Assembly: GCA_040285825.1 (NCBI GenBank)
Contig: JAUPSS010000005.1
Span: forward strand, 372,001 to 436,000
Origin: Eukaryota sp. TZLM1-RC
Taxonomy: Eukaryota; Protista; Metamonada: BaSk clade
DNA length: 64,000 nt
Direction of reading: 5' to 3'
Positions 1 to 64,000 of this stretch are shown here, piece after piece. The notes under the pieces are model-generated. The model saw only the letters and a program-made list of their open reading frames with translations. It was not told where the DNA came from and did no database searches. The first letter of the stretch is position 1; each line of letters starts with the position of its first letter. Made by a program: the position numbers and the translations under genes.

Positions 1-798
1 ACTATTGAGTTCATGATCAGACATTCGAAAAATAGGTTTCACCGTCTCGTGCTTGTCTGGTGAAACAAGATTTTTTTTGATTTTCAAAGCAACGATGAAC
101 CAGTGACAAAAATGTTCGAAGAAATTGTTGCCGAATATAGATCATATAGGAAGTGTAGATATTGGTCACACAATGATCCAAAATTCGAGTTACTCCTTGG
201 TCACTGACATGAGTATAGATCGAGGGCAACTGTGGGTAATAATGGTCAATATAAATATTAGTCATTATAAGTCTGAAAGTTTGAGCATTTTGGCCCGATG
301 ATTTGGCCCGATGATATCTGTTGAAGAAAATCATTGACATCAAAACTTGCTCTCTAATCTTGTTTTAAATGACAATATTTTATGTCACATGTTTATCATC
401 CATACAGTCTCTTCAAGAAGATCCTTGGAAAACCAGACTGGTTCGTCATGATTGAGACGACAATCCAAGTAATACAGTTTGATTAATAAATAAGTCTTCT
501 TACAATATTGCCTATATAACCAACGATCTCTTGAATCCTGTTTGAAGTTTGTTGTCAGAAACCAAATTTTTGATATCCAAATTGATAATTTTCATTGAAA
601 TCTTTTTAATAGTTTTTTTAATAGTTTTTGGATATCAGGTTTCAAGAAACAGTCAATTGTTTCGAAAACCAAAACAGTTCCCTGAAAACAATAATAAAGC
701 AATTCTTCGTCTCTATCAAACCAGGCATTTTCAATGGCCTCCAACAATTTTAATATTCAGGGTGGATTGGGTTTTTTTCTTGCCCTTTTCTCGCTCAA

Positions 799-1310
799 TC
801 AGTTCATGCTTACCTTCTTTTTCAGCAAGCATGAAGCAACATTAGATAAACTATTTCCAGCACTACGTAAATAGAAAATGTTGCATAATTGAAGAGTATC
901 AATAATTTTGAATTTATATACATCCTCAATGAATGGATTCAAAATACCATTTAATGGTTAAGATAAATTCTTTTTTGAATAAATCCTTGCCATAAATGAT
1001 AGAACGACTTTTCAAAGTGGCATAATCAAACTGTTTGATGTTATGTCCAGCCAAATAGTCTGGTTGATGATTATTCAGGCATTTATCAAAATTATAGATC
1101 ATTGAAAGTTCATGTGGAAATAGATGAACAAAAGTATCTGAACAATCATCAGATACGGAAAAAGACAGATAATAATCAGTGGAAGCCACAAAAAAATGTT
1201 TCTGCTTCTTAATTATTTGCGAAACATTTGAGTCAAATTCCGCAACGATAAGTTTGATAGCCTCTTCTTCATGAGAAACGTAAGGTGGCTTTGGGAAAAT
1301 ATTTGTTTTT
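799..1310 (-). pseudogene. Decayed family-B DNA polymerase, 3'-5' exonuclease domain fragment
   Basis: ORF 926-1189 has an ExoII-like motif (FPHELSMIYNFDKCLNNHQPDYLAGHNIKQFDYATLKSRS). The upstream extension reads IFPKPPYVSHEEEAIKLI. After a frameshift it reads KIIDTLQLCNIFYLRSAGNSLSNVASCLLKKK, like the PolB 'D...Y.L.SY.L..VA...L...K' segment. Broken by frameshift and stops. Confidence 0.65.
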
Positions 1311-1659
1311 TGTTACTGAATTTCCTTAATCTGGCCTAATTTTGTGAATTTTTGTTGAAAAGAATCAATTTTGGCATCAGTTTCTGACAAAGAATTAGTA
1401 AAATTAGAATTAGTAATTGAATTGACAATGTTTTGACACTCTGTTTTAATTAATCTTGTTTTTGGGTTGTCTTTTTGAAACTGACAAGTGACCAAAAATT
1501 TGAAACATTCAACTTTGTGATTGAAATTTTGTCCATAATGTTGAATATCCTTGTCAAAATTTGGTAAAAATCTACATTATTGAAAAAAACTATATTATAA
1601 TTAAAGACTAAGAAAACTAACAAAACTTAAATAATAAAAAGTTGGGAAAACTACCAAAT

Positions 1660-4600
1660 TCATCTTCTTCTTTTCTTTTCAGGTTCCAACTTTATACTAA
1701 CTTTATTTCTATACATTTTATTTTCTTCAGCTTTTCTTTTTCTATTTTCCCTCTTTCCTTTTGTTCTATTTAGAGTTTGTCTGGCAGCTTCAGCAGGGTC
1801 AACTATAGTCAAAACGTCACGTTCTTGCTGACGTTTACGTTTCATTTCTGCACGTTCTGTTTGAATTTCTGATAGTGTTGAGATAAACAGCCCAGATTCT
1901 GACCGTTTACGAAGACTTTCAACTACTTCTGTGGCAACATCGCGTGTTTCTTGGGAAATCTGAAGACCGCCAGTATCATCAGTAATAATCGAAAGAGCTT
2001 CTAGATAATTTCTTAAAAACGGAACAATAAATTCTTCATACTGATTAATCAAGACAGAAATTAATTTAACAATTAAAAATCTTAATTTATCAGGACTTTT
2101 TGGATGTCTAGCCATTTTAGTTAATTTGATTATAAACAACTTGACTGCATTTGAACTATTAAATTCAATTTCATCTTTTTCAATATCGTCAGATCCAAAT
2201 TCCAAGTTTGTAATCAAATCTCTCATAAATGAAGGAACTTCATCACGAACCTTGATTTCAAAAGAATTCTGATAGAAGATCCAGCTTTTAGAGCTACTAT
2301 CAATCGATAGTTCTGGATTACAAGAAGAAATATGAATAAGTTGCATTAAACATTCAATTATTTTAGGAATATAATTTGACTCGTAAATGGATGGTAGTGA
2401 ACTAATGATTCTGCTTGTGACAACTTTAATCACACCTGGAGTTGAAAGGAAACTATCACGTGACCCTGAGCTATTATTGAGCTTGTTGTCACGATAGGCC
2501 AAAACTTGGGAGAAAATGGAAGAAATGAGACCTAATAATTGTGGTCGATCAAAAAACCTCAAACAAGTCAATAATAAAGGACCAGAGTCGACCAAAATCT
2601 CGTGAGAATGAGCAATTGGCAAAACTTTGAATACTTCATCTAAATAACCAAATGATCCAATAATAATATCAATTAAAGGATCAAGTCTACTCTTGTAGGT
2701 CACAATTTGACCCTTGATTCGCTCAATATTATCTTGACCTTCAAAGACTTCTTCGTTGGCTTTATGATCCTTAAATTCTTTCATTAAATCTGATTGCAAA
2801 TCACGAATTAAAATCCATAAAGCAAAAGCTGTGGAAGTTGATGACGTCATAAGCTCAGAAATGAGGGCCATAAATTCCGAATGATGACGTGACCACTTGT
2901 CGGTTGATTGTGTTGACTTAACCAGAATTTTGATTGCAATAAGGCCAATATTTTGATAGACAAATTTGGTATTTTCATCTTCATTGTTCAACCATTGTCG
3001 TGCATAGTCAACACACGTGTCAAATAGCTCAAAATTATCACGTAACCGCTCACAAAGCAAGACCCCCGTTGACTGCATCATTTCTTTAATTAAAAAGACT
3101 TTTTCCTTTGAAATTTGTAAAGCCAAACTCATAAACAGAACACCATAAAATTCAGAGACTTGTGACATACTGAAATTTTCAATCAAAAGATACAAACATT
3201 CGACTACAGCTTCTCTTCCTGAATCTAAATCGTATCCCAAATTACCAACCAAAATACCAATCAAATCTGATTGATTTTTGACCTTATATTGTTCTCTTGT
3301 CAGATAATAAGCTAAAATTTCGCCCATTAGTTTTCTACTTGAAGCCATAGGACTAGTCAACAGAATTCTGATTGATTGCTTTCCCATCAATTTTGATACT
3401 TCTTTTTGAGCTTTTCCCTTGAAAACTATTGACTTAACCAAACCCAATCCAACATCAATCTGTTTTGAATCAATCAACTTTGTTCGACAAAAGTTAACAA
3501 TCAAATCATAATCACCTTCCTTTTCTTCATCATTTCCTGTCCTTTCTAGCATTGCGGCAAGTGCTTTGGCTAATGAAGGTCGAAGGGAGTTATTAACCCC
3601 CCGTCTGAGGAAGTCCATCAAAAGATTGGCAATCGGCGACAAAGTTTCCGAATCAAATTCGAGATCTTGTCGTTTCAATGCAAGATTTACTGATTTAAGG
3701 AACAGCTCAATAATGTCCTTTGATGACGTGTTGGCAGTCACAGTGCTGACAAGATCGGTCAAAAGGGTCGAAATTGTTTGAGAAAATGATTGGTCAATGA
3801 TTTTCTTTTTGAGCGTTCCAACCAAAAGTGACCCTGCTATAAAGGTAATTAAAGACATTGCTCTTTCAGAATCACAAGTTGTTTTAACATAAGAGAAATC
3901 AACAGTTGGTGGAATCTTAAAAGTAGTTTCATAAGTAGGTCTTTCAATAGTATTTGCAAACAAGTCATCTAACGAATGTGTACTGTGTTCAGAACGTTGA
4001 ATGACAGATTTTCCGTCTTTGAAACCATAAAGTTTGGAAAATTTGACGACAGTTGGTACATTTGTGGCGTAATCGTTCCAATGGAGGAGACAATAAACAA
4101 ATGAAAACAAATCGGCAGTGGTTGCCGTTGTAGAGTTCAAAAACCCACTGATTAATGAGCTAGCAAGGGACTCGAGGCGACTTATTTGATCTAGTGACGT
4201 AACAGATTTGGCAGCAGTGCTCAAAGTTGAAATCATTACGGTACTACTGGAAAAGTTAATTCTACTGGCCAGCACTCTAATCAAATCAAAACTGATTTTT
4301 GCCCCACTTTCGCGTCCTTTTTGAGCTAATGACGTAACGTTCTTCTCTTCGCCTACCCCGCCAATTATTTCTTCAAACACCAACTCTAAGACATCAGAAA
4401 CAATCAAATCAAGCCAATCAGAATAATCACTTTCCAATTCCATCAATTTTGATAGAATATGATGAATAGTATAAGTAGCAACATGTCGATCAAACCCTCT
4501 TTCTAATCCTTTTTTAATGGTACGTACGACTGAATCCAAATACTTTCCTTCAAACCTCAACACTACTTTTGCCAATGCATCTCTACTCTTGTCTCTTGTT

Positions 4601-7600
4601 GCCTGCTCCTCGTCCCTAAGAGCATCAACAAGTAGATGAACAAGCCTGGGAAGCTTAGTTAGTGCCATGTCATCTGGTAATAACAACAGTAGCGATGCAT
4701 AAGATTTGGCAAGAGGAGCGCGTGAGATTCCTCGGTTTCGACGGGATTTCTTTTTTTCTATTGTAGTATCAGTTTTCGGTTTGTATCGTAACAAACGAAG
4801 TAAAAGGGGCAAAATTCTTCGAAGCAAGCAATCAAAAGCTTGCTGATTGGAAATGATTGATGATTTATGATCTGAATTTTTGAACATGGAGTCTTCACGT
4901 TTCTGTTCAACTTCTGATTCACTTTCAGTTTCACTCTCAGTTTCAGAATCAGAATCGTCATCAGTTACGTCATCATCAGAGTCAATGACGTCATCGGTTT
5001 CCATTGGAGTTGTTTGTTCTTCAGTTTTCTCAAAAAGCTCAAAGTGCCAGCTCATGATCACGTGATCCACGCACGTCATCAGATTGGATTCTAAAACCTT
5101 TATCTCTTCCTCCCGAACTCTCCTTCGCAGAACTTTACCTGGATTATTGATCGCACGCAAAAGCTTTAGTAAAAATGAATAATAATTTTTAAAAACTAAA
5201 CGCCTGCAAATTTGGGGGAGAAGTTCGGAAACTCCCTCAATCAATCCTTGATCAGAATTCTTAACACAGTCAGAAATAATGGCAACTACGACTGGGACGA
5301 AAAATTGGGTTAGATTGGCTTGGGTGACGTCATTTGATTGATTTGATTCAAAAATCTTAGCGATTTGCTTCAAGGCTTTAAATTTTGAATGGTTCTGAAC
5401 ATGACCCAAATTAGCAATAGGGCAACTGTCAACTGCATCTGACGTGAACAGTTTTAAACCGGAAACTGAATTAGGAGCTGATGGGAGTCGAATCAGTTGC
5501 CTAAATAAGACCAAAAATTCAGCTCTCACTAGTTTATTTGATTGATTACAATTTGATCTAATCAAGGGTGCCAAAATTGGTAACAATACCGAATGCCGGA
5601 GTACTTCGTGACTACTGGCAAATGAAATAAACTCTGTTAAAACAAATGAACAAGATTGGCGTAATGGAATATCATTGGAGATAATTAATGACTGAAGCAC
5701 TGAATAAATTATTGGAAGTGTGGAAAAGGGATCAGAGAAGAGATCATTTTGACTGTGTTTGATTTGATCTACAATTTGCTGACACGCTGAGCTTCTGGTA
5801 GCGTGATCAACGTCTCCATTCTCGCAAAAAGAATTTAAATCAGTAATAATTGAATAAAATGAAGAATTGAAACAAGTAATTGAATTATAAACCGAAACTA
5901 AATTCAAAACAGCATCTCTACTTCTTAGCACCATAAACAACTTTGGTAGAGCAGTCAAAAATGGTGACGTGTCAAGTGACTGTGATGACGTGATAAGACA
6001 CTTTGAAGTAACCTCCAAGAGCATAGAGGCAACTGATTCTGTAGAACAGTTAACAACGACGGGACAAATTGACTCTAATACTGCATCTGTGTTCTTAGAG
6101 TCCATAAAAGGAATCATTTTCATTAATATATTTAAATGTTCAAGAAAATGTTTGGAATTTAATCGTTTCCTCGTGACTTTTGAAGTAAATAAAAGGTTAA
6201 TCATAGCTGAAGTGATTAGCTCAGAATTATCACGTAGAAATGTCGAGAAAACGTCATCATTTTCGGCTTGATTAATAATCATTTGTAGAATTTTCAGTGT
6301 CCACGTACTAAGTTTGATTTGGGCCATTGTCGTTGATTTTAAAGGTAATTCAAGTATTTTGACAATTAAATCACTTTTGCGAATCAATAGAGAGAGTAAA
6401 GTACTGTTGCTAGACAAAATGAACAAAGATTCATAAAATTTAGGTGAAATAGAAATCAATCTATCAAATGACACGTCATCAGTAAGAATTTTGGATGAAA
6501 TGTTCAGAAAACCAGTGAAAATTTCCTCAAAGCAATGTGAAAAACGTTCAAAGAAGGCTACAAAAATGCCAAAAGATTCAACGATTCTGTTCCAAAATAA
6601 TCCTTTAATTTGATTTCCTTTTGAATAATAAACCGAATTCGAAACAAATGTGGCATTCATAATTAAAAATTTGAGCTTGAAAAATTCAAAAAGCCATGTT
6701 AACGACTGCCTTCCTAAATGGGCATAGATTGATTGAAGCATGTTAAGGAAACCAATGGACACTGATACCGGAATGAGATTGATTAATTGATCAACTGTTT
6801 CCTGGGTTGGTGAAGGTACTGGAATAAGATTGGCATGTGTAAAAGGAAGAACAATTTGATTGAAGAAGGGGTCGAGGTCATTTAAACCGGTCAAAAATGA
6901 CGTGATTATTGACCTAACACGTGATTGATTAATCTTTGCCCCTGGATTAACTCCATCTATATTCATAACATAATGACCTCCCTTCCTGAACAACCTACCA
7001 ATCAAAATTGATAGTAAACGTGGTAAGATTACCTTTCGTACTTCTAAAGTCACCATTGTTGAACTTTCGGAAACATCAAAACTAGTGAGCTCAGTCCTGA
7101 AAGTGTCTTCGCTGACTATTCTGGAAAGATTTGGTAAGACTGATCTGAGTGCAATACGTTCATGCTCCAGAGTATAACAACCAAGACATCTGATGGCAAG
7201 GTATTGGATGGATGGATCAGGATGAGAGAGGAAGCGGTCAAAAATGGGGGTTAATGACTGAGTGTGGGTCTCAATGATTTTGGCAGGTAACGTCATATCA
7301 GTGGCTTTTTGACCTTTTTGTTTCTTTTCTTTAACAGAAAGACCTCCAATTGAAGAAAAACATCGTAATAACCAAGCAAAAACCTTCAATTTAAACCGAT
7401 CTTGATTAAATGATTCGGTCAAAATTCTGACTAATCGGTCAAAAAGATTTTGAACTGGTGTTTGACCCTTAATATTTGACCGGATGACATCAGCTGCTGA
7501 ATCAATGGTTTTTAAAATGCAAATTATTTGATCTTCAATAGAGGTTATTTTGAAAACTGCGTCCGAATTCGGCACTATCTGTATTGTGTCAATCAAATCA

Positions 7601-9753
7601 TCAATCAAATGTGATTGTTGACTAGAAGACTGGGAAGTCAGGTCAGATAAATGATCGCCAATCAAATTGATTGAATGATTGCGGAATTTTGATCTAAAGC
7701 ACGTGACCAAAAGGTACTGACATGACTGCCAAGCTGGTGTAAAGGAAATTTTGAAGAAAGAAACTGTACACGTCACCAAAAGCTCAATCAAATTTTCATT
7801 TAAACCATTGTACTCTACGTGTGACACAATTTTACCAATATTTGAACTAAAATTTCGTCCACTTAAATCAAAAATATTTTCAAAGCAAACTAATAAATCA
7901 TTTGCCATGTTGTATTCAATTCCTATTAAATCACTATAAGGCCCTTCTTCATCGTTGTAATTAAATTCAAACCACTTACAAAGAGATAATAATTTTAAGG
8001 AGTGGTATGTGATAAATGGATCTGAGAAGGAGCAAATTTTGGTGAGGGTTGTTAAACTTTCAGTGGTGAGCTCTCCTTGAGCTGTTCTCAAAATATTGGT
8101 TAAAGTAGCAATAAAATAGTGGTTGTGGTTATTACTTTTCAAAGATTCAATACACGAAACAAGTATATCTAATCTTGAATTCTGTTGGAATTTCTTAAAA
8201 AATTCATCCTTGAAACAAGCGCAGGTTAATTGGCTAATGAAAAAACAAAGTCTCGAGAATTCCAGAGAGAATTGATTAGATTGGGTCAAAAACATGGTTA
8301 ATTGGCCATATAAATGATTAATAAAACTATCATTTAAATCAGAAGACATAATTTCCAAAGACAACAGATATTTAATAAATAAAGTGGTTAATTCAGCCCA
8401 CTTATCTAAATTATTAAATATAGAATTCACAAAAACTAAAGAAAGTTTGTTAGTGTCAACTTTGAATCCGTTCATTAATTTTAAAGAAGAAATAACCGAA
8501 ATAATTAAATCCTCGTGTTTTAAATAATGAATTAAATTATTAAACACGGTAATGAAAAACAAACTTGTTTTAGAATTAATCACACTATTTGATAACCAAG
8601 TCAAGTCTGTTTTTAAGGTTAATTCTGTTGCTATGTGGGCTAAGTTGTAGAGTAATTCATCAATAAATAGAGAAATGGAATTATTGATTATTTTAAATAA
8701 ATTGATGATAAAACTTGAATCAACTTGACCATCTAATGCCAGCTTTGATTGGCTGGTGATAAAATTAAATATACTTGGGTAGAAGTCAACAGAAGTCTTG
8801 GGAAAATGACGTGATATGGTCATAAAAATGATTGGTTTTGAAATGAATAATTCGAAAAATGGGGTAATTGTCTCAGCATTACCATGATTTGCTACTAGGT
8901 CAAAAAACAAAGGAAATGATGACGTTATTGGCTCAAAATTAACCAAGTTACTTATAATATCAAAACTTTTTGAATGGAAGTGTGGAGAACTCGATTTAAT
9001 TAATTCAAATAAAAATGTGGAAAACCCGCAGAAAAAATTGTCGGTTAGTTCGGTTTTTGATTGGGAAACCAACGTCATGATTAGATCAGAAATCACGTCA
9101 CCATTGACCTTCATTGACCTAAATAATGCTGCAAAAGACTGAGCAAATAAATTCCTCAAATAGTCATGCTTTTTTCCTAATAGCTCAATAATGACGTCAC
9201 CATGACACGTCATCAGCTCCGAATTCGCGAGAAAAGAAATCATTCTAAATATTATCGATATTGCCCTAAAAGTGGTTTCTATACGTGCAGGTAAAACAAG
9301 CTTGTCATCCAAAGGAGAGCAAATTTGATGTAAAATAAGTCCTAATTTGGCAGCTAAAAGTTCCGGAAAATCTTGGGTTAATGCACATAGGATAGCGAGG
9401 AAAGAGTCTGGACTAAGAAGCGAAGGGGAAGTGAGCGGGGTGATGACGTGATTGATGACGTCATCAAAGTTCTCAGAGGTGATGGAGGGAAGAGAAGTGA
9501 GGTATGAGTGGAGAGATTTAAAGTCAAAAGTACAATCGAGATCCGACCATTTGACTAGGGCTTGTTGGGTGTAACTGTGGTCAAGGGAAGCTGGTTTAGT
9601 TGAGAGAAGAGCATCAGAGGAGTGAGATGATGTTTTGTAGGATCCCGATACTCGCAAAGACCGAACTGACTGGTTGAAAGAGTGGAACTTGAAACGACGA
9701 CCACCGTCAGATATGACAGCAGCCTTTAGCTTGCCATGTTGATGGCTAGCCAT
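1660..9753 (-). CDS. UTP20: U3 snoRNP / SSU processome HEAT-repeat protein UTP20
   Basis: Intact 2697-aa ORF. N-term 'RFKFHSFNQSVRSL...LVKWSDLDCTFDF'. DUF6700-like 'LRDEEQATRDKSRDAL...LERGFDRHVATYTIH'. 'GNLGYDLDSGREAV'. Basic C-term 'DPAEAARQ...KRENRKRK'. Confidence 0.93.
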   Translation of the reverse strand: MASHQHGKLKAAVISDGGRRFKFHSFNQSVRSLRVSGSYKTSSHSSDALLSTKPASLDHSYTQQALVKWSDLDCTFDFKSLHSYLTSLPSITSENFDDVINHVITPLTSPSLLSPDSFLAILCALTQDFPELLAAKLGLILHQICSPLDDKLVLPARIETTFRAISIIFRMISFLANSELMTCHGDVIIELLGKKHDYLRNLFAQSFAALFRSMKVNGDVISDLIMTLVSQSKTELTDNFFCGFSTFLFELIKSSSPHFHSKSFDIISNLVNFEPITSSFPLFFDLVANHGNAETITPFFELFISKPIIFMTISRHFPKTSVDFYPSIFNFITSQSKLALDGQVDSSFIINLFKIINNSISLFIDELLYNLAHIATELTLKTDLTWLSNSVINSKTSLFFITVFNNLIHYLKHEDLIISVISSLKLMNGFKVDTNKLSLVFVNSIFNNLDKWAELTTLFIKYLLSLEIMSSDLNDSFINHLYGQLTMFLTQSNQFSLEFSRLCFFISQLTCACFKDEFFKKFQQNSRLDILVSCIESLKSNNHNHYFIATLTNILRTAQGELTTESLTTLTKICSFSDPFITYHSLKLLSLCKWFEFNYNDEEGPYSDLIGIEYNMANDLLVCFENIFDLSGRNFSSNIGKIVSHVEYNGLNENLIELLVTCTVSFFKISFTPAWQSCQYLLVTCFRSKFRNHSINLIGDHLSDLTSQSSSQQSHLIDDLIDTIQIVPNSDAVFKITSIEDQIICILKTIDSAADVIRSNIKGQTPVQNLFDRLVRILTESFNQDRFKLKVFAWLLRCFSSIGGLSVKEKKQKGQKATDMTLPAKIIETHTQSLTPIFDRFLSHPDPSIQYLAIRCLGCYTLEHERIALRSVLPNLSRIVSEDTFRTELTSFDVSESSTMVTLEVRKVILPRLLSILIGRLFRKGGHYVMNIDGVNPGAKINQSRVRSIITSFLTGLNDLDPFFNQIVLPFTHANLIPVPSPTQETVDQLINLIPVSVSIGFLNMLQSIYAHLGRQSLTWLFEFFKLKFLIMNATFVSNSVYYSKGNQIKGLFWNRIVESFGIFVAFFERFSHCFEEIFTGFLNISSKILTDDVSFDRLISISPKFYESLFILSSNSTLLSLLIRKSDLIVKILELPLKSTTMAQIKLSTWTLKILQMIINQAENDDVFSTFLRDNSELITSAMINLLFTSKVTRKRLNSKHFLEHLNILMKMIPFMDSKNTDAVLESICPVVVNCSTESVASMLLEVTSKCLITSSQSLDTSPFLTALPKLFMVLRSRDAVLNLVSVYNSITCFNSSFYSIITDLNSFCENGDVDHATRSSACQQIVDQIKHSQNDLFSDPFSTLPIIYSVLQSLIISNDIPLRQSCSFVLTEFISFASSHEVLRHSVLLPILAPLIRSNCNQSNKLVRAEFLVLFRQLIRLPSAPNSVSGLKLFTSDAVDSCPIANLGHVQNHSKFKALKQIAKIFESNQSNDVTQANLTQFFVPVVVAIISDCVKNSDQGLIEGVSELLPQICRRLVFKNYYSFLLKLLRAINNPGKVLRRRVREEEIKVLESNLMTCVDHVIMSWHFELFEKTEEQTTPMETDDVIDSDDDVTDDDSDSETESETESESEVEQKREDSMFKNSDHKSSIISNQQAFDCLLRRILPLLLRLLRYKPKTDTTIEKKKSRRNRGISRAPLAKSYASLLLLLPDDMALTKLPRLVHLLVDALRDEEQATRDKSRDALAKVVLRFEGKYLDSVVRTIKKGLERGFDRHVATYTIHHILSKLMELESDYSDWLDLIVSDVLELVFEEIIGGVGEEKNVTSLAQKGRESGAKISFDLIRVLASRINFSSSTVMISTLSTAAKSVTSLDQISRLESLASSLISGFLNSTTATTADLFSFVYCLLHWNDYATNVPTVVKFSKLYGFKDGKSVIQRSEHSTHSLDDLFANTIERPTYETTFKIPPTVDFSYVKTTCDSERAMSLITFIAGSLLVGTLKKKIIDQSFSQTISTLLTDLVSTVTANTSSKDIIELFLKSVNLALKRQDLEFDSETLSPIANLLMDFLRRGVNNSLRPSLAKALAAMLERTGNDEEKEGDYDLIVNFCRTKLIDSKQIDVGLGLVKSIVFKGKAQKEVSKLMGKQSIRILLTSPMASSRKLMGEILAYYLTREQYKVKNQSDLIGILVGNLGYDLDSGREAVVECLYLLIENFSMSQVSEFYGVLFMSLALQISKEKVFLIKEMMQSTGVLLCERLRDNFELFDTCVDYARQWLNNEDENTKFVYQNIGLIAIKILVKSTQSTDKWSRHHSEFMALISELMTSSTSTAFALWILIRDLQSDLMKEFKDHKANEEVFEGQDNIERIKGQIVTYKSRLDPLIDIIIGSFGYLDEVFKVLPIAHSHEILVDSGPLLLTCLRFFDRPQLLGLISSIFSQVLAYRDNKLNNSSGSRDSFLSTPGVIKVVTSRIISSLPSIYESNYIPKIIECLMQLIHISSCNPELSIDSSSKSWIFYQNSFEIKVRDEVPSFMRDLITNLEFGSDDIEKDEIEFNSSNAVKLFIIKLTKMARHPKSPDKLRFLIVKLISVLINQYEEFIVPFLRNYLEALSIITDDTGGLQISQETRDVATEVVESLRKRSESGLFISTLSEIQTERAEMKRKRQQERDVLTIVDPAEAARQTLNRTKGKRENRKRKAEENKMYRNKVSIKLEPEKKRRR

Positions 9754-9796
9754 GCAAAAGAATCAAGATTAAAAAAATAAGTTTTCAATTTGTGTT

Positions 9797-11370
9797 TTCC
9801 AGCATTCCACAATAATTGATGATATTGAAATTCAAGCCAAATTATATTCAATTAATGCTATTCGTCATTTGGGTTCGTTTTTAGGAAATAATGATGAAAT
9901 TACCAAAAAATTGTTTGAAAAGTTGAACTCAATTTCTGACAAAATTGACCGAATGATGAATTTAGATATAAAAAAACACATCAAATTTACCATTATAAGA
10001 CTGTGTTTTAGTTCCAACATTAATCATATATTTCGATCTACAAATCCTCTCGTCACTAGGCCTTTGGCTCAAAAGTTTAATGAGTTACGTGCAAAAGTTC
10101 TGTCTCAATTACTGGGATGTACAATGTTTCAAATTCCAGATCATGCTTACCTTAGTCCACATTATGGTGGTTTAGGGTGGACGAAGGCTTCTATTCTTAC
10201 CTCGTGTGCTTTTGTTGGTGGATGCAGAAATGCAATCTTTGAGTTTTCCGAAAGATTTGCAGATTGGGAAGATTTATTGATGACAACGCAAAGTTCCACT
10301 GTTTTTGCATTAAATGAAGAAATTTCAAGAATTGATGTATCAAAATGGGGTCGATGTTTTCCCCAATCATTCAATGGCAATATTCCAGAAAAAAATGTTT
10401 TAAATTTGAAGTACACTCTTCGAACATTACAGAAAAGATTGACTGGAATGTATGAAAAAGATCTTTATAATAATATTTGCAGCTCGGCTGTTTTAAATCA
10501 AGATCTTCACTCATTGTTATTGGAAAAGGGTGTTTGTGAAAACAAGGCGTCAGATTCTTCACTTTTTGTAACCATTGTACCACGAAGATTTGGATTGTGT
10601 GCCACTAATGAAGCATTTGTAACAAAAATGAGATTATATTTGAACATCCCCATTAACCAATTATTATCAAAAGAAAAATGTATTTGTTCGAATTCACCTC
10701 AACTCACTTTGCGCCATGCTCTGAATTGCTCTAAATTGATAACTTATCGTTCTTCATTACATGATGCTGTTAGAGACACTGTTTTCAATATGGCACAAAC
10801 TGCAAGGATATCGTGTATCAAAGAGCCCCTGCTGAAGGAAACACTTTCTCTGAATAATTTTGGTTCTGATGATAGAGGTAATGTATACTGTGATTGGATT
10901 GATAATTCTGAAGCTATTGTTGACTTTGTCTCATGTAATGTTGCAAACGATACTTTGGTTCACAGAAGAAAACTTAATCCTGTGGCTGCTCTGGATTTTA
11001 AAGCAAAAGAAAAACATAGAAAATATGATAAAGAAATTGAAGATGCAAATGTCGATAGAAATACACAGCTGGTTTTTATTGCTTTCCCATTTTCGATAAA
11101 TGGAAGATTATCAGTTGAAGTAGAAACTTTTTTGGATGACTTCCAAAAAATGGTGAAAGAAAAAACAATGAAAAGATTTGATATTTTTTATGGCGTTCAC
11201 GGATTCAATTTGCCATTATTAACAGATTACCTCGGTTTTTCAATCGAATTAGAGAAGCTTTAGCTAGAAAGCAAGCAAATCAAGATTGTGTAGAGGAAAT
11301 CTTGGTTTAATGATAGTCGTCCCATTAGTTATGATTTAATTTAATCAAGTGTGCAAATTCAATAAATACG
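9797..11370 (+). mobile_element. 5'-truncated CRE/SLACS-like non-LTR retrotransposon, family A (RT C-terminus, CCHC, RLE endonuclease)
   Basis: ORF 9869-11263: GGLG thumb motif, CICS..HALNC zinc knuckle, RSSLHDAVRD, and RLE-type 'EPLL...RG(N/D)V...IVDFV...KEKHRKY...FPFSINGR'. Near-identical to copies at 40930-41900 and 44630-46270. Confidence 0.9.
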
Positions 11371-11599
11371 ATGTTAATAGTATTCACTAATTGAATCGAT
11401 TCTGACTTAGATTCATTTTCCCCAACTAGGATGAGCGTGGATGAAACCTTATTCTTACAATAAGAGAGTATGGATTTTTCTTCTCCAAGATGTTCAACAT
11501 TACACTGTGTTTTGTGCAAATGTGTTAACTTGCAGAAAATCCTAAAAGGGATTCAATTGAAGAAGCAAAAAGCCATATTGTTTTAAATAATATATATTT

Positions 11600-11770
11600 A
11601 TTAAACTTCTTATAAATCAACATCCCCTTAAGAATCGAATACACAATTCTACTTTGCCAAAACAATCTGCCAAATTTTTCTTGGTGCTTTTCTTTACATT
11701 TATTTCCAAATCACGCAAAACGTAAAAAACGTAAAGCCGTGGGAGCAAGTGAACCAAATGAAGAAAATAC
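11600..11770 (-). mobile_element. Short 3' fragment of CRE-like family C
   Basis: Nucleotide similarity to 19300-19480 (atcccctta..acacaattcta..ttgccaaaacaatct..aagtgaaccaaa). Confidence 0.7.
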
Positions 11771-11800
11771 AGATACACATTCATTTATTTTCCAGATAAA

Positions 11801-12481
11801 TTATTTTAGATACAATGAACCAACACGAGGTCGTTCGAGTTGAATAAGCATTCTACTAGCAAAATCACTCAGCTTGATTCTATCAAGCTCAACCCCCAAA
11901 ACGTAAGCAACACCAACCACAAAGTCAACAACAGACTCTACGGTAAACGAATCACTTCCAAGTCCAAGCAACAGTAACCATGGTTCAGAAAGTAGGTCAA
12001 TAAACTTCTGGGTATTACCAGTCCCTCCAGGAAGCTCTTCCTGCCATATGGGTAGTTCTACGGAAGGTGTCAGACCATGTGGTTGCATGTAGAAAGGTGT
12101 TGTGTGGAGAGGGGAGAACTGAGTTTTGTCAGTTGAAGAGAGTACAATAGGTATCGTCCTATTCGATTTTAAGAAGGAAACTACTGATTGAACAAAAGAA
12201 ACGTTTTGTCCTCTTAAAGGATGTGATCGTAATACTAGCACATACATATCATCTATTGGTCCGTGTAATGTAATGGGAAGTTTGACACCTTGGTCGTCTG
12301 ATGAGCATATTGGAACTACTAAATCAGTGTCGATTGCTGCAAAAAATGGTAAATCAAGAGCTTTTACAAAGAGTTCAGTGGTGAACATGGGAATGAATCC
12401 CACACTGATGGTTGGAATCAACACCTTCGTGCCTTCTAATTCATGTGTGACAGAGTCAAATGTAAGTACTTTGGTTTGCAT
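11801..12481 (-). CDS. PSMG2: Proteasome assembly chaperone 2 (PAC2 family)
   Basis: 226 aa. N-term 'VLIPTISVGFIPMFTTELFV' resembles the PAC2 'LILPAVSVGNVGQLAVDLLI' motif. Also 'IVLSS' and 'PGGTG' motifs, and the typical size. Confidence 0.7.
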   Translation of the reverse strand: MQTKVLTFDSVTHELEGTKVLIPTISVGFIPMFTTELFVKALDLPFFAAIDTDLVVPICSSDDQGVKLPITLHGPIDDMYVLVLRSHPLRGQNVSFVQSVVSFLKSNRTIPIVLSSTDKTQFSPLHTTPFYMQPHGLTPSVELPIWQEELPGGTGNTQKFIDLLSEPWLLLLGLGSDSFTVESVVDFVVGVAYVLGVELDRIKLSDFASRMLIQLERPRVGSLYLK

Positions 12482-12669
12482 TTTTGTGAATGCAAGATTA
12501 ATTCTTCAGATTCAACATTTTTAAACTCAACCAAAAATCTTAACTAAAACTTTTGCATACTTGAACCCCACCAATCGAATGACGCAAGAATTTCACTATT
12601 CACTTGAATAGCAACTCGCTTGTCACAAAAGTCCGGAATGTCATTCAAAATGAAGTTAATTTAACGATG

Positions 12670-13445
12670 AAGGGCTTTCATCATTATTTGTCACAATTGT
12701 ACCACAAAGATTTGGAATATGTGTCTCTAATGAAGCTTTTGTAACAAAAATGAGACTAATTCTGATTATCTCTATTGACCAACTTCTATTAAAAGAAACA
12801 TGTATTTGTTCTAATTCATCACAGCTCATGCTTTAAAATGTCACAAATTGATAACTTATCGTTCTTCAGTACATGATGCTGTCAGAGAAACCGTTTTTAA
12901 TATGGCAAGAAATGCAAAAATCCAGTGTATTAAGGAGCCTTTGCTATGAGAAACATTGTCATTATCCAAGTTTGGTTCTGATGACAGAGGTGATCTTTAC
13001 TGTGACTGGATTGATAAATGTGTTGCTAAATTCGTCTCCCGTAATGTTGCAAATGACACTTTAATTCAAAGAAGGAAACTCAACCTTGTGAAAACGAATG
13101 CAAAACATAGAAAATATGATACAGACATCCAAGAAGCTAACACTGATAGCAACAGACGACTTGTTTTTATTGCTTTTCCATTTTCTATACACGGAAGACT
13201 ATCAGTATAAGCAGGAAATTATTTGATTGTTTTCCACAAATTGGTTCAAGAAAAAACCATGAAGAGATTAGATGTCTTTTTTGGTGGTCGCGAAGTCAAT
13301 TTGCTATAATTAACAGATTACCTCGGTTTTTTAATCGAATAAGAGAAGCAATGGCGAGAAAACAAGCAGATCAGTATTTTGTAGACATTGAATTCAGTCC
13401 CATTAGTGCTGATTTAATTTTATTAAAATCTACAGATCAATACAA
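12670..13445 (+). mobile_element. Degenerate 3' fragment of CRE-like family A
   Basis: Translates to FGSDDRGDLYCDWID..VANDTL..KHRKY..FIAFPFSIHGRL with stops and frameshifts. Homologous to 10550-11350. Confidence 0.85.
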
Positions 13446-13497
13446 TCAATTTTGCATAGTTTGAAGTAACTTAAACTATCAACCACCTCTTTCTCCA

Positions 13498-15756
13498 ATG
13501 TCACGGCGCTCGCGGGTTGACCCGAAAGTCCTATTCCTTAAAGCGGAAACCTTGTATAATGAACAGAGCACAAAGGCCAAGCGCAAATCAGTTCTTTCTG
13601 ATCTTGCTGAATCTGGTACCATTGAGGACAGAATCTCTTCATTGGCTCTCAACGTGTCTTCTAACAAATGCATATCTTCTCTGTCCCAGCTTCTTGACCT
13701 CTTACACTCATGCCGTCGATCCACACGTCCTTCTATTATCGCTGCTCTAGCTGATGTCTTTGGTTCTTCTCTCCTTCCTGCTGATTCTGAGCTCATCTCA
13801 TTCACTTACCGGCCTCTTTCATCTTCCACTTCCGACTCACTCCTTATTCAATACTACACTGAAGATCGTATCAAACACTTTTACTCCCAATTCATCACCT
13901 ACCTACAGTCTTTCTCAGACCCTATATACCACAATAGACAAGCCATTCTCAATACTGCATTTACTCTTGCCCCCTCTTCTCCCGAACAAGTTTCCTCATT
14001 GGTTCATGTCATTGCCACTAGACTATCTGACCAGGATAAGCGGTTAGCGTCACAAGCAGCTGATAAGCTGTTAAAATTGAGTCGAATGGGGATGTTGCTG
14101 AAAAAAGTAACAGTTGATTGTGTGATTGCAATCATTGCTGATACCAAAAGCGGAAAGTTTGTCCGCTATCACAGTCAATTATATTCTGTTCATTTCCTTT
14201 CTAATGTTGATCTAGATTCAAGTAAAGATCTCGCTTTGGCAAAGTCCATGGTTGATGTATACACTAACATTCTATCAGTTTTATTGAAGGCAGCTGAAAT
14301 GGATTTAAAAGAAGAAGTAGAGGAGAAGCAACAAAAACAAAAGAAAAGGAGGGGTAAACGGTCAAAAAAGGAGGTCAAAAATCAAAAAGTCAATGAAAGT
14401 CATGAGAAATTGATCGGTTTGGACAGTGCATCAAGGACTAGGTTGCTTTTTCTGATCTTGATTGGTATTCAGAAATTGATTGAAATCTTTGGAACCTTTA
14501 TGGACTTTTTCGAGACTTTAAAAGACCATTTTGATCTTTTATTTAAACTGATTCACACGGCACCAATGTCTACTATCTCTAAAATATTTGAAATAATACG
14601 AACTTCCATCACGTCATCAGCTCAAAATTCAGAAGACTGTACAGCAATTTCTGACCGATTCTACCGTTCCCTTTACCATTCAATTACTGTTTCCTTAGAG
14701 GATTCGTCACGAAGCTCGAAATTTTTGAATTTGATCTACCAATCAATTAGAGATGATCCCAATCCTGTAAGAGCTCTTTCTTTTGTTCATAAATTGGTAT
14801 CTGTCGCCATAAATGGTTCTCCTAGTTTGATCATTGGTATTTTAATCGTTGTTTCCGAAATTGCAAAGGGAAGACCTGAAGTGTTCAATTTGATACTAGA
14901 CTCGGAAAAGGATATTTTATCTGTATTAAAAGATAGAATTGATGATCACCCATCATTTAATCAATCAAATCTGACTTTTGACCTTGCATCACGTGACCCC
15001 AGGTCTGTTGGTGGAGGTTGTCTTTGGGGATTACTTTTGTTGTCTCGTCATTATCACCCCACAGTCAAATTGTTTGTTGGTAATTTATTTAACAAGAAGT
15101 TTATCAAATATGACGGAGATCCATTTAAGGATTTTTGTATTTCTTCGTTTTTAGACAAATTTGCTGTGAAGAATCCCAAACAGATAGCGACTTCTGATGA
15201 AGGCGAAATGGTTAGAGTTAATTTATCATTAGGTGATGCAGGTAAAGCACTGAGAAAGTTCTTTTCTGAACACGTGACAGTCAAGAAAAACGTTGACCGT
15301 GACGTGGATGAAGAAATAGTTGATTTTGATAATTGTGGGGATGATTTGGATTCTGATGTGGAAAAACAGTTGTTGAAAGCTGTGGAGGAGGAGGAGGAGG
15401 TTCAAAAAAGTGGCTCAAAAACTGTCAATGATGACGATAGTGATGAGTTGGAAGAGCAAAATTCCGAATCTAATGAGGATGAAGGTCATAAATATGAAGA
15501 TTTGATTGAAATGTCTGAATCGGAAACTGAATTAATGGATCCAACAGGTGCTGTAGTTGGCGGATTCTCTGATGTTGACGAAGAAGATTTGATTGATTTT
15601 AGTCAGAAGACTTCTGTTGATCCCAATGTCTCTGCATTTGCTGATGCTGCTGAATATGAAGACTATATGCTGAGTGAGCCTGAGGAAGAACAACCAGTGG
15701 TTAAGCCAAAACGGAGAAAAGGTGGAAAGAATGATAAAAAGAAGAGGAGAAGATAG
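13498..15756 (+). CDS. CEBPZ: CBF/Mak21 (NOC1, CEBPZ) ribosome biogenesis factor
   Basis: Motifs SGTIEDRISSLAL, DRFYRSLY, DPNPVRALSFVHKL, RDP, LWGLLLLSRHYHPTVKLF, YDGDPFKDF..SSFLDKF..KNPK, and an acidic tail with FADAAEY. Confidence 0.92.
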   Translation: MSRRSRVDPKVLFLKAETLYNEQSTKAKRKSVLSDLAESGTIEDRISSLALNVSSNKCISSLSQLLDLLHSCRRSTRPSIIAALADVFGSSLLPADSELISFTYRPLSSSTSDSLLIQYYTEDRIKHFYSQFITYLQSFSDPIYHNRQAILNTAFTLAPSSPEQVSSLVHVIATRLSDQDKRLASQAADKLLKLSRMGMLLKKVTVDCVIAIIADTKSGKFVRYHSQLYSVHFLSNVDLDSSKDLALAKSMVDVYTNILSVLLKAAEMDLKEEVEEKQQKQKKRRGKRSKKEVKNQKVNESHEKLIGLDSASRTRLLFLILIGIQKLIEIFGTFMDFFETLKDHFDLLFKLIHTAPMSTISKIFEIIRTSITSSAQNSEDCTAISDRFYRSLYHSITVSLEDSSRSSKFLNLIYQSIRDDPNPVRALSFVHKLVSVAINGSPSLIIGILIVVSEIAKGRPEVFNLILDSEKDILSVLKDRIDDHPSFNQSNLTFDLASRDPRSVGGGCLWGLLLLSRHYHPTVKLFVGNLFNKKFIKYDGDPFKDFCISSFLDKFAVKNPKQIATSDEGEMVRVNLSLGDAGKALRKFFSEHVTVKKNVDRDVDEEIVDFDNCGDDLDSDVEKQLLKAVEEEEEVQKSGSKTVNDDDSDELEEQNSESNEDEGHKYEDLIEMSESETELMDPTGAVVGGFSDVDEEDLIDFSQKTSVDPNVSAFADAAEYEDYMLSEPEEEQPVVKPKRRKGGKNDKKKRRR

Positions 15757-15877
15757 TATTTAGTTTTTTTTAGTTTTATTAAATTCAGGATTTTTTTAAC
15801 TTAATTTGTTTTATTTAAAGAAATTTACATAAATTGATGAATTTATTTTATTTTATTTTTAAATATTAAATAACAAA

Positions 15878-17237
15878 CTACACATTAATTCTCGCTCTTT
15901 TTGTTGGTGGAGCCATTACTTGATGAATTGGCTCCCTTATAATAGAAACTTTGGTCATATCACCATATGAAGGAACTTGACTTTCAGTGGAATCAACAAC
16001 CACAAGTCCTCTTTTTCTTGAAGATTCAAGGGGAATTCCCAAAAGTTCAGCATCTTCTTCATTTTTTGGAACAATTTTATCAACAAATGAATACTTTGTA
16101 GTTATACCGTGTCCGCTTGACTGAAGATAGCCCAAATTTACGAGACCTTCTAAGACTCTTCTGATTTCTGGACTTGTTGTCTTGATTGCAGATTTAATTT
16201 GACCAATTTTGACACACCTTGAACTCAAAATGTATTTTCGAATTTGGACAGAAACATCATCATGAACTTCCTCTTCAATGGGCACCACTTCTGATTCTGC
16301 ACGATCTTCATTATATTCTTCTTGCGTGGTAGAATCTTCTTGGCTTGGTTCTTCTTCTTCCTGGATTACAGTGGATTCTTGAATTTCAGGTTTGGCTTCT
16401 TGCTCAGGAATTTCAGGGGAAGTTTCACCATCATTTTCCTGTGGCTTGACAATTTCTCCATTCTCAATTAAGGCCACTTCTTCTCCTTCATCGTTCTGCG
16501 CTTTGAAGTTTTCTAGGCGGTCTAGATTGTCTATAGAGGTTTTGATCTTGAGTCCTAATGAATGATATGGAGTGGTTACTGATCCTATTTCCAACTTGAG
16601 TGGCTTTGATACATAGTTGAAGGCCTCATCAAATGTGGCACTGCGGAAAAACACGGGTTCGTAATCAGCTGGAGTATGATCATAATAAAACAGTTTCATT
16701 ACAATGTATCGCTCGTTGGGAATGTCTGTCAGGGTCTGGGCTAGCGTTATGAGAGTTCTAAGCATGGTGGTTGTACTTTTTCTAACGGCTTCTCTGTCTA
16801 CTGGCATTGTAGCATCTTTTTCATCTCCATTAGCCTGCTTTGTTATTCCTAAACTCACGTTTCCACCATCATATGCTATGCGAAATGTGTAAGATTCGAT
16901 CAATGTAGATTCCTGCTTTGGATCCAAATAAATTCCAAATACAATCTCTTTTAGCTAACATTAGAATGGAAAAGGTTCATACATATTTCTTTTGAAGAGC
17001 TTCAAAGACACCATATTCCAACCAACTGACGATGGTCTTTGCCTCAGGAACAGTAGATAGCAAGGACTTGATGGTTAAACCAGCTAGAGGGCGATCTTCG
17101 AAACAATCTTCCGGAAAGAGGTTTCGGAGATAACAAACACTAGAGATGGCAGTTCGCATGAGATTACGAACAAGAATAAGACTCTGACCAGAGGTAACAC
17201 TCTCGGTAGACGTACGAACAGCTTGTGCGGTGGCCAT
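15878..17237 (-). CDS. HOP1: Meiotic HORMA-domain axis protein HOP1/ASY1; join(16983..17237,15878..16954), 28-nt intron 16955-16982
   Basis: HORMA motifs 'ISSVCYLRNLFPEDCF', 'WLEYGVFEALQKKY|LKEIVFGIY', 'MKLFYYDHTPADYEPVFF' and 'IGSVTTPYH'. C-terminal ASY1-like closure motif 'KVSIIREPIHQ'. Removing intron GTATGA...CTAATGTTAG joins the two ORFs in frame. Confidence 0.92.
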
Positions 17238-17312
17238 TAATTCTGAGGAGGGGATGTCTTTGAAGCAGGCAAAATTGGTGTTTTGAATTGCTCTGCATTT
17301 CTCTCAACAATT

Positions 17313-17843
17313 ATGATATCAACTATTGTGCTTGGTACTGGTTGCTTTTGGTGTAGTGATTCTATCTTTAGATCACTCAAGGGTGTTATTACTGTAGAGA
17401 CAGGATATGCTAATGGTCACATCGATAATCCTACATATAAACAAGTGTGTTCAGGAAATACTGGTCACGTTGAGGTGGTACGAATCACATTTAGAACTGA
17501 AGTTATCTCTCTTATCGATCTACTGAATGTCTTTTGGTACTCTCATGATCCCACTAGCAAAGACAAACAGGGATGTGATGTAGGTCCTCAATACAGATCT
17601 GTTATATTATTTACAAATCATGAACAGAAACAAATTGCTCAAGAGTCGATGTTAGAGATGCAAGAAGGACCTTGGAGAGGACGACCTATTGTCACTGAAG
17701 TTCAACCACTTTCTTGTTTCTTCAACGCTGAGGATTACCATCAAAACTATTGTGCCAAGAATCCCTCTGTGCCATTTTGTTTGTCTCAAATATTTCCAAA
17801 AGTAACCAAAATGCGTTCAAAGTTTCCTGATTTGTTTATTTAA
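17313..17843 (+). CDS. MSRA: Peptide methionine sulfoxide reductase A
   Basis: GCFW, GYANG, PTYKQVCSGNTGHVEVV, HDPT, QG.DVGPQYRS, AEDYHQNY. First ATG at 17313. Confidence 0.96.
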   Translation: MISTIVLGTGCFWCSDSIFRSLKGVITVETGYANGHIDNPTYKQVCSGNTGHVEVVRITFRTEVISLIDLLNVFWYSHDPTSKDKQGCDVGPQYRSVILFTNHEQKQIAQESMLEMQEGPWRGRPIVTEVQPLSCFFNAEDYHQNYCAKNPSVPFCLSQIFPKVTKMRSKFPDLFI

Positions 17844-18544
17844 GCAGTTTTTATTCGATAACTGTTGGACGATAGCCACTTACGTTTTCGAAAAGTAGAG
17901 TGTAAGTGAACAAGGTTTTCCTCTTTTGTGGTTGTTTAAATAGCCATTGGTTGTACAAATAAATCCCTCACTAAATACACCACTACAGAAATGGCATTTT
18001 TTTATATTAGCATCAAGTTAAGAAGAAATAGGCACAGTAGCTAAACTGTTTAATGTACATATACAAGAGATAGTGGCGAAATAGGATCCATTGAAAAATG
18101 TAAATTCAAGCATAATTGCATTATGTGAAATGAAAGTTTGTGAAATATTGGTTTTGCTTATAGTAATGACAATTCATAGTGTTAAAAATTGTGCCTCAAC
18201 AGCTTATAAGTATCTGACTGTTATAGATACTGACTATTGGTGTTAATGGCAGATTGAGCAGCAAACACGGTCAAGAACCATCATCTTTACCTTACAAATA
18301 TATTTTTCAACGACAGCTTGCGATTCCAAAATTTGATGAATATTTGAGATTTTTTTCAAAAATTCCAGAGTTGATACTATTTAAACAGACTTACTCTTAT
18401 TGAGAATGTGAGGCAAGTATGGCTCAACTGTTCACTTGTATTTCTTTTCAATAACAACATGTCTAAAAGATAATGAAACAAAAGCAAAAATGATTCTTCT
18501 ATTAGTAAGTAAACTCAGCCAAATTTCCAACATATACTAGTTGT

Positions 18545-18850
18545 CCCAATTGTCGACCCAAAATACAATTTCTATCCATTTGTATTTTCTCTTTTTGGTT
18601 CACTTGCTCCCACGGTTTGACGTTTTTTTGCCAATTTTGAAATGATTGTAAAGAGAAGAACCGATTGAAATTTTAACAAATTGTTTGGGCAAAATAGAAC
18701 TGTGTTGTCTATTTTTAAGGGGAAGTTGAAGATGGTTGATGAAGCTCTGCTTTCTCTTGGATGTAACTCTGAGAGAGTTGCATCTAATTGTTTTGTTTTG
18801 GGAGAGATGGATTATTTAGATGTTGATTCGTCAGTTGTTTAATTAACAAA
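18545..18850 (+). mobile_element. Degenerate 3' fragment of CRE-like family C
   Basis: Matches the reverse complement of 19213-19500 (YNFYPFVFSLFGSLAP..QNR.V.SIFKG.LKMV..LGEMDYLDVD). Confidence 0.8.
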
Positions 18851-19189
18851 TACTATTGAAAAAAATATGCTAGTGGAGAAACTGAACTCTGGAAACACAT
18901 TTCCATAATGTCATTTTATTGTTGTTCAGAAAACGAGTCTCTTAATATTTGTTTATCATAATAAATTGTTGTGAAGTTCCTTGTTGAATGTATCCGTCAA
19001 TTCCCATTTTCTTTGCTTCTTCTGCGTTCTTGATGTGTTCTCCCTCTGACAAGGCGTTCAAGCTGCTATTCAGGTAGTTTTTTGCATTTGCTAATTAAAT
19101 GTCGGTTTCTTGCAATTCAAGGCAATGTAAAAAATACTGGGAATGTTGTTATTGTTAATAAGTTAAGGGAACTCTAGACTTTTTTTAAC

Positions 19190-20235
19190 AAAATTTTAAT
19201 TTTATTCAAAACCTATAAATCAACATCTAAAAAATCCATCTCTCCCAGAACAAAAACACTAGATGCAACTCTCTCATAGTGAGATCCAAGAGAAAGCAAA
19301 GCATCAGAAACCATCTTCAACATCCCCTTAAAAATAGAAAACACAATTCTATTTTGCCAAAACAATCTATTGAAATTTCTCCCAGTTCTTCTCTTTACAA
19401 TCATTTCAAAATCATCCAAAAAACGTAAAGCAGTTGGTGAAAGTGAACCAAAAAGGGAAAATACAAATGGATACAAATTGTATTTTGCATGCTGTAGACT
19501 GGCCAATTTGGACAAAGGTTCATTGTATTTTTTGAATTTAAAATTTTCAGCATTTGAAAGGGGATTATGAATTTCAGAATTAACTAGCCTTACATTTGAG
19601 GCATTACAAGGATCATCAGACATTACATCCAATAAAATGAAACTTCCATCTAATCCAGGTAATATAACATCACCTCTATTATTCTTATGAAAATCATCTT
19701 CAGCATCAATCAGATTTGACAACAGAGGTTCCAAGAAGGATTCAATTCTATGAGATTTACACATACAATATAACTGGTCTCTCACAGCATCATGAACCTT
19801 GCTTCTAAAAGTAATAAAATGTTTACAATTTAACAAATGAGTAGTTGTAATTTCTCGAGAACATTTACAAATTAAATTATGAGGTAAATTATCAGGCCAG
19901 ATAAAGGAACGAAATCTCATATTCAGAGTCCAAGCAGAATCGGATAAGAGAGTACCATAAACTTGTGGAATTGTTGTTACTAAGGCAGAAGAAGTACTAT
20001 CACGCATATCTTGTAAAAGATTTGCAAAAGCGAGATTATTTTTCTTGGCCAAGCCAAGTCTAACATCAAAATCCAAGCTTTCAAAAATCTTTGACAATTT
20101 TTGTTAAAGCTTTTTACAGCAAAACTGTAAATTAAAAAGAGATCGGTTTGGAATTTCTTGAATTGATTGAGGAAAAAATTTGGTCCAAATTTGTGGCGGC
20201 AATTTTTCAAGTTCACAAGATAACTCATACAAATA
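19190..20235 (-). mobile_element. 5'-truncated CRE-like non-LTR retrotransposon, family C
   Basis: ORF 19213-20097: CKC..HLLNC, RSKVHDAVRD, EPLL, RGDVILPG..ILLDV, K..KY, PFVFSLFG (RLE domain). Confidence 0.88.
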
Positions 20236-20454
20236 GACTCTAACTCTAGACTTGCAATGTTTTAGAGAAGTGACAAAATCATTTGTGGAGGTTATTGAAA
20301 GGATTTTTGAGCCAATGGTGTCACACAATTGTACAAGCAAAACATGCAATTGCAACATATTGTATTGAATCAAGATTATAATTTGCATTTCCAATTAAAT
20401 TCTTATTATACATAAAACCCTACTCACTGCATCATCATCTCTACTCCTTTATAA

Positions 20455-22002
20455 ATGAATGAATCAGACCCTCGGTCCCGATGGTGTCACCTGGTACAAC
20501 CATTCAAGGATTTAGCTGATAACTGGAACATTAACATTGATAAAGAACTTGAAAACTATATGGATGAACTTGATGCCATCAGCCAGGATACAGACAATGA
20601 CATTGACTTTGCTCACGCAGCAGTCGTCCTTCAAGGATCATCCAACATTTACTCACGCAAGGTTGAGTTCCTTCATCACTCACTGTACGATATCTTAGAA
20701 AACATCGATACTGGTGTACCCACTAAACAAAAACCTTCCAGATCTCGTAGAAACGTAAGTTTTTCCAATGAACTCTGTTGTGATCAAGACATTCCCGTTG
20801 CCAAAGCAAGTGACATCACCATATCACCCCAAGAAGAGTCAGAACTGCTCATCACTGGTTTCTTCTCCCACACTGAACCCAGACTTCCTCTCAATTCTAA
20901 TGTTGTTGATGCGGATGATGGTCCTTCGCCAGCTCTTCTCAACACTTTTCTCTCTTCATTGGCTGTGTCCGACAGTGGAGAGCTAGCTTTGGAATCTTGG
21001 GATGATAATGTTTTGCTACCAATTATTTCAAATGAAGGATCTTTTATTCAACGAAGCATTTCAGATGATAATAATAATAATGATTTTCTAGCTCTACATG
21101 AACCACTTTTTAATGATGATTTGCCACCTATACCACAAGATGACGTGGTTGATGACGGTTTTGATGACGTAGCAGTTGATGACGTGGTTGGGGAAGGTGA
21201 TTTGGATGAGGGAATGGCTGTCGTTGAGAATCAAGAACTTCCGAATTTAGAAAGCGTAATCAATCAACATCAATCAATTTCTGATTTTTGGACTGATTCT
21301 ATGAACCCTGATGAAGAATCCAGTTTACCATTAACCAAACCCAAACCTTTTAAGCCTTTAGATGAATCCAAATATCTAACACCACCAAATAAAAACAAAG
21401 ATTGGCTAGCTCCATTTGATATTGAACCGGAAACTGTGATGACGTGTGATGACGTCATCAATATTAATTCGCTCCAACCTTTAATTGACCAATTTGTGAA
21501 AAAGAAACGTGGTGATTTGGTCGAGTCAATGAAGTTCCAGGATGATGACGTTGATTCTGATTCAGGTGATGAAGGTCAATCCAGTCAACAACCCAGTCAA
21601 CCTATGAATCAATCATTTAATCAATCATTTAATCAATCAATGGATCATAATCAATCATTTTTGTTTAATGAGCCAAAAGTGGAAGATTTTATTACACTAG
21701 CCAATCAGCAAATGGAATCAAATACCAGTTACCTCAATCAAAAAGTTAATCAATGGCACGAGCAAGTTAATCAAATTTTGAACCATCAATCAAATCAAAA
21801 ACCTTTTGTAGTAGATGAGTATAGAAGTGTCGTTATTTCAAAGGTAGTGGAGAAGGAAAATCAAGTCAGTGATGTAATTGGTGATGAGAATTCATTTGAA
21901 GTCGCCAGGAATTTTGCAACTTTTTTACAATTAATTAATGATGGTGAAGTGGTTTGTGAAAAGGATGCTCAAAATAATTTAATAAATATTATTCGTGTTT
22001 AA
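20455..22002 (+). CDS. NCAPH2: Condensin II kleisin subunit CAP-H2
   Basis: N-term 'LVQPFKDLADNWNINIDKELENY...IDFAHAAVVLQGSSNIYSRKVEFL'. C-term 'VNQWHEQV..IL...PFVVDEY...EVARNFATFLQLINDGEV'. Confidence 0.93.
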   Translation: MNESDPRSRWCHLVQPFKDLADNWNINIDKELENYMDELDAISQDTDNDIDFAHAAVVLQGSSNIYSRKVEFLHHSLYDILENIDTGVPTKQKPSRSRRNVSFSNELCCDQDIPVAKASDITISPQEESELLITGFFSHTEPRLPLNSNVVDADDGPSPALLNTFLSSLAVSDSGELALESWDDNVLLPIISNEGSFIQRSISDDNNNNDFLALHEPLFNDDLPPIPQDDVVDDGFDDVAVDDVVGEGDLDEGMAVVENQELPNLESVINQHQSISDFWTDSMNPDEESSLPLTKPKPFKPLDESKYLTPPNKNKDWLAPFDIEPETVMTCDDVININSLQPLIDQFVKKKRGDLVESMKFQDDDVDSDSGDEGQSSQQPSQPMNQSFNQSFNQSMDHNQSFLFNEPKVEDFITLANQQMESNTSYLNQKVNQWHEQVNQILNHQSNQKPFVVDEYRSVVISKVVEKENQVSDVIGDENSFEVARNFATFLQLINDGEVVCEKDAQNNLINIIRV

Positions 22003-22789
22003 TTTGGTTTTTTATAATGTTTTTTTATTTGTTTAGATTGGAGATTGGCGGCTTTTTTGACCTTGTTATAATAGAATTCAGTGATTTATTTTCTAATTTG
22101 AATTCCATGTTTTGGAGAAATTAGGCTGATGCTTAATTGATTGACAAGACCATCAATCACATGAGAATGTATGTACATTATTAATTGTAACTTCAAAATG
22201 TATTGCTCCTTTCTGAAACAATAAAAGCAAAGCTGATTAGTTTCCACATATGGCGACTCATTATCACACTTCTTTATAACGACATATCTATTTAATAAAG
22301 AACAAAGTTTAACAAGATTAGACCTAGCCTGAGTCTATAGAATGTAGGTGGTATTGTCTTTAAAGAGTTGCATATGTAAGAAATGGACTTTGTATTCATT
22401 TTGGTGACAAATATTACAATCCTTTTGCTGTGGTGTTTGTGAATTTCTCTTTATTTCAAATTTTCATGGAACAAATCAGCAACCAGAACTGTTCCATCGT
22501 TAAGCACCGACAAAACTGAAATAAGCACGTTCTTCATTAATGACAGTGTCCTACAGTGGTGAATACCGTGCCAAATCACAAGGTACAAAAAATAAGAAAA
22601 AAAATATTGGTGTTCTGTGAGACTTAACATTGTACATACTGTGATTTGCAATTTGGATGCTAATTTCCAAATTTGCAACACTCAACCAAAAAGTTAACAA
22701 CCAACCGTTGAAGTCGGATGTATTGAGTGCTCTCTCGAACTGTGTAAAAAATAAATGGGCGTTGCATAATTTTTTATTTAAATCTCTAT

Positions 22790-24360
22790 GCTATTTTGGA
22801 CAATGTATTTTTGATGTGATGTAATGTCTGTTAATTCTTTTAATGCCTCAAATAAAAGGCTTGCTTGTCCTGAAATTCATAATCCTCTTTCAAATGCTGA
22901 AAATTTGAAAATCAAAAAATACAATGAACTTTTATCCAAATGGTCCAGTCAACAGCACGCAAAACACAATTTGTATCCATTTGTGTTTTCTCTGTTTGGT
23001 TTACTTGCTCCCACGGCTATACGATTTTTGAGTAATTTACTTTTTAAGCAACAATCTAAAAATCAATATCTTCAAAGCAAGCCATTACCATCAAACCGTA
23101 CAACACCAATGTTTTTGTAATGTGCACTGGCAGACATCAAAGCTTTCGAACTCATTTTGGGAATTGAAAATAGTAAAACAATACGATTTAACCACAAATG
23201 ACGATCAAAACGCTTATTCATTCCTTTTTTTACCAGATTTTCTAAATCATCAATAAAATTCATGGCTGTTTTCCCAAGACGTCCATACAACGATATAGCA
23301 AATGTGCAAATTTGGTAATCTACATGGCAAACATGTTTCAATTCTTTTTATGGAGTTGCATATTTTTTCCTTTTATACAATTCTGAAACATTAAAGGAGG
23401 ATACTTCGGATTGTGCATTTCTCAAGGCATTTGTCATGCAAACATCCACTGTTACGATATCAACAACATTCAAGACATCATCAAAAAAGGGCACAACAAC
23501 ATCAGCACGTCGTTTTTCATATTCTGAATCTCTGTCGTTTCCATTTATATCAAGGTTTTCATTTAGCATTGGAATATCTGGAACTAAATTTCTCGAAGGT
23601 TTCAGAAGTTTAATAAAAGAAAGAGCGGGAAAACAATTGAACTTCATTTTTTGGCACAACAGAATTGTTTTCAGTATTCTTTCAACAATTCCCGAAATGA
23701 TAACCAAAGCACTGCTACAATTAGGAATAGAGTATGAGAATTGCACATTGAAGAGATTTGATGATGTTGATGCGTGTATTGAAGTCATTGAGTTCTAGTT
23801 TTTTGTTTAGTTGTTTTGTTTGCGTTTCAAAATCAAAAGGCATATTAACAATAATAAAAACAATTTATATCAAGAGACCTCAACAAAGGTTTTACAAATG
23901 ATTCAATATGATAGGAATTACACATTGCATGGATTTGATGTCTGACTGCATCATACAAAGTAGAACGATAATAAATAAATCTCTTGCAATTGTATAAATG
24001 TGACAATGTCAAACCAACTCCATATTTTGCAAAACAGAACATTGGGCAAATTACAGGGCCACAAATAACAACGCATTCTCATTGCAGTAGTCCATTGATC
24101 GTCATTTAAAAACAAGCCATAAATTTGTTTTACGTTTTTTGGCACATTCTGAAATGATTGTAAAGAAAAGAACTTTCAGAAATTTCAACAGATTGTTTTA
24201 CAAAATGGAATTGTGTTTTCTATTTATAAGGGAATATTGAAGATGGTTTCTGATGTTTTGCTTTCTTTTGGATCTTACTATGAGAGGGTTGCATCTGGTT
24301 GTTTTGTTTTGGGAGAGATGGATTATTTGGATGTTAATTTATCAGATGTCTAATAAATAA
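22790..24360. mobile_element. Cluster of nested CRE-like 3' fragments: family C (+) 22790-23030; family B-like (-) 23060-24145, interrupted by a (+) 3' end at ~23560-23830; family C (+) 24150-24360
   Basis: Short ORFs carry NPLSNAENLKIKKY, NDDQWTTAMRMRC, KRRADVVVP..VVDIVTVDVC and FWHNRIVF..KALL in alternating orientations. Confidence 0.85.
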
Positions 24361-24371
24361 ATAATATTTTT

Positions 24372-24413
24372 TGGACAATTTGTTTGGTATTATTAACTTA
24401 GTTCACTAGTGAT
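24372..24413 (+). mobile_element. Degenerate fragment of the 133-bp LTR family
   Basis: tggacaatt(t)gt(t)t(g)gta...taac(t)tagttcactagtgat aligns colinearly with LTR 47375-47507 (tggacaattagtctagta...taacatagttcactagtgat), including a 15-nt exact match. Confidence 0.6.
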
Positions 24414-24590
24414 TCAATCATCCGAAGCCTGCCTACTTGTTACCGTTGTTCTATAAACCCTATGAACGCAGAAGGTTCCTTCTGCCATTTTTCTGTCTGA
24501 GGATATCAACCTTCACTATGATACTCTCCTCAATTCTACAATTTCGCTCCCTCACTCACTAACTGAAACTACTTCTCAGCGCTTGGGTAA

Positions 24591-25937
24591 ATGTCAACCA
24601 TCACTACAATAGTGAACTTCATGAACGTGGTAATGGGAGCTAGTACTCTTTCCATACACCTCGTGTTTGTGGCGCAAGGGGCAATCGGAGGTGTAGTAAC
24701 TTCCATGGCAATGTTATACATATCTTTCTTTACTTTTAAGAAACTAATCCAATGTGGCGATCTCTTTCAAGAAATGAACATAAACAAGCTTGCATGTCAT
24801 ACGGTGATTGCCTACAAGTTCCCGATAATCACTCTCATAACAAAGTGCTCAGTACTGCTCTTTTCATTGGGTTGCATCAGCGCATATGGTATGGGTAAAG
24901 AGGATTAATATCTCATTTTAGGAATTATCTCCACTGACAATCTCTACTCCACTGTATCCACTCTGTTTCCTTCAGTCTCGATCCCAAGACCTTTGATTTC
25001 TTTTCTGCTTCACCTATGCGTTTTCTATCCTCTTTCATCCACAGAGAACCTAAAGTCTCTCAAGAGTGTATCCTCAATAGCAGTTCTGGTCATTGCATCA
25101 TTTGGGTTGTTTATTGTGTATAATGTTCTTTTTTATGGTCTTAAAGGTAAGTTTGCCAATGATTTGGTTATTGTTAACACGTCTTTTGATTACTTTTACG
25201 GATTTGGAATCTTAGCTTTTGCCTTTGCAGTTCACACTTCTGGTCTTCAGTTATATGCAGAATTAAACATGAAATCAGTTGAGAAGATGGTTAGAATTAG
25301 CAGAATTGGTTTTATCATTGTTTTTGCTATTCTCTCTGTTTTTGGAATGGGTGGGTACTTGCTGTTTGGTAGCTCAGCAGATGCTAATATCTTACAAACT
25401 TTTAACCAAAATAATGGTTTTGTGCAGATGTTCAACTTTTTAATTCTGCTTCTTATAATTGCCAGTTATCCCATCTTGGCTCACGTCGCCAAGGAATCTT
25501 TACAAACTATATTTACCAAAAGGCAAAGTTTAGTCGAAGAAGTGACTACACCAATTAGTTCAGCAACTCCCATGTCTGCAACTTCTGGGTTCCTCTCTGA
25601 TACGTCTGTCTTGGCATTTTCCATTGATGAAAGCAATCATGCTGATGATGTTGACGTCATCAAAAGGCCATCTAAGTTAATCAGAATGATTGTCACTGCA
25701 TGCTTGTGTACCCTTACTTTCATTGCTTCTTTCTTTCCAAATTCATTGGATTTAGTATTGGGTCTCACGGGTTCTCTCAGTGGTTCATTTCTCGTTTACA
25801 TCCTTCCTTGTATGGTTGCTCTGAGTGTTCAAGAACGATTAGGCTTGAGTAGCGGTGAAGTGATGGTATGTAAGCTTTCCATTGGTTTAGGAATTGGATG
25901 TGGTGTTTTAGGTTCTGTTCAATCTGTTTTTATTTAA
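24591..25937 (+). CDS. AAAP/SLC38-AVT family amino-acid transporter; join(24591..24888,24922..25937), 33-nt intron 24889-24921
   Basis: 'NFMNVVMGASTLS', 'LSSTENLKSLKSVSS', 'FAFAVH', 'GYLLFG', 'SYP' and 'LTGSLSGSFLVYILP', with many hydrophobic segments. Removing intron GTATGG...CTCATTTTAG deletes the in-frame TAA (giving CISAY-G-IISTDNL). The true start may lie further upstream. Confidence 0.88.
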
Positions 25938-26303
25938 TCCAGTATTGGTAATAAATGATTTAATTTGAATGTTAAATTGTTTTTTCAATCATTAACAAAA
26001 TTAAAATTTGTGTATTAACATGGTTGTACCAGCAATAATATTCTTGTATTTTTCCTTACCTTTTCATTGCCGAATTCGCACTTGCTTGTTTGATAACGTT
26101 CGAAGAGGGGGATATGCTGAATGTAACTCCACACAACTATCATTTAAGCTCACCCTGTTGGAAATAAATTGAAAGGAGTGAATGATAGTCACAGTGCATA
26201 CCTGTGTTCAGAATTCAATGATAAAGTGATGTGCACTCTACAAATGGTCACAGGAATAGATGATTGTATCATCAAATTTATTTCAATTTATCAAACAATT
26301 CAG

Positions 26304-27128
26304 ATGTTATCCTCTCAATCTTCCGATCCGACGCTTGACTGTCCGCAGTCACTTGATATTCTTTCAGATCATGAGGTACAAATAGAACCATCGGGTACAC
26401 AAACGCAAACTCAACGAAGAACTCCCGATCATAATTCAGAAAACGTTGATACTTTTCAGCAGCCAAATGGAGTGCAACGGCCAAAAAAGACCATCTCTCA
26501 TGTGATAAAACCTAATAAACTCAATCAACAAACTTTACGAGCATATGTGAGTGCCAAAGGGTTCTTCAGCTCTGGCATTCGCGGTACTGCTCACAAAATA
26601 TGTCCCCATTTCAATGAAAAGTCCTTTTTGGGGAAAGATAAATCTCCACAACCTCTCTCACAGCGGTTACCATTACCTAGTCCACGGAGAAGTCCTGATA
26701 GACCTCCATTAAGGTCAACCAGGGAGATAATACATGACACGATGCCAGTGCCCAAGAAGCGATTTGTCACTCGTGCCAAGATGGCTCTGTCAAAACTATC
26801 CACTCAAAATTCTCAGCTGATCAACCAGGAAAGTCAGGTTGTTTCAGTCAGACATGTACTTGAATCCCTGTGGAACATTGCCAAACTTCCTTTATCACCA
26901 TCTGAAAAGGCTCTTAGCCAAAGCCAGGTACTTTCGTCTCAACTCAATGATTCTGCCTGTCGTATTAGTTCTCTATGTGAAAGCCTCTCGCAAGAGGTGA
27001 GGAAGCCAAGGAAGAGGAGAAGCAACGAAGGCAGTTTTGATAGCTTTATTAGTAGTGATTTACCCTTCAAGAAATGTGCAGTTGAGGAAGAACAACAGTT
27101 TAAGCTTTCCCCAATGAGCTGGATATAA
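26304..27128 (+). CDS. Hypothetical low-complexity S/Q/P/K-rich protein
   Basis: Open frame 26169-27128 with host-like composition. Start uncertain (ATG 26304 chosen). No recognisable domain. Confidence 0.55.
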   Translation: MLSSQSSDPTLDCPQSLDILSDHEVQIEPSGTQTQTQRRTPDHNSENVDTFQQPNGVQRPKKTISHVIKPNKLNQQTLRAYVSAKGFFSSGIRGTAHKICPHFNEKSFLGKDKSPQPLSQRLPLPSPRRSPDRPPLRSTREIIHDTMPVPKKRFVTRAKMALSKLSTQNSQLINQESQVVSVRHVLESLWNIAKLPLSPSEKALSQSQVLSSQLNDSACRISSLCESLSQEVRKPRKRRSNEGSFDSFISSDLPFKKCAVEEEQQFKLSPMSWI

Positions 27129-27174
27129 AATCTTTGTAATTTTAATTTTAGTTAAATTTAACCATTTATATAAA

Positions 27175-28075
27175 GAATCAAATAAAAACAAAACAAACTA
27201 AAACACATAAGAAACTAAATTCTCCACGCCAACTCTTGATGAATCCTTATAAAGTTTAGACATCATTAAACTCAAGTACTTGGGAACACTTCTGTACAAA
27301 GCGAAAATGATACGATTTTTCCATAAATTCTCTGCAAAATTCTTACCACTTGAACGACATAAATTACCAAAATCATTGATGAAATTCAAGGCGGATTGTC
27401 CAATGTTGCCAAAAATCGAAAAGGCAAAAGGAACAAACGAAAACTTCGAATAAAGGTTCTTATTTAAATCATTTAATATCTCAGTATATTTATCTCTCTT
27501 ACGATCTTCAGCCTTGTTTAAATGACCATTAGTACTAAGTAAAACATCATCGTGATAAACAAAAGCAAAGGGATCAACTGTAGTGAAATCAACAACAACT
27601 TGAGAGGAATCCACAAAAGGAGCAATTAAATCACCTCGACGTGAATTAAAAAGATTATCATCACTATAATGCTTCAACAAAGGTTCTACTTTGCAACTAA
27701 AATTGTAACACTTGAACATCTCATATGTCACATCACGAACGGCATTATGAAGAACTGACCTATATTGGAGAAATTTCTTACAGCTCACAATATGACGAAA
27801 ATTGGCAGTAGGTTTTTTGTTACAAATACAATAAGAATTGTCCAAAAGACCACTTGGATACATCCCTAATCTCAACCGCATGTTTTGTTTCCAAGCTTCA
27901 TTTGTTAAGTGAAGACCAAATGGCCTTGGTTGCTGAGATATTAAACTAGTACAGTTCTGAATGTCTGATAAAAAGGCAGCAAAGACGGGATTATTAATCT
28001 TAGTCACCCTAAGTCGTTTAGAAAAATCCAGGTCTTCAAAACCAATAAGAACAGACTTCTTTAATTTTAATTTTA
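27175..28075 (-). mobile_element. 5'-truncated CRE-like non-LTR retrotransposon, family D
   Basis: ORF 27198-28130: NMRLRLG, CIC..HIVSC, RSVLHNAVRD, VEP, RRGDLIAP..VVDFTTVDP, AEDRKRDKY, FVPFAFSIFG. Confidence 0.88.
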
Positions 28076-28318
28076 GTAATTTCTTTAATTTTTCAATCTT
28101 TGTACTTTTTATTTTGATGTTAAACATCAATTTGAACTACCATCATTGGTTAAAATTCATTATACAAAATTCAAGTCTGTCAATTTATACTATTTCTGCG
28201 ATGTGTTGTCTTCTCCAAGTTCAACTTGATGATGGGGTAAGATATTCAACCATAATCTTCATCATTTCTTACTCTGTGAAATGTGTTCATTGTTAGTAAC
28301 ATTTCCATATAGTTTAAA

Positions 28319-28790
28319 ATGGTTATCAATGAACAATTAGTTTTGCAAATGGCATCGAACAAAGGAAATAAAAAAGCAATGAGATTATCATTATTTTGTG
28401 ATAAATTGACTGTTATAGAAGTACAGGTATTGGAAGTTTCCGTGGCTTCAAAGAGTTTAAAATTGCCATGTTATCACCTGATTGCCAAGATTATGAAGAC
28501 AAATGAAAAATTTGTACCGGTAATTAGATGCAAAGTGAAGTCAAACAAAATTGATTATGAAGTTTTTGGGTAATGTAAGGCACTGTCAACTGAGAAAATG
28601 CATTTCTTGTTATGTTGCTAGTACTTGAACAAATAGATGTTCAGAACCATAGAGCATCCTAATAAATATAAATTTATCTACTTCAAAGTACTCAGAGAAC
28701 ACACAGTCGATATCTAAAACGAGCAGGCCAAATGGTAACAGAATGGTGACTACTATAACAAAATTATGAACACCCAATGGTCAGTTCATA
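28319..28790 (+). pseudogene. Possible N-terminal relic of the Fanzor-like gene whose C-terminal part lies at 37143-37870
   Basis: Degenerate coding-like stretch (..ASKSLKLPCYHL..IDYEVFG*CKALS..YLKRAGQMVTE) on the same strand. It is separated from the RuvC-II relic by a MITE, about 0.5 kb of unassigned sequence and an LTR insertion. Resemblance is weak. Confidence 0.3.
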
Positions 28791-28956
28791 GAGTCAATAA
28801 TTGTTGCTATAACTTGACACTTCTTAATTGGTATTGTAATTTTTCATACGATGTGGTTTCGAATCATAAATGGAAAAGAATTGGGCGATAGCAGGGAAAA
28901 CAATAGTAGGAAAATAATGAAACCTTTTTATGAAACCAGCTCTTTATTGATCATTA

Positions 28957-29482
28957 TTGGGACTGTCCAGGTTTAGTTGAGAGCTGGTTCCGAACCAGTT
29001 CACCGAATGTCTCATTTTAATTTACCATTGTTTGTAACTTGTGTTCAGTTTCTTCCAGTGACATAAATTAAAAATAAATTATCTAATAGTTGATAAGCTA
29101 ATACTTAATTTTTGTTTAATTTATTTCATAGAACCGTCAAATCTAGGTTTATAATTTAAACTATTTTGCTCTTCGTTTTTGTCACATAGTTTCTATGGAA
29201 GGGCAAACAATTTCTTCATATTTCACTTCACTCAACTGGTCTTGTTCGCTGTGACCTTACTACCTGTGTCACACATGCCAACTCCTGTGGGAAAAACACC
29301 AGAAATGGAACCTTAATGCGTCAACTTCGGAAAAATCATGGCTTATTTGAGAAATTAGATTATATTATTGTGAAAACAAATATATTGACTCATTTTTTAT
29401 TATACGGGGTCAGAACCAGTTCAGTTCGAGTTCTGTTGTTTTTTGCACTGTATTGAACCAAACTGAACTTGGACAGTCCCAA
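28957..29482. mobile_element. MITE / non-autonomous TIR DNA transposon (~526 bp)
   Basis: Terminal inverted repeats ttgggactgtccaggtttagtt (28957) and aactgaacttggacagtcccaa (ending 29482), with 2 mismatches. Flanked by TTA on both sides (28954-28956, 29483-29485). Subterminal gaacc/gaac repeats; non-coding interior. Confidence 0.75.
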
Positions 29483-29857
29483 TTAATATCAATTTTTCCA
29501 ACAAAAAATCTGTAAATAATCCAACCTTATATAGTTTGACGTCGGTTAAGTGAATTTTTGATCTTGTTTGTTGTAACAAACTGAGTATTAAAGCTTTGTA
29601 GGTTAAGCAACGTTACAGCCAAATATTGAAGAACAGGTCGGTGGGTGAGTGGGCGCAAGAATAGAATGAGCAAAATAGGGAAGAAAAACCAACAAAACAT
29701 TTAACGAAATGAAGAAAAAGATTGAAAAAAGCTAATTCATAGTTCTTACTAGCATAAGACAAAACTTTAGGTTTCAAACAATGAAATCCAGAAAAGCTGA
29801 AACAGCCCTCCGAACATCAATCATTTTCAAGATAAATAGCATGAAAATTCTTTTCAT

Positions 29858-29936
29858 TGTTGCCTAAAGTCTATTGTAGTAAAGAAAAGTCTGATTTATT
29901 TTCTATTCATATTATATAAGCCTTAGGGCGCCAACA
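29858..29936 (-). repeat. 3' LTR of element 1 (79 bp)
   Basis: Exact copy of 37060-37138. Confidence 0.96.
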
Positions 29937-32900
29937 CTGCTTCTTCCCTTTTTCAAAATAAATCAGCTTATATGAATATGAAATAAAAACTATATACAAT
30001 TAACAAAACAACTATAATAAATACATATAATCGATATAATATAAATAATCGATATAAACTAAGAATTAGCTCCTCTTCCTAATTCTATAACTGCGTCTAG
30101 GCCTCTTAGAAGGCGTAGACTCATTGGAGGTACTTTGTCGTCGACTAGTGGTACGTTTTCCAATTTTCTTGTTATCCTTACTAAATAACTTATAAGCTTC
30201 TGAATGTTTAACCGAATGGAGTGGCTCTTCTGTTGTCTCACCGCCAAACCACTGAACAGTACAGAAACTACCTGAATCAGAGTGGTATTCTGAGAGGATT
30301 TTCTCTATAACGTGTTTTTCGGAATCGCCTGCAGCGACTGCCTTGAGGAATTCAATGTCCTGTGGATTTTCTGCGTTATAGATTTTGCAATCTTTCTTGG
30401 CAGCTTTTAATTCTGTGCCAGTAGTAAGATTCTTCAATAATAAAGTGGATTTGGAAGGAAGGTCAATAACTAAAAATGGTCCATTCCAAGATCCATGCAA
30501 TTTATTATTTTGCTTGGTTTTACGTAAGACGTAGTCACCAATATTAAATACTATAAAAACACGAATTAGTATTATCTACTGAAGACGGAGTATTTAATGT
30601 TTGGTGACGCTCTGCTTCTTCCCTTTTTTTCTTGTAGACGAGTGTTTTTCATTTTGATGTCATCTAATAAAGGGATATTAGTTTCAAATTTGGATAAATT
30701 TCCTAATATATTAGCAGGGTCTGTTCTTGGACTAATCGAAGAACCGAACATGAGTTCGTATGGGGTAAAACCAGTTTTTCTGCTTTTAGTAGAATTTATT
30801 AATAGTTGGGATATAGGTACGTATGTAGACCAATTTCCGTAATCATTGAAATCTATTAATAGTTTCCTTAAGCATTGAAGAACGTCTCTATGTTTACGTT
30901 CTACAAGTCCATTACTTTCTGAATAGTGGGGAATTGAGTTACTCATCTCAATCGCTAATCTGTTACACACTATTTTGAAAGTCTCATTAGCGAACTCAGG
31001 TCCATTATCACTATGAATTAACATAGGTATGCCAAAGATAGCGCAAACATTCCAAATCAAGGCATCTGCGGTTTCTAAGGCATTGAGTTCTTTTAGAGGG
31101 ACTAAAATTGTATATCCAGTAAAAGAGTCTACAAATACTAATAGATATTTATTTCCTTCGTTGTCAGAATTTAGGGGGTCCAATTGTATCGACATTTAAT
31201 CTGGCAAAGGACGATCTGCCCATAAAGATCCTGTGGAAGGTGTTTTTGATCTTTTAACTGGAGCCGTTTTTGACAAGTTGGGCATCTTTTGACATGATTA
31301 ATAAGGTCCTTTCTCATATTGGGCCAGTAGAAATCACTTTTGGACAGTTTGTGTAAACTATCGTTTTTGCTGGGGTGACCAGATTGAACCAAACCATGTA
31401 TTAATAATAGTGCCTGTTTTCTGAGGCTCTTTGGAATCAAAATTTTGTTTTTATTATTTTCCAAATTTGAGTGTTTACATCTAGAATTGCGTTATCAAAT
31501 AAAAGAGTCGTTGTTGTTTTTGGCTATTTGTTGTTCAGATCTTATCTTAGACAGCCAAGAAGAAAAAAATAGGTAGGTCTTGGTGTCTACTTAGAGATGA
31601 GATTGAAGGGATGTCTTCAAGATCCGAATCAGAATCATCGTCTAGTGGAGGTATCTCGTAATTTGAAAGTAAAGTGTCTGGTATATTTATACTACAAATA
31701 GAAGGAGTTTCCTCGTTTTGATCCAAATCAATATTCCTCGATAACATATCTGCCCAATGGTTGTCTTCACCAGGTTCGTGGACTATGTCAAAGTCGAATT
31801 CAGATAGTATCGGCAGCCATCTCTTTACAATTCTATTTTTCTCTGGGGCTGTAGCCAGGAATGCAATGTTTTTATGATCTGTGAAAATTGTTAAATGTCT
31901 AGTTAACAAGTAGCTTTCTAAACAACTTTCAGTTAAAATCAGAAGTATTGCGTATAATTCTTTTTGTAAGGTGGACCATTTTTCTTTGTGTTTCTGTAAG
32001 TAATCTACTATAGAATGACAAAGGTTTCACTTTCCTTTTATTTAGCGGGGTTCCTGCAGGGGAGTAGGGTTCAATTTCTTGCCAAATAACACCTCCTACT
32101 GCTACATCTGAAGCGTCAGTACTTATCAATACTCGCTTGCCCGGAGCTGGTAATTCAAGGGGCATGTGGTTTACTATTAGGTCTTTTATTTGTTTTAAGT
32201 AATCGTCATGCTTGCAAGTCCATTTAATTATTCTGGGTTTTCCTTTAATTAGCTCGTTAATTGGAGCAATTAATTCAGAAATACCTGGAAGCCAATCTCT
32301 AATATAATTGATGGATCCTACCAATGAGCGAACTTCTTTCACTGTTTTTTGGTCTAGGGATTCTCATCAAGGCTTCGATTTTTTTCTTACTTATAAATCT
32401 AGTTTTTATCCTGGAAGGTACTTCCTAAAATGTCGATAGGGTGTTTTGATGTTACGAATTTACATTTACGTAAGCCTATATTTACACGTCTATTTCTGGC
32501 GCATTGGAGGACTCTTTGTAATCTCTTATAGAAATCTTCGAAAGTCGTTCCAACTATTATGATATCATCAATATATATAAAAACGCCATCAATTTGGAAT
32601 ATTTCCATCATTACATTTTGGAAAACTGCTGGGATGTTCTTTAATCCGAAGCAAGCTCTTTTAAACATAATTGATCTTCCAGGGATTGAGATTGATGTTT
32701 TCTCAATATCCTTCTCAGCAACATTCATCTGCCAGAAAGCTTTTGGTAAATCAAGCGTGGCGATGTAATTTGCTCTACTCAAAAATTCTAATATATCACT
32801 AATCCTAGGTAGATTAGGCTCTACTGAAATCGTATGGGCATTAACTCCATCTTTACCACTAAAGTCTCCAGTTAACCTGGGTTTTTTTGCCGTCAGGGTA

Positions 32901-35900
32901 TATAACTAAGACAATAGGAGAGCTGAATTTATAATTAGATTCAACTGCATAGCCCATTTCGATCAGTTCATCAAATATTTTTGTTTGCTATTTCCATTTT
33001 GCTGGGATTTAACCGTCTAGCAGGTTTATGTACTATAGCATTCTCATCTCTAAAGGGGATTGTTAGAGGATTACAATCGATTCCTTTTCTATTAGGAGTT
33101 TCACTAAAAACATCGCTGAATAATTTTAGTAGACTCGTTAATTTTAATTTATTATTACTATCATCTAAATTTATCTCACATCCAGATCTTGCTAATTGCT
33201 CCTCAAAATCAGAAGGACTTGGTGATTGGTTATCTAAGTTCCCAATCGAATGTTGAGCGATCCTAGAGTCGAATTCTGATTCTGCATTTAGCAAAGTGCG
33301 GTGTTCTTTGTCTAATCTAATGAAAAGACCATCATCCGTCTGAAGCCCAAGTGCTTTTAACATGTCTGTCCCTATTAATAATTTGTTCGAACCCGGGATT
33401 ATGGGAAGAGTATGTTTATAGTGAACTTGTTGCGCAATGCTTCCTACGTTGAACGACAGAATACCAGTTGCACTCCCTAGCGATTTTTGTGGATACGTTA
33501 TTAGCTGGTAAGAACTTAATAGTATCCTTGCTATTGATTGACATATGGCATTGTTCAGCTAAATCTGCAGTAATAACTGAACAAAACGCAGCCGAATCTA
33601 TAGTCGCAATCATTTTAATATCATTTATTGATATCTCCAGTCTTAGAAATGGAGAACGCTGGGACCTGACGTGGTTTTCACTAACCGTAGAATTAATATC
33701 AAAAATGCTATTGATATCAGAGCTGGTTTGGTGAATTTGTAGAGGAATTAAAAGATTTTGTTGAGCTGTTGGAAAGTTGTTGACTGGGTTTCCTAAATCG
33801 GTTGTTGATTCGTTGTGATTGATTGCGTTGATATGTACCCGATTAGGAAAGTTGCCTGTCCTGCTGTTCCGGTTGCTGTTGTTGATCCGTCTGTGAGGAA
33901 CCGTACTCGAACGGGTCGGTTTTGACTCAGTAGGGGATGCGTTTGATGATATGTCCTCTGTTGTGTTTATGTTATGTATAGGTCTGTACTGACCTCTTCC
34001 TTTATGACCTCTATAACGGCCTCCACGGCCTCTAAATTTGAATCTATGTACACGTCTACCACGGCCACCTCGGCCCCTTTCTACACTGCCTCTACTAGCA
34101 GGCGCCTCCTGTTCTCCTAATCTGAATCTTTCTTCTTTGGGAACTCTGCTTCTAGCACAACGAGGATCTTTGCATTCGAATACAGTGTGGCCAACAGGAT
34201 TGTTACCTTCGACGTTGCTGCAGAATGTACAGAATTTTGACCCTTCTCGTTCATGCTTTTCAGGGATGTATTTGTGTTGAGGGGTTCCTCTTGACTTTCC
34301 ACCTGATCGTCTTGCTCGTTTTGTTGGAGCCTGGGCTGATGGTGTTACTCCTCTTGAGTAAGTTCTCATTGCCGTGAGTCCCAAAGGAATATCTTCTTCG
34401 TTAGCCCTGTTCCTTAGTACATCCATTGTGGGCTTGTTTCCTGCTGTGTAACACCAAGCGAGGAAATGTCTTCTCGTTGTCGATATCAAATCGAGTAGAG
34501 TTGTTCTGTTCGGTGAGTCCCACAAGGTTTCCCTAGTCCATACTGGGAGGAGTTCGCTTGATATAGCAAAGTTATCCAGACCCATAAGGAAGTACTCGGC
34601 TATTAGAGCGGGAGATATGGTTATCAACCCACTGCTTCCTCTAATTAAATCGGGGATGGTTAGGTCGGTCATGTAGGTGGTCATTCTCAAGACGTCTCCA
34701 AAATCTTCTACATAACGACCAAACTCGTTGTCAGCCTCATGCCTATTGTGGATTTTTCCTCCAATTTATTCTAGGCTTCATTAGAGCTGTACAAGCCTCA
34801 TGATATGATGTGAATTGCGTTCTTTTTAACAGAAATACCATGACGTCGGCGTCGGTATAATCAACACCGAGTAAACCTTGACTCTGCCATCTAGATAGAA
34901 GGCTAGGGTCGATCATGCTGGATATTCCTGTGGGGCAAGTGCTCATCATCATGCTCCTAAATAAATCATAATGGTGGATTGGGGGTCCGAGCTTATCTGT
35001 TATAGCTGGATCAATCCTTACCAAAGGCTGTGTTGTATCCCTGGTGATCTCGTCGCGTATATGTTTGGGGAGATCTTTAATCCTATCTTGGGTTATTTCT
35101 GCTTGGCCTTCTCCAAATAGCTGGGTAGCTATCATAAAGGCTCTGGTCCAATCTGATTGACCTGGGGCTTCGAAGCTTCTATTAACTATCTTTCGCCCGT
35201 ATTTATCCCAAGTTTGAAATTTTAAAAGAAAAGCTATGATAGACATTTTGTTAATAGGGTCATCAGCGGATAATCGAGGTCTTTTATAGTCGATATCCTT
35301 AGACCGTGGATCAATCTGTCTATGAAGGCTACTAGCTATGCTCATGTCAATAGCTCTTCTTGAGGATTGTAGGTCCTCAATACGCATAGGTCTATCGGAA
35401 GAAGAGTCTCTTACTGAGGGTTGAGGAGGAGCCGTTTCTCCAACGACTGGCCCGTTCAACTCAATGTCTTCTCCAATTTCACTTTCCATGGGTTGAGGTG
35501 AAGTTGGTTCTTCCTGAGGTGCAACGTCTTGTCTTGTTACAGGTTCCGGGACGTTCACTGTTGGAACATGATCGGGTATGCTGTCGATAGAGCAGACCTG
35601 TATTGGTTGGCTTTTTTCAGAAATTATAGGGGCTACAACAGGCAGTTTGGGAAGGTGGAGAGATGTGGATGGATCTCCCGTTACCCATTGTCTAAACTCT
35701 CGTTGTTTTGTGAACGAGTTACCATGTTGTTGGGTGTAGTTGTTAGGACGGCTCCTATACGTGGATACAGCTGATCGTTCCGTATGAATGTTATTTAGAG
35801 CGTCTGCATCAAACCAGGGGGTTACTGGTTCAAGCTTGTCTTGTTCACTACTATCCTCCTGCTCCATAAATTCCCTAAAATATGTGGGTGCACCCTCTGT

Positions 35901-36504
35901 CAGCTCCGTGTAATTATGGATTTCCGTATCAAAGTTAGGATCAAACCAGGCAGGCAATTTGGATTGTAGGATGTCTTCCGAGTCGGTCCTACTTCTCTGT
36001 TCGATGGAGAGAAACCTTATTCTCCTGCCGTATTGATCTAGGAAGGAGGCCTTCCAATCCAATCTATCTTTGATGGGAAGAGACATCAATTCATTGATTC
36101 TCTTGTCCATTCCAGAGATTCTGGGGCGGCGTTCTGCGTTACGCCCGAATGTCTCTCTACTCAATTTATCGAGTGCCTTTATGAGTTCATTCCTTTCATT
36201 GAGGGGGAATTTCCAATACCTTTTGGGTATCCCCAATCATTCCGAGGGTCTGAAAACCAACGTTTCTGCCTCTTTTTGAACGTAACTCCATAAAGGGGGA
36301 AGTTGCTCGAACAGACAGAAATCTGTTGGTTCGAGGTAAGCCTCCGCGTCCTCTCTTAATAACTTGTAGAACCCCTCAGAAGAGTCGTCTTCTCCCTCCA
36401 TTTCATCTAGTTGAGATTGAATTTCTTCATATTCTCCTAATGGGGAAGACGTGTCTAAGGTGGGATCTCCATCCGTTCCCTTTGAGACAGGTTCTAGAAT
36501 TGGG

Positions 36505-36800
36505 AGGGAGAGGAGCCAGGTCCGTTCTCGTTGCCTCTTCCATTGCTTTGAGGGGAGAGGGAGCCGGGTCCGTTCTCGTAACCTCATCTGTTTCTTTTTT
36601 CCTGAGGGGAGAGGGAACCGGGTCCGTTCTCGTTGCCTCATCTGTTTCTTTTTTTCCTGAGGGGAGAGGGAGCCGGGTCCGTTCTCGTTGCCTCTTCCAT
36701 TGCTTTGAGGGGAGAGGGAGCCGGGTCCGTTCTCGTTACCTCTTCTGTTTCTTTTTTCCTGAGGGGAGAGGGAGCCGGGTCCGTTCTCGTTACCTCTTCT
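36505..36800 (-). repeat. Coding tandem repeat in Gag N-terminus (48- and 54-bp units; KAMEEATRTDPAPSPL / RKKETEEVTRTDPAPSPL)
   Basis: Six copies of the core ggagagg(g)agccgggtccgttctcgt, plus a degenerate copy near 36860. Confidence 0.9.
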
Positions 36801-37059
36801 GTTGTTGAAGATGGAGGGACCTCGTCCACTCTTTCATCTTCTTCTACATTAAGGGAGGGGGAGGTGGGATCCGGGTCCGTTGCCTCGTTGCCCTCTATAT
36901 CATGTGTATGTGACGCTGGTACCTGCTGCATATTAAGTGGTGGATTAGAGTCAGAGATATCTGGTTGGGAGATGTCTGACATGCTGTAAAGTGTCTGAAG
37001 ATGTTCACTAATGCTGAAGTTATGGTATACCTTTTGACTTTAAAATGGCCAATAATTAT

Positions 37060-37138
37060 TGTTGCCTAAAGTCTATTGTAGTAAAGAAAAGTCTGATTTA
37101 TTTTCTATTCATATTATATAAGCCTTAGGGCGCCAACA
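37060..37138 (-). repeat. 5' LTR of element 1 (79 bp)
   Basis: Exact copy of 29858-29936. Confidence 0.96.
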
Positions 37139-37142
37139 TCAT

Positions 37143-37870
37143 ATCAGAATTTTCAGAAAAATCAATGGTACAGGACCATTAAAACTCTTCTATATTTCTG
37201 ATTCCAAAAATTGTACGTGGACACTGCTGAAGATGGCTTAATTTAATGTTAAGGAAATAAGAAAAAATTAATCAAAATCAAAGAAGTTATTATAGGAAAT
37301 ATATGATCAGTTATCAGATTTTCTTCCAAAATGTTAAGATCCTGGGCAATTCAAACCAAATATCAAAATTACTACAGAATTGCTGTGTGATATTGAGCAC
37401 AACCAATTGTTAAAGCTGCAGACTCTTTTCAATATATGAGTGTCACCTCTGGATCCACCAAATAAAATCCGGATCAAATGATGATGCTTACAATATTGTG
37501 TTTGGCTTAGGGGATTGTGACACCAAAAGGAAATTTGCACCATCAGAGCACTAGGACTGAAAAGAATCCTGAGAAAAGCTTGTATTAAGGTTGATTTGGT
37601 AGATGAATATTGTGCCTAAAAAATGGTGCCTCTGATGAAAACAATGGAGAGTGTAAGACTGAATGTGATGTTAAACTGAAAGCTCCAAATGAATCACGAA
37701 GAGACCTAAAAAAGATGTACTTAATCTAATGGAGAAAAACTACTATGACGAACTTTAGTTATAATATTCAAAAATCAAAACCTTCAAATATCAAAATCAA
37801 AATTCTAAAAGGTTAATATTAAACGCGTAACTTGCCATGGCCTTCTACATTGGGTTTTTAAATAGCAATG
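37143..37870 (+). pseudogene. Decayed Fanzor/TnpB-like RNA-guided nuclease gene (RuvC-II and zinc-finger region)
   Basis: Manual translation gives NIVFGLGDC..KFAPS (37492-37545), then after a frameshift GLKRILRKACIKVDLVDEYCA*KWC (37554-37628) and KRVTCHGLLH (37821-37850). This follows the Fanzor1 order 'GDW..P..GLR..L....V.LVDE..TS..C ... CHGLL.C'. Not in the ORF track. Confidence 0.62.
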
Positions 37871-37991
37871 TAAGCAGTACTCTGATCACTGTAGTCCATG
37901 GGTACTGTGAAGGTCAGTCTTGAAAAAGGAGTGAAGAGTACCAAAATATAAGTAATCAAAATCAAAAAGTCTAAACAATATTTATTACACC

Positions 37992-40616
37992 CTAGAAAAA
38001 CAACTGGTTTACCACATTCAATACCTCTTCACTATTAGATTTAACCTTTAACTTTACCAAAACTTGCTCTCCCGCCGCAAACTCGGCCCTAATCAATACC
38101 TTACTATCATCAATTAAAAAGAAGTCCCATCCGGTTCTGGTTAAATCACCACTGGAAGTTTTAAAAACAGGTTCACTTCCAAATAAGGAAGAGATGGCCG
38201 AGAGGGCTGATTCAGTGTTAGAATAAGGTAATTTTAAGGCCTCAGTAATGGTAAATTCACATTCAGGGTCACTCCATGACGTCATAGGGTCAGAAACGGA
38301 AGGAATTGATACGTCATCAAGGTCAAAACTCAACATATCAAGCTCCTGTTCTTCTTCTACAATCAAATCTGTTGGTCTACTCGCATCTTCTGGATCAGCA
38401 TCAGCCAACGTGTACTTCAAAGTAGCCATAAATCGAAGAGTAAGAAGACAAGGGAGACCTGAAGGTTCGATATTGAACAACATAAAACACCTAGATTCAG
38501 ACTCGTAACCAATATTGTCAGCTTTTTGAGTGAAAACATTTGAAATTTCAATAACAGCGTCTAATTCGAATAACACACTAGGATCAACAAAAACTTGGCC
38601 TGATAATAAATGCGAAATCTTAGAAATTAACAAAATTTGATTAAACTCAGTTGAAACGTATTTGTCTACAGAAACTGAGTATTCAAAGCCTTCTTCAGAC
38701 AAAATGCTTGTACCAATGGAGAGCATTTCGCCACTTATTTTATCGGCAACTGATTGAGGAAGTGATGATGTGTCAAGCAGGGGTTTTTGACCTACAATTT
38801 TGACCTCCTTCTTGCCAGGAGAGAGTTCAGGAGAAACAGATGATGCTGTTGCTGACGTGATCAGCTCACTAATCGAGTAATCAAGGTCAACACCTTCCGA
38901 TACTTTTGATTGAGTTTCCAAAATTAATTTGTGAAGAGTGTCGAGTGAAAGAACTTCCCCATTAAGAACTATCCTTGACGAATCCAAAATTTGGTTATCT
39001 TCAATCAATTTTGATCCCTTCTCTGTTTGAATCTGCTTGAGTAAATAAGTTGCAGTATCTCGAACTTCGTCTTCCAAGTCAAATAAAGAAAACTCCAAAA
39101 TATTATAAATTTCTTGATAAATATCTTTTTTAGTAGCTACTTGAGGCAAAAGCTTAGCCAGAGTAGTCAAAGCTGCACACCTTACCACAGTGTTTTCTAA
39201 TAAAAGTCTGTTAATAAGTGATCTGATATATTTAAAACCATTTCCCTTAGATAAATCAGCTGTTTTGCCTAAGAGAGTGATTGCATCGACGGCAACAGTC
39301 GAAAACTCGCAATCTTCAATCAAATCTGAAAGGAAATCAGCAACTGATTGATTACAACAGTTACTTTCAGCTACGGCTCTGACTACACTAAACAAAGAAT
39401 TCTTTAACTTCAAACTACCTTCTTCTCGCAACAAACCCCCTACTGACGTCAGCACAGGTTCACTCAGACCTGGGTTATTAAAGGGAATGAAGCAAAGAGA
39501 ATTTAAAACCTTAATCCTTAATGAATCTGATCCTAAAGATCGAAGTAATCGTGATAGTCGTTTGAGTTCAACAGAAGCTTCCGAAGCGGTTAGGTTTGAT
39601 TGGAATTTGATTGCTAAAGTGATTGCAGTCAACGTTTTACCTTCCATTCCATCTAATTTTAAACTTCCAAATAAAGAACTCACAGAATCATCCTTGATAA
39701 GCTCAATCGTTCTCGCGGCTGCCAGCTTTTGAATAGGTAATGACATTGCAGAAGATAGGGTATATTTCAGTGAAGATTGAACGTCAAGGAGGGCTTCCTT
39801 TGACACGTCATTGATTGTAATCAATACACGTGATGCGGCAACTGAAATAGAATGGGAAGTTGACTTGGTTTCTTCGGAAAGGAAACTGATTAATGATGAT
39901 GGTCGGTTAGATTGAGGAAGAGAATTTAAAACCTCCCCAATCAAAGAAATTAACAACAAAGTCGGTACTGTCGACAATCTTGATCTCTTCTCGCAAATAT
40001 TCCCCAATGTCTGGCAATGGGACTTTACATCATTTCTAGTGGCATATGCAAGAAACGAAATGCACTGGATCTGAACCGAGGCATCTGACGACTTATTCAG
40101 TACACTGAATGCTTCCTTCGTCCACCTTGACACAGTGTCATAGGAGAAGGGGAGCATTGAGCGAGCACAGAGAAAGGCTGCGGCTTGGACTAGAGGAGAC
40201 TGGTCGTTGAGAGCTTCACGAGTTTGTCGGGAGACATTAGGGGAGAGGGAAGGGTCCATGATACGTGCTAGTACACGGAAAGCTGTGGATCGGAGTTCAG
40301 GGACAGGGGAGTTGAGGTCTTTGAGTAGGCAAGAAGTGACAATAAAGGAAGACTCCGTTCCAGGGGCCAGAAGAGAGATCACGAGGGAGAGAAGGCGGCG
40401 GACATGTGGATCGCGCATGGGATAAAGCTTTGTGGCAGCAAAGAAAATCTCCTGCAGTTCGTTTTGGGTGAGTTGTTCCCCTGAGCAGATAAGTTGAATC
40501 AATTTCGTTAGAAGTATTGTGACTTGCTTAGGGGAAGGGTTAGCTTCATGGAACAATCGGCATTCTTGTAATACCGTGGTTTTTTGTAGGTTCTGGTATG
40601 GAGAAGAGGTGGACAT
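37992..40616 (-). CDS. COPG: Coatomer subunit gamma
   Basis: 874 aa. 'LQKTTVLQECRLF', 'FFAATKL', 'FIVTSCLLKD', 'LIEDCEF', 'KYIRSLINRLLLENTVVRCAA', 'DLEDEVRD' and appendage 'EYSVSVDK'. Confidence 0.96.
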   Translation of the reverse strand: MSTSSPYQNLQKTTVLQECRLFHEANPSPKQVTILLTKLIQLICSGEQLTQNELQEIFFAATKLYPMRDPHVRRLLSLVISLLAPGTESSFIVTSCLLKDLNSPVPELRSTAFRVLARIMDPSLSPNVSRQTREALNDQSPLVQAAAFLCARSMLPFSYDTVSRWTKEAFSVLNKSSDASVQIQCISFLAYATRNDVKSHCQTLGNICEKRSRLSTVPTLLLISLIGEVLNSLPQSNRPSSLISFLSEETKSTSHSISVAASRVLITINDVSKEALLDVQSSLKYTLSSAMSLPIQKLAAARTIELIKDDSVSSLFGSLKLDGMEGKTLTAITLAIKFQSNLTASEASVELKRLSRLLRSLGSDSLRIKVLNSLCFIPFNNPGLSEPVLTSVGGLLREEGSLKLKNSLFSVVRAVAESNCCNQSVADFLSDLIEDCEFSTVAVDAITLLGKTADLSKGNGFKYIRSLINRLLLENTVVRCAALTTLAKLLPQVATKKDIYQEIYNILEFSLFDLEDEVRDTATYLLKQIQTEKGSKLIEDNQILDSSRIVLNGEVLSLDTLHKLILETQSKVSEGVDLDYSISELITSATASSVSPELSPGKKEVKIVGQKPLLDTSSLPQSVADKISGEMLSIGTSILSEEGFEYSVSVDKYVSTEFNQILLISKISHLLSGQVFVDPSVLFELDAVIEISNVFTQKADNIGYESESRCFMLFNIEPSGLPCLLTLRFMATLKYTLADADPEDASRPTDLIVEEEQELDMLSFDLDDVSIPSVSDPMTSWSDPECEFTITEALKLPYSNTESALSAISSLFGSEPVFKTSSGDLTRTGWDFFLIDDSKVLIRAEFAAGEQVLVKLKVKSNSEEVLNVVNQLFF

Positions 40617-40929
40617 CAGCTAATATCAGTAGAAATGAGATGTTGACGAAGGGGATGTGAATGAAGATATTTGAGCCTTGCAAATTCTGACAATTTAGCA
40701 GCCGCAATTGAAATCTCGATCTGTTTCAATTATTCTGCTAAACAGTGTGACGGCCGAGAGTCGATCAACGAGTTTGGTTGTATTGGCCATGTTAGGTTAA
40801 TTTGTCTTTTGTTGTTCCCTTTTTAAAATATTGACTATAAAATGTATCTGATTATTGAGAAAACATCGACTGTTCTCAATGCTCCATTTTACATGTAATT
40901 TATAGAATAACTTAAATGTTTTCATTTGT

Positions 40930-41900
40930 CTGTAAGAAACGATTGACTGGAATGAATGAAAATGATCTCTATAATAATTTATGCAGCTGGGCTGTTTTAA
41001 ATCAAGATCTCCACTCATTGTTATTGGAAAAGGGTGTTTGTGAAAACAAGTCATCAGATTCTTCACTTTTTGTAACCATTGTACCACGAAGATTTGGATT
41101 GTGTGCCACTAATGAAGCATTTGTAACAAAAATGAGATTATATTTGAATATTCCCATTAATCTATTACTATTAAAAGAAAAATGTATTTGTTCGAATTCA
41201 CCTCAACTCACTTTGCGACATGCTCTGAATTGTTCGAAATTGATAACTTATCGTTCTTCATTATATGATGCTGTTAGAGACACTGTTTTTAATATGGCAC
41301 AAACTGCAAGAATTTCGTGTATCAAAGAACCTCTGCTGAAGGAAACACTGTCATTGAATAATTTTGGTTCTGATGATAGAGGTGATGTATACTGTGATTG
41401 GATTGATAACTCTGAAGCTGCTGTTGACTTTGTCTCATGTTATGTTGCAAATGATACTTTGGTTCACAGAAGAAAACTTAATCCTGTGGCTGCTCTGGAT
41501 TTTGAAGCAAAAGAGAAACATAGAAAATATGACAAAGATACCAAAGAGGCTAATACTGGTAGAAATAAACCACCTGTTTTTATCGATTTCCCATTTTCGA
41601 TAAAAGGGAGATTATCAGTAGAGGTAGAAACTTTTTAGAATGACTTCCAAAAAATGGTTCAAGAAAAAACAATCAAAAGATTTGATATCTTTTTATGGAA
41701 TTCTCGAATTTAGTTTGCCATAATTTAATTTTAATTTGAATTTTGCCGTAATTAATAGATTACCTCGGTTTTTCAATCGAATAAGAGAAGTTTTAGCTAG
41801 ACAGCAAGCAGATCAAGATTTTGTAGTGGAAGTCTTGGTTCAATGAATTTCGTCCCATTAGTTGAGAGTTTATTTTGTTAAGTGTGCAAGTTCACCTAAA
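40930..41900 (+). mobile_element. 5'-truncated CRE-like family A copy
   Basis: ORF 40916-41638 is nearly identical to 10430-11130; 3' end as in the 9797-11370 copy. Confidence 0.9.
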
Positions 41901-41992
41901 TTAAAACAATTGTGTCTGTAATTTAATCAATTTTGTGAATTCATTTTCTAAAGAGAATAAAGTACCTGCATCAACTATTCAGTGATTCAGTG

Positions 41993-43309
41993 ATGTATCG
42001 CCTCCGTGGACAGGCGCTGTCTTATGTCCTACGTTGTGGGCAATACACTGTAGGCCGTCGTCAACATCATCACATTCACCTTGAAAATCTCTCAGTCTCT
42101 CGTGATCATGCTACCATTACTGTTTCAGAAGGACCCACTTTGCATATCAAAGACACCTCCTCAGAGGGATCGTTCATTGATGAACAACCTATACCCCGAG
42201 GAACAACCAAGGAAGTACAACCTTACTCACAAATACGGTTCGCTGAATCTCAAAACACTTTCATAGCAGAACCCCTTATTCTCAACATCCTTATCTCTTC
42301 CAGTATTGTTTCCTCAAACCAACTCGCTTCTGTCATCTCTTCTCTAGGTTGCACAGTCTTTTCATCATGGAGCTCTTCAATAACACACCTGGTTTGCTCC
42401 AGCTTTAATTTTTCTTCTACTGGGTGCTTGGCTCTAGCCTCTGCCATTCCAATAGTCACCCCTTCTTGGTTGGAAAAACTTAATCAAATTTCCAATCAAT
42501 CACATCAACAATCAAGTCAATCAAATCAACGTGTTTCTGACCTTCCACCCCTTGATGACTACCTACCTTCCATTCCAGCTCAGTTAAGAAACCTCGCTAC
42601 TCCTGAACAATTACTACCTGATCTAAACAGAAAGTCTTTGCTGTCTCAAATTTCAGTATTTATAGAAGATCCTACCCAGAAAACTACTATAGAACCTTTA
42701 ATCAAAGCTTTGGGAGGAATTATTTGCGAAACAAAAGAATTTGTTAATTTTAAGTATTTAATTATTGGAAATTCTGAAGATTCTCAAAATTCTATTGGAA
42801 TGTTGGATTTAATTAAAGCTATTGTAAAAACAGATGTGAGTGATTTGCCTATAACCACTGTAAATAACGAACCACAACAAAGTGTTTGTTCATTTGATTC
42901 TGTCAGTAGTAATTTTGATGTCAATTATTCAATGGAAGTTCCTATAAGGAGTACAGTTAGCCAAAACTTGCGTCATTCGGATTGGGAGTGTGTACGTGCA
43001 AAGGAAGCAGAGGCAGTCGATGACGTGACAATAGGTCAAAATGATGATCAAAAAGGGGATCTGGGGGTTAACAACAAAGATGAAGAATTTTCAAGGACTG
43101 AGCAAGCTTTGGTTAATTTCATCAATAGAAAAAATAAAATAGAAAAAATAGAAGCATCCAAAACTCTTTCAGATGTGCTCGAAATTCCTTGGGGCACAGT
43201 TAGAGAAGGTCAATCAAAAATTGATAGTCTAGCTATAAAAAGGAAACCTCCGTGCACTGACAGTCAACCAAAAAGGAAACGGTTTAAAAAACAATCAATT
43301 ATAAGGTGA
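41993..43309 (+). CDS. NBS1: Nibrin / NBS1 (MRN complex)
   Basis: N-terminal FHA (VGR..SVSRDHA..D.S.EGSF), then BRCT (W.SSITHLV..ALASAIPIVTPSWL), a second BRCT-like region and a C-terminal Mre11-binding-type motif KRFKK. Confidence 0.85.
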   Translation: MYRLRGQALSYVLRCGQYTVGRRQHHHIHLENLSVSRDHATITVSEGPTLHIKDTSSEGSFIDEQPIPRGTTKEVQPYSQIRFAESQNTFIAEPLILNILISSSIVSSNQLASVISSLGCTVFSSWSSSITHLVCSSFNFSSTGCLALASAIPIVTPSWLEKLNQISNQSHQQSSQSNQRVSDLPPLDDYLPSIPAQLRNLATPEQLLPDLNRKSLLSQISVFIEDPTQKTTIEPLIKALGGIICETKEFVNFKYLIIGNSEDSQNSIGMLDLIKAIVKTDVSDLPITTVNNEPQQSVCSFDSVSSNFDVNYSMEVPIRSTVSQNLRHSDWECVRAKEAEAVDDVTIGQNDDQKGDLGVNNKDEEFSRTEQALVNFINRKNKIEKIEASKTLSDVLEIPWGTVREGQSKIDSLAIKRKPPCTDSQPKRKRFKKQSIIR

Positions 43310-43430
43310 TTTGATTGAATATGCTAACTATTAAAAACAATAAAACACACAATTTATAAAAACAGTATGTACAAGTCAAAGATGTGGTAAAAAAAACCTG
43401 TGAAAAATAATAAAATATAATATAATAAAA

Positions 43431-44109
43431 TTAATAATCAGAATAATATCCATCAACAGCATCATCACTATCACAATACTCAGAGTCTTCAGTTAAAAGT
43501 TCAGTTCCAAAAATAGTAACATCGGCAATAGAGCTAATCATATATAATCCAATTGATTCCAGAGCAATCATTGTTTTTCCAAATTTGGGTAGTGTGCGTG
43601 GAAGGCAAATATTAATAAAATCACAATCCAACTCAGAGGCAAAGTCCATAACTGTTGTTAGAACATCTAAATCATCAGGGTTAGAGTGGGGGACTACGTA
43701 AAATTCCATGTCGCGTGTGATGAAGCATTCAAAGGTTCCTTCAATTTTGTCGTTCTTGTTGGAGATGGAGAGAAGGATGAAGCGGAGAAGACCTTCTTGC
43801 AAATGGTCAGCAAATACTTGGGCTGCAAATTCTTCGTCGTAGTTTACCTTGTTTAAATGAGATTTAAATGGATGAGTTTTCACAGGTAGAAATCCCACAT
43901 CTTTGAATATGGGTAGCGGCACATTACAAGCAGTGCTACCCAGACGACTTAGAAGGGCTAGACACTATACGGACGGGTCCGCACAAGAATGTGCGTTTCC
44001 CAGAGGCGAGATTGGTACGTCGAAAAGCGGCGATGTTCCCGATTCCTTGTTCTAGGAAGCGTGCAGAAGACAAGCGTCTACTACTACTAGAGGGATCATC
44101 GTCCTCCAT
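43431..44109 (-). CDS. OAZ: Ornithine decarboxylase antizyme; ORF1 44109-43936 (57 aa) plus +1-frame ORF2 (open 43964-43431) by programmed ribosomal frameshift
   Basis: ORF2 has no ATG near its start and carries the antizyme C-terminal pattern (LTTVMDFASELDCDFINICLPR..TMIALESIGL). The short ATG-initiated ORF1 overlaps it in the frame requiring +1. The junction GGG-TAG-CAC-TGC-TTG-TAA-T-GTG-CCG resembles the metazoan TGC-TCC-TGA-T-G(C/T)C-CC site. Confidence 0.82.
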
Positions 44110-44145
44110 GGTAGATCGAGGGTTTGTAGAAGGCTCGGTGTAGGG

Positions 44146-44173
44146 CTGAGATCAGCAAAGAATGTATACATAC
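44146..44173 (-). other. Putative 28-nt intron in the antizyme leader
   Basis: GTATGTATACATTCTTTGCTGATCTCAG matches the size and both splice motifs of the coding-region introns. Confidence 0.65.
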
Positions 44174-44629
44174 TGAACGCTTATTTCCAAGCGTTGAAGG
44201 TGTTGTAGGTGTTGTAGAGAGTCCCAAATCCAGCGGAAAAGCCAAAAGAGGGGAAGAAACGTGAAAAAACAACTATACAATGGGTGAGTTGAGAAATTTC
44301 AAAACTGTTGACTTTGTTTGACCAACAATAATACCACCTAATTCAAATATTTACAGCCTAAAGCTAATGAGTTCAATTGTAAGTGAATGACCACAAATGA
44401 TTCAAAATATACCCCTACTTTTTGCACTGTGTATCAATTTGAAACTAACTCAAAATCCAAAGTCAAATATACTGAACCCAACAATTATGACTTTTTCACG
44501 ATTTTAAAGGATTTTTGTCTGGAACAATATGAAAGCATTGTGCCAAGATCTGAATTGTGCCCTAGAATTGACTATTGGAAATACATAATTATATTGTTGT
44601 GTTTAAACCGAGGCAATCTATTAATAATG

Positions 44630-46270
44630 GAAAATTGAATTCGAAAGCGCCATAAAAAGATATCAAATATTTTCATTGTTTTTTCTTGAACCATTTTTTG
44701 GAAGTCATTCAAAAAAGTTTCTGCTTCATCTGATAGACTTCCATTTATCGAAAATGGAAAAGTAATAAAGAGCAGTCACAGGATTAAGTTTTCTTCTGTG
44801 AACCAAAATTTCATTTGCAACATTACATGGGACAAAGTCAACAATAGCTTCAGAATTATCAATCCAATCACAGTATACATCACCTCTATCATCAGAACCA
44901 AAATTATTCAGAGAATGTGTTTCCTTCAGCAGGGGCTCTTTGATACACGATATTCTTGCAGTTTGTGCCATATTGAAAACAGTGTCTCTATCAGCATCAT
45001 GTAATGAAGAACGATAAGTTATCAATTTAGAGCAATTCAGAGCATGGCGCAAAATGAGTTGAGGTGAATTCGAACAAATACATTTTTCTTTTGATAATAA
45101 TTGATTAATGGGGATATTCTAATATAATTTCATTTTTGTTACAAATGCTTCATTAGTAGCACACAGTCCAAATCTTCGTGGGTCAATGGTTACAAAAAGT
45201 GAAAAATCTGATGACTGGTTTTCACAAACACCCTTTTAATAGCAATGAGTGATGATCTTGATTTAAAACAGCCGAGCTGCATATATCAATATAAAGATAT
45301 TTTTCATACATTCCAGTCAATCGTTTCTGTAATGTTCGAAGAGTGTACTTCAAATTTAAAACATTCTTTTCTGGAATATTGTCATTGAATGATTGGGGAA
45401 AGCATCGACTCCATTTTTCTACATCAATTTTTGAAATTTCTTCATTTAATGCAAAAACAGTGAAACTTTGCGTTGTCATCAATAAATCTTCCCAATCTGC
45501 AAATCTTTCGGAAAACTCAATGATTGCATTTCTGCATCCACCAACAAAAGCACACGAGGTAAGAATAGAAGCCTTCGTCCACCATAAACCGCCATAATGT
45601 GGACTAAGGTAAGCATGACCTGGAATTTGAAACATTTTACATCCCAGTAATTGAGACAGAACTTCTACACGTAACTCATTAAACTTCTGAACTAAAGGTC
45701 TAGTGACGAGAGGATTTGTAGATCGAAATATATGATTAAAATTGGAACTAAAACAAAGTCTTATAATTGTAAATTTGATGTGTCTATTTATATCTAAAGT
45801 CATCATTCGGTCAATTTTGTAAGAAATTGAGTTCTTTTCAAACAATTTTTCGGTAATTTCATCATTATTTCCTAAAAACGAACCCAAATGACGAATAGCA
45901 TCAATTGAATATAATTTGGCTTGAATTTCAATACCATCAACTATTGTGGGAACTGGAGAATTCGATAACAAAACACATTTAAGTAAATTAAGTCGGAGAC
46001 CAATTTTGGTAAATAATTCTTTAAAACATACAGTTGCTTGTTTCACAATATTTAAATCACCAATAAGCACAACATCATCCATATATGCTATCATTTTTAG
46101 TGAAGGAAACATCTCTTGAATTTGCAGTAAAATAGGATGAACGGCCAAACAAAACACAAGAGGTCCTAACGGATCTCCTTGCTTTACACCACTTGATGAA
46201 CTCAAAATGTTATTACCAAAATGTAAATTAGAATATGTGCAATATGTTGATTGAAAATAGCGTTCAAATT
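44630..46270 (-). mobile_element. 5'-truncated CRE-like family A copy including RT core
   Basis: SSSGVKQGDPLGPLVFCLAVH and AYMDD, continuing into the CCHC/RLE region. Near-identical to 9797-11370. Confidence 0.92.
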
Positions 46271-47374
46271 TTTTTTGTGAAAATGTATTTATTTTTAAAA
46301 CTAGAATAATTATTGAGATAAAAAACCCATCTAGAATTCAATATCCTCCAAACAAGCGTCACTGTTACTGAACCTACTCACAGCATTACGTTCATATTCT
46401 ACACCAATAGCTAAAAGTGCCTTTGAAATCATTGTTGGAATAGACTTGAAAATGCAAAAAACAATTCTATTTAACCAGAAAGTGGAGTTCATTGTTTTAC
46501 CAGACCTATTCAGTAACACTTTTTTGAAATTTTCAAAAAAGTGCAACCCTGAAGGTCCAATATTGCCAAAAAGAGTAATTGCAAACGGCACAAACTGATA
46601 TTTCACATGTTCCACTCTACCTAACTGTGCCAAAGGTTCTTCATATTTTTTTATCTTCTTTTTTTCGGCGTTAGATAACGGCGAGTCAGCGGAATACACT
46701 AAACGAGCAGCAGAATTTTTGCAAACATCCACTGAGACAACGTCTACAACATTGAGAACACCATCGATCCCTGGAGCTACTAAATCTGCCCTTCATTTAC
46801 CAAAGGAATCATCAGTTTGATCTGAAGACAGCTTACGTACTAGTGGCTCAATAAATGCCTCTATATTGAAACTTTTGCACATGGCATATAATTGATCACG
46901 AACTGAGTCATGAACAAGTGAGCGATAAGTTATAAAATTCTTACAGTTTAAAATATGGGAAAGCGTAACAACACTCTTGCAGCGACATATTAAAACATTT
47001 GGTAATGAACAAGGCCATAGAAAACATCTCATTCTCATTGCAGTGGTCCATTGGTGATCATTAAGCAGAAGGCCATAAATGTTGGGAATTTGGGAGATTA
47101 GGCAACTTGAGCAACTGTCTTCAAGATCAATCAAAAAGTTTGCAAAAACGGGATTTTTTCCTTAGCCAAGCTAAGACGTACAATATAATCCAAGTTTTCT
47201 AAAACTTTCAAGATTTTTTTCTGCAATTTTGCAAAAGTCAGTGGTAAGGAGAGCAAGCTTCTTGAAGGAAGTTCCACAATATCAGAGGGGAAACATTTAG
47301 CCCAAATATTGGGTGAAAGAGTTTCAATTTCCTGTTGCAATGAAATAAGATATGAGCTGCCACAATTTTCAATG

Positions 47375-47507
47375 TGTTGTACTGTGGACAATTAGTCTAG
47401 TACATTTATATTTATATAACATAGTTCACTAGTGATGGCCTTTATAAGGGCCGGTGAAATTCTAATAAATTATTCCTTATTCTTGTTATCATATGGATAG
47501 AGCATCA
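47375..47507 (+). repeat. 5' LTR of element 2 (133 bp)
   Basis: Exact copy of 53177-53309; contains a TATA-like tttatataa, a ggccttt/aagggcc hairpin and aataaa. Confidence 0.96.
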
Positions 47508-50500
47508 TTAATTAATGGCTTGAATAGCCACAATGATAACCCTCCTTCCTCTCTGAGGAAGAGTAATGTCCCTTCTTTGAAGGAGAACAGTCCACCGCCC
47601 TCGGTCAGTAATCCTCCACTTGCGGAGAGTAGTCCTTCCTTCGGGAAGAGTAATCCTCCAAAGGAGAGTGAACTTCGCACTGAGGAGAGCCCCACCTCCC
47701 AGAAAAGAAGTCACCTCCCTTATACGGAGAGAGGTAACCACGTTGTTGATGTGTCAGAACTATACACATACCCCGACAACTCCTCGGAGCTCCTTCCTTG
47801 TAGGAAGAGTTTTCTCACTCCGAGCGAGCAACGGAGATTCAAAGCGTTTGTTGTAAGTACCAAATCTGACGCTTGTACAGAAGGTGAAGGAGGTGAAGGC
47901 GAGCAACAGTCTACGACTGGCTCCTCACGTAAAACTCCCTCCTCACCTACTTCTGACATCAGCTCAAGTGAGGAACCTCAAAGTGATTCCAGAGGATCTC
48001 TTAATCAGAACTACAGCAGGAGAGGGGATGAGAGCGATGATGAACCACCCCATACACCCAATCCTCCTAATCCAACTCCTAGTTTCCCATCTACGGAAAG
48101 GACTTCTCAGGGTCTTTACCGCAGGAAATTAGCAATGGCAGTTGAGGCTGTAACTAGAGATTTCTTATTGGACCTCATCGCCAATCCTCCCGAAGATATA
48201 CTGGATTGGAGTGATGACGAATTATTAAAAATGGCTGAGAATGAGTCAGAGCGTCTTGCGGGAGACGTAGACCCAGCCGAATGTGAGAAGGTGCGACGTG
48301 ACTATTTAGCGAAACGTTGGCCCTTCCTCTTTGGGGAAGCCCACGGCAAAACACTTGACGACGTCGTCTACGAGAGTTATGATCAAAGTCCAAATCTTTT
48401 AAAGAGATTGGATGATCTTACCGATTCGGCAGTCTCGTGTGGAATGAGTGCAGTCGAGGATTGCTATTTTAGCGCACCTCGATCAAAGTATCAAGCTGCT
48501 ACTCCCAGGCCTGCCAAATGGCATAGGGATGCAATTGATGACCACAAAATATATTTCAGTGGAAATCAAGAAGCTTACGACAGACTATTTTGGATAGCTA
48601 AAATGTATCCTCATAATCAACAAGGTAGAAACCTTAGAGGCGTCGTAAGGCATTTCCTAGTGGAGAATGTACACCCAAAAGATTCCATTGCGGACATTCT
48701 TATTATGCTTGGGGGCAGATTCGATGAATCTCGAGGTGACACCCTTCAATTTCATACCAAAGAGTCCTATATTAGAGAAATAGGCACGAGGGTAATTGAA
48801 TTGAAAGAGCAACGTGTTGGCCCCAACAAGTTAAAACTAGTATACCCTGATGCATGGATGGCTAAACTTAAGGCATGGGTTGATAGCTGGCCCGACCAAA
48901 ATGTTTTTGAGAATGTCTTAATAAAGAGCAGTTGCCTTCCATATGATCATAAACTAGCAGGGGTCCCTAGAGGATCTAAAGATGCACCAGATTGGGTGGA
49001 TTTAAGACCACCAGCCCAGACTGTACCTGTGCAGGAGGAACCTCCTAAGACAAGATTTATCATAAGGTTGGGCGAAACATTGCCTTCAGAAGAGAGGAAT
49101 ATGAACCTATATAGTACACCTTCTGTAGGGCCTCTGGCATCTAGGAGAGCTTCTTGTGAAGCAACTCCTACACAAGCATCTGTTATAAAATCATCTATAC
49201 CCACGCAACCCCTAGGAACGAATGCTCCTAGAGATTCTCTCGTCGACACCCTCGGTCTTTATAGAACTCCTGTAACAGACGAGGAGAAATTGAGGAAAAG
49301 AATAGACGACAAACTGAGATGCCTAGTTAAGTTAAATGAAGCGTTTGACGCCAAGAAGATCTTCGACTTCGTTCTTAACTTTGGCAATTGGGCTAAAACA
49401 GTTAGGGATCGCGATGGACCCACCAGAGCATTTACGCCGATCACCAAATACGGTCAACCTGTTCATCAGTACGACTTCGTTAGATCTATGTTCTTCGAAG
49501 TGGACCCTTTGTATTTGAGATTTATGATTGAGGGTAAGGTCATCGCAGAATGGCAGAGTTTTTATGGAGGCCGAACAAACGTGTTAGGCAACAACCCATC
49601 TGACGCCGAAATCTGGGAATATTTGCTACTCAGCACCCAGTACAAATACCCTACCGATGTTGAGAAGGCTTTAAGGTCTGTAAGACCACCTGAGATCAGT
49701 CGCAAAATGTCTGCTGAATCTTCATGGACAGCCTTCATAGAGCAGATCATATATATAATTCGACGCTCTACAATTATGCCCGGAACGGATGGTAATCCGT
49801 CTGTCGTCTACCCAGCAAAGAGATTTCTCGAAACTATTAACGACAAAACAAACAATCAATTGATGGACACATATATCATTTGGATTGGTAAGTTTGATTC
49901 GAGTAACGAGAAACTGGGCGATGCGATTTACGATTTAGGTAACGCATTTGTTAACAAGGTCAATAGCCTTGAATCCTCGATCAAAGACATGAGTTAGATG
50001 AGTTGGGCTGTAGAATATGCCTGGATGACATTAGGGACGAGGAACGCCTAGTCGTGCTACTCGAAAAATATAGAAATGTATTTAGTGGGCTACCTCACCC
50101 GGATGGAATTGATTGTCAGCCGATGACCATTCCATTTTATGACGAAAGTAAGGTCGTCAAAAGGAAACCTCGAAGATTAAACCCAGAAAAACAACGGGTA
50201 GCCGAGGAAATTTTTAACGAATTGATCCGTAATGGATTTGCTGTGCCCGCAAAGTCTCAATTCAGTAGTCCCATCTGTCTTGTGATTTACCCTGATCACA
50301 GGAAACCACGATTAACTGGCGATTTTAGTGGTATTGGTGGAGTAAATGATTTAACTAAACCTGTAGAGGCAAATTTGCCCAGGATTAGCGACATTTTAGA
50401 GTTTCTAAGTAAAGCTAATTATATAGCAACTCTAGATTTACCTAAGGCATTTTGGCAGCTCAAAATTGCAGAAGAGGATATTGATAAAACTACCGTATCA

Positions 50501-53176
50501 ATTCCCGGGATGTCGATCAGTTTTAAAAGGGCTTGTTTTGGTTTGAAGAACGTTCCTGCAGTCTTCCAAAAACATGATGATGGAAATATTTGATTCTGAG
50601 GGCGTATTTATTTATATCGATGATATAATAATAGTAGCTTCGACCCTGGATGAATTTCTATCTAGAGTAGGTACGGTCCTAGAACGCGCCAAACGTTTTA
50701 GAGTTAACCTTGGCCTACCCAAGTGTAGCTTTACCACTTGCAAACATGAAATAAAAATTCTAGGTAGTATTTTTATAAACAAAACCCGTTATATAGATGA
50801 GTCTAGGATTGAGGGACTGATCAACCTACCCAAACCCAGGACATTACCTGAAGTTAGGAGTTTTATAGGTTCGATTAATTATATACGTGACTGGTTGCCA
50901 AACTTGTCTGATTTGATAGAACCAATCAACAAATTAACCAGAAACAAACCGTCAAAGATCAAGTGGACTTCTGATCATGACGAGGCTTTTGGTAAGATTA
51001 TAAATCTTATCAAAGCAAATATCCCTCTTGAATTGCCCTCAGAAGACAAGCATATTTTAATAAGTGCTGATGCGTCTGATGTGGCTGTAGGTGGAGTAAT
51101 ATGGCAAGAAGCTAACCCACCTAAAGATCCTACGACACCGCTAATTAAGAGAAAGGTTGTACCTATTGCCTTCTTTAGCAGATTATTATCAACTTCACAA
51201 AAAGAATTGGTCTGTACTTCAGAAAGAGTTGTATGCAATTTTACTAATTCTCACTGACAGTAGTTTAGAAAATTATTTAATTTCGAGGAAATTAACTATT
51301 TTCACTGATCATAGAAATTTAGCATACCTTATATCAGCTCCTGAAAAGAACAGAATTGTGAAGAGGTGGCTACCAATATTGTCAGAATTCAATTTTGATG
51401 TAGTCCACACGGCAGGCGAGGAGAATTATTGGGCAGACATGTTGTCTAGATTGGTTGATACCAAACCCAAAACCCCTCGAGTCCAACAAGTGAGAAACTT
51501 GGCATCTCACAGAGTTGAAGAACAATTACCCTATTTAAATTTATTAACTAGAGTTAATTTGTTAAGGGATGATATTACTCAACCGTCCACAATTGAGCTA
51601 CCCACGATCAATAGCTTATCTGCACTGAAAGAAGCAGTTGAGGATACTAAATTTGATTTATTTGACACTTGGATCTCAAAGATTAGGCAAGAACAACTTA
51701 TAGATGTTGATTCAAATCCTGATTATTATAAAGATTACAATTATAATTCAGATATTCAATTGTATACCAACAATCGTGGGAAGATTGTTATCCCAGATAG
51801 TTTAAAGAAGCAGACTTTAACTATCATTCATGGACATGCAAATGTTGGCCATCCTAGTGTGACGACTAGCGTAAAGAAATTACTCAATAGTGATTACTTT
51901 TGGCCCGACATGCGCAAAGACATGATTAATCATATTAAGAGATGCCCAGCATGTCAAAAAGACGGCACATGTGCCTAAAAAAAGTCATTGAATCATCTGG
52001 CTCTCTTTGGGCTGATCGACCTTTTGCACGATTAAACGCAGATACTATTGGACCATTACAACAAGATGATAATGGATTCAAATATTTAATAGTTTTCGTA
52101 GATTCGTTCACTAGGTATACGATCATTTGCCCTGTAAAGGAATTGAATGCAGTGGAGGCAACCAATCACCTCCTATGGAGTGTAGTATCAATTTTTGGTA
52201 TCCCACTGTTGATTCATAGTGACAATGGTATTGAATTTGCAAATACCATATTCAAAGGGTTATGCGATTTATTAAACATTGAAGTAAGTCGTTCACTAAC
52301 TAGCTTTTCACAAAGCAATGGTTTAGTAGAAAGACGACACAGAGACATCTTACAAAAGTCTAAGAAAGATTTTTGGTGGACTCTGGCGATTATAGCAATT
52401 GGAGTGAATATATCCCAATTGTACAACTTCAAATCAATTCAACTATTAGTAGAGTTACTGGTCATTCGCCCTACAATTTAATGTTTGGTAGCGACCACAG
52501 CCCTAGAGCTGATCCTAGTAATATGTTTGAATTAATAAAATCAGCTAATGTTAATATTCCCTTTGTTAAAGATCTTGAAGCAAAACTTGAAAGGATTTCA
52601 AAGAAGAGAGAAGAGGCAGAGCTCAGGCAAGCTCAACAACTGCCTGAAGTTAACAAACATAGGAACCCTTTTAATAAAGGTGACTTAGTTTTGCGATTAA
52701 AGACTAATGGTAAACTCCATGGTTGCTTCGCTGGCCCTTTTCTCGTTGAAGACGTTAAATCCAATAAAAGTTTATTACTCAAGAATCTTGTCACTGGTTC
52801 GATGTCTACGGCAAGTATAAATCATTGTAAACTATACCTTTCAGACTTCCCTAAAGAAGATCTTGATTGGCATAAGAATATTGCTGCTGGCGATATGGAA
52901 GAATCTGTAATCGTTAAAATTATAGATCACTTTGATTACGTAGATTCGAACAATAATAAAGTTCCTTATTGTACCGCAGTTTGGTATGGCGGCGAGACTT
53001 CGTCTGTCCCAGTTGCTGACGTCAAAAGCACTGAGGCATATCAAACATATTTGCGCTCTATTAGTCCTCACACTACCAGGAAACGGAAGGTATCTTCTAA
53101 TTCCAAATCTAAGACTAATTCCCCTGCAGTCAGTACTCGTAGCTCTCGTTCGAGATCTAAGAGAGGGAAAAGGTAG

Positions 53177-53309
53177 TGTTGTACTGTGGACAATTAGTCT
53201 AGTACATTTATATTTATATAACATAGTTCACTAGTGATGGCCTTTATAAGGGCCGGTGAAATTCTAATAAATTATTCCTTATTCTTGTTATCATATGGAT
53301 AGAGCATCA
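53177..53309 (+). repeat. 3' LTR of element 2 (133 bp)
   Basis: Exact copy of 47375-47507. Confidence 0.96.
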
Positions 53310-55551
53310 AATGAGATGAATTTTTTCAGGAAAACGATTCACAAATTCATAAATAAAATTCTTTCCACCTCCAATAAAGGCAGCTTTGCAAAGGTAGCTT
53401 GATTTATGAAAATCAACACCACCAAAATTTGTACCACAAAAAATGTGGCTTCGTAACTGCGATGCATCAATTTCCAATAATTTTGCTAAAAAATTGGTTC
53501 TTTGTTCATTAAAAATGCGACAAAACTCCAAAGAAATTGATGGTGATGTTGATCTCAAAATATGAGTAAATTTTCCAGAACAACAGATTTTTAGGAAAAA
53601 GAATTTCAAATGTTTCTCAATATTTAAATTTTCTATTGATTCTAATTCATTTCCAAATTGAGTCAACAGAGTCGAAAGTTGGCTTTTGCCTTCATCAATA
53701 TTTCCGAGATAACAACCCAAAAAACGAAAACCAGACTGATCATAATTGATAGAGGGGACATTGACATCGTTAATGAAAAAATCAATTGGTTCATGGCCAA
53801 TAATCAAACATTTGGAGATATTCAATGAGAGACCAATATCTTCATAACGCTGTTGAATAAAAGTTGCTATTTGTTTCAGAATTGTAATAGGAGCAATTAC
53901 AGAAATGTCATCCATATATGCTACAATATCTATTTCTGGGAATTTTTCTTTCAATTCGCACATTAATGAATGAATTGCCAGACAAAAGAAAAAAGGACCA
54001 AGTGGATCACCTTGTTTAACACCTGAAGACGAAAGCAGGTCAAAGTTTTCATAGACCAATATGGATGATTTTCCATAAAATGAATAGAAAAAAGGCTCAA
54101 CTTCAGGAAAATGCTTTTGTAGTAAAGGTAAAATGGAAGAACGAGATACAGAATTGAAAGCATTCTTAAAATCTAAATTGAAGATGTAATTAGAATCACT
54201 GGAATTAAAAAACACATCAGACGAAAGAGCAGCAGGAGAAGCACCATCAATTGTCTTGATTCCAAATTGAAATGGACTGAAAATTCCTTGGCTTTTTTCC
54301 CAATTCTATTGAAACCAAGAGACGCAAGAATTCTTGAAAACGATTCTCCAATTGCAATTGGACGGATTTTGGATTGACTTTTTTTGAGGGCAATTAAGCG
54401 AGCACTAGTCATTTCAAAAGGGACTTTAATTTTTAACGTAAGAAGATTGTTGAAATAAAGAACAAGATCATCAGCAATTTCAGGACACTGTCCAACAGTT
54501 GATTTGATCATGTCAAAATTCAACAAAGATGGCCCAGGAGCTTTTCCAGTAGGCATTTGCTGAATCAGTTTCAATACTTCTGAAGCATTGACAGGATTTT
54601 GCAGCCAATAATCAACTGAATCTGGTTTAGTACAATGAAAATTTGCTTGTGGATGTAGATGATTCAATTGGAACAATGTGCTTTCATTACATTCAACTAA
54701 ATCAGAAGAGAATAGACATTGTTTTGCAGATCCAAAACGTCCTTTTAAAGCTAATTTTCTCACTAATTTTTCTTAAAATTTGATTTTTTCGATAAAAGTT
54801 ATTTATCTTTTTTCAGAAAAAATTTCCAAATAGGCGTAACATCCCATAATCCTTTACGGAGATTTTCATCAAAAGCACGAAGAACAACAGCAAAAGGTAT
54901 CGAAGCCAACGGACTAAGCTGAGCAGGAATACGAATGGGACAACGTAGCTGATCAGCAGCAACACAAGAATCACAAAAAAGTAAAGGTCAACCAGAATCA
55001 TTGACAGCAACAAGCTTTCGACAAAAAACACATTTTTTTTCATCTTTTTGATCTTCTTTGTTAGGAGTGTTATCGGGAATCTCACTTAAAATTTCATTTT
55101 CAGGATTGTGTGATAACGAAAAATTCAAATCAGCAGTTGCAGCACGAGCATTAAGTTTTTCCTTTTGAATAAGCGGACAAGTTGCAATGTTATGTCCGGA
55201 TTTTCGACATTTACTACATTTGCGGCCTGGTTTAGAAAAATTTTCATTTAAATTTTTTTCCAATGAATTTCTAGCATGGAGTGACAGGTGGGGAGAATGA
55301 GAACGATTGGTGGTTGAGGAGGTTGGTTTGTCAACATCACGTTCGGTACTTTTTGCAGTCCAGTCAGTATCACTGAGAGTGTTTGACATTGAGACTGGAG
55401 AAATTCAATCGAACCGACAGTAGGACGTCAAGTAGAGAAAAAGGAGGACGTTGAAAGTGAGTGAGAAAAAAAAAGCGTTCAAATTGAATACTTTCTCATA
55501 ATCATAACAACTGTAACCACTACTACACATCACAGTCAAATCAGTCATAGT

Positions 55552-57747
55552 ATGTCCAGCAAAGTTCTGGATCAACTTCTCAGTGAAAGGGTTCATTACA
55601 CTGAACTTCCTTCCGATATTCAGTCTGGTTTTACAGAATCTGAATATGAAAAACGTCTCCTAAACCACTCCTTCATCAGACATCTCCCATGGGATCCTTC
55701 CCTCACCTTCATACAAGAACCTTTATATTACACAAAACTCATTTCCACCATTCGCTCTTCTTTCGCCCTCTTCCCATATCACCTAGCTCAGAACATCTTT
55801 ACACACTGTCAGACATCCCCTTTCCGTTATTATATTGATATGCTTCACGAAACCATAGACCAAGAACTCTCTTATGATCACATCCCAAACTTCACTGCTC
55901 TAGACGTGGAGAGAACCACGGGCATTGGTAGAAATCAGTACATAGACATTGTAAATTCCTTTCGCCGAACTTCTAAATCAATGTTTTCTCGGCGCAAGAC
56001 AATCATTCGCTCGCTTCTCCCCTCTTCTCCTCTCACCCATTCTCTCCCTCAGTGGTGTTATGTAGAGCTGGGAGTAGTTAGGGTTGGGGACGTTGACTCG
56101 CTAAGTGAAACTGACAAGGGTACAATTGAACTTTTAAAACAGGAACCTTTGCCAATCACATCAATCAACCCGTCGACTCTATCCAGTCTTTTATCACGTG
56201 ATTACGTTTTGATCGCGTTTCCAGTTTCCCTTTCTGATGTTTTTATTGTCCAACCATTACAAGGCTTTGTCATGAACAGATTGGGAAATGATTGGTTTGA
56301 AGGGGTGCTGTACGATGTTTTCATGGCATTTAATGGAGTTTTCACTATTGAGTCGATTGCTTCCACTCTGTCTTTATCAGTAAATATAGTTTGTATAGCC
56401 GCTAGTGTGCTGGCAAGGCTCAATTTAGTGTTTAAAAGGTCAAAAACCGAGAACTCTCCATTGACTTCAGAAGATCAATTGATTGAGACACGTGTCGCTG
56501 TGTTTTGTGATTCTTTTTTGGCAGGTATCTTGATGATGGGACAGTTTGGTGGCGAATTAAAACAATGGGGACAGAATTTATTTGAGGTTGGCAAGATTGA
56601 TTATCATGCTATAACGACTGTTAAGAGTTTGTTGTTGACTGGGCTGGAGGAAGTTGACCTTGAACACGTGGAGCATGATGTGATGAGGTCGTATCAGTAT
56701 ACGTCATCACTGTCGATTTTGATTGAATCACTCTTGACTATCAAAGACTTGCCGTTTGATTTTATTCGGTTAGAATCGCTAAAACGATTGAAGTCAAATG
56801 TTGTCACCAAAATGATATCTTCCTTCTACACCAACTCAATCAATCTAACCACATCCTTCCCCCCATGCCTGCCCTCATCTCTCTCCAATACTAGTCCAAT
56901 GTTACCATTGTCAGCCCATGCTTGGATTCGTGCCTGGTGGAGGAGTACAGGAGATGAAAGGCTAAAAAGTTGGTTGTTTCCGAAAGGTTCTGTTTTTGAC
57001 ACTGTCCCGGTCGACTGGGAAGGTGATGACGTCATGGATCACGTGATAGTTGAGCCTATTCTCGACGGAAACCAACAAACTGCCAGTCAATATTCCGGAA
57101 ATGAAATTATTGACAATTGTTCATACATTTCAAGCTTTACTGGAACGGGGGCTTGTTTTCAGGATGGTGTTCTTTTAAAATCAATAGACGCATTAAATTG
57201 TGTTAATGATCTTGGGGCCAACTATCCTCTTAGTGTCACCAGAGTGCCTTGTGTGGAAAACTTTTGTTTGGTTGATGTACCTTTTCCTTTTGGTAACGTG
57301 GTTGATGACCTGTTTTTGAGCTGTGATGACGTGGGCAAGGTCAAAATTAAGAGATTTGTGTTGGTTGGAGGTGGTTGTGTTGAAAAGGATCACAATTGCG
57401 AAATATTCAAACTTTTAGATCCTCACAAGATGAAAATTTTAAATTTTGCCCAAAATTTACTATCATCATCTATTATTGAACGATCTTTTGGATTTGCCAG
57501 ATTTCTAGTGTTTTTTGATAATGAGATTTGCAAGATTTATCCTTATGATATTAGTTTTTCTATACCGCTTTTTAGCATTCCACTTACTAGACATCTATCA
57601 AAAATGTTGACTACAGTTGACTTTCTCCAGGTTTCAAAGGACAAAGAAAGTAATTCATTGACAAGTTCAATTGTAGATTTTATCACAAAAAATGGTGGAA
57701 TTTTTCACGAATTAGGTGTTTTGCCTTTTAAAACAGTTGAAATATAA
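55552..57747 (+). CDS. FAM91A1: FAM91A1 homologue (WDR11 complex, endosome-to-Golgi tethering)
   Basis: 'LFPYHLA..SPFRYYIDML..SYDHIPNFTALD..TGIGRNQYID', 'PLQGFVMNR..DWFEGVLY', 'RVAVFCDS.LAG.LMMG..LFEVGK'. Confidence 0.93.
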   Translation: MSSKVLDQLLSERVHYTELPSDIQSGFTESEYEKRLLNHSFIRHLPWDPSLTFIQEPLYYTKLISTIRSSFALFPYHLAQNIFTHCQTSPFRYYIDMLHETIDQELSYDHIPNFTALDVERTTGIGRNQYIDIVNSFRRTSKSMFSRRKTIIRSLLPSSPLTHSLPQWCYVELGVVRVGDVDSLSETDKGTIELLKQEPLPITSINPSTLSSLLSRDYVLIAFPVSLSDVFIVQPLQGFVMNRLGNDWFEGVLYDVFMAFNGVFTIESIASTLSLSVNIVCIAASVLARLNLVFKRSKTENSPLTSEDQLIETRVAVFCDSFLAGILMMGQFGGELKQWGQNLFEVGKIDYHAITTVKSLLLTGLEEVDLEHVEHDVMRSYQYTSSLSILIESLLTIKDLPFDFIRLESLKRLKSNVVTKMISSFYTNSINLTTSFPPCLPSSLSNTSPMLPLSAHAWIRAWWRSTGDERLKSWLFPKGSVFDTVPVDWEGDDVMDHVIVEPILDGNQQTASQYSGNEIIDNCSYISSFTGTGACFQDGVLLKSIDALNCVNDLGANYPLSVTRVPCVENFCLVDVPFPFGNVVDDLFLSCDDVGKVKIKRFVLVGGGCVEKDHNCEIFKLLDPHKMKILNFAQNLLSSSIIERSFGFARFLVFFDNEICKIYPYDISFSIPLFSIPLTRHLSKMLTTVDFLQVSKDKESNSLTSSIVDFITKNGGIFHELGVLPFKTVEI

Positions 57748-58497
57748 TTCAAATGTGCAGAAAATAAACAACATTGTGCTTTTGTCTTTTCTTATCTATA
57801 TTTATCCACATTGTTCACAAATTAAGAGAATAAGCTCATCAAGAAACGTCATCAAGTTTCAATCAGTAATGATTGTTGGTGTTTACCCTAATCATGACCC
57901 AAAGCACTCGTAAGTGTGAGATTAGATTGTTGGAACTCAGCTAATTTAACAATACAGGAATTGAACTTAATATTTGATTGAAAACTCAGTGACTTCAATT
58001 TAATTATTGTTATAATTTTTGTTTTCACTTATTTTGGAAAGTATTGGATTTAAATTGTTTAATGTTCCATCATCAGCTTGTTGAATAATTTTTTGATTAA
58101 TAATAAAGTTTTTCAAATGTTGTCAATGGAGTTTTGACGCAGTTATCAGAAAGGTGGGACCAAATGATAATACAAATGCTGTGTAAAACGTCTTTTTCTC
58201 TAAACTCAATACATGGGAAAATTTCCTTCAGAAGTTCTAATGATTACTGCTAACACACATAACTGCCAAATTCATTTATTTAAAATATTTGTATTAATTA
58301 CGAAAAACTATTTTCCCAAATATCATTTCAACTGAAAAAGTAAACTCTGCATCAATATACAAAGCTAGGTTGACCTAACCTAGAGTGGATTTACCCTTTT
58401 TGAGGTGGAAATGAAAATGGAAACATATTGTTGGCAGAATTCTCATCGCAACTGTACTGTACTTTTAAATGGATTCCACACTGCCAAATCTAACTCC

Positions 58498-59364
58498 ATG
58501 ATGAAACCAACTCAATTTAAAACGGTTTCTATCCATGTAATCATCATTCCAATCATTACAATATTGTCAATTGTTCTCCATGCCGTTGTTCCAGCTCCAG
58601 TTGATGACATTGAATTTGACTCGCGCTTGGTTGAGATCTTTGGCTTCGCAGTCGTTGCAACTACTTACTTCTTGTTGATTTTCACCCATTGTGCACTAGT
58701 CATCCGTTATTACCATAAACAATCCAAACATTCTACCAAATACATTGGTTTGCGTTTCGGCATTGCATTTGCTTTGGTTTATCAGGTAGGTATGCAGGAG
58801 GTTGTCGTTGAGGCCTCTCCCTTTGAGGCTTGGGGTCTAGAGTTTGTAGTTTTTCAGTTTTTTATGGGTTTTGCAGATGCTTTCCCTGTCCTTCTGTTGT
58901 GTGTTGCGCTCTCTCGATGGACTCTCAGTACTTTGAACACCCCAAAGATTTCGCTTGACGAGCAACAGAAATCAGTTTCGTTAAGCAGAGCCAAACCAAT
59001 CATTATTTTGCTAAGTGGATCTTTCTCTTATGTATTGCAGAGAGCTGTGACACATTCAACTGGTATTGTGTCCAGTGATTTTCAGAGCTATCCACTACAG
59101 ACAGTTGTGTGGACGATTCTTATGGGATTGACCTTCAGTATGTGCTATTTATTGTCCTATAGAGAGGTATCCGTCCTGACTTTGAGGAACCGATTGATAG
59201 CATTTGCACTAAGTTTTGGTGGTAATTGGGTACTATTCAACTCCTTTATTGGACTAGTTTTCAAAGGAACCATGCTACAAATGCTGTTTAGGAGTAGTTT
59301 AGATGTATTGGTCTTTGTGTTGACTATTTTTTTGGTTGAGTCGAATGTCAAACAATTGTCCTAA
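58498..59364 (+). CDS. Multi-pass membrane protein of unknown function
   Basis: Intronless ORF with about 7-8 hydrophobic segments. Start uncertain (ATG 58498 or 58501). Confidence 0.75.
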   Translation: MMKPTQFKTVSIHVIIIPIITILSIVLHAVVPAPVDDIEFDSRLVEIFGFAVVATTYFLLIFTHCALVIRYYHKQSKHSTKYIGLRFGIAFALVYQVGMQEVVVEASPFEAWGLEFVVFQFFMGFADAFPVLLLCVALSRWTLSTLNTPKISLDEQQKSVSLSRAKPIIILLSGSFSYVLQRAVTHSTGIVSSDFQSYPLQTVVWTILMGLTFSMCYLLSYREVSVLTLRNRLIAFALSFGGNWVLFNSFIGLVFKGTMLQMLFRSSLDVLVFVLTIFLVESNVKQLS

Positions 59365-59517
59365 TTTTATTATGTTTAATGAACACTGTAATAAAAAGAA
59401 AACGATAATACCTCTTGCTCAAAGAACTGATCAAAGACCTGGTTCGTTGACGCACAAAGAATCAATCTTTCAATCTTTTGGACCCAAAATTGAATTATAT
59501 ACCATCTTTGGGCCCAA

Positions 59518-59853
59518 CTAAGTTCGTGGTTTCTTCAATGGTTGTTCCATCCTTGGTGGTAGTAAGCGCTTCTCTGTTTGCGTCCATGTATCTACTTTCA
59601 TTCTGATACTATTGGTCTTTTTCAGAGATTCTGCTTGTTTCTTCAGAATTTCCAACTTTGCACACACGTTCTGCTTAAGTTCAAGCAACTGAACTGTGAA
59701 TGATGTTTCTATATCGTGAATTGAATGGATTAAGTCCAACGCATTGAAAGTCGCTATATCATGATCATGATCTTTATGAGGCAGATGGCACAATGGTGTT
59801 CCATATGTTCTGTGTTTAGCCACTGGCCTCTGTGGAGGGTCTTTCTCCGACAT
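59518..59853 (-). CDS. Hypothetical small protein with coiled-coil-like C-terminal half
   Basis: 111-aa ATG-initiated ORF with host-like composition, convergent with the membrane-protein gene. Confidence 0.5.
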   Translation of the reverse strand: MSEKDPPQRPVAKHRTYGTPLCHLPHKDHDHDIATFNALDLIHSIHDIETSFTVQLLELKQNVCAKLEILKKQAESLKKTNSIRMKVDTWTQTEKRLLPPRMEQPLKKPRT

Positions 59854-60262
59854 TGCAAAGAAATTGTGGGAGCATAGGGATATCTCACAAAGTTAGCAGT
59901 GGTATAGTAGACTTTCTGCTCAATTTAACAGGAACTAGCTCTTTAGGATTCGGTTTTCATGTGTCAATGCTCGTCTAGATTTGAAACTGAATTGTCTGTA
60001 AGGTCAACAAATTCGATGTTAACACCATAACGAAATCTAAGTAATCGTTTGGAAAAGCAAATCATGGTCAATAGGTCTAACAGTTCATTGTTTGCTTCTT
60101 TTTTGTTGTAGTTATTCAATATACCTGCTGATTTTTCTGTTGAGAGTGCATTAGATAAAAAGAAATCAATAAATATATTGTTTCCATTCATCAATATTAT
60201 TAAATATTATATATAAATATTTAAAACTTTCATAATCATACCTTTAAAAAATCGGACTCACA

Positions 60263-60574
60263 TCATTCTAAATACTCAACTTTGGCTTCAGCTTTCTCCA
60301 GTTTTTTACTGGCCATTTGCAAACCTTGTTCCTCCTTCGTTCTGGCGTCAAACTCGTGTCTATAGTAAGCTTACATCAACACTTACCGTTCAGCTGCTGC
60401 TATGCCATTTAGTCGTTCCACTGTTGATTTCTTCTCTACTTTCAGAATTTCTGCTTCTGATTTGTGCATGTGTTTCGCAACCCTTTTTCTTTGCTTTTGC
60501 TGGCTCTTCATTTCACTCTTCTGGGGCATCATTTTGGGAACATGTACTGACAAGCTGGGTTTGTGAGGTGTCAT
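60263..60574 (-). CDS. Small charged helical protein, paralog 1 (94 aa); join(60387..60574,60263..60359), 27-nt intron
   Basis: Intron GTAAGT...CTTACTATAG. The spliced product continues ER|HEFDARTKEEQGLQMASKKLEKAEAKVEYLE* and is colinear with paralog 2. Confidence 0.85.
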
Positions 60575-60720
60575 GAGGTGGAGATCATTTTCTTTAGTTA
60601 GTAGGAATTTCAGCTCTCTAAAATTTCCACCTTTTAGGATATCTGAAAATTACATTCAGCATTTTCAAAAACCAAAAACAAAGACTACACAAATTCACCA
60701 AACACACAATAATGTTTTAG

Positions 60721-60744
60721 TTAGGGTTAGGGTTGGGGTTAGGG
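60721..60744 (+). repeat. Interstitial telomere-like repeat (TTAGGG)2 TTGGGG TTAGGG
   Basis: Read directly at 60721-60744. Confidence 0.75.
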
Positions 60745-61388
60745 ACAGTCGAGAGAATCACCCTTAGGAACAATATCCTTGCCCTCCATTCATCAAAATG
60801 CTATCAGTATGTTCATAAGTATTTGAGGGAAGTTTTTTAGGGATTAGAGGAGATTTGAAGTAATTATAGTAATGACCATCAAATGTAAATTGCTTGTTTG
60901 GGGTGTTTCAAGTGCTCTTGTGAAGAGTAATTTAAGTTTGTATTTCATAGTGATATGAATAATGAATTTAAGCAATTTGAGCAATTCCTGTTGGTTATTG
61001 AAACAATTTTCAATGAATGTCATCAATCATAGTTGAAGATTACTCAAATGAATGTCATCCCACCTTTTAGTTTTATTTAGTTTTTTGATTTTTGTTTTAG
61101 TTTTTTATGAAATAGCTGTGTGAACAGCATGTTCAATTTGATCTTAGCCATTACAAATTAGCCGAACCAGAAGCGATATACAAAAGTTGCTATTTTTGAA
61201 GGCGTCCAATGATAAATCTTAGATGATACTTTATTTTTTGTGCATATTCACAAATACATTTTCCATAAAAAACTTCATCAGAAGAGATCTCTCCGAACAG
61301 AAGCTGCAGGTTTCCCAATGCTGATTTTATGAATTTTTGAATCAAATTGAGTTTATTTTCTCAACTGTTAATTGAATTTGCAATTCCA

Positions 61389-61719
61389 CTATGGCAAATG
61401 GGAAGCCTCATCTTCAGCTTTTGTCAGTTTCTTGTTGGCCTTTTTGAGTCCCTTCTCCTCCTGTTTCTCAGCCTTCAATTCATGCCTGCGGTTAGTTTGG
61501 TCATAAATCACACCGTTCAGCTGACGAAATTCCATCAAGTCTTTCTTCAGTGGCTTTTTTTCTGGAATGCATCAGGTTCTCTTCAGCTTCGTGGATATGT
61601 TTTACAGCCTTCTTTCTTTCCTTTTGTTCACTCTTTAATTCACCCTTTTCAGACCTCAACTTAGGCATATGGGGCATTTTAAAATGGGGTTTTGGAAGAG
61701 GCATCTGGAAGTGTGTCAT
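61389..61719 (-). CDS. Small charged helical protein, paralog 2 (100 aa); join(61514..61719,61389..61485), 28-nt intron
   Basis: Intron GTGTGA...CTAACCGCAG at the same codon position as in paralog 1. The product continues ER|HELKAEKQEEKGLKKANKKLTKAEDEASHLP*. Confidence 0.85.
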
Positions 61720-61924
61720 TTGAAAACAATTTGCTTTTCAACAACGTTCGCAGATATCTGAAAACAAACCCTGACCACCTTATATTTATTCAACAACGAA
61801 TATGAAACTATAAAATACACAATTAAAACTCCACATCCTCAAAATTTGCCTCCCCTACATCAAAACTTTTAATTACTAAAGATTCTCAAAATTTCCCAAA
61901 ACAAGACAGTGAATCAGAAATCAG

Positions 61925-62010
61925 TTTTACCATTCCCTTAAAAATAGAAAATACAATCCTGTTTTGCCAGTAAACACGATTGAAAATTCTTCCAGTTCTT
62001 TCCTTTACAA
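61925..62010 (-). mobile_element. Tiny CRE-like family C-related fragment
   Basis: cccttaaaaatagaaaatacaatcctgttttgccagtaaacacgattgaaaattcttccagttc matches 19325-19400 and the reverse complement of 63620-63690. Confidence 0.7.
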
Positions 62011-62141
62011 CAACAACAAAAACAACAAAAACCCTGACCACTGAAATTGAAATTGTTAACCGAAATTATCTTTGTTACAGTTTCGGAAATCCTGAATCTC
62101 TTTTTTAACCAAAATTAGCATGTTTTTCGACATGTGAACAC

Positions 62142-62620
62142 TAAAGATGTGCATCGTCCGGACTAATCGGACTACGAACTAGTCCGTTCAAACGAATCAC
62201 GGACTAGACTACTCTGAAACTAAACGGACGAACTACGGACTAGACCAGCCAATCAACGGATGAGAAACGGGCGCACTACGGACTAGTTCATAGTTCATTT
62301 GAGCAGACTAAAGACCAGATTTTAGTTCGATTGAACGCACTACGGACTACCTCATGAAACAACTCAGTTGACAATAAACTTTATTAACCAAATGGAGAAA
62401 TATGATGAAAGATGAACTGTGTATTGAATGTATATAATATGTTAGTAGGCTTTACAATCAACATCAACCCTCCGTTCTTTGATAGGAAACTCTGAAAGGT
62501 AGTTTAGTTGTTTGCCCATCTCTACTGAACACTACCCTATGGTCATTATCAGATAGTTCGAACAACCATTATTTGGAAACATTTAAAATCTGAACAACAA
62601 TTGAAAAAACACCTAAATAT
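62142..62620 (+). mobile_element. Probable left end of a decayed hAT-like DNA transposon
   Basis: Starts TAAAGATGTGCATCG (a hAT-type terminus), followed by six CGGACTA copies and one inverted copy within ~200 bp. Downstream 'RTTIIWKHLKSEQ' resembles a decayed BED finger. No matching right end seen. Confidence 0.45.
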
Positions 62621-62999
62621 CTTTGAAACACCGAGGAAGGAACTTTTTAATCCTGAGGATCTGATCGCAGAGGCTCTGTAGAACAATTTTGATTTACAAT
62701 TGGAATTCCACCTTTTTCCTCCTGAGATTCACTACAATTGAAGAATTACTTTTATAGGAATTTTGATGAACAAAAATGAATTTCAGGAATTTGGATAACT
62801 TCTTGAAAATTTTTTTAAATATTGTATTTTATTGGACTTCAACACTTAATAAAATCAAATTAGAATTAACGCGACTAAATTCAATGAACCACGATTTCAT
62901 CTACAACATCCGCATCTGCTTGTCTTCTCGCCATTGTTTCTCTTATTCAATGAAAGAACCGTGGTAATCCATAAATAGTAAACTGAATTGGAGAGCATC

Positions 63000-63850
63000 A
63001 TTATGAATCACCTAAATCAGAATTTAATAACATAATATTTATGGACTTCTTTTAAAAAACATTGAGTGGATTTTAATGATGCGTTTTCGTTGTTTTCTAT
63101 GACCATACAATTTGCCTAATCATTCAACATGTAAATGTGGTAAACCTCTTTTGTTTACTCAACTTCTGAACTGTAAACATTTTATTACATGTAAAAGTAA
63201 AGTAAATAACAATGGCAGGGACCAAATTTATGTCATGTGCAAATTATATCGAGTAGGTTCTTTTTTAGAGCCTTTGTAATTAAAATCAATTCTTGATGAT
63301 TCCAATAGTACGCGCTACAATAAAGCTTCTATCGGTCTGACAAAGTTGATTTGGTTGTTCCCGGCTTAATGGTAGTTTTACCATTGTAGACGCCATTTCC
63401 GTTGACCCTTGTAATTTTTCTAATGAACATTTAATTAATTTAGTTGTCAATACTCCTCTTCTTACTGGGGAAAAATACAAATTTGCTGAATACGCGAAAC
63501 CTATTTCTTCTGTCAAAGAAAATTCTTATGCCCAATATAACTTATGTCCTTTTGTTTTTTCTTACATTGATCTTCAGGTTAGGGTTCCTTGACTTTCCTT
63601 GAGGATTTCAATGTAAATGTAAAGGAACGGACTGGAAGAATTTTCAATCGTGTTTACTGGTAAATCAGGATTGTATTTTCTACTTATAACGGATTGGTGA
63701 AATTTATTTCTCATTCACCTTCTTCTTTAGAGAAATTTTCTGAATCTTTAGTAATTAACTGGTTCGATGTGGGAGAGGCAGGTTTTGAGGGTGTGGAGCT
63801 TTAGTTGTGTATTTGATGATTATTTATTCATTATTTGATAAATGAAATAA
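63000..63850 (+). mobile_element. Degenerate 3' part of CRE-like element (family C-related)
   Basis: WILMMRFRCFL, CKCGK..LLNCKHFI, DQIYVMCK, FLEPL, VVPGLNGSFTIVD..SVDPC, YNLCPFVFS, FNRVYW.NRIVFS, with stops. Confidence 0.85.
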
Positions 63851-64000
63851 GATTGTTTTACTATTTAGAAAATGCCTTGTTTTTGTTCTCTTTTCATGAG
63901 GACCCACAAAACTTGCATGTTTTTTGATCAACGTCTTGTCAAGGGTTTATAGATGTGTCAATGGTCTGTCCCCTTGGTCGTCACAATACGGACCACTCTT

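Follow-up and report, generated by a model that had tools for sequence, protein, structure and literature searches.

A gene on the minus strand of the genome of Skoliomonas litria (TZLM1-RC), a soda-lake flagellate of the metamonads, is, as judged by predicted fold, gene layout and the shift sites of its relatives in TZLM3-RCL (RCL), a very diverged ornithine decarboxylase (ODC) antizyme, of which ODC binding and polyamine response are putative. We consider it probable, at roughly 0.75, that its two reading frames are joined by one +1 frameshift at a derived GGG-UAG-C site, and that a UAA codon shortly downstream in the zero frame is a relic of the ancestral shift site. Antizyme is a brake on polyamine synthesis. 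The analysed window is a stretch of 64,000 nucleotides identical to contig JAUPSS010000005.1 (positions 372,001 to 436,000), and all positions are those of the window unless a homologue locus is named. The gene and its relatives comprise the following features.

43936-44109, minus strand: antizyme ORF1, with ATG at 44109 and 57 codons plus UAG; a homologous AUG-started ORF1 is present in GEM-RC and in both RCL paralogues
43431-43964, minus strand: ORF2 in the +1 frame, ending in TAA (43433-43431), with an antizyme/GNAT-like predicted fold and an acidic tail
43993-44001, minus strand: G-(K/R)-R peptide of ORF1, conserved; the distance from its G to the first stop is 21 codons in 4 of 4 skoliomonad genes
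43935-43941, minus strand: GGG-UAG-C, the proposed active +1 shift site (mechanism inferred), 7 nt identical in GEM-RC
43923-43929, minus strand: UUG-UAA-U, the second in-frame site, aligned with UUU-UGA-U in both RCL paralogues and with UUC-AGA-A in GEM-RC
43890-43910, minus strand: IFKDVGF peptide, starting five codons after the second site, compared by eye with jakobid VIP(D/E)LGFR (PMC1874602)
Locus L002, 4001-4664: GEM-RC antizyme gene GEMRC1_003259, with seven G before UAG
Loci L003, 3868-4489, and L006, 9955-10588: the two RCL antizyme paralogues RCL1_002565 and RCL1_007971, with UUU-UGA-U sites

The stop codons described in the earlier note were reproduced on the minus strand. In the zero frame GGG (43941-43939) is followed by UAG (43938-43936), which ends ORF1, and then by CAC UGC UUG and an in-frame UAA (43926-43924). 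The +1 frame, said to be open across both stops, runs without interruption from 43964 to 43431, and its overlap with ORF1 is confined to 43964-43936 (9 codons). Read from 43937 after a shift, the ORF2 product has 168 aa and the fusion protein 225 aa. This layout, with a short ORF1 overlapping the main ORF2 in the +1 frame and a conserved start of ORF2 that has no usable AUG, was found in four genes of three species. At its N-terminal end, the conservation of ORF2 begins before any usable AUG, so that either recoding or splicing must take place. Reassignment of UAG was rejected, as UAG terminates long genes of the window and the ORF content showed no sign of such a change; UAG is an ordinary stop in S. 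litria, used by many genes of the window. The assembly was polished with 206x Illumina data (PMC11316075). DNA-read contigs contained only scraps of the region, with one identical 151-nt piece of ORF2 and none spanning the ORF1/ORF2 junction.

Homologues were identified in Skoliomonas sp. GEM-RC and TZLM3-RCL by exhaustive protein search, and a second RCL paralogue by profile search, so that the comparison set consisted of four genes from three species and three independent assemblies. One predicted protein (P0003, 7482 aa), with 19 repeated matches to 40 residues, was discarded as spurious. ORF2 identities among the skoliomonad homologues were 36-43% (about 41-43% between S. litria and GEM-RC), and the published tree groups S. 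litria with GEM-RC and leaves RCL outside (PMC11316075). ORF1 has 54 aa in GEM-RC and 37 aa in both RCL paralogues. The antizyme neighbourhood was not syntenic in GEM-RC or RCL, and the synteny route via the neighbouring NBS1-like gene led to no antizyme homologue. A word search returned only the S. litria gene itself, and a metagenome scan returned no relatives. In the public annotation, RCL1_002565 and RCL1_007971 are hypothetical proteins of the +1 frame only. All four public gene models are probably wrong, two of them inventing an intron and two starting inside the +1 frame.

The identification as an antizyme, proposed in the earlier note, was upheld by fold and gene layout but not by the HMM search, in which neither ORF2 nor two homologues matched the Pfam family ODC_AZ (PF02100) at E-values up to 10. 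Solved antizymes in the PDB showed no sequence match to ORF2, and an Atlas feature search with ORF2 returned GNAT-like leads only (0.88-0.89) and no antizyme. A single-sequence AlphaFold model of the ORF2 product was poor (pLDDT 50), with antizyme at rank 3 (Z 6.4), and a three-sequence model reached pLDDT 64. With the better model, antizyme came first in two of three structure searches. Among 48,161 solved chains, human antizyme (4zgy_B) was at rank 1, with Z 10.5, rmsd 2.8 and 102 aligned, a score tied with GNATs, several of which fell within 1 Z. The top structure match in the Atlas was an ODC_AZ cluster (TM 0.61/0.69), and Foldseek with the three-sequence model placed antizyme at rank 4 (E 1.8e-4). 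Antizyme itself resembles spermidine/spermine N-acetyltransferase (SSAT). The predicted fold is likewise that of GNATs such as SSAT, from which the S. litria protein differs in its split gene layout and in lacking the acetyl-CoA binding motif; no R/Q-x-x-G-x-G/A was visible by eye in the four-gene alignment, and there was no Pfam Acetyltransf match. The canonical antizyme site, W-x-(UCC/UUU/CCC/GUU/AUU/GCG/CCG)-UGA, was absent in litria and GEM-RC and present in both RCL homologues. The earlier note had named a missing HMM match as refuting; in our view the structure searches and the RCL sites outweigh it, and the S. litria protein differs from other ODC antizymes in being too diverged for the Pfam model.

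In both RCL paralogues, the 37-codon ORF1 ends in W-(Y/W)-F UUU-UGA-U, and the +1 frame then reads D-V. Protist antizymes are known to use UUU-UGA (PMC1874602), and a W two codons before the shift codon is a conserved antizyme signature (PMC5009743). MAFFT aligned the RCL UGA to the litria UAA and the GEM-RC AGA, with a 12-nt gap upstream in RCL. The +1 peptides at this position agree across the four genes (N-V-P, E-V-H, D-V-H and D-V-P), and the litria second site keeps C-x-stop-U-V. The IFKDVGF peptide aligns with a (D/E)xG(F/Y) conserved in all four genes. We take the second site to be the ancestral one because of the alignment with the RCL UGA, the matching +1 peptides and the five-codon offset to IFKDVGF. 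Conservation of both stops in orthologues was seen for the first and not for the second: ORF1 of GEM-RC ends in an identical GGG-UAG-C, although its ORF2 is only about 41-43% identical, and UUC-AGA-A stands where S. litria has UUG-UAA-U, leaving GEM-RC with no second stop. Thus, the suggestion of an unusual GGG-UAG shift site accompanied by a vestigial second site gained support, both from the conservation of GGG-UAG-C in GEM-RC and from the outgroup UUU-UGA aligned with UAA.

A second stop alone is not above chance. In the equivalent alternative frame of the long ORFs of the window, stops make up 10.7% of codons, and a stop follows within four codons at 36% of positions. Zero-frame stops also occur 7 and 9 codons after the shift stop in the two RCL paralogues, and two such stops are found in the 3′ region of human OAZ1 (PMC9841425). 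On the alignment, what does not look like chance is the position of the S. litria UAA, which coincides with the ancestral stop.

The order of events would be as follows. The ancestor would have carried a classical W-x-UUU-UGA-U site, still found in both RCL paralogues. The ancestor of litria and GEM-RC would then have gained about four codons together with a new stop, GGG-UAG-C, placed four codons ahead of the old one, and this gain would have brought the first stop back to 21 codons from the G(K/R)R peptide. Lying past the active stop, the old one would have drifted to UAA in S. litria and to AGA in GEM-RC. Such a relic would be cheap to keep, because the +1 frame needs N, D or E there, and with U as the last base of the codon before, these codons produce a zero-frame stop. 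Two origins of the UAG fit the data alike: a Trp codon, with GGG-UGG standing at this position in RCL paralogue 2, or a duplicated copy of the last four codons. At the new GGG-UAG-C site, the W that is conserved at two codons ahead of the shift codon is missing. The 2007 survey lists seven P-site codons, GGG not being one of them, and about 97% of its sites use UGA (PMC1874602). The pairing of GGG with UAG matched no surveyed antizyme, and a text search of the literature returned no antizyme with GGG-stop, neither that search nor the survey being a complete check.

In the proposed mechanism, ribosomes would initiate at the AUG at 44109, translate the 57 codons of ORF1 and pause with GGG in the P site and the weak-context stop UAG-C in the A site. 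A fraction would slip one base forward, with tRNA-Gly moving from GGG to GGU and keeping its first two pairs, and would read AGC next. These ribosomes would make the 225-aa antizyme with the junction ...S-S-G-S-T-A-C-N-V-P..., and the remainder would terminate. By analogy with other antizymes, polyamines would raise the shifting fraction. UAG-C is a leaky stop context, and GGG-U parallels the known homopolymer sites UUU-U and CCC-U. To our knowledge, all characterised antizymes shift at the ORF1 stop. In tests with mammalian antizyme, UAG stimulates shifting almost as well as UGA (PMC1874602). There were no tRNA genes in the window or in the homologue loci examined. We infer the shift itself, its direction, its control by polyamines, the order of events and any role of the 21-codon spacing from sequence, fold and splice scores.

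Splicing was assessed with the following segments, together with 8 reference introns from the host gene models of the two species, a small set in which each intron was scored with itself left out.

43936-43963, minus strand: 28-nt GT-AG segment, the intron of NCBI model KAL0210913.1, fusing ORF1 to ORF2; -0.7 bits
44146-44173, minus strand: consensus-matching 28-nt intron in the antizyme leader; 14.6 bits
46771-46800, minus strand; L007, 7756-9005; L005, 19612-20741: introns annotated in transposon ORFs, with poor splice signals

All 8 reference introns were 25-33 nt long, with G at +5, A at -7 or -8, 28-43% GC and scores of 9-19 bits. In comparison, every GT-AG candidate over the UAG scored between -10 and +4 bits, within the range of random GT-AG pairs. 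The view that the UAG is unlikely to be spliced out was therefore supported, as no GT-AG pair across it fits the splice motif of this genome. Non-AG intron ends were also enumerated under the branch-point ruler, and none had a CTNAY branch. The 28-nt candidate fails the features of skoliomonad U2 mini-introns, namely G at +5, a branch A at -7 or -8 in CTNAY, and low GC.

Splicing may nevertheless have replaced frameshifting in litria and GEM-RC, through a weak 28-nt intron whose 3′ AG is that of the UAG and whose junction reads RIV-TACNVP; retention of such an intron would give a premature stop, so that splicing could be the regulated step. We regard this main rival as unlikely, and give it the weight it has because a frame-fusing 28-nt GT...AG lies at the same position in both species. 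In GEM-RC this segment has the same length and starts with GTCT, 25 nt upstream of the stop; over the first 12 nt of the candidate, the two species agree at 9 positions. Moreover, 28 nt is a typical intron length here, KAL0210913.1 uses the segment, and the decay of the old stop would be explained too. However, the candidates have neither G at +5 nor a branch A in either species, their GC content is 54-68%, and their scores of -0.7 bits (litria) and -9.7 bits (GEM-RC) correspond to the 61st and 7th percentiles of random GT-AG pairs, against 9-19 bits for the references. The NCBI model of GEM-RC takes a different, purine-rich 25-nt intron without branch A that deletes the shift site, and this annotation appears to bypass stops in transposons by similarly poor invented introns. 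That gene annotation removes antizyme shift sites is a known kind of error (PMC1874602). Judged by its splice signals, the 28-nt segment at 43963-43936 is probably an annotation artefact.

In transposon ORFs, the public annotation has apparently invented introns of 29-30 nt with poor splice signals that skip stops or frameshifts. The leader intron looks real. When it is spliced, the sole AUG within 200 nt upstream of the ORF1 start is removed and an AUG-less open frame runs into ORF1; when it is retained, an out-of-frame uORF of 39 codons (44171-44052) starts at its AUG and runs across the ORF1 start. A similar leader intron was found within 200 nt upstream of none of the three homologues.

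Two RNA hairpins around the stops bear on the next possibility.

43910-43942, minus strand: hairpin 1, arms 43942-43935 and 43917-43910, -14.8 kcal/mol, pairing the UAG site and placing UAA in the loop
43894-43913, minus strand: hairpin 2, -9.2 kcal/mol, starting 10 nt after UAA and 22 nt after UAG

Both fold as the earlier note described, and they are mutually exclusive because both use 43913-43910. Hairpin 1 was stronger than synonymous-codon controls (p about 0.008, for a window chosen after the fact), and a preset window gave z = -1.4 against dinucleotide shuffles; hairpin 2 was not significant against synonymous controls (p 0.14). Hairpin 1 was absent in GEM-RC. RCL paralogue 2 can form a comparable G-rich/C-rich pairing, and paralogue 1 part of it, with 6 of 8 pairs kept in the register of hairpin 1 and covariation not above shuffles (77/500). 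The RCL genes have a C-rich segment able to pair upstream or downstream, a loose parallel to a hairpin switch that is missing in GEM-RC, and the two paralogues share a 3′ stem-loop. Since hairpin 1 contains the shift site, it is melted when a ribosome sits there, and would at most slow the approach. A functional switch between the two hairpins therefore found no backing, given also the absence of hairpin 1 from GEM-RC. Compared with the mammalian antizyme pseudoknot, which begins 3-5 nt after the site (PMC1874602), hairpin 2 of S. litria is far more distant, at 22 nt after UAG. Rfam gave no match near the shift site. A 9-bp stem-loop at 43965-43986 (minus strand), 24 nt upstream of GGG, occupies a possible 5′ stimulator position of the yeast ABP140 type; it was marginal (p 0.05-0.2) and not conserved.

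Two-step recoding, in which readthrough of UAG-C is followed by a +1 shift at UUG-UAA-U, hairpin 1 yielding to hairpin 2 and the junction reading SSG-X-HCL-NVP, is very unlikely. Equally improbable is its variant in which two steps in a row operate, possibly beside a GGG-UAG shift, as an intermediate with the old and new sites both working. The second site does lie at the ancestral position with its C-x-stop-U-V, the UAG-C context is leaky, and hairpin 1 exceeds its synonymous controls. Yet in GEM-RC the first site is present and the second stop is missing, and UUG, which re-pairs poorly on UGU, is not among the known antizyme P-site codons (PMC1874602), so that this suggestion found no support. 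Two inefficient steps in succession would yield very little product, no CAR-YYA readthrough motif is present, chance alone places a stop within four codons in 36% of cases, and many genes of the window end in UAG. Neither a readthrough context (CAR-YYA or CUAG) nor the extension is conserved, with CAC-UGC and 3 codons in litria and CGG-GUC and 24 codons in GEM-RC.

Other recoding within the 9-codon overlap at 43964-43936, such as a +1 shift upstream of the stop, a slip by -2 or a short hop, has a slim chance. The +1 frame opens at 43964, and the run of seven G in GEM-RC would permit -2 re-pairing; on the other hand, a -2 slip from the litria GGG gives no re-pairing, GGG-UAG-C is the only conserved block in the overlap, and characterised antizymes all shift at the ORF1 stop. 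Similarly slight is the prospect of no recoding at all, whether because the assembly is wrong, the gene is broken or the GNAT-fold product is no antizyme. The junction lies outside the DNA-read contigs, no ODC_AZ HMM matched and GNATs tie in the fold searches, but the recurrence of the +1 offset at the ORF1 stop across four genes and three independent assemblies, the intact and conserved state of both ORFs, the textbook W-x-F UUU-UGA-U site of the RCL genes, the lack of a visible GNAT acetyl-CoA motif in the alignment and the 206x Illumina polishing all speak against it. Finally, an in-frame intron of 39 or 30 nt whose 3′ end is the UAG, and which would leave one classical C-L-UAA-U site with the junction CGP-HCL-NVP and yield G-P-H-C-L-stop, near the canonical G-P-x-W-C-S-stop, is scarcely credible, as the splice scores are 0.6 and 2.1 bits with no branch A at -7 and it is unworkable in GEM-RC, which has no second stop.

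A single +1 shift at GGG-UAG-C can be compared with known antizyme systems. The UUU-UGA antizymes of protists, Agaricomycotina and nematodes (Ivanov and Atkins 2007, PMC1874602) are alike in the short AUG-started ORF1, the overlapping +1 ORF2 and the fold. The RCL homologues, with W-x-F UUU-UGA-U, likewise resemble mushroom antizymes with GGP(G/E)WRF (PMC1874602), and skoliomonads have a (D/E)xGF peptide similar to the VIP(D/E)LGFR found five codons after the shift site in jakobid antizyme (PMC1874602). Litria and GEM-RC differ from the UUU-UGA antizymes in having GGG-UAG-C with no W at -2 and no G/P-rich motif at -8 to -5, and in the relic of the old site four codons downstream. Budding-yeast OAZ1 (GCG-UGA-C, also GCG-UAG, and CCG-UGA in K. 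waltii) is alike in its lineage-specific P-site codon starting with G, in the C after the stop and in the occasional UAG. In contrast, the yeast GCG works without P-site re-pairing (PMC12661321), whereas GGG-U in S. litria permits re-pairing at the first two positions, and the yeast site changed its codon where the S. litria site appears to have moved. Mammalian antizyme 3 also has shift-site look-alikes adjoining the real site, the GN-UCC-UGC duplications (PMC1874602), but these pseudo-sites lie upstream, arose by duplication and have no stop, whereas the S. litria relic is downstream and ancestral, with its stop kept in one species.

Exchange of the P-site codon is familiar among antizyme shift sites; in these three related genomes, the site itself seems to have moved by four codons. 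The unchanged 21-codon spacing offers a natural experiment on whether the nascent peptide senses polyamines outside Agaricomycotina. The gene would also extend frameshifting antizymes to Metamonada, and to an organism that possibly has no mitochondrion-related organelle; a literature search, which was not exhaustive, found no earlier report of one in that group.

Next to the antizyme gene, a gene encoding FHA and BRCT domains (NBS1-like; 41990-43309, plus strand), for which a word search found no homologue, converges on the antizyme 3′ end. Fragments of a non-LTR retrotransposon at 44600-47200 and 40900-41900 flank this pair of genes on both sides, and read depth at the fragments is high because they are present in many copies.
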